Shown piece after piece: positions 1 through 32,000 of a stretch of DNA of 32,000 nucleotides (within the stretch, counting starts at the first letter, position 1; every line of letters starts with the position of its first letter). The notes beneath the pieces are model-generated. The model did not search any database. It was not told the DNA's origin and worked only from the letters and a program-made list of their open reading frames with translations. The translations under genes and the position numbers were made by a program. The DNA is from Acetatifactor sp. (GTDB taxonomy: Bacteria; Bacillota; Clostridia; Lachnospirales; Lachnospiraceae). Location of the stretch: assembly GCA_016290775.1 (NCBI GenBank), contig JAEEVF010000006.1:51990-83989 (forward strand), in the 5' to 3' direction.

Positions 1-1
1 A

Positions 2-1114
2 CACAGCGGAATTTATGCCAGAGATGATGCATTTGCAAGATATGGTGCACCTTATCAGGGATTCTTCCAGCTGAACCATTGTGCATATGTTACGCTTCAG
101 GATTGCGTTTTCTCAGCGCACCATCGTGTGTTTAGCTCAAAAGATCCGGACACAGGTAAATGGAGCAATGAATCCTCCACCGCACCTTATGATTTTTATG
201 CGGAGTATTGCGTGGGACTGACGCTAGACAATTGCAAGTCCGCAAAGTCCATCATTTACTCGATTGATTATGTGAATGGACTACTGGGGAATGGACCCAA
301 GGTGGCGCCTACCTATGACGAAGAGGGTATTTTGGATGACCTTCGTTGGGGTGTTTCCGGAACGAACTACTGCAAGAGCATTACCGTTCAGAACGGCTGT
401 GCGCTCAACAGGATTGATGCCCATAAGGGAACCTACAATCTGACGGTCAAGGATTCAACCATGGGTTGGCTTGGCATTTTGGCGGTAGGATATGGCACGA
501 TGCACGTTGAGAACGTAAAATCGTATGCAAGCAATTTTATCACGCTTCGCAGAGATTACGGCAGCGCGTGGTATGGCGACATAGAGATCAAAAACTGTAC
601 TTGGGACGTAGGAACAAACTATAGGCCGAGGCTGATCTTTGCGCATTATATGTATAACAACCAGTATGGTTATGACACCATTGACAGCGGGACGAAGTAT
701 TCTGACGGAAAGCCGTTCCTGTACTACAGCCAGTTGCCGACAAACGTTACGATCAGTGGACTTACGATCGATGCAAGCGATGTGACAAATGATACGATTT
801 ACACGGAAGGGATCGGAATTTTCTCAAACATCTTTGGGAATCCCGGCTCTTATACCATTGATGATAAATTCCTAACTTCAACTCCTTACAGGACGGTGTA
901 CAATTACCCGCTTTTGGCGCCTAAAAAGATCAGCCTTAGTGGGCTTAAGTTGATCATGAATCCTGTGTTTGTTCCGACGGATGGGACGTCTCTGAAGGCG
1001 CCTGACGTTTACAAGGCGGCAACAACAAAGGACCATCAGGAATATTTCTTCGACAAAACAATATTTGATTATGATCCTTCCAAGACAGAAGTTAAGGCAG
1101 CGACAGGGAACTAG
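2..1114 (+). CDS. 3' part of a gene entering from upstream of the window. Secreted or glycan-active-looking protein, possibly right-handed beta-helix fold; product uncertain.
   Basis: Frame 2 is open from nt 2, with no stop before the GTG at 128 that the ORF track uses as start. It ends at TAG 1112-1114. Short repetitive strand-like segments (NLTVKDS, IEIKNCTW, VTISGLTID) resemble beta-helix carbohydrate-active proteins. No diagnostic family motif recognised. Confidence 0.6.
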   Translation, partial: HSGIYARDDAFARYGAPYQGFFQLNHCAYVTLQDCVFSAHHRVFSSKDPDTGKWSNESSTAPYDFYAEYCVGLTLDNCKSAKSIIYSIDYVNGLLGNGPKVAPTYDEEGILDDLRWGVSGTNYCKSITVQNGCALNRIDAHKGTYNLTVKDSTMGWLGILAVGYGTMHVENVKSYASNFITLRRDYGSAWYGDIEIKNCTWDVGTNYRPRLIFAHYMYNNQYGYDTIDSGTKYSDGKPFLYYSQLPTNVTISGLTIDASDVTNDTIYTEGIGIFSNIFGNPGSYTIDDKFLTSTPYRTVYNYPLLAPKKISLSGLKLIMNPVFVPTDGTSLKAPDVYKAATTKDHQEYFFDKTIFDYDPSKTEVKAATGN

Positions 1115-1160
1115 GAAACAGTGGAAAGCGCACTTGATGGATCTTAAGGAAAGGATAAAC

Positions 1161-4100
1161 ATGAAAAAGCAAATGAAAAGAAATTGGAGCCGAGTGATCG
1201 CGTTCGTGCTGTCCGTCGTGATGGTTCTTGGCATGGCCATGGAATTTGGGCCGATCCGCGCACAGGCTGCAACGGGACCGAAGATCGCGCAGTGGAACCT
1301 GTTGATCACGGAAGGCGCCATCGGACTGAACCTGTATTTTTCCGGGATCAGTGATTCGGACGCAGTTAGCATGACGGTGAAGGTGGACGGCACGTCCCAC
1401 AAGCTTGGGGCAAAGCAGGCGGACGGGACTTACGGCATTTCCCACCGCGTGATGGTAAAGGATGTTTTCAAGCAGCTGTCCGTCAGCCTTTACAAGGGAT
1501 CGACGAAGGTGAACCTTACAAACGGGAAGGCAGTAAACGGCAGCATATCCTGTTCCGTGGGCGATTACCTTGAACTGATCAAGGACATGGATGACATAAA
1601 CGGCAAGATCGCAAGGCCGCTCATCAATTACGCGACGTGCGCGGGCAATTACGCCAACGGCACCTCGCTCCCCGTGAGCCTTGAAAACGCGGACCTTTCC
1701 GCATACGCGCCCCAAAAGGGAGGGGAACTGCCAAGCTGTATCACGTGCGTGGGCAGTGAACTCGTTCTCACGGACACCTTTGCGATCCGCCATTACTTCC
1801 AGTTTACGGAGGTCGTAACGGACGGGGAGATGTACGTGGACGGCCAGCCGGCCACCTTCCATGAGACGGACACCCTTGGACTCATTTACGTGGAGATTTC
1901 TGACATCCGCGCGTGGGACATTGACCATGCCTATGAGTTCGTTGGAAGGGCAAAGGGCAAGGTATTTACTTTGAAGTACAGCGTGCTGTCCTATGCATAT
2001 CTGGCTCTTAAGAATGGCAGTAACGACAGCCTTGCACAGCTTGCAACCAGCATCTACTGGTATAAGGAAGGCTTTGAGGAGTGTCTTGAGGAGCTTGGGG
2101 GCGGTGGCCAAGGCGGACAGACCACGACGGAAACCTTGGATTACATGAACAGCAAATATACGCTGGACATGCCGAAGGTCGTGATCGTCAAGCCAGCCAC
2201 TCCTACTGAAGAGGAGAATTATTCCGCAAACTTGCTTCAGAAGTACATTGAGGCAGAGGACGGCTACAAGCCACAGATCATTGATGATTCCGTGACGAAG
2301 GGCTCTCAGGGCTTTGAGATTTCGGTCGGAAACACGAAGAGACCTCACGGTACGGCGAAATATACCTCAAATGACAGTTATTCCATTAAGTCTTACGATG
2401 GCGGCATTTCGATCACCGGCATTGGCAAGCTAGGCCTGATGCATGGCGCAATGCGCTTCCTCGAGGCCTTTGGCGGATATTATTATCTGTCCTGGAATGA
2501 TCTTTACCTGACCAATCAAAAGCACTTTAAGTATGAGACCTCCGGGATCAGCATTGATTATGAGAGGCCGTTCCTGTTCACTGACATGGACATCTGCTTC
2601 TCAAGCATCAATCCCAACGGCGACCTTACGGATCCCTATTATGGTAAGGGCAAGCCCAGCGGCTATGAGCCGCCCAGAACGGGGCGTCTTTTCTCCCTTG
2701 CCTTTGGCCTGAACGGTTTCTATGCGGATACCTACTGCCTTCCCAAGTCGGAAGCAGGTCGTGAGACTTGGTATCTGACCGGAAATAAGAGCGGGTCGTA
2801 CGGTTCCGAGACTCCCATCGAGGGCCTCGCAGCTGGTCAGGCTCACACATTGACGGCAGAGTTCATGCTTGCACAGGATTATTATGACAAGCACCCGGAA
2901 TGGTTTGCCGCATATGTATGGAATGATAAAGAAGAGCTGAAAAAGCCAGATTCGGAAAGAAAGAGAACCAAGGAGCAGCTTTGCCCGTACATGCTTTTGC
3001 ATGATGAGAATGCCTATAAGATCATATTGCAGCACTGCTATGACGAGATCGCGAACGGCTATGATCCCAATGCGCCGATCCAGATCATTTCCGTCTCTAA
3101 AAACGACGGCGACAAGCTTTGCATGTGTTCTTATTGCATGAAGGACAGGATTGCGCATGGGGACAGCGGCGGAATGTATGAATCCATTGAATATGTTCAG
3201 CTGCTCAACAAGCTGTCAGAGGATATTCATGCTGGCGGCAAGTACCCGAACCTTTATCTTGACATGCTTGCATATGAGTGGACCGTTGAGGCACCCGGAG
3301 ACATCGTTTGTGACGACCACGTGATCGTACGCTGGGCGCCGATCAGAAGGTGCTATGGTCATTATCTTAATGAAAAGGACCACATTACAAACACGAAGTA
3401 TTACAACGAACTTGTGAAGTGGACGAAATGCTGCAAGCATGTGTGGATCTGGGATTATAACAGTAACTTCATGACGACGGCGGGACCCTATGCGAACATA
3501 GACGTAATGCAGCATGACTTAAAGCTTTACAAGGAGCTCGGCGTGGAAGGCGTTTACCTGCAGAGCAATTCGAGACATCTGGAGTCCAATTCGGAGTTTG
3601 GCGATATCCGTAACTACATTGAAGGCAGGCTTCTTCAGGATCCTACTAGGGACTACGAGCAGGAACTTGCGTTCATCACGGATGCTCTCTATGGCAAGGC
3701 TGGGGTTTACGTGCGTGAGTACATGAAGCGCATGGAAAAGCAGGCGAAGAGTCATCATACGGTCGTAAGTCACAGGGATGACGTCTACATGTATGACAGA
3801 ACCTTGTATGACGTCTATGCAGGCGTGCACTCGTGGAGCGGAAAGAAAGTGATAGACGGACGGATGCCGGATGTAGAAATTGGGTATTGCGAAGGTCTTT
3901 GGAATGAAATCAAAAAGATTGCAGCGGGAGAATCCGCTGACGTCCAAAAACGCATTAACCGTCTTGAACTTGGCTGGCGTTTAGTGAAATCTACTTTAAA
4001 CGTATATGAATTTGGCGATCCGTCAACCTACAAAGCTCAAAACGAGCTCCTGATCAAGGATATGAAGGCGGCAGGTGTTACGTTCTTTTCTGCGATCAGT

Positions 4101-4286
4101 GCAAAAACAATAGACGGTTGCACGCTTCCGCAGAACCACCCGGACAACTGGTATCCGACTAAAAACGATGACGGTTCGTGGAATACCAGTGACAGAACGA
4201 TTGGCACGTTTACGAGCACAAATCCCGGAACGACGGCCAAGCCTGCGATCCCCGAGAATTTGTTCTACTATTACAAACAGCCATAA
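1161..4286 (+). CDS. Large secreted protein (~1040 aa). The C-terminal two thirds resemble DUF4838 / GH20-like glycan-active proteins; the N-terminal ~330 aa are unknown.
   Basis: ATG 1161 follows AAGGAAAGGA. The N-terminus MKKQMKRNWSRVIAFVLSVVMVLGMAMEFGPIRAQA looks like a signal peptide. A GGGGQGGQTTT linker is present. Later segments (WDYNSNF, CMCSYCMKD) recall DUF4838-type enzymes from memory only. The 418-aa antisense ORF 1092-2348 is a shadow. Confidence 0.7.
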   Translation: MKKQMKRNWSRVIAFVLSVVMVLGMAMEFGPIRAQAATGPKIAQWNLLITEGAIGLNLYFSGISDSDAVSMTVKVDGTSHKLGAKQADGTYGISHRVMVKDVFKQLSVSLYKGSTKVNLTNGKAVNGSISCSVGDYLELIKDMDDINGKIARPLINYATCAGNYANGTSLPVSLENADLSAYAPQKGGELPSCITCVGSELVLTDTFAIRHYFQFTEVVTDGEMYVDGQPATFHETDTLGLIYVEISDIRAWDIDHAYEFVGRAKGKVFTLKYSVLSYAYLALKNGSNDSLAQLATSIYWYKEGFEECLEELGGGGQGGQTTTETLDYMNSKYTLDMPKVVIVKPATPTEEENYSANLLQKYIEAEDGYKPQIIDDSVTKGSQGFEISVGNTKRPHGTAKYTSNDSYSIKSYDGGISITGIGKLGLMHGAMRFLEAFGGYYYLSWNDLYLTNQKHFKYETSGISIDYERPFLFTDMDICFSSINPNGDLTDPYYGKGKPSGYEPPRTGRLFSLAFGLNGFYADTYCLPKSEAGRETWYLTGNKSGSYGSETPIEGLAAGQAHTLTAEFMLAQDYYDKHPEWFAAYVWNDKEELKKPDSERKRTKEQLCPYMLLHDENAYKIILQHCYDEIANGYDPNAPIQIISVSKNDGDKLCMCSYCMKDRIAHGDSGGMYESIEYVQLLNKLSEDIHAGGKYPNLYLDMLAYEWTVEAPGDIVCDDHVIVRWAPIRRCYGHYLNEKDHITNTKYYNELVKWTKCCKHVWIWDYNSNFMTTAGPYANIDVMQHDLKLYKELGVEGVYLQSNSRHLESNSEFGDIRNYIEGRLLQDPTRDYEQELAFITDALYGKAGVYVREYMKRMEKQAKSHHTVVSHRDDVYMYDRTLYDVYAGVHSWSGKKVIDGRMPDVEIGYCEGLWNEIKKIAAGESADVQKRINRLELGWRLVKSTLNVYEFGDPSTYKAQNELLIKDMKAAGVTFFSAISAKTIDGCTLPQNHPDNWYPTKNDDGSWNTSDRTIGTFTSTNPGTTAKPAIPENLFYYYKQP

Positions 4287-4305
4287 ACCACAACAAGCCA
4301 TAAAC

Positions 4306-4350
4306 AAAAACGGGGCTGGCCAGATGAAAGTCTGGTCGGCCCTGTTTTTG
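4306..4350. terminator. Bidirectional intrinsic terminator between convergent genes
   Basis: AAAAA-CGGGGCTGGCCAGA-tgaaag-TCTGGTCGGCCCTG-TTTTT. A ~14-bp stem (a few wobble pairs or mismatches) is flanked by an A-run and a T-run. Confidence 0.6.
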
Positions 4351-4397
4351 CATTGGCACGCATCTGGTGATATGGAGTTTAATAAGTGAATGAAGCC

Positions 4398-5519
4398 TTA
4401 CTTTAAGGCATAGGAGATTTCGAAGGCATTTCCTTGCACCGTTGCGGTCGCCATCGCACCGGATATGATGGAGATCTGCGGCGGCAAATGTCCGATGTCA
4501 AGGTCGAAGAGAATTGGAACGTTCATGTCACCAAGCATGTGGAGTGCGGCCTGCTGGCAGGTGAGTCCCATGAAAGGTTCTTTTCCGAAAAGGGGACGGC
4601 CAAAAAGGAAAGCTTTCGTGTTTCGGAACCATCCCGCATTCTTGAGTTGCCAAAGGCCACGCAAAATGCTCAAGGGATTGAGATCGCAGGATTCCAAAAA
4701 GAAGATGGTTCCGTCGGCATCATATTTTTTCGTAAATTCCACGGTCTTGTCAAACTTCGTCCCGCAAAGGCAGCAGAGCACATCAAGACAGCCACCCAGC
4801 ATGCGACCCGTGACGGAAAGCGCAGGGGCATCGCCAACGGAAAGTGCCTGGCCGTAAGCAGCAGAAAGTGCTTGGCCGTCAGCCTCGGAAGGCGCAGGTC
4901 CATCGCCCGTATAAAGCTTGCCGTTCACATATACAGACATGGCAAAGGGCTCCGTGCAGTTTAACGTTGCGGTCGGGTTTTCAGGCGTTGCAAGGCTTTC
5001 CTTCTCCCAGGAGTCATAATTTGTGAACCTAAGTTTTTCGCCGCGAAGGAGGGCCAAGGCATCCTCAAGATAGGGATGCAAAGGCTTTGTTCCAAAGGAG
5101 CCTGCATTTGGGCCGTATATGGCGGCAATGTCGCAGATCGTGGGCAGCGTATAGGTCAGGCAGGTGTTGTCTGAATAACCCATAAACCATTTGGGCTTAG
5201 AAGCCTTGATGCGCTCAAAATCGACAAATTCCAGATCTTCGCACATGGTCTCGCCGCCACCGACGGAGAGCACGGCATCACACCGATCTCCCGCAAGGAA
5301 GTCATTGATCTCAGCGCCGCAACGCTCAGGTGTCGAGCTCTTGCCAATGCCTTCTTCAAGATAAACGCAAGGACCGACTTCAGCAGCAAACCCTGCACCC
5401 TCAAAGAAGCGAAGCGCTTCCTGAAATCTTGTGTGATAAGGCTCTAGCGACCCGCAGCCAAAGCTCGGCGCGATAAAACCCAGTCTGCTCTTTTCGTGAA
5501 TAAACTCAGGATATCTCAT
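4398..5519 (-). CDS. LD-carboxypeptidase / MccF-like serine peptidase (MEROPS S66)
   Basis: Contains GFIAPSFG, the nucleophile motif GYSDNT, LESCD and GHLPP (Ser-Glu-His triad pattern of S66). The start is set at MRYPEF (ATG 5519) because AGGAGG lies upstream; the ORF-track start at 5537 lies on top of that SD. Confidence 0.8.
   Translation of the reverse strand: MRYPEFIHEKSRLGFIAPSFGCGSLEPYHTRFQEALRFFEGAGFAAEVGPCVYLEEGIGKSSTPERCGAEINDFLAGDRCDAVLSVGGGETMCEDLEFVDFERIKASKPKWFMGYSDNTCLTYTLPTICDIAAIYGPNAGSFGTKPLHPYLEDALALLRGEKLRFTNYDSWEKESLATPENPTATLNCTEPFAMSVYVNGKLYTGDGPAPSEADGQALSAAYGQALSVGDAPALSVTGRMLGGCLDVLCCLCGTKFDKTVEFTKKYDADGTIFFLESCDLNPLSILRGLWQLKNAGWFRNTKAFLFGRPLFGKEPFMGLTCQQAALHMLGDMNVPILFDLDIGHLPPQISIISGAMATATVQGNAFEISYALK
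4816..4887 (-). repeat. Three imperfect in-frame 24-bp tandem repeats inside the S66 peptidase gene
   Basis: Units 4840-4863 and 4864-4887 match at 19 of 24 nt by eye; a more degenerate third copy lies at 4816-4839. They encode ADGQALSA / AYGQALSV / GDAPALSV. Confidence 0.7.
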
Positions 5520-5672
5520 AGCCCCTCCTAAATTCAAAATGTCTTTTATTCATCGTATCACAGAAAGGCTGATACCTCAATCCGAAACCGTGTTTTCTTT
5601 GGATTCATTATATTTCTGAAATGGTCACTTTACACGCTGCACGATGCGTGCAGTATCGTGCGCAGTCCTTCC

Positions 5673-5702
5673 TTGACGGACTCGGGGGCATCGGGTTATA
5701 AT
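5673..5702 (+). promoter_or_regulatory. Candidate sigma-A promoter for trkA
   Basis: TTGACG (5673-5678), 18-nt spacer, TATAAT (5697-5702), about 60 nt upstream of the trkA ATG. Confidence 0.4.
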
Positions 5703-5764
5703 GGGAAACGATGAGGGCGCGACGAAGGTGCCTTAGTCGCCTAGACATGTTTGGAGGAACAACC

Positions 5765-7156
5765 ATGAAAGTGATCATTGTAGGTGCCAGCAAGGTTGGT
5801 TACGCGCTGGCGCAGCATATATGTGAGGAAGGGTATGACCTGGTGGTGATCGACCGCGACGCGGAGTGCATTGACGCCATTACGGATGCCTTTGACTGCA
5901 ACGGCTTTGTGGGGAACGGCAGCAGCCCTGAGCTCCTGAAAAAGGCAGGGATCTCGTCCGCAACGCTTCTTGTTGCGGTGACGAAGGATGACGAGACGAA
6001 CATTCTTTGCTGCAGCGTGGCAAAGCAGCTTGGCGTAAAGCGAACGATCGCGGCAGTACGCGGCCCAGAATATGCATCCGACAAGGAGTTCTTTTTCGGC
6101 AAGATGGGCGTGGACATGCTCATCAATCCCTACCGCGCGGCAGCCAATGAGGGCAACAAGATGATCCGCTATGCGGAGACCGTGGAGCGCGAAAAGTTTG
6201 GTGACGGTAATGTGCACGTGGCTACGGTGGAGATCACCGAAAGGAGCATTCTGGCAGGCGTGAGCATGACGCAGGTGCATCAAAGACTGGGCGCGCAGGT
6301 TTTGATCTGTGCGATCGACCGCCGCGGCAAAATCTTTACGCCGAAGGGCCAGCACGATATTCAGGCGGGCGACAAGATCACCTTTGCGGCAGTGGGCGAG
6401 GAGATGGACAAGGCCCTGGTGGCTTTGAACATTATGGAGAAGATCCTAAAGAAGGCCGTGGTGGTCGGCGGTGGTAAGCTTGGTTTTTACCTGGTGGGCG
6501 TTTTGCTGCATCAGGGCGTTTCGGTGACGCTGATCGACATGGATGCGAACCGTTGTCGCGACATTTTGACAAGCTATCCCAGGGCGAACGTGATCCAGGG
6601 CGACGGAACGGATTCCGCTTTGATGGAGAAGGAGCTTAAGGATGCCGATGCCTGCGTGGCCTGCACGGGCAAGGACGAGGAGAATCTGATCATCTCGATG
6701 TTCGCGAAATCCTTTGGACTTGATCGGATCGCGGCTGTGATCGACAATTATAATTACGAAAGCATGCTGAAGCGAAGCGGCATCAATCACGTATTCTCCA
6801 CGCAGGACGTGGCGCTGATGGACGTGATCAAGGACTGCAGACTTTTAGCTTCCGAGACAAATAACTTAAATGACAACAATGTCATGAAATGGCTATATAC
6901 ATTAAACGATGGCAGGATCGAGGCCGCAGAGTTTGAGATTGGCGCTGATTTCGCGCTTCTCGAGGTTCCTTTTAAAGAGAAGAGCTTCCAGCTCAAGTCC
7001 GGCGTCCTGATTGCCGTGATCATGCGCGGCGAGGAAGTGATCGTGCCTGACGGGAATTCCTGCGTAAAGGCTGGCGACCGCGTGATCGTCGTATCCGCAG
7101 AGCATCGTATCGCAAGGCTTTCCGACATCTTTGCAAAAGGGGTGAAGGAGAGTTAA
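5765..7156 (+). CDS. trkA: TrkA-type RCK protein with tandem (RCK_N + RCK_C) x2, a K+/cation transport regulatory subunit
   Basis: GGAGG SD before ATG 5765. Two Rossmann starts are present: MKVIIVGASKVGYALA...VVIDRD and AVVVGGGKLGFYL...TLIDMD. Length of 463 aa is typical of TrkA. Confidence 0.85.
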   Translation: MKVIIVGASKVGYALAQHICEEGYDLVVIDRDAECIDAITDAFDCNGFVGNGSSPELLKKAGISSATLLVAVTKDDETNILCCSVAKQLGVKRTIAAVRGPEYASDKEFFFGKMGVDMLINPYRAAANEGNKMIRYAETVEREKFGDGNVHVATVEITERSILAGVSMTQVHQRLGAQVLICAIDRRGKIFTPKGQHDIQAGDKITFAAVGEEMDKALVALNIMEKILKKAVVVGGGKLGFYLVGVLLHQGVSVTLIDMDANRCRDILTSYPRANVIQGDGTDSALMEKELKDADACVACTGKDEENLIISMFAKSFGLDRIAAVIDNYNYESMLKRSGINHVFSTQDVALMDVIKDCRLLASETNNLNDNNVMKWLYTLNDGRIEAAEFEIGADFALLEVPFKEKSFQLKSGVLIAVIMRGEEVIVPDGNSCVKAGDRVIVVSAEHRIARLSDIFAKGVKES

Positions 7157-7159
7157 CAT

Positions 7160-8440
7160 ATGGAACATGTATTGGCGAGCTTGTTATTCATTCTGTTTGT
7201 GGTGGTGTTTGTCAGCATCCTGAACGAGCGTTCCATCAAGATTTCCAATGACGTCGCGCTGGTTCTTTTCACCTTCCTGTTCGCAGGCGTGCTGAAAATC
7301 ATGGAAATGACGGGCCTTGTGAACTATGAGGGCACGGTGATCGGCAACATCGAGACCATGAACTTCCAGGAATTCTTGATGGACGGCATTTTGTGCTTCA
7401 TGCTGTTTTCCGGCGCGAGCGGCGTAAACTTTAACCGTTTTGTCAAGAATATCAAATCGATCGGCCTTTTGGCGCTGTTTACGACGGTGCTGTCTTCGTT
7501 TATCTACGGCGGCATCTTTTACCTTGTCAATCTCGCGCTCGGTCTTGGCTTTGACATTTGGCTTTGCATCCTTCTTGGGTGTATTGTTTCGCCGACGGAC
7601 CCGATCGCTGCGACGAGCATCCTGAAGAAAGCAGGTCTTTCGAAGAACGTCTCCACGGTCATTGAGGGAGAATCGCTCTTTAACGATGGCACCGGCGTCG
7701 CCGTGTTTGTCTGCATTAAGAACATCGTAAACGACGTGTCAGACCTAAGCTTCCCCGTTTTGATGGCGAAGGAGCTCCTTGGCGCCATCTGCATTGCGCT
7801 TGGCCTTTCCTTCCTGATGTTCAAGCTTCTGCGCGCGACGAACAACCCCATGCTGCATATTCTGATCAGCCTTTTGGATGTCGTTGCGGCCTATGTGATC
7901 TGCGAGACGCTTGGATGCTCCGGCGTCATCGCCTCCGTGGTCTGCGGTATATACTTCAGCCGCGAGATGGCAAAGCACGAAGCCTGGCATAAGGTTGTGG
8001 ACCCGAAGGAATGGTATGAGGACTTCTGGCACATCGCGGACACACTGTTTAACAGCATCCTTTTCGTTTTGATCGGCTTTGCGGTGCTGAATCTCCCGCA
8101 CCACAGATTCTTCATCCTTCTTGTCATTGCGGCCATCGTGATCAACGCGGTCGCAAGGTTCCTTGGCGTGGGGATCTCGTCGCTGATCATCGGTAAGAAA
8201 AAGATCCCGAACCGTTACAGCACGAAGGAATTTACGACGCTGATGACCTGGAGTGCCTTAAAGGGCGGCCTTTCGCTTGCACTTGCCATCAGCACGAAGG
8301 AGTTTTTGCCGGCGGAGAGTTATAATGTGGTCCTGATCATGACGGCAGTGACCATGTATTTCACCATCGTGGTGCAGGGACTTACCACGAAAAAGATCTT
8401 TGCCATGGTGGAGCGCTGGAAGGCGAAACGGATCGCCTAA
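7160..8440 (+). CDS. CPA1-family cation:proton (Na+/H+, NhaP-like) antiporter
   Basis: Polytopic membrane protein with the CPA1-type ESLFNDGTGV motif. The ATG lies 3 nt after the trkA stop, and its SD (GAAGGAG) is inside the trkA 3' end. Confidence 0.85.
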   Translation: MEHVLASLLFILFVVVFVSILNERSIKISNDVALVLFTFLFAGVLKIMEMTGLVNYEGTVIGNIETMNFQEFLMDGILCFMLFSGASGVNFNRFVKNIKSIGLLALFTTVLSSFIYGGIFYLVNLALGLGFDIWLCILLGCIVSPTDPIAATSILKKAGLSKNVSTVIEGESLFNDGTGVAVFVCIKNIVNDVSDLSFPVLMAKELLGAICIALGLSFLMFKLLRATNNPMLHILISLLDVVAAYVICETLGCSGVIASVVCGIYFSREMAKHEAWHKVVDPKEWYEDFWHIADTLFNSILFVLIGFAVLNLPHHRFFILLVIAAIVINAVARFLGVGISSLIIGKKKIPNRYSTKEFTTLMTWSALKGGLSLALAISTKEFLPAESYNVVLIMTAVTMYFTIVVQGLTTKKIFAMVERWKAKRIA

Positions 8441-8494
8441 ATGGCGCAGTGCGGACAAATCTTCCAAAAGTACGAAAAAAACGTGTGGAAACAC

Positions 8495-8523
8495 TTGCAT
8501 TGCTTTTCATTTTATGATATCAT
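8495..8523 (+). promoter_or_regulatory. Candidate sigma-A promoter of the rpsF-ssb-rpsR operon
   Basis: TTGCAT (8495-8500), 17 nt, TATCAT (8518-8523). Confidence 0.45.
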
Positions 8524-8595
8524 GTCATTCCGTGATATATTAATTTCCTTGCTCACCCCAGAGGTGGGCCAGAGACCAAAAGGAGGTAACTAACT

Positions 8596-8886
8596 ATGAA
8601 CAAGTACGAATTGTGCGTTGTGGTTAACGCTATGCTCGAAGATGACGCAAGAACTGCCGTTGTTGACAAGTGCAAGGCTTACGTTGAGCGTTTTGGCGGT
8701 ACCATCACCGAAGTGGATGATTGGGGCAAGAAGAAGCTTGCTTACGAGATCCAGAAGATGAAGGAAGGCTTCTATTACTTCATCAGATTCGATGCACCCG
8801 CTACTGCTCCTGCTGAGCTTGAGAGCCGCGTTCGCATCATGGATGGCGTCATCAGATACTTAGTTGTTAGAATCGATGAGGCATAA
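8596..8886 (+). CDS. rpsF: 30S ribosomal protein S6
   Basis: MNKYELCVVV...WGKKKLAYEI...GFYYFIRF is the classic S6 sequence. AAAGGAGG SD; conserved rpsF-ssb-rpsR order. Confidence 0.95.
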   Translation: MNKYELCVVVNAMLEDDARTAVVDKCKAYVERFGGTITEVDDWGKKKLAYEIQKMKEGFYYFIRFDAPATAPAELESRVRIMDGVIRYLVVRIDEA

Positions 8887-8904
8887 TTAGAAAGCGAGAA
8901 GAAT

Positions 8905-9381
8905 ATGAATAAAGTAATTCTTATGGGTAGACTTACAAGGGATCCTGAGGTGAGATATTCCCAGGGAGCAACCTCCACTGCAGTAGCACGGTTTTCCATC
9001 GCCGTGGACAGAAGGTTCAAGCGCGAGGGTGAGCCGGACGCGGACTTCTTTAACTGCACTGCTTTTGGAAAGCAGGGGGAATTCGTTGAGAAGTACCTTC
9101 ACAAGGGAACCAAGGTTGTTTTGAGCGGAAGAGTTCAGAACGACAATTACACCAACAAAGAAGGTCAGCAGGTTTACGGCACCCGCATCATGGTGGATGA
9201 GATTGAATTTGCTGAGAGCAAGAACGCTGCCGCTGCCGGGGAAAATGGTTATGCAAACGGCGGCAACTATGGTAACTCTAACAACTACGGCGGCAACAAG
9301 ACCCAGGCCGCTCCCAGCGGAGCAGGCGACGGCTTCATGAACATCCCCGACGGGATCGATGAGGAATTGCCGTTCAACTAA
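8905..9381 (+). CDS. ssb: Single-stranded DNA-binding protein
   Basis: OB-fold N-terminus [18 protein letters not shown], a Gly/Asn-rich linker, and the acidic tip DEELPF(N). Confidence 0.95.
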
Positions 9382-9419
9382 CATTTGATGATGATCATTT
9401 CTTAAAGGAGGCATTAACG

Positions 9420-9686
9420 ATGGCTTTTACTAAGACCGCAGAGAAGTCCGATTCCCCTATGAGAAGAAAGGGCGGGATCCGCAGAAGAAAAAAGGTTTGT
9501 GTATTTTGTGGTAAGGACAACGTGATTGATTACAAGGACGCAAATAAGCTTAAGAGATACGTATCCGAGAGAGGTAAGATCCTTCCTCGTCGCATCACCG
9601 GCAACTGCGCTAAGCACCAGAGAGCTCTGACCGTAGCGATCAAGAGAGCTCGTCACCTGGCAATCATGCCTTACGTTCAGGATTAA
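9420..9686 (+). CDS. rpsR: 30S ribosomal protein S18
   Basis: Contains KVCVFC...IDYKD...[18 protein letters not shown]...KHQR, diagnostic of S18. AAAGGAGG SD. Confidence 0.95.
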
Positions 9687-9717
9687 TTTCCGGCGAAGGT
9701 ACAACGTCAAGAATAAG

Positions 9718-9758
9718 GCACCTTCTGAAGCAACGAACTTCAGAAGGTGTTTTCTTTT
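9718..9758 (+). terminator. Intrinsic terminator after rpsR
   Basis: GCACCTTCTGAAG-caacgaa-CTTCAGAAGGTG followed by TTTTCTTTT. Confidence 0.75.
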
Positions 9759-9760
9759 CC

Positions 9761-9789
9761 TTGCATTTGCCATGTGCGTCATGTATAAT
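9761..9789 (+). promoter_or_regulatory. Candidate sigma-A promoter (extended -10) for the MetRS-like gene
   Basis: TTGCAT (9761-9766), 17 nt, TG-n-TATAAT (9782-9789). The leader to ATG 9840 is only ~45 nt. Confidence 0.5.
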
Positions 9790-9839
9790 TTTTTACAATG
9801 ACGGTTTTATATTTCGTCGACCTGAAAGGAAGAAAAGAG

Positions 9840-11813
9840 ATGTACGATAAAAGATTAAGACCTGACGAAAGGCCTGTGTTTCCAAAGCGCTGCGTGATCA
9901 CGGGCGGCATGCCTTACGGCAATAAGGAGCTGCATTTTGGTCACGTGGGCGGTATGTTTGTGCATGCGGACGTGTTCGCAAGGTTCATGCGCGATCGCAT
10001 CGGCAAGGAGAATGTGATCTTTGTGTCCGGAACGGACTGCTATGGTTCTCCGGCGTTGGAGAGCTACCGCAAGCTCAAGGAAGCAGGTTATCAGGACACG
10101 ATCGAGAATTACGTGCGCTCCAACCATGAAAAGCAAAAGGAGACGCTGAATGCATATAAGATCAGCCTGAATTACTTTGGTGCTTCCGCACTTGGCGAGG
10201 CAGGCAAGATCCATTCCAAGACCTCCGCGGAGATCTTTAACAGGCTGTATGAGGCGGGCGCGTTGGAGAAGCTTTCCACGCCGCAATTCTTTGATGAGGA
10301 GCTTGGCGTGTTCCTAAACGGCAGACAGGTGGTCGGCCGTTGTCCCATCGAGGGCTGTACCAGTGAGAAGGCATATGCGGACGAGTGTTCCCTTGGGCAT
10401 CAGTACATGCCCAGCGAACTGATCGACCCCGTCAGCGTGCTTTCCGGGAAAAAACCGACCTTTGTCAACGTGACGAACTGGTATTACAAGCTTGAGGATG
10501 ACATTGATTACTTAAAGGGCTGCATTAACGACCTTCGTGCGAACACCAACCGCAGGAAGTTTGAAATGCTGATCATCGACGAGTTTTTGAACAAGCCCGC
10601 CGTGCACGTTCCGAAGAAATATCTTGAGTGCATGGACGCGGACGCGCTTCTTGCAAAGTTCCCGGAGCATGAGCTTGTGGACGAGGAAAAGCGCAAGTCC
10701 CTGCTTTGCATCTTCAAGTCTTTGGACGACAGAGACCTTGCGAGAAAGGTGCTTGAGGAGGCCGGGGTGCATTACACCGCGGGCAAGACGCTTGTGCCCT
10801 TCCGCCTGTCCGGCAACGTGGAATGGGGCGTTCCCGTGCCTGAAAAAGAGGGCGAAAAGGACCTGACCTTCTGGGTATGGCCGGAGTCTCTCTGGGCGCC
10901 GATCTCCTTTACGAAGGCATATCTTGCCGCACAAGGTGCGGATGAGGACGAGTGGCAGAAGTGGTGGAACGACGAGGATTCGTTTGTATATCAATTCATC
11001 GGCGAGGACAACATTTACTTTTATTCCATCGCTGAGATGGGGATCTTCAATGCCCTCGGCAACGTAAGGCCCCCGCATATCATTCCGAACCGTCACATTC
11101 TCTTCATGGACACGAAGGCAAGCTCGAGCTCGGAGATCAAGCCTCCGATGGCGGCAGAGCTCCTTTCGCATTATTCCGTGGACCAGCTGCGCATGCACTT
11201 TATCAGCCTTGGGCTTTCCAACAAGAGCACGGGCTTTAAGCCGCAGGTATATCTCCCCGAAGACCAGCGTGAGGGCACGGACCCCGTGGTGAAGGAGGGC
11301 AACCTTCTGACCAACGTTTACAATCGCCTGATCCGCTCCTGCTTTTATTCCACCCAGGCTTCCTTTGACGGCGTGCTTCCGGTGGGCGAAGTTTCGGAGC
11401 GTATGAAGGCCCTTGCCGAAAAGAACGTGCTGGATTATGAAAGACACATGTACAATCATGATTTCCACAGGATTTCCTATACTCTCGATGACTATATCCG
11501 CGAGGTGAACAAGAACTGGGCCGCGGTGAGCCGTGAAGCAGACAAGACGGGAGATTTGGAGATGAAGCGTCAGCTCCTCATCGACACTTGGTATTCCTGC
11601 AAAGTCATGGCCGTTTTGTTCCATCCGATCGCACCGGACGGATGTGAGATGTTCCGCGAGTACCTAAACCTGGACGAGAGCCTTTGGAACTGGGATCTGA
11701 TCCTGGCGCCGCTGTCGGCTTACGTTCCGGACCTTGCGTCGCATAAGGTGAAATTCCTTGAGCCGCGCGTGGACTTTTTCAAGAAACCCGAATGGCAGTT
11801 TGAGAAAGAATGA
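9840..11813 (+). CDS. metG: Methionyl-tRNA synthetase family protein (class I aaRS), divergent: KMSKS is replaced by KASSS and there is no C-terminal Trbp111/EMAP domain
   Basis: MPYGNKELHFGH is the MetRS-type P-Y-x-N-x-x-x-H-x-G-H HIGH region. A zinc-knuckle-like segment CPIEGCTSEKAYADECSLGH is present. FWVWPESLWAPISF and QFIGEDNIYFYS match the MetRS YVWxDA and HFIGKDI blocks (E. coli MetG recalled from memory). The KMSKS position reads TKASSSSE. The start is set at MYDKRL (ATG 9840) after GAAAGGAAG. Confidence 0.75.
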   Translation: MYDKRLRPDERPVFPKRCVITGGMPYGNKELHFGHVGGMFVHADVFARFMRDRIGKENVIFVSGTDCYGSPALESYRKLKEAGYQDTIENYVRSNHEKQKETLNAYKISLNYFGASALGEAGKIHSKTSAEIFNRLYEAGALEKLSTPQFFDEELGVFLNGRQVVGRCPIEGCTSEKAYADECSLGHQYMPSELIDPVSVLSGKKPTFVNVTNWYYKLEDDIDYLKGCINDLRANTNRRKFEMLIIDEFLNKPAVHVPKKYLECMDADALLAKFPEHELVDEEKRKSLLCIFKSLDDRDLARKVLEEAGVHYTAGKTLVPFRLSGNVEWGVPVPEKEGEKDLTFWVWPESLWAPISFTKAYLAAQGADEDEWQKWWNDEDSFVYQFIGEDNIYFYSIAEMGIFNALGNVRPPHIIPNRHILFMDTKASSSSEIKPPMAAELLSHYSVDQLRMHFISLGLSNKSTGFKPQVYLPEDQREGTDPVVKEGNLLTNVYNRLIRSCFYSTQASFDGVLPVGEVSERMKALAEKNVLDYERHMYNHDFHRISYTLDDYIREVNKNWAAVSREADKTGDLEMKRQLLIDTWYSCKVMAVLFHPIAPDGCEMFREYLNLDESLWNWDLILAPLSAYVPDLASHKVKFLEPRVDFFKKPEWQFEKE

Positions 11814-11882
11814 AGCGTTTGACTAAAAGGGGTCTTCGTGATAAAGTAAAGGGTGGTAGATTTTTTGCAAAGGAGCATTGTC

Positions 11883-12959
11883 ATGGCCGAAAAAAAGATC
11901 AAATTTCATTTGCCGGGACTGAGCTTTAACTTCCCGTTGAACATGCTGTTGGTGGACCTTTTGAAGCAGAAGCCGGAGTTTTTCCGCGAGGGCGTGGAGA
12001 TCGGTTCCTTCTTTGGCGAGTTCCCGACCTCTCTGTGGAACGGAGGGCGTTTTTCCTATGGCGTGCAATGCCCGCAGGACATGGTGCGTTATGCCGTAAA
12101 GAGCATTAATGACCTTGGCATTCCCGTACGCTACACCTTCACCAACCCGATCATATTCGAGGAGGATCTGGCGGATCCTTACTGTAATTTCTGCATGCAG
12201 GTGGGTGACAACGGCATGAATGAGGTGATGATCCTTTCGCCCATTCTCGAGAAGTACATCCGCGAGAAGTATCCGAGCTATAAGCACAACAGCTCGACCT
12301 GCAAGGAGATCAAGGACATCAATAAGCTCAACGAGGAGCTGAAGAAGGATTATTATCTTGTGGTGCTCGATCAGAACTTGAACCGTGACATGGATTTCAT
12401 CGCGCAGATCGAGGACAAGGAGCGCATTGAACTTTTGGTGAATTCCTGCTGCGGCCCGAACTGCGCGCGCCGCGCAGAGCATTATCGTTATATCTCCGCG
12501 CAGCAGCGCGTGGTGCTTGCAAACCGCGACATTGTCATGAACGGCAAGGATCCCAAGCAGGTGCTTGACAGCCTTCCGGATTACGTTAAGGACAGGCTCC
12601 CCAAGGATGCGAAGGAAGGGAAATTCTCCGTGGATCCCGCAGGCAGGAAGTTCATTCCGCTGCCCGAGTGGTTCTGCGAATATGGCGAGTACAACACGCC
12701 CTACAGCATTCGTAACAACATCAATTACATTCCGGCCGAGGACGTTTGGGAGAAGTACGTTCCCATGGGCTTTTGTAATTTCAAGATCGAGGGAAGAACA
12801 GGCAACATATTCTCCGTAGTCGACAATTACGTGAATTATATGTGCACGCCGGAAGGTCGCGACGAGGCAAGGTACACGCTTCTTACGCAGCTCAAGGGCC
12901 AAGGGATCATTGGCGTGAACCGCACCTGGTGGGTGAAACCTAGAACTCCTCAAAGATAG
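11883..12959 (+). CDS. Uncharacterised cytoplasmic Cys-containing protein (358 aa), with a faint resemblance to U32-family TIM-barrel proteins
   Basis: AAAGGAG SD before ATG 11883. Coding-like composition, whereas the 376-aa ORF on the opposite strand is R/L/H/V-rich shadow. ELLVNSCCGPNC and FKIEGR recall the Cys segment and the KIEGR motif of U32 proteins. The PROSITE-type U32 signature is not satisfied. Confidence 0.7.
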   Translation: MAEKKIKFHLPGLSFNFPLNMLLVDLLKQKPEFFREGVEIGSFFGEFPTSLWNGGRFSYGVQCPQDMVRYAVKSINDLGIPVRYTFTNPIIFEEDLADPYCNFCMQVGDNGMNEVMILSPILEKYIREKYPSYKHNSSTCKEIKDINKLNEELKKDYYLVVLDQNLNRDMDFIAQIEDKERIELLVNSCCGPNCARRAEHYRYISAQQRVVLANRDIVMNGKDPKQVLDSLPDYVKDRLPKDAKEGKFSVDPAGRKFIPLPEWFCEYGEYNTPYSIRNNINYIPAEDVWEKYVPMGFCNFKIEGRTGNIFSVVDNYVNYMCTPEGRDEARYTLLTQLKGQGIIGVNRTWWVKPRTPQR

Positions 12960-12991
12960 GGGACGAGAGTGGATCCGATGGGAGGAATCCT

Positions 12992-15043
12992 ATGAAGAAA
13001 CGCATTAAATTAAAGGGTCGCATCAAGTTTTTCACAAGCTTTAGCTTTTATCTGGGGGCGCTCCTTGCCGCAGTGGATCTTGCCATCTTTATGATGGACG
13101 TGCGCGCAGGCTTGCTTCTCCTTGGCTTTACCATTTTCTATTTTGGCGTGACCATTGCCTTGTATTTCTACAACAAGCCAGTGATCATGAATGAGCTGGT
13201 GAGCTTTGCGACGGAATATGGCCAGATCCAGCGAAAGCTCCTTCGAGAGCTGGACATTCCTTACGCACTGCTTGATGATGACGGGCGCGTGATCTGGACC
13301 AACGCGGCGTTTGAAAGCGTCGTGCATCAGCCCAAGGGCTTTAATAAGTCCATCACGGCGTTGTTCCCCACGATCACCCGCGACAAGCTGCCGGACGATT
13401 CCGGCCTGGATGAAGCGCAGTACGAGCTCTCCTACGAGGAAGGCGAGTACCTCGCAAAGTTCCGTAAGATCTCTCTGATGGAGACCGCGGAGCACAGCGA
13501 CATCATTGACGTTGATGGCTACAACAGTTATCTGATCGCGGTATATCTTTTCGACGAGACGGCGCTTCGGATCGCGTTGCAGGAGTTGGACGACCAGAGC
13601 CTCGCGGCCGGAATGATCTACCTGGATAACTACGAAGAGGCCTTAGAGAGCGTAGAAGAGGTAAGAAGGTCCCTCCTCACCGCACTCATCGACCGAAAGA
13701 TCAACAAGTATATCGCTTCGCTGGACGGCATCAGCAAGAAGCTGGAGAAAGATAAGTATCTGGTCATCCTTCGAAAGAAGGCGATCACGCAGCTGCAGGA
13801 ATCGCGCTTTGACCTCCTTGAGGAAGTCAAGACCGTGAACATCGGTAACGAGATGGCCGTTACGATCAGTATTGGTATCGGCTTGAATGGTCTCTCCTAC
13901 GCGCAGAATTACGAGTTCAGCCGCAATGCCATTGACCTTGCGTTGGGCCGCGGCGGCGACCAGGCCGTGATCAAGACGCCGGACAGCATCACTTATTACG
14001 GCGGCAAGAGCCAGCAGGTGGAAAAGAACACCCGCGTGAAGGCAAGAGTGAAGGCACACGCCCTTCGCGAGATCATTACCGCAAAGGACCGCGTGCTTGT
14101 CATGGGACACCGCATGCCCGACGTGGACAGCTTTGGTTCGGCGGTCGGCATCTACCGCATCGCGCGTGCACTGGACCGTAAGGCCAACATTGTCCTGACG
14201 GAGTCCACGAGTGCGATCCAGCCTTTGGTGGATCTGTTCAGAAACAATCCGGACTATGATGACGACATGATCATCACCGGTTCGCAGGCGCTTGAACTTG
14301 CGGAATCCAATACGGTGCTTGTGGTCGTGGACGTGAACAAGCCGTCCATCACCGAGTGCCCTGAGCTTCTTCGGTATTGCAAGTCCGTCGTGGTGCTTGA
14401 CCATCACCGCGCAGGCACGGAGACGATCGAGAATGCAACGCTCTCTTACGTGGAGCCTTACGCATCCTCTGCCTGTGAGATGGTATCGGAAGTGCTGCAG
14501 TACATCTCCGACGGCATCAAGATCCGTCCCGAGGAAGCAGACAGCATGTATTCCGGTATCATGGTGGATACCAACAACTTCGTGACCAAGACCGGCGTCC
14601 GTACCTTCGAGGCGGCGGCATATCTAAGGCGCAGCGGCGCGGACGTAACGCGCGTGCGCAAGCTCTTTCGTGAGGATGCGGAAGAATATAAGGCGAGGGC
14701 AGACGCCGTCAGCCAGGCGGAGATCTACCGTCAGGCATTTGCCATTTCCGTATGTACGGCTGAGGACGTGCCAAGTCCCACCGTGATCGGAGCGCAGGCA
14801 GCCAATGAACTCCTGAACATCAAGGGCATCAAGGCAAGCTTTGTGCTCACGGATTATCAGGGCAAGATCTATGTCAGCGCGAGATCCATTGATGAAGTGA
14901 ACGTGCAGATCATCATGGAGCGCATGGGCGGCGGCGGTCACATGAACGTTGCGGCCTGCCAGCTTGAGGGAACGGGCCTCGTGGAGGCGATCGGGTTCTT
15001 AAAGGGCACGCTGGATGAGATGCTTGACAACGGCGAGATTTAA
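12992..15043 (+). CDS. gdpP: Cyclic-di-AMP phosphodiesterase GdpP (2 TM + PAS-like + degenerate GGDEF + DHH/DHHA1)
   Basis: Two N-terminal TM helices. DHH motifs are present: MGHRMPDVDSFGS, VVLDHHR, and GGGH near the C-terminus. Position immediately upstream of rplI-dnaB matches yybT in Bacillus. Confidence 0.9.
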   Translation: MKKRIKLKGRIKFFTSFSFYLGALLAAVDLAIFMMDVRAGLLLLGFTIFYFGVTIALYFYNKPVIMNELVSFATEYGQIQRKLLRELDIPYALLDDDGRVIWTNAAFESVVHQPKGFNKSITALFPTITRDKLPDDSGLDEAQYELSYEEGEYLAKFRKISLMETAEHSDIIDVDGYNSYLIAVYLFDETALRIALQELDDQSLAAGMIYLDNYEEALESVEEVRRSLLTALIDRKINKYIASLDGISKKLEKDKYLVILRKKAITQLQESRFDLLEEVKTVNIGNEMAVTISIGIGLNGLSYAQNYEFSRNAIDLALGRGGDQAVIKTPDSITYYGGKSQQVEKNTRVKARVKAHALREIITAKDRVLVMGHRMPDVDSFGSAVGIYRIARALDRKANIVLTESTSAIQPLVDLFRNNPDYDDDMIITGSQALELAESNTVLVVVDVNKPSITECPELLRYCKSVVVLDHHRAGTETIENATLSYVEPYASSACEMVSEVLQYISDGIKIRPEEADSMYSGIMVDTNNFVTKTGVRTFEAAAYLRRSGADVTRVRKLFREDAEEYKARADAVSQAEIYRQAFAISVCTAEDVPSPTVIGAQAANELLNIKGIKASFVLTDYQGKIYVSARSIDEVNVQIIMERMGGGGHMNVAACQLEGTGLVEAIGFLKGTLDEMLDNGEI

Positions 15044-15072
15044 GGCGAGAGTACAAGAAAGGAAGAACAAAC

Positions 15073-15519
15073 GTGAAGATCATTTTACTAGTAGACGAAA
15101 AGAAGCTTGGGAAGAAGGGTGACATCATCGAGGCCAGCGAAGGCTATGCGAAGAACTACATCATCCCGAAGAAGATCGGCGTGGAAGCGACGCCCAAGAA
15201 TCTGAATGACTTAAAGCTTCACAAGGCAAACGAGGAAAAGAAGGCCAAGGAGCTTTTGGAGCAGGCACAGGCGCTTGCAAAGGATTTAGAGGACAAGCCG
15301 GTGGTCGTAAAGATCAAGGCTGGCGAGGGCGGAAAGGTCTTTGGGTCCGTTTCCACGAAGGAAATCGCGGCAGCAGTGAAAGAGCAGCACGGGATTGAGA
15401 TCGACAAGAAGAAAATCCAGCTTGCTGAGAACTTAAAGAACTTTGGCACTTATGAGGTGTTACTCAAGCTCCATCCTCAGGTAGCGGCAAAGCTTTCCGT
15501 GAAGGTGACGGAAGAGTAG
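15073..15519 (+). CDS. rplI: 50S ribosomal protein L9
   Basis: GTG start after AAAGGAAG. (M)KIILLVDEKKLGKKGDIIEASEGYAKNYIIPKK is the canonical L9 N-terminus. Confidence 0.95.
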   Translation: MKIILLVDEKKLGKKGDIIEASEGYAKNYIIPKKIGVEATPKNLNDLKLHKANEEKKAKELLEQAQALAKDLEDKPVVVKIKAGEGGKVFGSVSTKEIAAAVKEQHGIEIDKKKIQLAENLKNFGTYEVLLKLHPQVAAKLSVKVTEE

Positions 15520-15622
15520 GCGAATAACGGATTGCTTGTCTGGAAGGGTTGGCCGAGGAACGGCGTGGGGACTTTGGGCGGGCAGATTTTGGAACATGTA
15601 GGTTTGGGGAGGAAGCTCTGTC

Positions 15623-16981
15623 ATGGCAGATGAGAACGTGATCAAAAGAACAATGCCGAATAACCTTGCGGCTGAACAGAGCGTGATCGGTGCGATGCTC
15701 CTGGATGCCAATGCCATTACGGCGGCAGCGGACATCCTGACGGGAGAGGATTTTTATAATAAGCAATATGGCGTTTTGTTCGAGGCCATGCTGGAACTCC
15801 GCAATGCGGGCGCACCCGTGGACCCCGTGACACTCCAGGCGAAGCTGACGGAAAAGAACCTTCCTCCGGAGGTTTCGAACCTTGGATTCCTCATCGACAT
15901 GCGCGATGATGCCATCACGCCAGTTCATATCAAGCAGTATGCGAAGATCGTTCATGACAAGTCCGTGCTCCGCAAGATGATCCGCATCAGCGAGGAGATC
16001 GCAAATTCCTGCTATACGGAAAAGGACGGCGTGGACACCATCTTCGAGGAAGCGGAGAAGAATGTCTTCACGCTCGCGCAGCAGCGTAATACGGGCGAAT
16101 TTGTGCCGATCCGGCAGATCGTGAACTCTGCCATGGACAAGATCGACAAGGCGTCCAAAATGAGCGGTTACGTGACGGGAATCGCTACCGGATTCGTTGA
16201 TCTGGATTATCGGACCGCCGGCATGCAGCCCTCAGACCTGGTGCTGATCGCAGCGCGTCCTTCCATGGGAAAGACCGCATTTGCACTGAATATCGCACAG
16301 CACGTCGCATTCAGGCAAAAGATGTGCGTTGCCATTTTCAGTCTGGAAATGAGCAAGGAACAGCTCGTAAATCGTATGTTCTCGCTGGAGTCCAAGGTGG
16401 ATGCGCAAAAGCTCCGTACGGGGCAATTACAGGACAATGAGTGGGAGAGGCTGATCGACAGTGCGGCGGAAATCGGAAAATCCAATCTGATCATCGACGA
16501 TACCCCCAGCATTTCGGTTTCGGAGCTTCGTTCCAAATGTCGGAAATATAAAGCAGAATATGGCCTGTCCATGATCATCATCGACTACCTGCAGCTGATG
16601 AGCGGAAGCGGAAAGAGTGAATCGCATCAGCTCGAGATCGCAGAGATCTCGAAGAGCCTTAAGGCCGTGGCCAGAGAGCTGAACGTGCCGGTGCTTGCAC
16701 TGTCACAGCTTTCCCGAGGCGTGGAAGGTCGTCCGGACCACAGACCCATGCTTTCGGACCTGCGTGATTCAGGTGCCATCGAGCAGGATGCCGATGTGGT
16801 AATGTTCATCTATCGTGATGATTATTATCATCCCGACACGGAGCGAAAGGGAATCTCGGAGATCATCATTGCCAAGCAAAGAAACGGCCCCATTGGAACG
16901 GTGGATCTGGCTTGGCTTCCGGAATATACGAAGTTCGCAAATCTCGACAGGAGACAACAACAGAAGGAAAACAGAGATTAA
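15623..16981 (+). CDS. dnaB: Replicative DNA helicase (DnaB/DnaC family)
   Basis: N-terminus PNNLAAEQSVIGAMLLD, Walker A ARPSMGKTAFALN, Walker B IIIDYLQLM, and ALSQLSR. Confidence 0.95.
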   Translation: MADENVIKRTMPNNLAAEQSVIGAMLLDANAITAAADILTGEDFYNKQYGVLFEAMLELRNAGAPVDPVTLQAKLTEKNLPPEVSNLGFLIDMRDDAITPVHIKQYAKIVHDKSVLRKMIRISEEIANSCYTEKDGVDTIFEEAEKNVFTLAQQRNTGEFVPIRQIVNSAMDKIDKASKMSGYVTGIATGFVDLDYRTAGMQPSDLVLIAARPSMGKTAFALNIAQHVAFRQKMCVAIFSLEMSKEQLVNRMFSLESKVDAQKLRTGQLQDNEWERLIDSAAEIGKSNLIIDDTPSISVSELRSKCRKYKAEYGLSMIIIDYLQLMSGSGKSESHQLEIAEISKSLKAVARELNVPVLALSQLSRGVEGRPDHRPMLSDLRDSGAIEQDADVVMFIYRDDYYHPDTERKGISEIIIAKQRNGPIGTVDLAWLPEYTKFANLDRRQQQKENRD

Positions 16982-16990
16982 GACATGCAA

Positions 16991-17030
16991 AAAAAGAAGG
17001 CATTTCGGTCGGAACCGAAATGCCTTTTGT
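16991..17030. terminator. Bidirectional intrinsic terminator between dnaB and the convergent ferredoxin gene
   Basis: AAGGCATTTCGG-tcggaa-CCGAAATGCCTT, flanked by an A-run upstream (a T-run on the minus strand) and TTGTGTT downstream. Confidence 0.75.
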
Positions 17031-17048
17031 GTTGCGCGCGTTACGGAA

Positions 17049-17219
17049 TTATTCCTCTTCGATCGTACCAACGGGGCACTGACCTGCGCATGCGCCGCAG
17101 CTGATGCACTTATCAGGATCGATCTCAAACTTACCATCGCCCATGCTGATCGCACCAACGGGGCACTGAGCCTCGCAAGCACCACAAGCTACGCAATTAT
17201 CACCAATTTTGAATGCCAT
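17049..17219 (-). CDS. 2x[4Fe-4S] clostridial-type ferredoxin (56 aa)
   Basis: MAFKIGDNCVACGACEAQCP...CISCGACAGQCP contains two CxxCxxCxxxCP motifs. AGGAGGA SD before ATG 17219; the longer ORF-track start at 17300 has no SD. Confidence 0.9.
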   Translation of the reverse strand: MAFKIGDNCVACGACEAQCPVGAISMGDGKFEIDPDKCISCGACAGQCPVGTIEEE

Positions 17220-17308
17220 AATACATATCCTCCTTCTACTCATGCGACAAGCAAATGCTCGTTCATAAATTATAATATTATAAGTTGTTATCAATTTCAA
17301 TAAAAATT

Positions 17309-17324
17309 TGATAAAATTTTATCA
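17309..17324. promoter_or_regulatory. Perfect 16-nt palindrome TGATAAAATTTTATCA overlapping the pflA stop codon, upstream of the ferredoxin promoter region
   Basis: Read directly from the sequence. On the minus strand, TTGAAA-17-TATTAT follows about 10 nt downstream. Half-sites TGATAAA/TTTATCA are Fur/PerR-like, but the spacing is not the canonical 7-1-7. Confidence 0.3.
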
Positions 17325-18089
17325 CTGGTGGGTGATCCCAAGCTCTTCACGACGCTTTTTGATACCGCGAAGGATTGCCGCCTTCTTGTCGAGAAGCTTG
17401 TCCTTATCCATGGGGGGAACGCCCTTTAAGCGGTATTCCATGCCGAGCTTTTCATATTTGCTCTCACCCATGGTGTGGTAGGGCAGTACGTCAAGGGCCT
17501 TTAAGTTGTGGAACTGGCCGATAAAATACCCCAGCTTTTCCAGGTAAAACTCATCGTCGGTAAGGCCGGGAACCACCACGTGACGGATCCACATGTCCAC
17601 GCCCTTCTCGTCGAGATAGGCCGCGAATTTCAGGATGTTCTCATTGGGCTGTAAGCAAAGCTCTTTGTGCTTTTCCGGATCGATATGCTTGATGTCGAGC
17701 ATTACCAGGTCCGTCAAGGTCATGAGCTTGTCAAACTTTTCCATGAGCGGCGCGTTGTTCGGGTTAAAGGCAATGCCGGACGTATCCAGGCAGGTGTGGA
17801 TGCCTTTTGCCTTTGCGAGGGAATATAACTCGATCAGAAAATCAATCTGCATCAGAGGCTCGCCGCCGGTGGTCGTGATGCCGCCGCCGTTTTGATAAAA
17901 AGGCGCGTTGCGCTCATATTGCTCGATGATATAGGATGCCTCCATGGGCGTGCCTGCATTCATTTCCCAGGTGTCGGGATTGTGGCAGTAGGCGCAGCGC
18001 ATGGGGCAGCCCTGAAAGAACACGACAAAGCGTGTGCCGGGGCCGTCTACGGTTCCAAAGCTTTCCAAAGAGTGGATTCTTCCAAGCAT
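17322..18089 (-). CDS. pflA: Pyruvate formate-lyase activating enzyme (radical SAM)
   Basis: MLGRIHSLESFGTVDGPGTRFVVFFQGCPMRCAYCHNPDTW contains the CxxxCxxC radical-SAM cluster motif in the PflA-typical context. Length is 255 aa. Confidence 0.93.
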   Translation of the reverse strand: MLGRIHSLESFGTVDGPGTRFVVFFQGCPMRCAYCHNPDTWEMNAGTPMEASYIIEQYERNAPFYQNGGGITTTGGEPLMQIDFLIELYSLAKAKGIHTCLDTSGIAFNPNNAPLMEKFDKLMTLTDLVMLDIKHIDPEKHKELCLQPNENILKFAAYLDEKGVDMWIRHVVVPGLTDDEFYLEKLGYFIGQFHNLKALDVLPYHTMGESKYEKLGMEYRLKGVPPMDKDKLLDKKAAILRGIKKRREELGITHQ

Positions 18090-18125
18090 GTTGTCCTCAT
18101 TTCCGTGCGTTCTTTACGCACTTTT

Positions 18126-18159
18126 CAAAAACGGCATGGCCCCTAGAGACCATGCCGTC
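18126..18159 (-). terminator. Intrinsic terminator/attenuator after the glycyl-radical mini-gene, upstream of pflA
   Basis: The minus-strand transcript reads ACGGCATGG-tctctagggg-CCATGCCGT-TTTTGAAAAG. Confidence 0.55.
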
Positions 18160-18188
18160 TTGTTTGTTATGCCGGTATTCCTTGAGTA

Positions 18189-18431
18189 TTAGATGGACTC
18201 ATGGAAGGTACGGGAGATAACGTCTGCCTGCTGCTCGGGAGTGAGCTTGATGAAGTTTACAGCGTATCCGGAAACGCGGATCGTCAGCTGAGGATACTTC
18301 TCAGGGTTCTTCTGAGCGTCCAGAAGGGTCTCTCTGTTAAGAACGTTTACGTTCAGGTGGTGGCCACCCTTGGTTGCGTAGCCATCCAGTAAGTTAACCA
18401 GGTTGTCAACCTGTGCTTTAGATGCTGCCAT
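18189..18431 (-). CDS. Free-standing glycyl-radical domain (80 aa): the detached C-terminus of PFL, GrcA/YfiD-like
   Basis: [80 protein letters not shown] carries the RVSGYAV glycyl-radical signature and aligns to the last ~80 residues of E. coli PflB (from memory). It has its own AGGAGG-N8-ATG. Confidence 0.85.
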
Positions 18432-18454
18432 TGTTTTTTCCTCCTAATTTTCTA

Positions 18455-18661
18455 TTATTTGTAATCGTCTAAGCCTTGGTGAAGAGTCGGAACACTGCAT
18501 GCCAGGGGAGTTCTGGAACAATCCGTGCATCCCATGGTCTGAACGGTCTTGGATTGATCCGCCTGTGCCTCGTCAGTGTCGACGTTCACGTGGCCTACGC
18601 CGTTTGCAAAGCCTTCATCCAACATTTTTACAAGATCGTCAATCTTCTTTTGATCGTCCAT
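18455..18661 (-). CDS. 68-aa Cys-containing mini-protein between the PFL core and the glycyl-radical domain; function unknown
   Basis: AGGAGG-N8-ATG at 18661 (the ORF track starts 9 nt earlier, at a GTG inside the spacer). Sequence: MDDQKKIDDLVKMLDEGFANGVGHVNVDTDEAQADQSKTVQTMGCTDCSRTPLACSVPTLHQGLDDYK. The N-terminal ~23 residues resemble [23 protein letters not shown] of the next cistron. No RVSGY motif. Confidence 0.5.
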   Translation of the reverse strand: MDDQKKIDDLVKMLDEGFANGVGHVNVDTDEAQADQSKTVQTMGCTDCSRTPLACSVPTLHQGLDDYK

Positions 18662-18693
18662 TGGTTTCACCTCCTGACCAATATATAGTTTTA

Positions 18694-20733
18694 TTATTTG
18701 TTGAGATCTACTTCGATGTCGCCGGCGAATACCTTATCCTCTTTACCAAGAGCGCCAGGGATGATGGTGAAGGTATTGGAGATACCATCCTGTGCATCAT
18801 TGAAGGGCAGCTTGGATACGGAAGACAGGGATGCAACTGCACCGTGGCTGTCACGGCCGTGCATGGGGTTAGCACCAGGAGCGAAAGGCTGGCCCTTACG
18901 ACGTCCGTCAGGCGTATTACCGGTAGCCTTACCATAGGTAACGTTAGAGGTAATGGTCAGAATGGAAGTGGTAGGGAAGCCATCTCTGTAGGTGTGATGT
19001 CTTCTGATAGCGGTCATGAACTTGTGAACGATGTCCTGAGCGATCTCATCAACACGGTCATCATCATTACCATACTTAGGGAAGTCACCAGTGGTCTTGA
19101 AGTCAACGATGATGCCATCCTCGTCACGGATCACTTCAACCTTAGCATACTTGATTGCGGACAGGGAGTCTGCAACGATGGAAAGACCAGCGATACCGGT
19201 TGCGAAATATCTGCGAACGTCTCTGTCATGAAGAGCCATCTCTGCTCTCTCATAGCAGTACTTGTCATGCATGTAGTGGATGATGTTCAGGGTGTTAACG
19301 TAAACGTCTGCCTGCCACTCGATCATATCCATGAACTTGTCGTAAACATCCTGATACTCAAGAACGTCACCGGTTACAGGACGATACTTAGGACCTACCT
19401 GCTTCTTGGTTACTTCATCGATACCACCGTTCAGAGCGTACAGTAAGCACTTAGCCAGGTTAGCACGAGCGCCGAAGAACTGCATTTCCTTACCGATTCT
19501 CATGGAGGATACGCAGCAAGCGATGCCGTAGTCATCACCATGGGTTACTCTCATCAGGTCGTCGTTCTCGTACTGGATGGAAGAGGTCTGGATGGACAGC
19601 TTCGCGCAGTATCTCTTCCAAGCTTCAGGAAGTCTGGTGGACCAAAGAACGGTCAGGTTGGGCTCGGGTGAAGCGCCCAGGTTGGTCAGGGTGTTCAGGT
19701 AACGGAAGCTCATCTTGGTTACCATGTGTCTGCCGTCAACGCCAACGCCGCCGAGGGACTCGGTTACCCAAACGGGATCGCCTGCGAAGATCTGGTTGTA
19801 CTCAGGAGTACGAGCAAACTTGATGCAACGAAGCTTCATGATGAAGTGGTCAACGAACTCCTGGATCTGCTCCTCGGTGAAGGTGCCGTTAGCCAGGTCA
19901 CGCTCAGCGTAGATGTCAAGGAAGGTAGAGGTACGGCCAAGGGACATTGCAGCACCGTTCTGCTCCTTAACTGCGCACAGATATCCGAAGTAAGTAGCCT
20001 GAATTGCTTCCTGAACGTTGGTTGCAGGATTGGAGATGTCGCAGCCATAGGATGCAGCCATTTCCTTCATCATCTTCAAAGCAACGATCTGCTCGGAGAT
20101 CTCCTCGCGAAGACGGATCACGTCATCGGTCATTACGCGGCCGGTGGAATCCTTCTGCGCCTGCTTGTCCTCGATCAGTCTGTCGATACCGTAAAGAGCA
20201 ACTCTTCTGTAGTCGCCAATGATACGGCCACGGCCATATGCATCAGGAAGACCGGTGATGATGTGGGAAGAACGGCAAGCTCTCATCTCTGCGTTGTAAG
20301 CATCGAAGCAACCTGCGTTGTGAGTCTTTCTGTGAACGGAGAAGAACTCGGAGATCTCAGGATCTACTTCATAGCCGTTGTCAGAGCAAGCCTTCTCTGC
20401 CATACGGATACCGCCGTAAGGCTGAAGGGAACGCTTGAAGGGCTTGTCAGTCTGGAAGCCTACGATGGTCTCCTTGCTCTTGTCAAGATATCCAGGGCCG
20501 TGAGAGGTGATGGTGGAGATAACCTTGGTGTCCATGTCAAGAACGCCGCCGGCTTCTCTTTCCTTCTTCTGAAGATCAAGAACCATGTTCCAAAGGTCCT
20601 TGGTGTTCTGGGTGGGGCCGGCCAGGAAGGACTCATCACCGTCATAGGGATGATAATTTCTCTGGATGAAGTCACGAACGTTAACTTCCTTGTCCCACTT
20701 GCCACGTACAAAATCTGTTTCAATTGGTTTCAT
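18694..20733 (-). CDS. pflB: Pyruvate formate-lyase (formate C-acetyltransferase) catalytic core, lacking the C-terminal glycyl-radical domain
   Basis: PFL-typical sequence throughout, including the active-site Cys pair in [12 protein letters not shown]. It ends ...[25 protein letters not shown]-stop, whereas full-length PFLs continue for ~80 residues through RVSGY. AGGAGG SD sits 9 nt before ATG 20733. Confidence 0.92.
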
Positions 20734-20779
20734 TGCGAAATGCCTCCTCTTATAATATTTTTGGAATGAATGAATGGTT

Positions 20780-20807
20780 AAAATTGTCAGATTTTATCGA
20801 CAATTTT
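20780..20807. promoter_or_regulatory. Inverted repeat AAAATTGTC-N10-GACAATTTT in the pflB leader (candidate operator or weak leader hairpin)
   Basis: 9-nt perfect arms at 20780-20788 and 20799-20807. It lies between the predicted -10 and the pflB SD. Confidence 0.3.
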
Positions 20808-20827
20808 GCGCTTCTAATTCTACTGTC

Positions 20828-20856
20828 ATTATATTGAAAACAAGGGTTACAGTCAA
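20828..20856 (-). promoter_or_regulatory. Near-consensus sigma-A promoter for the pfl operon
   Basis: The minus strand reads TTGACT (20856-20851), 17-nt spacer, TATAAT (20833-20828), about 95 nt upstream of the pflB ATG. Confidence 0.6.
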
Positions 20857-21002
20857 GGTGGTTGGGTGTCCTTTTTTAAATACAAAATACAATGTTCACG
20901 AACGTTCCCACTTGCAATCACGTAAAAATCATGATACGATATTTCACGACTTAAAAAAGCAAGATTCCGGCCATTGGCCGTGTTTGAAAGGAGTAAAGAA
21001 TC

Positions 21003-21194
21003 ATGACAGGTATCACGAAAGAGATGACGATCGGCGAGATCCTTCGCAAGAGCCCTGAAGTGGCTCCCGTTTTGTTAGAGGCAGGCATGCATTGCCTTGG
21101 ATGTCCTTCCGCACAGGGCGAATCCATTGAGGAGGCTGCGCTGGTGCATGGCATTGACATTGACGAGCTGATGGCAGCCATCGAGCAGCTTTGA
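21003..21194 (+). CDS. DUF1858 / hybrid-cluster-protein-associated redox disulfide domain protein (63 aa)
   Basis: [49 protein letters not shown] contains the CxxC motif in the characteristic DUF1858 context. AGGAG SD. Confidence 0.85.
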
Positions 21195-21233
21195 TCTGCT
21201 CCGGCGACCTGCGCAAAACAAGTAAAAAGAAAC

Positions 21234-21270
21234 AAGCCCTGGATGCCGGAGCATTCAGGGCTTTTCTTTT
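21234..21270. terminator. Bidirectional intrinsic terminator between the DUF1858 gene and convergent mecA
   Basis: AAGCCCTG-gatgccggagcatt-CAGGGCTT followed by TTCTTTTG. The minus strand reads ...CAGGGCTTGTTTCTTTTT. Confidence 0.7.
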
Positions 21271-21283
21271 GTTATTGAGTTTT

Positions 21284-21973
21284 TTAGTTTGCCAGATTCT
21301 GTATGCAGTTGGAAGCCATGATGGTTTCACAATGCTCCTTGAGGAAGATCTCGCTGATGCCGCCGCGCACCACCTTGCCGTACTCGGAGAGCACGTTGCA
21401 AAGCCTGCCGTAATCCTCCGGCGTGGCCTCGCCCTTACTGATGGTGAGCAAATACTGGTCCTTTTTTGTGTCCTTGTAAAGTGCGGTAGGGCATGGGCAG
21501 GCACTCCCGATCTGGGATGCCGCGTCCATAACTTCGGAAATCGAAGAAAAGACAAAGATGCGGGTGGGGCGCGCCGGATCGTCTGGCACGGGCTCCTCCT
21601 TTAATTGCTCGGCGAAGGGACGCAGGCGATCCTGCAATTCTTCGTCATAGCCTTCAAAGTCATCCCCTTCCTCGTAGGAGTCGTTGCTTGGCGAGAACCG
21701 CGCAAACCGCGTGTCCAGCTCCTCGGGATCCTCCACCTTCGTGATCAGGAGCACTACGCACTCCGCGTTCATGGGAATGGCTTCTATCATCAGGGGAATG
21801 TCTTCCGCCTCGAAACCAAATTCAAAATTGGCCTGCTGCATCATCTCCCGAAAGAGGCGTTTGGCCTTTTCGGTGCCATATGCAAGCTCGCTCAGCTTGA
21901 GCTGGCGGCTGGCCAGATCTTCTTTTGTCAAGGTGCAGCGAATCTGATTATCATTGATCTTTTCAATTTTCAT
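21284..21973 (-). CDS. mecA: Adaptor protein MecA (ClpC/ClpE adaptor)
   Basis: MKIEKINDNQIRCTLTKEDLASRQLKLSELAYGTEKAKRLFREMMQQA is the typical MecA N-domain, followed by an acidic linker and a C-terminal domain. The start is chosen at ATG 21973, 8 nt after GGAAGG. Confidence 0.85.
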   Translation of the reverse strand: MKIEKINDNQIRCTLTKEDLASRQLKLSELAYGTEKAKRLFREMMQQANFEFGFEAEDIPLMIEAIPMNAECVVLLITKVEDPEELDTRFARFSPSNDSYEEGDDFEGYDEELQDRLRPFAEQLKEEPVPDDPARPTRIFVFSSISEVMDAASQIGSACPCPTALYKDTKKDQYLLTISKGEATPEDYGRLCNVLSEYGKVVRGGISEIFLKEHCETIMASNCIQNLAN

Positions 21974-21995
21974 ATGCATCGCCTTCCTTTCCTTT

Positions 21996-22024
21996 ATCAT
22001 ATACTTTCGCCCCAAGTTCGTCAA
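21996..22024 (-). promoter_or_regulatory. Candidate sigma-A promoter for mecA
   Basis: The minus strand reads TTGACG (22024-22019), 17 nt, TATGAT (22001-21996). Confidence 0.5.
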
Positions 22025-22067
22025 TATTGGCCCCCTTAAGTTTAGTAAAATTTAAGAAAAGCGCATC

Positions 22068-22096
22068 TTGCTTTCCGGGTGCCCGTAGGTTATAAT
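22068..22096 (+). promoter_or_regulatory. Near-consensus sigma-A promoter with no protein gene for ~650 nt downstream
   Basis: TTGCTT (22068-22073), 17 nt, TATAAT (22091-22096). It is followed directly by the hairpin GCCTCC-g-GCAC-tcttg-GTGC-ggaa-GGGAGGC (22111-22141). Confidence 0.5.
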
Positions 22097-22750
22097 CTTT
22101 CTTAGCAAGCGCCTCCGGCACTCTTGGTGCGGAAGGGAGGCAAGCGACAAAGGCATTCACGAGACCTATTAAGATTCTCGGGCATTTCGCCCAAAATTTT
22201 CACTTTTTTGATTTATTTGGACTAGGTATGGTTATTTTATGGGGTAATTGTATTTTCAGTCTTACAAGTCTGTGATCAAGTTTCATGAATCCTTCTTTTG
22301 TTTTCACGCGTATAATTCAAAATCGAAACGAAAGCACCGCTAGGAGCGTTTGCGAGTCTTTAGGACAGATCAAAAGGCAATTTTTTAGGGAATTGGTATA
22401 TCACGGAGTCCTTTTGGCCTTGGATTGCTTTAAATATGGTCTGTACGTGGGAAGGGAGGGAGATACGAGAAGTGGTCCGCGCGGCGGCTGGATAAGAGGC
22501 CTGCGCATCGGGCCAAAGAATGATCGGATGGGCGTTGATCTTGCCGAAATCACAAAAAGGAGAGCGTCCATGCCTTTTTTACGTAAAAATCATCAAATGT
22601 TTTGAATTACCTAGTGACGCGAAAGCGTTTCCGTGGTAAACTGTTAGTAAATAAGCGGCGCAAGGGAGGCAAAGTCCGTTTGGCCAAAGCCTTTCTTGCG
22701 CACTTCGAATGAGAAAACATAAAAGAAACTGCACATGGAAAGGCTGTATC

Positions 22751-24460
22751 ATGAGAAGAAAAATATTCCCGATACTGATCGCCCTGCTTTTGATGATCCT
22801 GATCGGAGGCGGCGCGGTCGGCGTGTGGTTGAAGGATAAATATTCCTACGGGACAGATGAGATGGACCTTCGGACCTATTTTGAAGTGGAGGAAGGCAAG
22901 CTCGTCATTTTCGTTGGGAACGAGCGGATCGCGGAAAAGGCGCCGGTCCAGGACGGGGTGTGTTACCTCAACCTGAACTTCGTAAAGAGCCGCATCAATG
23001 ACGGCTTCTACTATGACAGAAGCGAAAAGAAATTGCTTTATACGGACGCCGCGGGCACCTTTGAGGCGACCCCGGGCGAGAAGGAGTATTCCTTCTACGA
23101 CGTAAAGAACGTTTCGGAATATCCGCCCTGCATTGTCTTAAATGACCTGATCTACGTGGCATTGCCTTACGCGGCGATGCTTTCCGACTTGGAATATCAA
23201 GTCAGTGATTATCGTTTACAGCTTGTCACCTCGTGGGAGCCATATGAAGCCGCGCAGGTGACCAAGGACACTAAGATCCGTTACCGCGGAGGTATCAAGA
23301 GCGAGGTCCTGTGCGACGTATCCCAGGGCGAAACGGTGGAGGTTCTCGAAAACCTCGAGAAGTGGTGCCGCGTTCGCAACAAAGACGGCGTGATCGGATA
23401 CATGGAGAACAAATTCCTGGGCGCGACCACGACGGTGACGCCGGAAAAGAAGACGGGAAGCGCCGGATACGTGGCGCCGGAATATACCATGGAACACTTG
23501 AGTGAAAAGGTTTGTCTTGGCTGGCACGCCATTGGAGGCGTTGGCGGTAACGCAACTCTGGAGGAAGTGGTGGGAAGCGCCATCGGCATGAACGTGATCG
23601 CGCCGACCTGGTTTAGCTTAAAGGACAGCGAAGGGAACTTTAGAAGCTTTGCGGAAAGTGATTACGTGAAGCGGGCGCATAAATACGGGCTTGAGGTCTG
23701 GGGCACTTGGGATGATTTCAACTATCGCGCCGAGACCGGAGAAAAGGTGGATGAGACGGCAGTCTTTGCGACCACGACGGCCCGCAGAAGAATCGTGAAA
23801 AATATGGTGGACACCACCGTGGGATATGGTATCGACGGCATCAATCTGGACTTCGAGAAACTGCCTGCGGATGCCTGGGAATACTTCGGACAGTTCCTGA
23901 AGGAACTCTCGGTGGAATGCCGAAAGAACAAGATCAAGCTTTCCGTGGACAATTACATGCCGAACGAAGGCAACAAGCAGTATCGCCTTGACGTACAGGG
24001 ACAGGTCGTGGACTACGTGATCCTGATGGGCTATGATGAGCACTGGCATGGCAGCGGGAAGCCCGGAAGCGTTGCAAGCATTGGCTTTATCACGGACGGC
24101 ATCGCGAAGACGCTGGAAAGCGTTCCTGCCGAGAAACTTGTCAATGCAGTTCCGTTCTACACCATCCTTTGGAAGATTGAAGGATCTACCGTTACGGATG
24201 AGTACCTGACCTTGAACAACGAGCCCGGATTCGTTCGCAGAATGGGTGTTGAGACGGTTTGGGACGAGGAAGCCGGTCAGAATTACATGGAGTGGACGCA
24301 AGGCTCCAAGACATACAAGTGTTGGCTCGAGGATCTGGATTCCATCAGCATGAAGCTGAACGTGATGAGCGCGAATGACCTGGCAGGCGTGGCCGCCTGG
24401 AGACTTGGCTATGGCACGCAGGACGTGTGGACGCTACTTAGTGCGTTCAAGCAGATGTAA
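22751..24460 (+). CDS. Membrane-anchored GH18 peptidoglycan/chitin-type hydrolase (SleL/YaaH/YdhD-like) with a Cu-amine-oxidase-N-like stalk and an SH3b domain
   Basis: Start MRRKIFPILIALLLMILIGGG (signal anchor) follows GGAAAGG. SH3b-like segment: IRYRGGIKSEVLCDVSQGETVEVLENLEKWCRVRNKDGVIGYMENKFL. The GH18 catalytic motif IDGINLDFE is the D-G-x-N-x-D-F-E variant seen in spore-cortex GH18 enzymes. Confidence 0.85.
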   Translation: MRRKIFPILIALLLMILIGGGAVGVWLKDKYSYGTDEMDLRTYFEVEEGKLVIFVGNERIAEKAPVQDGVCYLNLNFVKSRINDGFYYDRSEKKLLYTDAAGTFEATPGEKEYSFYDVKNVSEYPPCIVLNDLIYVALPYAAMLSDLEYQVSDYRLQLVTSWEPYEAAQVTKDTKIRYRGGIKSEVLCDVSQGETVEVLENLEKWCRVRNKDGVIGYMENKFLGATTTVTPEKKTGSAGYVAPEYTMEHLSEKVCLGWHAIGGVGGNATLEEVVGSAIGMNVIAPTWFSLKDSEGNFRSFAESDYVKRAHKYGLEVWGTWDDFNYRAETGEKVDETAVFATTTARRRIVKNMVDTTVGYGIDGINLDFEKLPADAWEYFGQFLKELSVECRKNKIKLSVDNYMPNEGNKQYRLDVQGQVVDYVILMGYDEHWHGSGKPGSVASIGFITDGIAKTLESVPAEKLVNAVPFYTILWKIEGSTVTDEYLTLNNEPGFVRRMGVETVWDEEAGQNYMEWTQGSKTYKCWLEDLDSISMKLNVMSANDLAGVAAWRLGYGTQDVWTLLSAFKQM

Positions 24461-24517
24461 CGATGACGCAGCTTCTGCCGCGTCCATACAAGAAGAGTTT
24501 GTTAGCCGACATAAAGA

Positions 24518-24555
24518 CAGCCCTGCAAGCATTGCTTGCGGGGCTGCTTTGTTTT
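24518..24555. terminator. Intrinsic terminator between convergent genes
   Basis: CAGCCCTGCAAGC-att-GCTTGCGGGGCTG followed by CTTTGTTTT. Confidence 0.7.
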
Positions 24556-24565
24556 ACCTTACGTA

Positions 24566-25378
24566 TTATCTTGCGATCTTCTTCTTGCTGTAAGCGGAGC
24601 CTGCAAAGCAGAGCACTGCGCCTGCGAAGAGAATGATCATGGTAGCGTTCTCACCGGTCTTAGGAGATGCGGGAGTACCGCTGCTCGTCGTGGTGGAAGA
24701 ACTAGATGAAGTTGCGGTGCCGGTAGCGGTTCCAGTGGATCCGGTAGGCGTAGCGGAATAGCTTGTCGTCGGGGTCTTGTTCTCGCCGTTTTCAACGCGG
24801 AGCGAGTTTGCTGCATAGTTGTAGGTGTCGCTCAGGACTCTGCCGTTGTCAACGAACTGTACGTGAGCCACTTTGCCGACTGCAGCAACGTTCATCTTCA
24901 TGCTTGATTCCTTGTTCATGGAAATGAGCTCAGCGTCATTCATTACGTTACATATGCTGTCGTCGTAGATATAAACGTTTTTGCAGGTACCGTTCAGGGA
25001 TGCAATGCTGCCCTTGAGAACATATACGTCCTTAACTTCAGCGGTGGTAGAAAACGTTACGCCGGTAGTTACGTTGTAGATCGTGAGGTTCTCCAGCTTT
25101 GCGCTGATCTTCAGATCGGTCAGGTTCGGAGCTCCGGTCTCGCCCAAGATCACGAGCGTGTCGCCATCTTTGATGTTCTGATAAAGATAAGCCAGATCAC
25201 CGGTTCCCTTGGAAAGATCCCAACTGGAAAGGGGCTGTGCTCTCCACTCACTCATTGAGGGGACATATTTCAGCGAATAGGTCGTGCCAGCTGCCTTTAC
25301 CTTCATGGTTGCCTGAGGCAGAAGAGCCACCAGGGCAATGGCGAGCGTGGTTGCAAGAATACGTTTGAACAGTTTCAT
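24566..25378 (-). CDS. Sortase-anchored cell-wall surface protein (270 aa) with an SPKTG sorting signal
   Basis: AAGGAGG SD before ATG 25378. Signal peptide MKLFKRILATTLAIALVALLPQATMKVKA. Ser/Thr-rich stalk TGSTGTATGTATSSSSSTTTSSGTPA. C-terminus SPKTG + hydrophobic segment + KKKIAR; (S/P)PxTG is the clostridial SrtB-type motif. Confidence 0.8.
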   Translation of the reverse strand: MKLFKRILATTLAIALVALLPQATMKVKAAGTTYSLKYVPSMSEWRAQPLSSWDLSKGTGDLAYLYQNIKDGDTLVILGETGAPNLTDLKISAKLENLTIYNVTTGVTFSTTAEVKDVYVLKGSIASLNGTCKNVYIYDDSICNVMNDAELISMNKESSMKMNVAAVGKVAHVQFVDNGRVLSDTYNYAANSLRVENGENKTPTTSYSATPTGSTGTATGTATSSSSSTTTSSGTPASPKTGENATMIILFAGAVLCFAGSAYSKKKIAR

Positions 25379-25611
25379 TTTTTGTTTTCCTCCTTCTCGT
25401 AAGCATTTTACAATGAAAATCACAACGTAATCCTATAAATTTACAACATTCAGATAAATTATAAGCTAAATTTCTAAGAAAAGCAATCATCTTTCAGAAA
25501 ACTTAAGAAAGTTTCGCATTGGAAAAGACGTAGCATAATTCTAACAGTTGTGTTATAATATCTTGGAATATGCGGAAAAATAGGCAATTTTTGAAGGCAG
25601 ATCGGAACCAG

Positions 25612-26676
25612 ATGGATACAAAAATCGTCAGATTAAGTGAAGGGAATAATGATGAAACGGCACTTCGCGAGGCCGGAGAAATCCTAAAAAGCGGCGGTCT
25701 CGTGGCATTTCCGACGGAGACGGTCTATGGGCTCGGCGGCGATGCCCTAAACCCCGACTCCTCCAAAAAGATCTATGCCGCAAAGGGAAGGCCCTCGGAC
25801 AATCCTTTGATTGTGCACCTTTATCGGACGGAGGATCTTTACCGCGTGGCGAAGGAAGTGCCGGAGGAGGCACTGAAGCTGGCGGAGGCTTTCTGGCCGG
25901 GGCCTCTTACCATGATCCTTCCAAAGAGCGACCTTGTGCCAAAGGAAACCACGGGAGGGCTTGACACGGTGGCAGTCCGCCTGCCATCGCACGTCGGTGC
26001 GCGAAAGATGATCGAATATGCGGGCGGCTTTGTCGCTGCGCCCAGCGCAAACCTTTCCGGAAAGCCCAGTCCTACCTTGGCAAAATATGTGATCGAAGAC
26101 ATGCAGGGGCGTGTCGACATGATCTTGGACGACGGAGAAGTGGGCATCGGCCTTGAATCCACGATCGTTGATTTGACGGTGGATCCGCCGCAGGTGCTCC
26201 GGCCCGGATATATTACAAAAGAAATGCTCACCGAGGTACTCGGCCGCGTGGAAAACGACGCAACGCTCTTTTCCGTGTCGGGAAAGACGGCGCCCAGGGC
26301 CCCGGGAATGAAATATCGTCACTATGCGCCCAAGGGTGATCTTGTGATCGTGCGAGGCGAGAGCGAGCGCGTTGCGGCTTTTGTAAATGAAAAGCTCCGT
26401 GAAGCGAGGCGCGCGGGAGAAAAGACTGGCGTCATCGCGGCGCAGGAGACGTCGAAGCTTTATGATGCAGACGTGGTAAAGACCATCGGAAAGCGCAGGG
26501 ACGAGGAAGTGATCGCAAAAAGGCTTTACGGGATCCTGCGGGAATTTGACGATGAGAACGTCGGGAAGATCTTCTCGGAAAGCTTTGGAGAAGAGAGCGA
26601 TGAAAAAGGCGGCCTCGGACAGGCCATCATGAACAGGCTTCTTAAGGCCGCGGGCCATCAGGTCATTGAAGTTTAG
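25612..26676 (+). CDS. tsaC: L-threonylcarbamoyladenylate synthase (Sua5/YwlC/TsaC family, with C-terminal Sua5 domain)
   Basis: GGLVAFPTETVYGLGGDA, KIYAAKGRPSDNPLIVH, FWPGPLTMIL and PSANLSGKPSPT are the YrdC/Sua5 blocks. The start is uncertain (ATG 25612 preferred; 25570 possible). Confidence 0.9.
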   Translation: MDTKIVRLSEGNNDETALREAGEILKSGGLVAFPTETVYGLGGDALNPDSSKKIYAAKGRPSDNPLIVHLYRTEDLYRVAKEVPEEALKLAEAFWPGPLTMILPKSDLVPKETTGGLDTVAVRLPSHVGARKMIEYAGGFVAAPSANLSGKPSPTLAKYVIEDMQGRVDMILDDGEVGIGLESTIVDLTVDPPQVLRPGYITKEMLTEVLGRVENDATLFSVSGKTAPRAPGMKYRHYAPKGDLVIVRGESERVAAFVNEKLREARRAGEKTGVIAAQETSKLYDADVVKTIGKRRDEEVIAKRLYGILREFDDENVGKIFSESFGEESDEKGGLGQAIMNRLLKAAGHQVIEV

Positions 26677-26755
26677 GATGCATCGGAATAATGCAAAATG
26701 CGCGACGCTTTTGGCGAAGCGAAAAAATATGGAGCAAAATGGGAGGCATAAAACT

Positions 26756-27199
26756 ATGATAGCGATCGGAAGTGATCACGGCGGTTTTGACCTGAAGGAA
26801 CTGATCCAGAAGCACCTTCAGGAAAAGGGGTATGAAGTGAAGGACTTTGGATGTTTTGACAAGTCCAGCGTGGATTATCCGGATTTCGGCGCGGCGGCTG
26901 CGAGGGCCGTTTCGTCAGGGGAGTGTGAACGCGGCATCGTGGTCTGCACCACGGGCATCGGAATCAGCATGGTGGCAAACAAGGTGAAGGGAATCCGCTG
27001 CGCACTCTGCTCGGACACCCTTTCCGCAAAGATGACAAGACTTCACAATGATGCGAACATGCTCGCGCTCGGCGGCGGCATGCTTGGTCCGAACCTGGCA
27101 ATCGACATTGTGGACACGTTCCTTGAAACACCTTTCTCGGGTGAGGAAAAGCACGCAAGAAGAATCCGCAAGATCGCGCAAGTCGAAGAAGAAAACTAA
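26756..27199 (+). CDS. rpiB: Ribose-5-phosphate isomerase B
   Basis: MIAIGSDHGGFDLKE...VVCTTGIGISMVANK...LALGG are RpiB/LacAB motifs. GGGAGG lies 9 nt before ATG 26756; the ORF-track start at 26666 overlaps tsaC and lacks an SD. Confidence 0.92.
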   Translation: MIAIGSDHGGFDLKELIQKHLQEKGYEVKDFGCFDKSSVDYPDFGAAAARAVSSGECERGIVVCTTGIGISMVANKVKGIRCALCSDTLSAKMTRLHNDANMLALGGGMLGPNLAIDIVDTFLETPFSGEEKHARRIRKIAQVEEEN

Positions 27200-27229
27200 A
27201 TAACGCAAGGATATAAGGAGGAAGCAGTC

Positions 27230-27859
27230 ATGTCAAAGGTTGTGATCATGGATCATCCGCTGATCCAGCATAAGATTGGATTTATCAGGAGAATGGAGAC
27301 CGGTACCAAGGATTTCAGACAGACCATCGGCGAGATTGCAATGCTGATCTGCTATGAAGCCACCAGAGACTTAAAGCTTGATGAGGTGGAGATCGAAACG
27401 CCCATCTGCAAGACGACCGTAAAGGAGTTAAAGGGCAAGAAGATGGCCATCATTCCCATCCTCCGCGCAGGACTTGGCATGGTGGACGGCATGCTCAGCC
27501 TGATCCCTGCCGCAAAGGTTGGTCACATTGGACTTTATCGTGACCCCGCAACTCTGGCTCCTGTAGAATATTATTGCAAGCTCCCTGCAGACTGTGCAGA
27601 GAGAGAGGTGTTCGTGGTTGACCCGATGCTGGCAACCGGCGGATCTTCCGTGGCAGCCATCCAGATGCTGAAGGACAAGGGTTGCAAGAGCATCCATTTT
27701 ATGTGCATCATCGCAGCACCTGAAGGCATTAAAAAGATGCAGGAGGCCCATCCCGACGTAGACCTGTACGTTGGCGCCCTCGACGAGAAGCTCAACGATC
27801 ACGGCTACATAGTACCCGGCCTCGGTGACGCAGGCGATAGGATCTTCGGTACTAAATAA
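27230..27859 (+). CDS. upp: Uracil phosphoribosyltransferase
   Basis: [20 protein letters not shown]...ILRAGLGM...[11 protein letters not shown]...[17 protein letters not shown] is the canonical Upp sequence. Confidence 0.95.
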
Positions 27860-27904
27860 AGCTGAATAAGATGAATCGCTTGATGATTGGCTTGTTTCGT
27901 AAAC

Positions 27905-28115
27905 AATGTAAGTGACTGCCGGAGAACCCCTCCGGGAACAATTAGCCGGCAGCACTTAGCGAGCCCAGGACCGAAAAGCCGCAGGATGCAATTTGAAATT
28001 GCAGACAAGGCTTTGAATGAGGGCCGCAGGGGAGCTTAGTGCAGTCCGAGCCGTTCCAAGAGGGGTTACTCCCGCAGGCACGCCCCTTAGCAAATGAAAC
28101 AAAATTACTTGCAGA
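27905..28115 (+). ncRNA. Candidate structured RNA or 5' leader in the upp-comEB spacer (class unknown; boundaries approximate)
   Basis: A 264-nt spacer noticeably more GC-rich than other intergenic regions here, with no credible ORF. Hairpins: AAGTGaCTGCCGG/CCGGCAGCACTT (27910-27957), with a competing CCGGAG-aaccc-CTCCGG; TGCAATTT-gaa-AAATTGCA (27986-28004), nested in AAGCC/GGCTT. CCGCAGG occurs three times, at 27979, 28024 and 28072. Confidence 0.3.
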
Positions 28116-28123
28116 GGTAGAAT

Positions 28124-28609
28124 ATGTCAAACAAACGAGAAGATTATATCAGCTGGGACGAGTATTTTATGGGCGTGGCGCACCTTTCCGGCATGCGCTC
28201 CAAAGACCCCAACACCCAGGTCGGCGCCTGCATCGTCAGCAGCGCCAATAAAATCTTGTCCATGGGCTACAACGGATTCCCCTGTGGCTGCGCGGACGAG
28301 GACTTCCCCTGGGCCCGCGAAGGCGAACAGCTTGACACCAAGTACCCCTACGTGACCCATGCGGAGCTCAACGCCATTTTGAATTACCGCGGCGGCTCGC
28401 TCGAAGGAACGAAGCTTTACGTGAGCCTCTTCCCCTGCAATGAATGCGCGAAAGCCATCATTCAGTCGGGTATTAAGACGGTGGTATATGACAGCGACAA
28501 GTACGAAGGAACCCCTTCGAACAAGGCCGCAAAGCGCATGTTCGCGGCAGCAGGCGTGGCCTACGTGCCCTACAGCCGCACGGGTAGACAGGTACATATA
28601 GAGGTTTAA
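28124..28609 (+). CDS. comEB: dCMP deaminase (ComEB-type cytidine/deoxycytidylate deaminase)
   Basis: YISWDEYFMGVAHLSGMRSKDPNTQVGACIV, the zinc motifs HAELNA and PCNECAK, and a length of 161 aa. Confidence 0.9.
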   Translation: MSNKREDYISWDEYFMGVAHLSGMRSKDPNTQVGACIVSSANKILSMGYNGFPCGCADEDFPWAREGEQLDTKYPYVTHAELNAILNYRGGSLEGTKLYVSLFPCNECAKAIIQSGIKTVVYDSDKYEGTPSNKAAKRMFAAAGVAYVPYSRTGRQVHIEV

Positions 28610-28680
28610 TGACATGGCATTGGAATGCCACGAACCGGCAATCAGCTCATAGGATTGCCTTTGACGGAAACAAAGGGATT

Positions 28681-29847
28681 ATGAAAAAACGAAACATATT
28701 TTTAGTCATCTGCATCGTTCTGCTATTAGCGGGGGTTGTACCCTCGCCGCTTGGCGTACAGAAGATCCAGGCAAAGTCCCTTCGCGAACAGATCCGGGAC
28801 AAGCAAAAGGAAAAGGACCTTCTGAAAAACCAGCTCGATGAGCAAAAGGGCGAGGTGAAGGGCCTCAAGAACGAGAAGACTTCCCTGCAGGACGAGATGG
28901 CTGACCTGAACGACAGCATGCTGGAAGCCTGCGCGCGCTACGTGGACCTGCAAGGCCAGATCGAGGATAAGACGCAGGAGATCGAGGACAACCAGGCGGC
29001 ACTTGCGGATGCCATCGTGAGGGAGCAACAACAACAGGAGGACATGGAGATCCGTGCCCGCAAGATGTACGAGCGCAACTCCGCGGACTATGTGACAAGC
29101 CTTTTGCAGGCGGGAAGCTTTGGTGAGCTATTAAACCTTGCGACCTGGTTTGAACGCGTGGAGACCTATGACAAGGAGCGCCTTCAGGATTATCAAGACG
29201 CACACGCAAACATCGTGCGCATCGAAGAGGAGCTTGAGGCACAAAAGGCGGAGCTGGACGGCCTCTTCGAACAGGCGGAGGAAGAGAAGGACAGAATGTC
29301 CGCACTTATCGCGGAGATTTCATCAAAGATCGATGAATATTCCGCCGAGATCAGCAGCGCGGAAAAGCAGGCACTGCTCTATGAGGCGCAGCTCAAGCAA
29401 AGCGAAGCGGACCTGAAGGTGCTGCAAAAGAAACTCGAAGAAGAACTTCGTATTTCCAGGGAAGCGGCGGAAGGCAAGTGGAGAACCATTGACGAAGTGG
29501 TATTCGATGAGGGCGACAGAAAGCTTCTCGCCAACATCATCTACTGTGAGGCCGGCGGCGAGCCCTATGAAGGCAAGGTTGCCGTGGGTGCCGTGGTCAT
29601 CAACCGCGTGCTCAGCAACCGATTCCCGGACACCGTGTACGGCGTGATCTACCAAAAGAACCAGTTCTCGCCCGTGGCCAGCGGACGATATGCACTCGCC
29701 CTGGAAAAGGACAAGGCAACGGCGGCCTGCTACCAGGCGGCGGACGAAGCCATGCAGGGCGTGACCAACGTGGGCGTTTGCGTTTTCTTCCGCACCCCCA
29801 TCAAGGGCCTGACCGGCATCAGCATCGGACATCATATTTTCTATTAA
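28681..29847 (+). CDS. Secreted coiled-coil protein with a C-terminal SleB/CwlJ-type cell-wall hydrolase domain (Hydrolase_2)
   Basis: Signal peptide MKKRNIFLVICIVLLLAGVV. About 250 aa of heptad-rich E/K/Q/L sequence. C-terminus LLANIIYCEAGGEPYEGKVAVGAVVINRVLSNRFPDTVYGVIYQKNQFSP is typical of the SleB family. Confidence 0.8.
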   Translation: MKKRNIFLVICIVLLLAGVVPSPLGVQKIQAKSLREQIRDKQKEKDLLKNQLDEQKGEVKGLKNEKTSLQDEMADLNDSMLEACARYVDLQGQIEDKTQEIEDNQAALADAIVREQQQQEDMEIRARKMYERNSADYVTSLLQAGSFGELLNLATWFERVETYDKERLQDYQDAHANIVRIEEELEAQKAELDGLFEQAEEEKDRMSALIAEISSKIDEYSAEISSAEKQALLYEAQLKQSEADLKVLQKKLEEELRISREAAEGKWRTIDEVVFDEGDRKLLANIIYCEAGGEPYEGKVAVGAVVINRVLSNRFPDTVYGVIYQKNQFSPVASGRYALALEKDKATAACYQAADEAMQGVTNVGVCVFFRTPIKGLTGISIGHHIFY

Positions 29848-29854
29848 TTCCAGA

Positions 29855-29895
29855 CAAAAAAGCGGCATCCCGTGGGATGCCGCTTATTATTTGCG
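29855..29895. terminator. Bidirectional intrinsic terminator (strongest for the minus-strand DUF402 gene)
   Basis: AAAAAA-GCGGCATCC-cgtg-GGATGCCGC-TTATTATTT. The minus strand gives ...GCGGCATCCcacgGGATGCCGCTTTTTTG. Confidence 0.75.
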
Positions 29896-29904
29896 CTTAC
29901 GATG

Positions 29905-30384
29905 CTACAGCCCCAGCTGTTCCAGGGGGCTTTGCAATTTTTCAAATTTGTCGCGGTAGATGACGGTGAGAAGTTCATTCAGGCGCCTTAAGGCTTCGGA
30001 AAGCATTGCGGGCGTGATGAGGCCTTCGTCCAGAGCATCTGCCATTTCATCGAGGTCCACGACCTTCATGTGGCCGTCGGGGAAGATGATCACGTCGGCG
30101 AGAAGGTCCGTGACCGTAAGGGTTTCATTTGCCTCGTCGAAATCATAGTCTACGATGTCGCAATACCAGTAAAGTAAGGAGTTGTCGTGGCGATAGAACT
30201 TACTTACCTTGATGCCCTGCTTCAGGTAGTAGATCGAACAGCCGTGAGAAAACTCCATCTTGGGATTGAGCGTATCCCAGGTGGTGACGATCATTTCATC
30301 GTCCCTGCGAACAATCTTGTCATCCTTTAAGAACTTGCATTCCTGCGGGATGATGCGTTTCCGATAGAGCTTTAAGGATTCCAT
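29905..30384 (-). CDS. DUF402 family protein (FomD/Ntdp-like nucleoside di-/triphosphatase family)
   Basis: LKLYRKRIIP...YWYCDIVDYDFDE...VTDLLADVIIFPDGHMKVVDLDE is the typical DUF402 core. GGGAGG lies 9 nt before ATG 30384. Confidence 0.85.
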   Translation of the reverse strand: MESLKLYRKRIIPQECKFLKDDKIVRRDDEMIVTTWDTLNPKMEFSHGCSIYYLKQGIKVSKFYRHDNSLLYWYCDIVDYDFDEANETLTVTDLLADVIIFPDGHMKVVDLDEMADALDEGLITPAMLSEALRRLNELLTVIYRDKFEKLQSPLEQLGL

Positions 30385-30522
30385 GTCTGTCAACCTCCCA
30401 TTCGCGTGGCGTTACCCCAAAGCCGCCGCGTCTTTTATGTGTTACAGTTTACCCCCTCTTTTGTGCTCCGTCAATCGACTTCGGCTATTTAAAAATTTTT
30501 CTTCAATTTCTAATACTTTTCC

Positions 30523-30551
30523 TAGACATTTCACAAGAATTCAAGTATAAT
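30523..30551 (+). promoter_or_regulatory. Candidate sigma-A promoter of the atp operon
   Basis: TAGACA (30523-30528), 17 nt, TATAAT (30546-30551). Confidence 0.5.
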
Positions 30552-30629
30552 GCTATGTGGTGTTTTTTGTCTTTCGCGTCTGAAGGGACCCTTCAGATGG
30601 TGAGAACCGAAGGTGACGGGAGGCCGAAC

Positions 30630-30899
30630 GTGAAGCATGAAAAGCCTTATGACAAAAGCGTTTTCAGATCGCTGACGCTGATCACGCAGTTCGGGATCAA
30701 CATGTTGGTACCGATCGCGTTGATGACGGCGCTCGGGATTTTCCTGGATCAAAAGTTTGAAACAGGCTGGATCACCATCGTTTTGTTTTTTGTGGGTGCC
30801 ATCGCGGGCGGTCAGAACGTTTGGCGCATGGCCAAGAAGGGTTTGGGAGACAATGAACGATCAAAACACGCTCCTGGAGAAGCTAAGAAAGAAGAATAG
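30630..30899 (+). CDS. AtpZ-type small membrane protein (ATPase_gene1 family) preceding atpI
   Basis: FRSLTLITQFGINMLVPIALMTALGIFLDQKF...IVLFFVGAIAGGQNVWRMAKK is the two-TM AtpZ pattern. The GTG 30630 start is preferred because GGGAGG lies 6 nt upstream. The in-frame ATG 30597 is an alternative, but its SD-like GAAGGG is locked in a perfect 7-bp hairpin. Confidence 0.65.
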   Translation: MKHEKPYDKSVFRSLTLITQFGINMLVPIALMTALGIFLDQKFETGWITIVLFFVGAIAGGQNVWRMAKKGLGDNERSKHAPGEAKKEE

Positions 30900-31311
30900 G
30901 ACGGTTCTGGAGATGGAGCTCGGCATCATTGCGCTGGGGATCCTCTTTCAGCTGGGATCAGTTTTCTTTCCGGGCAGCAGGCTTGAAAGAGCGGTGAGCT
31001 TGCTCCTTGGAAGCGTTCTTGCGGGAGTGGCCGTGCTGCACATGTACCACACCCTCGACCGCGCGCTGGACCTTGATGCGGGCGACGCGCAAAAGGCGAT
31101 CTACAAGGGCTATGTCCTGCGATATGTTTTTTTCGCATTGGTGCTGGTGCTCTCGGCCCTGACGGGGTGGCTTAACCCCTTACTCATCTTTCTTGGGTAT
31201 ATGACTTTGAAGTTTACGGCATATCTTCAGCCATTGACGCACAAGTTGTGCAATAGAATCTTTCACGAAACGGATCCCGATCCGCTTCCGGAAGAGGAGG
31301 TGACAGAGTAA
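30853..31311 (+). CDS. atpI: ATP synthase protein I (AtpI)
   Basis: A 152-aa hydrophobic protein immediately upstream of, and abutting, atpB (stop TAA 31309-31311, atpB ATG 31312). Membrane topology and position are typical of AtpI. It overlaps the atpZ 3' end by 47 nt in another frame. Confidence 0.7.
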   Translation: MNDQNTLLEKLRKKNRTVLEMELGIIALGILFQLGSVFFPGSRLERAVSLLLGSVLAGVAVLHMYHTLDRALDLDAGDAQKAIYKGYVLRYVFFALVLVLSALTGWLNPLLIFLGYMTLKFTAYLQPLTHKLCNRIFHETDPDPLPEEEVTE

Positions 31312-32000
31312 ATGCAGTTTATGGTATTAGCGTCAGACAGTGCAGTCGACGTCATGGCGCATGGTATCTTTAAGTATTCTTTCTTCGGGCATGAGGCGTG
31401 GATCACCACGACGCACGTCAGCATCTTTTTCGTGATGCTGATCCTGATCGCATTTTCGATCATCGGCGGCATCGTGATCCGTAAGGGCGCCGAGGTGCCG
31501 GGAACCTTCCAGAACATTGTGGAGCTCATCGTGGAAAAGCTCGACGGCATGGTGGAAGGCACCATGGGTCGGAACGCGGTGAAATATCGCAATTACATCA
31601 GTACGATCTTCATTTTCATATTATTCAGCAACATTTCGGGACTTTTGGGGCTTCGTCCCCCGACTGCGGATTACGGCGTGACGCTTCCGCTGGGCATTGT
31701 GACCTTCACCTTGATCAGGTTCAACCAGTTCAAGTATCACAAGCCAAAGGAGATCTGGGCCGACATGTGTTCGCCCCTGCCGCCCTGGCTGCCGATCTGG
31801 TTCCCGATCAACGTGATCAGTGAACTGGCCGTGCCGATCTCGCTGTCGCTCCGTCTTTTCGCAAACGTGCTTTCCGGAACCATCATGATGGCTCTGGTGT
31901 ACGGACTTCTGAAGTGGTTTGCGGCGGTTTGGCCTGCGGCGCTCCACGTGTACTTCGATCTGTTCTCCGGTGCCATCCAGACCTACGTGTTCTGTATGCT
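31312..32000 (+). CDS. atpB: F0F1 ATP synthase subunit a, 5' part (runs off the window)
   Basis: My own translation from ATG 31312: MQFMVLASDS...NISGLLGLRPPTADYGVTLPLG...VPISLSLRLFANVLSGTIMM. This contains the conserved a-subunit Arg motif (LSLRLFxN). There is no stop before nt 32000, so the ORF track does not list it. Confidence 0.9.
   Translation, partial: MQFMVLASDSAVDVMAHGIFKYSFFGHEAWITTTHVSIFFVMLILIAFSIIGGIVIRKGAEVPGTFQNIVELIVEKLDGMVEGTMGRNAVKYRNYISTIFIFILFSNISGLLGLRPPTADYGVTLPLGIVTFTLIRFNQFKYHKPKEIWADMCSPLPPWLPIWFPINVISELAVPISLSLRLFANVLSGTIMMALVYGLLKWFAAVWPAALHVYFDLFSGAIQTYVFCM

Follow-up and report, generated by a model that had tools for sequence, protein, structure and literature searches.

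A predicted pyruvate formate-lyase encoded in separate pieces in Acetatifactor and related Lachnospiraceae

Among glycyl-radical enzymes, pyruvate formate-lyase (PFL) is the archetype, and gut and rumen fermenters use it as a main route for turning pyruvate into acetyl-CoA and formate. We analysed a 32-kb stretch of DNA from Acetatifactor sp. (Lachnospiraceae; GCA_016290775.1, contig JAEEVF010000006.1, positions 51,990-83,989), hereafter the window, in which an earlier note had described a PFL split into a radical-less catalytic core and a free 80-aa glycyl-radical domain (GRD) with its own cistron. The open reading frames and profile searches verified all that had been stated on the sequence of the split gene, and the features are collected in Table 1.

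Table 1. Features of the split PFL locus, with positions counted from the first letter of the window
Feature	Position	Strand	Basis or remark
Promoter-like site TTGACT-17-TATAAT	20828..20856	-	5' of core gene; 11/12 consensus matches; consensus match alone
PFL catalytic core, 679 aa	18694..20733	-	Profile matches, Cys-Cys loop
Core C-terminal tail, 12 aa	18697..18732	-	Conserved motif after GKEDK
Middle cistron, 68-aa acidic protein	18455..18661	-	ATG at 18661, stop at 18455
Free-standing GRD, 80 aa, NCBIfam GrcA3	18189..18431	-	Profile match, AGGAGG-N8-ATG
Intrinsic-terminator-like hairpin and U-run	18127..18161	-	dG -25.5 kcal/mol, z = -5.92
PFL-activating enzyme PflA (radical SAM), 255 aa	17322..18089	-	TIGR02493
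2x[4Fe-4S] ferredoxin, 56 aa	17049..17219	-	Terminator-like hairpin after it at 17026..16997

The core product matched PF02901 over profile positions 3-647 of 647 (E = 5.6e-217), that is the full PFL-like 10-stranded barrel domain, and scored 1085.9 bits against TIGR01255 (cutoff 994.2) over positions 5-665 of 744. Its Cys-Cys active-site loop, GIACCVSSM at residues 403-411, holds C406 and C407 (C418 and C419 in E. coli) and is invariant among 14 close homologues. The core is followed by TAATAA and has no radical glycine. Of the Pfam Gly_radical profile it carries just the leading half (positions 1-51), positions 50-106 falling in the 80-aa product. TIGR01255 is divided in the same way, with positions 664-744 in the 80-aa product, so that the coordinates of core and GRD abut within one position in both profiles. 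The fingerprint RVxG[FWY]x6-8[FL]x4Qx2[IV]x2R, found on the same polypeptide where a PFL carries its own GRD, is absent from the core and complete in the separate product. From the alignment of the GRD with E. coli PFL residues 682-758, the break lies at about E. coli residue 676-680, some 58 residues before Gly734. PFL is here split precisely, the core stopping exactly where the GRD begins; the view that this is a partition and not a random truncation is upheld by the abutting profiles and by the gene order described below. No intact PFL C-terminus was found at the locus, as had been claimed, nor elsewhere in the 32-kb window.

After GKEDK, the last PFL-homologous residues, the core goes on into a 12-aa tail of two hydrophobic residues, any residue, Gly and Asp or Glu, followed by hydrophobic residues at alternate positions. 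This tail was found in every related locus where the core end is covered and, in a variant form, in distant split loci. An AlphaFold model of the core by itself, built on a 14-sequence alignment, had a pLDDT of 34, too low to place the tail.

The GRD consists of a helix, strand beta10, the Gly loop (RVSGY, with Gly55) and the C-terminal helix, and it ends in HESI. RVSGYAVNF is invariant in the GRD, and the AGGAGG ahead of the gene was present in 83 of 84 loci. The protein scored 158.7 bits against NF038360 (GrcA3; cutoff 158) over positions 2-78 of 78. Against TIGR04365 (GrcA) it reached 103.7 bits, below the cutoff of 170, and covered profile positions 65-126 only; likewise, the alignment to PDB 6owr was confined to residues 66-127. 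As an NCBIfam model already covers it, a free-standing glycyl-radical protein of about 80 aa is in itself not new. The name of NF038360 implies a spare part; we found no record of a truncated partner PFL or of a third, intervening protein, and the searched literature contained neither the names GrcA3 and GrcA2 nor any account of a PFL split in nature or of the middle protein.

Downstream of the GRD the succession of a terminator and then pflA, as first described, was confirmed. None of 200 shuffled sequences folded as well as the hairpin, which is terminator-like and would mark the end of a predicted core-middle-GRD transcription unit. The GRD gene is followed, at a distance of about 100 nt, by pflA, whose product scored 291.7 bits against TIGR02493 (cutoff 231.75) as expected for the cognate radical-SAM activase; the proposed profile check placed PF02901 in the core and divided Gly_radical between core and GRD. 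The ferredoxin, whose gene is found downstream of pflA in most related loci and also adjoins the pflA of fused relatives, is a likely electron donor for PflA.

The 262 nt between the core stop codon and the GRD start had been taken for a gap, and were found to be occupied by a further open reading frame with its own AGGAGG-type ribosome-binding site. This middle protein opens, over residues 2-33, with a docking module of helix plus strand like that of the GRD, and hhalign gave homology to GRD residues 3-34 (probability 96.5%, E = 1e-9); a variable acidic linker and a C-terminal Cys motif follow, D47-C48-x6-A54-C55-x-V-P-T-L-x-x-G-h-D (DC-x6-AC-x-VPTL). The residues conserved in the module are those also conserved in the GRD helix and beta10. 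According to hhalign the homology ends at residue 33, the C-terminal half not being alignable with the Gly loop, and no RVxG-like motif is present in that half, hence the protein is not itself a glycyl-radical domain. The family amounts to 1720 clusters when grouped at 90% identity, and to 219 representatives at 50%. C48 and C55 are the only cysteines conserved throughout and are near-invariant, an invariant proline accompanies them, and the C-x6-C spacing was kept in 88 of 112 sequences. In profile searches no significant family match was obtained in Pfam, PHROGs or NCBIfam, and no relative in the PDB; weak matches were seen to the N-terminal regions of GrcA3 and Gly_radical. AlphaFold, run with 112 sequences, gave a confident N-terminal helix only, in a mostly unstructured model with a pLDDT of 69. 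It seems that the middle protein represents an undescribed family which copies the docking end of the GRD and is always encoded between core and GRD. Several long matches to its profile (P0153, P0132, P0131, P0146, P0148 and P0248) join unrelated N-termini to the C-terminal motif; we rejected these as probably chimeric assemblies and not PFL fusions.

Further, we examined how widely the arrangement is kept. Core, middle gene and GRD stood in this order in all 80 inspected loci found via the middle protein (taken from at least 572 species genomes), in 10 of 10 contexts reached via the GRD, and in distant members (middle protein 32-46% identical) wherever the contig reaches the neighbouring genes. 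In every locus with the core end covered the adjacent partner was a core without GRD. The spacers measured 14-271 nt and 2-397 nt. All three relative frames occurred about equally often, and an overlap of 8-14 nt between the middle gene and the core stop codon is seen in some lineages; each of the cistrons is supplied with a separate Shine-Dalgarno sequence and ATG. At 90% identity the cluster of the core has 4368 members and that of the GRD 4179. The values of dN/dS were 0.048 for the core, 0.098 for the middle gene, 0.055 for the GRD and 0.058 for pflA, thus the check on conservation and selection suggested in the earlier note gave a split order kept in related loci, and the core, GRD and activase are under strong purifying selection. 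The split architecture was found in hundreds of independent assemblies, including those of the cultured isolates Acetatifactor muris DSM 23669, D16-50, 1xD42-87 and Lachnospiraceae 526-35. Judged by gene content, a PFL encoded in pieces would thus occur across hundreds of gut and rumen Lachnospiraceae species.

These data bear on the trivial explanation, that the split is an error of assembly or sequencing or that a pseudogene is decaying in one strain. All that we can name in its favour is how often frameshift errors generally occur in metagenome-assembled genomes. The same architecture in so many independent assemblies and in cultured isolates speaks against it, and the conserved order, the random frames with variable spacers and the dN/dS values of 0.048-0.098 refute it; we give it practically no weight.

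A single polypeptide might also be restored after transcription, by a group I or group II intron, by ribosomal frameshifting or bypassing, or by split-intein trans-splicing. There is a precedent in T4 nrdD, another glycyl-radical enzyme gene, which is interrupted by a group I intron. 'Fractured genes' joined by split inteins are likewise known (PMC2677866). At the present locus, however, no relevant Rfam family was matched in 17000-21500, even at E <= 1. The intervening DNA codes for a selected protein, the spacers are highly variable, the frames of the cistrons are random, and each cistron starts from its own Shine-Dalgarno sequence and ATG. Further, no Hint/intein domain was detected with Pfam, and the flanks consist of the 12-aa core tail and of about 7 variable N-terminal residues of the GRD, with no conserved Cys, Ser or Thr nucleophile. 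RNA splicing, which had been named as a possible refutation of the split, is excluded by the Rfam result and by the spacers and frames, and restoration of one chain by any of these routes seems very improbable to us.

Among the closest known systems are E. coli GrcA/YfiD (TIGR04365) and phage T4 Y06I, small free proteins with the PFL Gly loop and C-terminal helix. GrcA/YfiD is activated by the PFL-activating enzyme, gives the PFL barrel its radical in trans, and in this way restores O2-cleaved E. coli PFL (PMC13450708, PMC8683613). The GRD might be a module of the GrcA type that repairs a separate, intact PFL whose gene lies elsewhere in the genome, and the 679-aa gene a non-functional or re-purposed truncated paralogue. 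The databases do give the GRD the label 'autonomous glycyl radical cofactor GrcA' (NCBIfam rad_fix_GrcA3), and intact PFLs are present in other Lachnospiraceae. The resemblance to GrcA is high over the last 62 residues or so, but GrcA is a protein of 127 aa which has a disordered N-terminus of about 60 aa and begins at beta10, whereas the 80-aa GRD lacks that N-terminal region, has an extra helix before beta10 (E. coli 682-694) and starts exactly at the core stop. The truncated core is under very strong purifying selection (dN/dS 0.048), keeps its Cys-Cys loop and the conserved tail, and uses the codons of highly expressed genes. Moreover, GrcA works with a full-length PFL that has lost its GRD to oxygen damage. 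In the split loci a GRD is never encoded by the partner gene, and the arrangement therefore has the look of something constitutive and not of a repair system.

The fused relatives argue in the same direction. Several fused Lachnospiraceae PFLs (P0283, P0299, P0391, P0392 and P0393) carry a variable insert of 25-40 aa at the hinge where the split occurs, and in P0283, P0299 and P0391 this insert opens with a (V/I/L)F(A/S)... motif, as does the tail of the split core. The hinge between barrel and GRD thus tolerates expansion. The split locus is syntenic (pflA-fdx-MerR-DnaB-L9-GdpP) with a relative having a fused PFL; the fused loci L086 and L087 both read PFL-pflA-fdx, and L086 goes on with MerR-DnaB-L9-GdpP. 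The chromosomal context is thus common to both forms, the difference being that the fused PFL is one polypeptide without a middle gene. Since the split core sits at the position of the single fused pflB-pflA-fdx of a relative with a hinge insert, the split gene is the ortholog of the housekeeping pflB. Among 5.8 billion proteins, the closest PFLs spanning the junction were at most 79% identical to a core-GRD chimera and were mostly gene fragments at contig ends, as against 88-99% for the split relatives. Taken together, and judged from the window and the related loci, we consider the spare-part explanation improbable. The fused hinge-insert PFLs are probably the ancestral or a sister state of the split form; a rough NJ tree of 112 columns, which placed the distant split forms apart from the clade of the window, was too weak to order fission and fusion. 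The hinge insert of P0283 is rich in Cys, and we tried homology to the Cys motif of the middle protein; this was dropped because the inserts of the other fused relatives are unrelated.

Hence we suggest as the likely reading that this is the resident PFL of a large Lachnospiraceae lineage, Acetatifactor and its relatives, which arose by gene fission at the barrel-GRD hinge and would be made as three polypeptides and assembled in trans, with the middle protein as a surrogate in the socket. The exact and conserved partition, the absence of an intact C-terminus from the 32-kb window, the purifying selection and the positional orthology make trans-assembly of core and GRD, as we infer, the only economical reading. 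The idea that the active enzyme comes from two polypeptides, put forward in the earlier note, is therefore favoured as regards the assembly of core and GRD, but it missed the 68-aa cistron and with it the third piece.

The proposal that follows is drawn from gene structure, conservation, homology and synteny. One operon would give three independently translated polypeptides, the 679-aa core with the Cys-Cys site, the 80-aa GRD and the 68-aa accessory protein. PflA, probably reduced by the co-encoded ferredoxin, would abstract the hydrogen at Gly55 in the GRD. Docking of the GRD into the core would be non-covalent, by way of the GRD helix and beta10 strand, and would complete the 10-stranded barrel and set Gly55 against Cys406/407, upon which catalysis would proceed as in ordinary PFL. 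The radical-bearing part would be a separate small protein made in abundance, and oxygen damage would therefore cost only an exchangeable 80-aa piece.

An engineered E. coli pair offers a close comparison, tPFL(1-695) with truncYfiD(61-127) (Andorfer et al. 2021, PMC8683613), which like the split PFL combines a barrel without beta10, Gly loop and C-terminal helix with a minimal GRD fragment. This pair acquired the glycyl radical at a low level (PMC8683613). When E. coli PFL was truncated before beta10, binding of YfiD was below ITC detection and activation was 32-fold less than with O2-cleaved PFL (PMC8683613). The engineered pair bound too weakly for detection and was poorly activated. The natural break lies some 16-20 residues upstream of the end of the engineered tPFL, and the natural system adds the conserved core tail and a third protein. 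In view of the weak pairing in E. coli, efficient trans-assembly would call for adaptations particular to the lineage, among them perhaps the tail and the middle protein. The widespread natural split PFL could serve as a test system for GRD exit and re-entry during activation, for activation of the free against the docked GRD, for efficient trans-complementation and for limits on the cost of oxygen damage; a modular, exchangeable radical cofactor would also be attractive for engineering oxygen-tolerant glycyl-radical enzymes. Some 4,000 database entries, which go under the names 'formate C-acetyltransferase' (679 aa), 'GrcA' and 'hypothetical protein', would then belong to one enzyme system, and metabolic reconstructions and metaproteomics of Lachnospiraceae should handle the three gene products jointly.

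As a copy of the GRD docking module without the Gly loop, the middle protein would most likely bind the same core socket as a surrogate; it may hold the empty core, assist in removing a damaged GRD, or use its two conserved cysteines to gate occupancy; this last step is the account's weakest point. The proposal draws on the homology of the N-terminal module, the gene position and codon usage. Core and GRD share the strong codon bias typical of highly expressed genes (0.687 and 0.671), and as the bias of the middle gene (0.462) is like that of ordinary genes, this suggests that the middle protein is made at lower levels than the other two.

Alternatively, the split may be real and the middle protein act outside the GRD socket, as an adaptor presenting the GRD or the core to PflA, as a metal or redox small subunit, or as a thiol radical quencher. 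Efficient installation of the radical in E. coli depends on the disordered N-terminus of YfiD (PMC8683613), and the 80-aa GRD has no such region, which leaves room for an adaptor. The near-invariant cysteines, with their C-x6-C spacing and invariant proline, also speak for a role of this sort. Small Cys-containing subunits encoded beside the catalytic subunit are known as HPAD gamma, BSS beta/gamma and MASS beta/gamma/delta, and control of GRD movement by such subunits has been described, BSS-beta touching the GRD and restraining its movement (PMC13450708). These subunits, however, resemble HiPIP or rubredoxin and have Fe or Fe-S sites with four ligands, whereas the middle protein has two family-wide cysteines and an N-terminus paralogous to the GRD, contains no four-ligand Cys (or Cys3His) motif and shows no detectable likeness to them in sequence or fold. 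The residues which the module shares with the conserved ones of the GRD helix and beta10 point to the core socket as the putative binding site. We regard a role outside the socket as possible but doubtful. A 2026 review lists small subunits for three glycyl-radical enzymes only, PFL not among them (PMC13450708); the 68-aa protein would be the first accessory protein associated with PFL, and of another kind than the Fe-S subunits of BSS, HPAD and MASS.

Going further with the socket surrogate, we speculate, with no great confidence, on a three-component radical enzyme for central pyruvate metabolism in which the GRD is a consumable and the middle protein a GRD mimic, a Cys loop replacing the Gly loop, that manages the exchange by capping empty or oxygen-exposed cores, evicting cleaved GRD stubs and/or sensing redox state via C48/C55. 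If this holds, the emergency repair by a 'spare part' in E. coli would here be a constitutive enzyme design with its own exchange factor. When the last 285 aa of the core were compared, no split-specific cysteines were found to partner C48/C55, and Tyr509 emerged as the only universal signature of the split form in this region.

The pyruvate formate-lyase (PFL) gene set occupies the minus strand from 17049 to 20856, core first and ferredoxin last, and the ORF of the glycyl-radical domain (GRD) starts 262 nt past the core stop codon. The partition between core and GRD is exact by three measures. The Pfam Gly_radical profile is divided into positions 1-51 on the core and 50-106 on the 80-aa product, TIGR01255 into 5-665 and 664-744, and the 80-aa product aligns to residues 682-758 of E. 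coli PFL. The core scores above the PFL equivalog cutoff yet lacks the defining C-terminal GRD. The 80-aa protein scores below the GrcA equivalog cutoff (103.7 bits vs 170) and is a bona fide member of the NCBIfam family GrcA3 (158.7 vs a cutoff of 158). It carries the full fingerprint of glycyl-radical enzymes (GRE), RVxG[FWY]x6-8[FL]x4Qx2[IV]x2R, as quoted in a 2026 review (PMC13450708).

The sequence features quoted in the earlier note (GIACCVSSM, the core end and AGGAGG-N8-ATG) were all confirmed, and its claim of a precise partition rather than a random truncation is borne out by the abutting Pfam, TIGR01255 and E. coli PFL coordinates. As it had stated, no intact PFL C-terminus exists at the locus; we found no further PFL, GRD or middle-gene copy within the 32-kb window. 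Its proposal of an enzyme in two polypeptides was largely right about the split and incomplete in its parts, since the system has three pieces: a 68-aa ORF in the gap, here called the middle gene, had been overlooked.

Features of the pfl gene set in the window
Feature	Position	Strand	Remark
Promoter-like TTGACT-17-TATAAT	20856..20828	-	sequence match
PFL core, 679-aa ORF	20733..18694	-	keeps GIACCVSSM
Middle gene, 68-aa ORF	ATG 18661, end 18455	-	
GRD, 80-aa ORF	18431..18189	-	AGGAGG-N8-ATG
Strong hairpin + U-run	18161..18127	-	dG -25.5 kcal/mol, z = -5.9
pflA	18089..17322	-	
2x[4Fe-4S] ferredoxin, 56-aa	17219..17049	-	followed by a second terminator-like site

The middle protein is the best handle for tracing the split system in other genomes. 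Its relatives form 1720 clusters at 90% identity in a search of 5.8 billion proteins, those listed all being 'hypothetical proteins' of about 67 aa from Lachnospiraceae or Acetatifactor. In a set of 1.84 billion proteins, 219 representatives were found at 50% identity, almost all of them 60-90 aa long. Scanning one genome per GTDB species, we detected it in at least 572 genomes, including that of the cultured Acetatifactor muris DSM 23669. The order core, middle gene, GRD was found in all 80 kept loci, usually followed by pflA and ferredoxin, and the 68/69-aa middle gene also occurs in 10/10 further contexts retrieved via the exact GRD sequence. Among distant members (32-46% identity) the arrangement is unchanged wherever the contig extends to the neighbouring genes. 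In six relatives (L008, L013, L015, L026, L052 and L065) pflA and the ferredoxin gene follow 2-5 kb beyond the GRD gene, other DNA having been inserted between, and the core-middle-GRD unit is intact. One distant lineage has an additional ORF of 94 aa between the GRD and activase genes (L090 1203-1487, L091 833-1117); its product has two C-x-x-C pairs and ends in a hydrophobic segment.

The three cistrons have the marks of separately translated genes. Spacers vary among loci from 14 to 271 nt and from 2 to 397 nt, and all relative reading frames occur at roughly equal frequency. AGGAGG precedes the GRD gene in 83 of 84 loci, and the ribosome-binding site of the middle gene is weaker and more variable than this. 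In some distant lineages the middle-gene ATG overlaps the core stop codon by 8-14 nt, a usual sign of translational coupling. With synonymous sites close to saturation, pairwise dN/dS came to 0.048 (core), 0.098 (middle gene), 0.055 (GRD) and 0.058 (pflA). Rfam detected no introns or other relevant RNA, and Pfam no intein domain. Conservation, variable spacers and frames, separate ribosome-binding sites, low dN/dS and the lack of intron and intein matches together make sequencing error, pseudogene decay, recoding, protein trans-splicing and RNA splicing, the last named in the earlier note as a possible refutation, either excluded or very unlikely.

The fraction of core-preferred codons, a set derived from the core itself, is 0.687 in the core, 0.671 in the GRD, 0.462 in the middle gene and 0.519 in pflA, with 0.41-0.55 in other genes of the window, and the ranking is unchanged when loci are pooled. 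By this codon usage the GRD looks like an abundant, stoichiometric partner of the core and the middle protein like a lower-abundance factor.

In the window, GdpP, L9 and DnaB are followed by fdx-pflA-GRD-middle-core, which lies on the opposite strand, and beyond it by DUF1858 and MecA. The window is syntenic with L086, a Lachnospiraceae MAG locus with one fused PFL in the order PFL-pflA-fdx-MerR-DnaB-L9-GdpP; this position marks the split gene as the lineage's resident pflB. The DUF1858 gene (21003-21194, +), divergent from the pfl promoter, encodes a 63-aa protein with a C-x-x-C motif (MHCLGCP). Its position is kept in 8 of the 10 contexts retrieved with the exact GRD sequence, and it lies farther upstream in one more; a redox link to the PFL system is possible.

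Five fused PFLs of other Lachnospiraceae, P0283 (L086 1-756), P0299 (L087 1-852), P0391, P0392 and P0393, carry a variable insert of 25-40 aa exactly at the split site. The barrel-GRD hinge of this group is therefore a permissive site that has expanded, and fission took place there. In three of them the insert opens like the tail of the split core (P0299 ...GKSDEIFADSISKDL..., P0283 ...GKNSDLFSDNIDAEI... and P0391 ...GKSDEIFAESISRDS...); that of P0283 is Cys-rich (ICGDCGCGDSIC). The core tail is kept in every related locus whose sequence includes the core end, and its motif (a pair of hydrophobic residues, x, G, D/E and hydrophobics at every other position) persists in distant split loci, so the tail is functional rather than read-through. 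Among 5.8 billion proteins, no junction-spanning PFL exceeded 79% identity to a core-GRD chimera, against 88-99% for split relatives. One 751-aa protein in the core cluster owes its length to an N-terminally over-extended gene call, and its end is still ...DLNK. In a rough NJ tree the window's split clade falls beside the hinge-insert clade, and the distant split forms are not resolved. Tyr509 (window ~19207-19209, -) occurs in every split PFL (68/68, distant ones included) and almost never in the fused PFLs used for comparison, most of which have Thr or Trp. No other position in the C-terminal 285 aa of the core shows this pattern, and Tyr509 is a candidate adaptation to trans-assembly.

With a median net charge of -8, the middle protein family is strongly acidic; its members consist of an N-terminal module, a linker and a C-terminal motif. 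The module (residues ~2-33, I-D-D-L-V-x-M-L-D...G-x-G-H-x-N-V) is homologous to GRD 3-34 by profile-profile comparison (probability 96.5%, E = 1e-9), a region comprising a helix (E. coli 682-694) and barrel strand beta10 (HLNVNV); the same comparison found no relation of the C-terminal half to the Gly loop. As L-x-x-L-D and G-x-G-H-x-N-V are conserved in the module and in the GRD alike, we infer that the middle protein may fit the same socket of the core. Modelled alone, it is confident only for a helix at residues 3-19 (pLDDT 69), consistent with folding on a partner. It has no PDB relative, and Pfam, PHROGs and NCBIfam give no significant match to a family.

The linker spans 14-36 residues in an alignment of 112 sequences and is visibly longer in some outlying members. 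In the C-terminal motif, V-x-T...D47-C48-x6-A54-C55-x-V57-P58-T59-L60-x-x-G63-h-D65, the residues C48, A54, C55 and P58 are each shared by 90% or more of the 112 sequences, and the C-x6-C spacing by 88; a third Cys, C45, is conserved among close relatives only. The near-invariant (P)LACSVPTL (residues 53-60, window 18494-18517, -) resembles the core active-site loop (G)IACCVSSM (residues 404-411) in the pattern hydrophobic-A-C-x-V-x-x-hydrophobic. Since the Gly loop of the GRD normally lies opposite the core Cys loop this might be mimicry, and over 8 residues it may equally be chance. Six predicted proteins (P0153, P0132, P0131, P0146, P0148 and P0248) carry the exact C-terminal motif (...CSRTPLACSVPTL...) on unrelated N-termini, probably through chimeric metagenome assembly or a mis-called start.

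The analysis shows gene structure, homology, conservation and synteny; the mechanism set out next is a proposal. The activase PFL-AE abstracts a hydrogen from Gly734, and O2 cuts the PFL chain at the radical glycine. Activation requires the GRD to exit the barrel (PMC13450708), and GrcA/YfiD, once activated by PFL-AE, substitutes the lost part in trans (PMC13450708, PMC8683613). In the split system PflA would activate the 80-aa GRD with the ferredoxin as reductant, and the GRD would dock via its helix and beta10, completing the barrel beside C406/C407; oxygen damage would then cost one replaceable 80-aa protein only. An engineered pair, tPFL(1-695) and truncYfiD(61-127), acquired the radical, but poorly, and binding was undetectable (PMC8683613). 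In contrast to this pair, the natural break lies ~16-20 residues further upstream, the natural core bears a conserved tail, and there is a third protein. These three differences are likely adaptations for efficient trans-assembly.

For the middle protein we tentatively prefer, at somewhat under an even chance, the reading of a GRD surrogate in the core's socket, which could cap empty cores, evict damaged GRD stubs or gate by redox. Alternatively it may be an adaptor to PflA, or a redox/thiol subunit. It lacks the defining features of the small subunits of known glycyl-radical enzymes, which are listed for HPAD, BSS and MASS only (PMC13450708).

Functionally, the split system would resemble GrcA acting with cleaved PFL in E. 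coli. In public records the core is a 'formate C-acetyltransferase', the GRD an 'autonomous glycyl radical cofactor GrcA' and the middle protein a 'hypothetical protein'; a free-standing glycyl-radical protein of ~80 aa is already catalogued. No description of a naturally split PFL, GrcA3 or the middle protein was found in the June 2026 review or the full-text literature searched, which lacks most subscription journals; there appears to be no earlier account of a constitutive, lineage-wide fission of a housekeeping PFL together with an accessory protein that mimics the GRD.

A different gut-bacterial PFL, P0271 (L093-L096, ~3380-5609), has a TAA in frame at the Lys position of ...SAIKYA[K]VKPIRDENG. 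This stop is seen clearly in L096 at ~4971-4973; masked bases lie close to it in L093 and L094, and the upstream part of L095 is called as two ORFs. The interruption recurs in independent assemblies with ~97% identical DNA, and it is possibly a pseudogene, a case of readthrough or recoding, or another two-piece PFL.

Follow-up and report, generated by a model that had tools for sequence, protein, structure and literature searches.

A conserved small protein encoded between the core and the radical domain of a split PFL: a candidate accessory protein derived from the glycyl-radical domain

Pyruvate formate-lyase (PFL) is the most widespread glycyl radical enzyme (GRE) and a central fermentation step in gut and rumen anaerobes. 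The helix and the beta-10 strand of its glycyl-radical domain (GRD) complete the 10-stranded PFL barrel. Small stand-alone proteins derived from the C-terminal part of PFL are known as spare parts (GrcA/YfiD, GrcA2, GrcA3 and Y06I of phage T4), and their helix and beta-10 (y-beta1) segment inserts into the barrel of PFL. A 2026 GRE review presents spare-part radical domains solely as devices by which full-length PFL is repaired after oxygen damage (PMC13450708).

An E. coli PFL that stops at residue 695 retains catalytic competence after activation, while its binding of YfiD was undetectable and radical installation was 32-fold lower than in PFL cut at residue 733 (PMC8683613). Although residues 696-733 (beta-10 together with one half of the Gly loop) have to vacate the slot, they are required, which earned them the name “recognition element” (Andorfer et al. 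2021, PMC8683613). GrcA can also replace a radical domain that is dead but intact, as PflB G734A together with GrcA makes formate (PMC12338860). Small subunits are described in the 2026 review for HPAD, BSS and MASS only and none for PFL; those of BSS, HPAD and MASS are thought to influence the access or the movement of the radical domain (PMC13450708).

Here, we describe a locus of Acetatifactor sp. in which a 68-aa protein, referred to as the mini-protein, is encoded between a PFL core and a separate GRD. Like the spare parts, the mini-protein is small, stands alone, appears to derive from the C-terminal part of PFL, contains the helix and beta-10 segment and is encoded with PFL and its activase. 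Unlike them, it has no RVSGY, falls below the Gly_radical and GrcA3 thresholds and carries an unrelated Cys motif in its C-terminal half. Additionally, it coexists with a true GrcA3 encoded alongside. No similarity was found to the disordered N-terminus of E. coli YfiD, of which only the beta-1 strand aligns.

The mini-protein has a parallel in the oxygen-cleaved PFL of E. coli, whose residues 696-733 are likewise a second, radical-less copy of beta-10 with flanking sequence next to a spare-part radical domain. The mini-protein corresponds to residues ~680-710 of E. coli PFL, and the core of our locus ends earlier (~680) than the E. coli truncation at residue 695. While the recognition element of E. 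coli is tethered to its core, the mini-protein is a separate polypeptide that includes the preceding helix and has the Cys motif at the place where the recognition element has half of the Gly loop. Literature searches on GrcA3, split PFL, a separate polypeptide and PFL of Acetatifactor yielded no description of such an arrangement.

Organization of the split PFL locus

The analyzed window is the whole stretch of 32,000 nt from Acetatifactor sp. (contig JAEEVF010000006.1, positions 51,990-83,989, assembly GCA_016290775.1). On its minus strand, five genes are arranged head to tail, encoding the PFL core, the mini-protein, the GRD (GrcA3), PflA and a ferredoxin. The features of the locus are the following (positions within the window):

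20828..20856, minus strand: promoter-like site TTGACT-17-TATAAT, 5' of the PFL core gene (11 of 12 consensus matches; a consensus match only)
18694..20733, minus strand: truncated PFL core, 679 aa (Pfam PFL-like, 5.6e-217, plus Gly_radical profile positions 1-51 only)
18697..18729, minus strand: C-terminal 11-residue tail of the core, an insertion relative to E. coli PflB
18670..18675, minus strand: Shine-Dalgarno sequence AGGAGG of the mini-protein gene, 8 nt before the ATG
18455..18661, minus strand: mini-protein gene, 68 aa plus stop (homologues, selection, related loci)
18563..18661, minus strand: mini-protein codons 1-33, helix and strand assigned as homologous to the GRD docking segment (profile alignments, model)
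18464..18544, minus strand: mini-protein codons 40-66, VQTMGCTDCSRTPLACSVPTLHQGLDDY, short predicted strand followed by the Cys motif (family alignment, monomer model)
18189..18431, minus strand: stand-alone GRD with RVSGY, 80 aa (Gly_radical positions 50-106, 1.7e-23; NCBIfam NF038360)
17322..18089, minus strand: PFL-activating enzyme of the PflA type, radical SAM, 255 aa (Pfam Radical_SAM and Fer4_12)
17049..17219, minus strand: 2x[4Fe-4S] ferredoxin, conserved form of 56 aa (FdxA_fam, 85.6 bits; the ORF can be extended to 17300)
16997..17026, minus strand: intrinsic-terminator-like hairpin, 13 pairs and a T run, closing the operon after the ferredoxin gene

The core and the 80-aa protein share one Gly_radical profile between them (positions 1-51 and 50-106, respectively). 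Therefore, the PFL gene is split at this locus, and the mini-ORF is located at the split. The core matches NCBIfam TIGR01255 with 1085.9 bits over profile positions 5-665 of 744, and core and GRD taken together are 62% identical to the single chain of E. coli PflB. In the alignment to PflB, the Cys-Cys pair C406/C407 of the core is equivalent to the active-site residues C418/C419 of E. coli. The break falls after residue ~680 of PflB in the numbering of the literature, ahead of the helix (683-693) and the beta-10 strand (703-709), leaving the core without this helix, the beta-10 strand, the Gly loop and the C-terminal helix. The 11-residue tail of the core is absent from E. coli PflB and is kept in split cores, including one with 71% identity. 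Four of its residues (F669, G671, D676 and L677) are invariant in 12 split cores, and the tail is a possible docking element.

The GRD of the window just reaches the cut-off for GrcA3 in NCBIfam NF038360 (158.7 bits, cut-off 158). It is short, lacking YfiD's N-terminal half, and it is the only radical domain encoded beside the adjacent core. Its monomer model (pLDDT 61), used for secondary structure only, consists of a helix (residues 5-18) followed by a further helix, the Gly hairpin and the C-terminal helix.

The promoter-like site upstream of the core gene is probably the promoter of the operon. Together with the terminator-like hairpin it brackets the five genes, which predicts that the mini-protein is co-transcribed with core, GRD, activase and ferredoxin. 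The junctions between the core, mini-protein, GRD and activase genes contain no strong terminator-like hairpin, weak 5-pair matches being confined to pflA, and an Rfam scan of the window gave no match. The 56-aa form of the ferredoxin gene is likewise called in related loci, and the protein is likely the electron donor for the activase.

The mini-protein gene is conserved and under strong purifying selection

The mini-ORF extends from an ATG at 18661..18659 to a TAA stop at 18457..18455 on the minus strand, 32 nt from the core gene and 23 nt from the GRD gene, and AGGAGG (18675..18670) precedes the start with an 8-nt spacer. The initial annotation, which had described a cistron with AGGAGG-N8-ATG between PFL core and GRD gene, was thus borne out by the ORF, the Shine-Dalgarno sequence and the Pfam assignments of both neighbours. 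A GTG further upstream (18670) would give a 71-aa ORF, yet all homologues begin at the Met-Asp of the ATG. Further, a Shine-Dalgarno-like motif is located ahead of the mini-protein gene in 79 of 87 related loci.

A word-indexed search retrieved 1744 relatives of the mini-protein. The best 120 of these 1744 are 62-77 aa long and 74-94% identical to the query, and the only name given among them is “hypothetical protein”. Relatives were found in at least 576 species genomes (scan with one genome per species). The gene is full length and free of frameshifts in all 80 loci fetched. In the same 80 loci, the order core, mini-protein, GRD is kept on one strand, usually with pflA and the ferredoxin gene next. 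An exhaustive profile search of 1.84 billion representatives (E <= 1e-3, clusters at 50% identity) extended the family to 217 clusters, and nearly all of the 150 clusters listed have 60-90 aa. Among these 150 of 217, no fusion of the mini-protein to PFL or GRD was found. Longer mini-protein entries turned out to be chimeric gene calls, variants of the acidic tail or spurious repeats, and longer entries named as GRD were mis-called starts or assembly duplications; both were ruled out as natural fusions.

The arrangement is also found in distant members. Six proteins taken from further 50%-identity clusters, ~40-46% identical to the mini-protein of the window, are encoded in the same arrangement where the contig allows, with a core of 683-686 aa, the mini-protein, a GRD of 78-81 aa and, where the contig extends, the activase. 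One of them belongs to Candidatus Egerieicola pullicola (Oscillospiraceae). The core-mini-GRD context therefore holds in both Lachnospiraceae and Oscillospiraceae. Five loci retrieved with the GRD instead of the mini-protein have an ORF of 62-67 aa without Pfam match between a 677-aa core and the GRD, a candidate counterpart of the mini-protein gene.

Compared with the mini-protein gene of the window, the related genes showed a pN of 0.13 and a pS of 0.77, at which synonymous sites are saturated, and the median dN/dS across the related loci was 0.08. Core, GRD and pflA have similar values (0.055-0.06). We conclude that the mini-protein gene is a real gene under strong purifying selection. A functionless, decaying remnant of a partial duplication of the GRD gene would agree with homology that does not reach beyond the 5' third of the adjacent gene and with the missing database annotation. 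This explanation is hardly credible in view of the low dN/dS at saturated synonymous sites, the invariant residues in the half that is not homologous to the GRD, the 217 diverged clusters, of which checked members of several keep the context, and the lack of any frameshift in 80 loci. The selection data effectively refute it.

Both small genes also occur outside of this context. In Eubacterium ventriosum and a relative, a homologue of the mini-protein is an orphan with its own promoter-like site, Shine-Dalgarno sequence and terminator. Around the orphan in this lineage, the gene neighbourhood is conserved and is not that of PFL, and over 5-6 kb no PFL gene was present. Similarly, GrcA3 genes ~90% identical to the GRD of the window are found as monocistronic orphans beside spoIIIA, with no core or mini-protein gene nearby.

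A docking-like N-terminus and an unrelated cysteine half

The N-terminus of the mini-protein had been proposed to resemble the next cistron in the segment that docks the radical domain onto the barrel. This similarity survived statistical alignment. BLASTP of the mini-protein against the neighbouring GRD gave 15 of 39 identities (E = 1e-4 for the single comparison), and hhalign of 89 sequences of the mini-protein family against 21 GRDs gave a probability of 95.2% and an E-value of 2.5e-8 over 33 ungapped columns, with residues 1-33 of the mini-protein paired to residues 2-34 of the GRD. All six family members scanned match the first ~30 positions of NF038360 (GrcA3), with E-values from 1.8e-5 to 0.074, and in the other direction the HMM of the mini-protein family retrieves orphan GRD genes (E = 7e-7). 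The best local match on E. coli PflB comprises residues 685-713 (760-residue numbering), the region of the helix and beta-10, with an E-value of 0.094 that is not significant alone.

The conserved positions of both families coincide in this register (mini-protein/GRD: L10/L11, V11/V12, L14/L15, D15/D16, G21/G22, H24/H25, N26/N27 and V27/V28). That the conserved positions of the mini-protein are the invariant ones of the GRD argues for the same packing environment. The predicted helices (residues 2-19 in the mini-protein, 5-18 in the GRD) match in the hhalign register as well. By profile alignment, residues 1-33 of the mini-protein are homologous to the helix and beta-10 segment of the GRD, and the best reading of these comparisons is that the mini-protein is a radical-less paralogue of the glycyl-radical domain of PFL.

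Beyond residue 33, no homology to the GRD was detectable, and forcing hhalign to full length lowered the score from 47.4 to 37.3. The picture of a diverged duplicate of the docking part with a different finger, as drawn in the initial annotation, agrees with this confinement of the homology to the helix and beta-10 and with a C-terminal half that is not detectably related. Pairings made by eye between the C-terminal half and the Gly loop (VQTMGC/IRVSGY) or the C-terminal helix (PTLH/RTFH) were not supported by the forced global alignment.

Instead of RVSGY, the mini-protein of the window contains three Cys (45, 48 and 55). All three had been noted from its sequence, and the family alignment supports only two of them as general features: Cys48 and Cys55 are conserved family-wide, whereas Cys45 is confined to the Lachnospiraceae type. 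In the alignment of 89 diverse members, G21, C55 and P58 do not vary, while conservation reaches at least 90% at D15, G23, H24, C48 and A54. The family signature starts with [IV]D[DE]LVxMLDxxxxxGxGHxN[VI], continues with a variable acidic linker and V-x-T, and ends with DC-x(4-6)-AC-x-[VI]PTLxxGxD and an acidic tail; the motif of the C-terminal half is DC-x6-AC-x-VPTL. No conserved Gly was found in the C-terminal half across the 89 members, with G44 confined to Lachnospiraceae. Since it has neither RVSGY nor a conserved glycine, the mini-protein is predicted to be unable to carry a glycyl radical.

In the AlphaFold2 monomer model of the mini-protein (mean pLDDT 66), a helix at residues 2-19 (pLDDT ~80) is followed by strands at 24-28 and 39-43, and the Cys motif is a low-confidence coil. 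This is how a segment that folds on a partner would be expected to behave in such a model. Foldseek of the model against the PDB gave nothing at E <= 0.001, a weak negative given the low confidence of the model, and a profile search of all PDB sequences with the mini-protein family returned chance matches only. In Pfam, the mini-protein of the window had no match at E <= 1, and five homologues had only weak or spurious matches, none above threshold (two reach Gly_radical at E = 0.08). Its match to NCBIfam GrcA3 is restricted to the first ~27 profile positions and reaches 14.1 bits, with a cut-off of 158. In line with the initial annotation, which had recognised no described family, no entry describing the mini-protein family was found in Pfam, NCBIfam, PDB or the literature.

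The cysteines raise the question of a metal site. The small subunits BSS beta/gamma, HPAD gamma and MASS beta/gamma/delta are also small, contain Cys and are encoded beside a catalytic subunit and its activase, as is the mini-protein. By analogy, the mini-protein could be a structural small subunit that binds Zn, Fe or Fe-S via His24, Cys48 and Cys55 together with Cys45 or a ligand of the core, sitting on the surface of the core and possibly controlling the movement of the radical domain. The three Cys and the conserved His of the window protein would fit, as one HPAD gamma cluster uses a site of three Cys and one His (PMC13450708), and the polar residues with the highest conservation in the family are D15, H24, C48 and C55. 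Nevertheless, we consider such a subunit unlikely. The BSS, HPAD and MASS subunits resemble HiPIP or rubredoxin and bind Fe or Fe-S with four ligands, whereas C48 and C55 are the only universal Cys of the mini-protein family. Shared ancestry explains the conservation of D15 and H24, as the GRD, which has no Cys, keeps both without exception. The mini-protein additionally has no detectable sequence relation to the solved small subunits, no compact predicted fold in its low-confidence model, no HiPIP- or rubredoxin-like fold and no Foldseek match.

A function apart from PFL docking, as the precursor of a ribosomal peptide or as an independent thiol protein with a merely historical linkage to pfl, would account for the orphan copies in a different conserved neighbourhood of the E. 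ventriosum lineage. The layout of the protein also resembles a helical leader ahead of a Cys-containing C-terminus. On the other hand, no maturase, protease or exporter is linked, as the operon consists of PFL parts and a ferredoxin, and the sole radical SAM protein nearby is the 255-aa activase of the PflA type without SPASM or twitch domains. Together with the N-terminus, which is specifically homologous to the docking segment of PFL, and with the linkage to split PFL across two families of Clostridia, this makes an unrelated function very improbable.

Possible roles of the mini-protein in the split PFL

The explanation that we favour, if tentatively, is that the radical-less GRD paralogue adds a third component to a PFL that is split by nature, and serves in assembly or as a placeholder. 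The mini-protein retains the packing residues of the GRD under selection, has no radical loop and is produced along with a core from which these parts are absent; we therefore take docking at or beside the beta-10 slot as the simplest interpretation. It would do so via its helix and beta-10 module, at the slot of GrcA3 or next to it, and the C-terminal motif, unstructured alone, would fold against the partner. We infer this docking site on the core from the sequence comparisons. Once bound, the mini-protein may maintain the competence of a core without GRD and assist the binding and the activation of GrcA3, the non-covalent radical domain. Such a role would be comparable to that of residues 696-733 of oxygen-cleaved E. 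coli PFL, which are needed for binding of YfiD and for activation. More speculatively, Cys48 and Cys55, with His24, could add a redox or metal function at the mouth of the active site.

Several observations do not fit an assembly role well. It leaves the invariant Cys55 and Pro58 unexplained, and the recognition element that is covalently tethered in E. coli would be free here. The orphan mini-protein genes of the E. ventriosum lineage, the orphan GrcA3 genes and the low confidence of the monomer model (pLDDT 66) also count against it. Furthermore, if mini-protein and GrcA3 occupy the same slot, their binding is mutually exclusive, which is easier to reconcile with a placeholder or competitor than with a helper present alongside GrcA3.

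This leads to a close rival, possible although we give it less weight, in which the mini-protein is a cap, competitor or regulator. It would fill the slot of beta-10 and the Gly loop instead of GrcA3 and place its Cys loop at the active-site cysteines. This would keep the core inactive or shielded, for instance in an oxidising environment or while an activated radical domain is missing, until GrcA3 displaces the mini-protein, with Cys48 and Cys55 acting as a redox switch or hydrogen-atom donor. The docking residues in common with the GRD imply the same site and hence the mutual exclusivity that a competitor needs, and the monomer model shows flexibility in the segment with the invariant Cys. 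An exchange at this site appears possible, as GrcA replaces a dead radical domain in E. coli (PMC12338860), and orphan copies with their own promoter would suit a separately regulated factor. Against a cap speaks the gene arrangement: with a strong Shine-Dalgarno sequence and co-transcription between core and GRD, an inhibitor would be made constitutively with its target. Only two Cys are universal, and their redox chemistry is purely hypothetical.

A more specific and rather doubtful variant is a three-part PFL in which the radical domain is a cofactor that can be freely exchanged and is consumed. Here, the mini-protein would be a dummy that plugs the slot with its invariant Cys against the catalytic Cys-Cys pair, protects or resets the active site and then hands the slot to activated GrcA3. 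If true, it would represent a new kind of GRE accessory subunit and a counterpart of the puzzling second copy of beta-10 in the spare-part repair of E. coli. Another idea, that the mini-protein is a dummy on the silent protomer of a dimer with half-of-sites reactivity, was set aside; such reactivity of PflB is under dispute in vivo (PMC12338860).

Our comparisons point to an enzyme that is permanently split in hundreds of species of Lachnospiraceae and Oscillospiraceae, with a conserved and unannotated third protein encoded between the pieces. They also reveal a systematic annotation gap: thousands of entries are named “hypothetical protein”, and the one radical domain that has its gene beside this core, GrcA3, is named a spare part by annotation pipelines and taken for a repair part. 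We infer from sequence that the mini-protein derives from the GRD and is an accessory protein, so far undescribed, of a PFL that naturally has three parts. If it binds the core, PFL would gain its first described accessory subunit. The locus would then offer a natural three-piece system for a radical domain that leaves and re-enters the barrel for activation, as well as a direct test of the recognition element idea that was developed for cleaved PFL (cPFL) and YfiD of E. coli.

The radical domain and core of the split PFL

In the window and in loci L001-L099, fetched from other genomes, annotation pipelines call the 80-aa radical domain (18189..18431, minus strand) 'autonomous glycyl radical cofactor GrcA/GrcA3', a label that by implication makes it a repair spare part. 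The adjoining 'formate C-acetyltransferase' is a truncated protein that itself lacks a radical domain, and therefore GrcA3 is the sole radical domain encoded beside the core here.

Features of the split core (window coordinates)
18697..18729, minus strand: C-terminal tail of 11 residues ([11 protein letters not shown]), which E. coli PflB lacks
about 19606..19608 and 19447..19449, minus strand: C376 and C429, invariant in 12 split cores

Four tail residues, F669, G671, D676 and L677, do not vary, not even in a split core of 71% identity. The tail is a candidate contact for the 68-aa mini-protein or for GrcA3. When the 12 split cores were compared with E. coli PflB, the counterparts of C376 and C429 were Ala387 and Thr441, respectively.

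Operon ends and chromosomal setting

Features at the ends of the operon and beside it (window coordinates)
17049..17300, minus strand: ferredoxin ORF, readable as 83 aa
21003..21194, plus strand: 63-aa DUF1858 protein (PF08984, E 6.9e-25) with an HCLGC motif
12992..16981, plus strand, and 21284..22024, minus strand: housekeeping neighbours (GdpP-type c-di-AMP phosphodiesterase, ribosomal protein L9, DnaB, MecA)

Only the last 56 aa of the ferredoxin (start MAFKIG..., 17219) are conserved and called in related loci; the 83-aa reading is probably an artefact. The activase gene, pflA, usually lies about 100-300 nt from the radical-domain gene, and a distance of 2-4 kb downstream in L008, L015, L026, L052 and L065 implies that genes were inserted between the two.

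The DUF1858 gene is divergent from the PFL operon in the window and adjoins the operon in 46 of the 48 related Lachnospiraceae loci with enough upstream sequence; the distant loci L081, L088 and L098 lack it. Its product could be a redox partner, or the arrangement could be just conserved synteny.

The loci closest to the window are L001-L006. Genes for the GdpP-type phosphodiesterase, ribosomal protein L9, DnaB and MecA also flank the operon in the related loci L093-L096, and these common flanks mark the window as a chromosomal, non-mobile region of a rumen/gut Lachnospiraceae.

Orphan mini-protein and GrcA3 genes

Orphan genes (locus-internal coordinates)
L090/L091 6001..6210; L097 5001..5219: mini-protein homologues of Eubacterium ventriosum and a relative
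L101/L102 3501..3746; L104-L108 3501..3743: monocistronic GrcA3 genes

Mini-protein homologues of the E. ventriosum lineage end in ACSVPT(I/A)ELPGD... and have a conserved neighbourhood, with a transglutaminase-like gene upstream and YitT/DUF2179 and proB genes downstream. Assembly blocks with the E. ventriosum sequence number more than 25,000.

The orphan GrcA3 genes, whose products are 90-91% identical to the radical domain of the window, have the spoIIIA operon on one side and other genes on the other. Both the PFL core and the mini-protein gene were absent from the 3.5 kb around them, and in L101, the only orphan GrcA3 locus inspected, the gene has promoter-like and terminator-like signals of its own. 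These orphan genes may be true extra spare copies.
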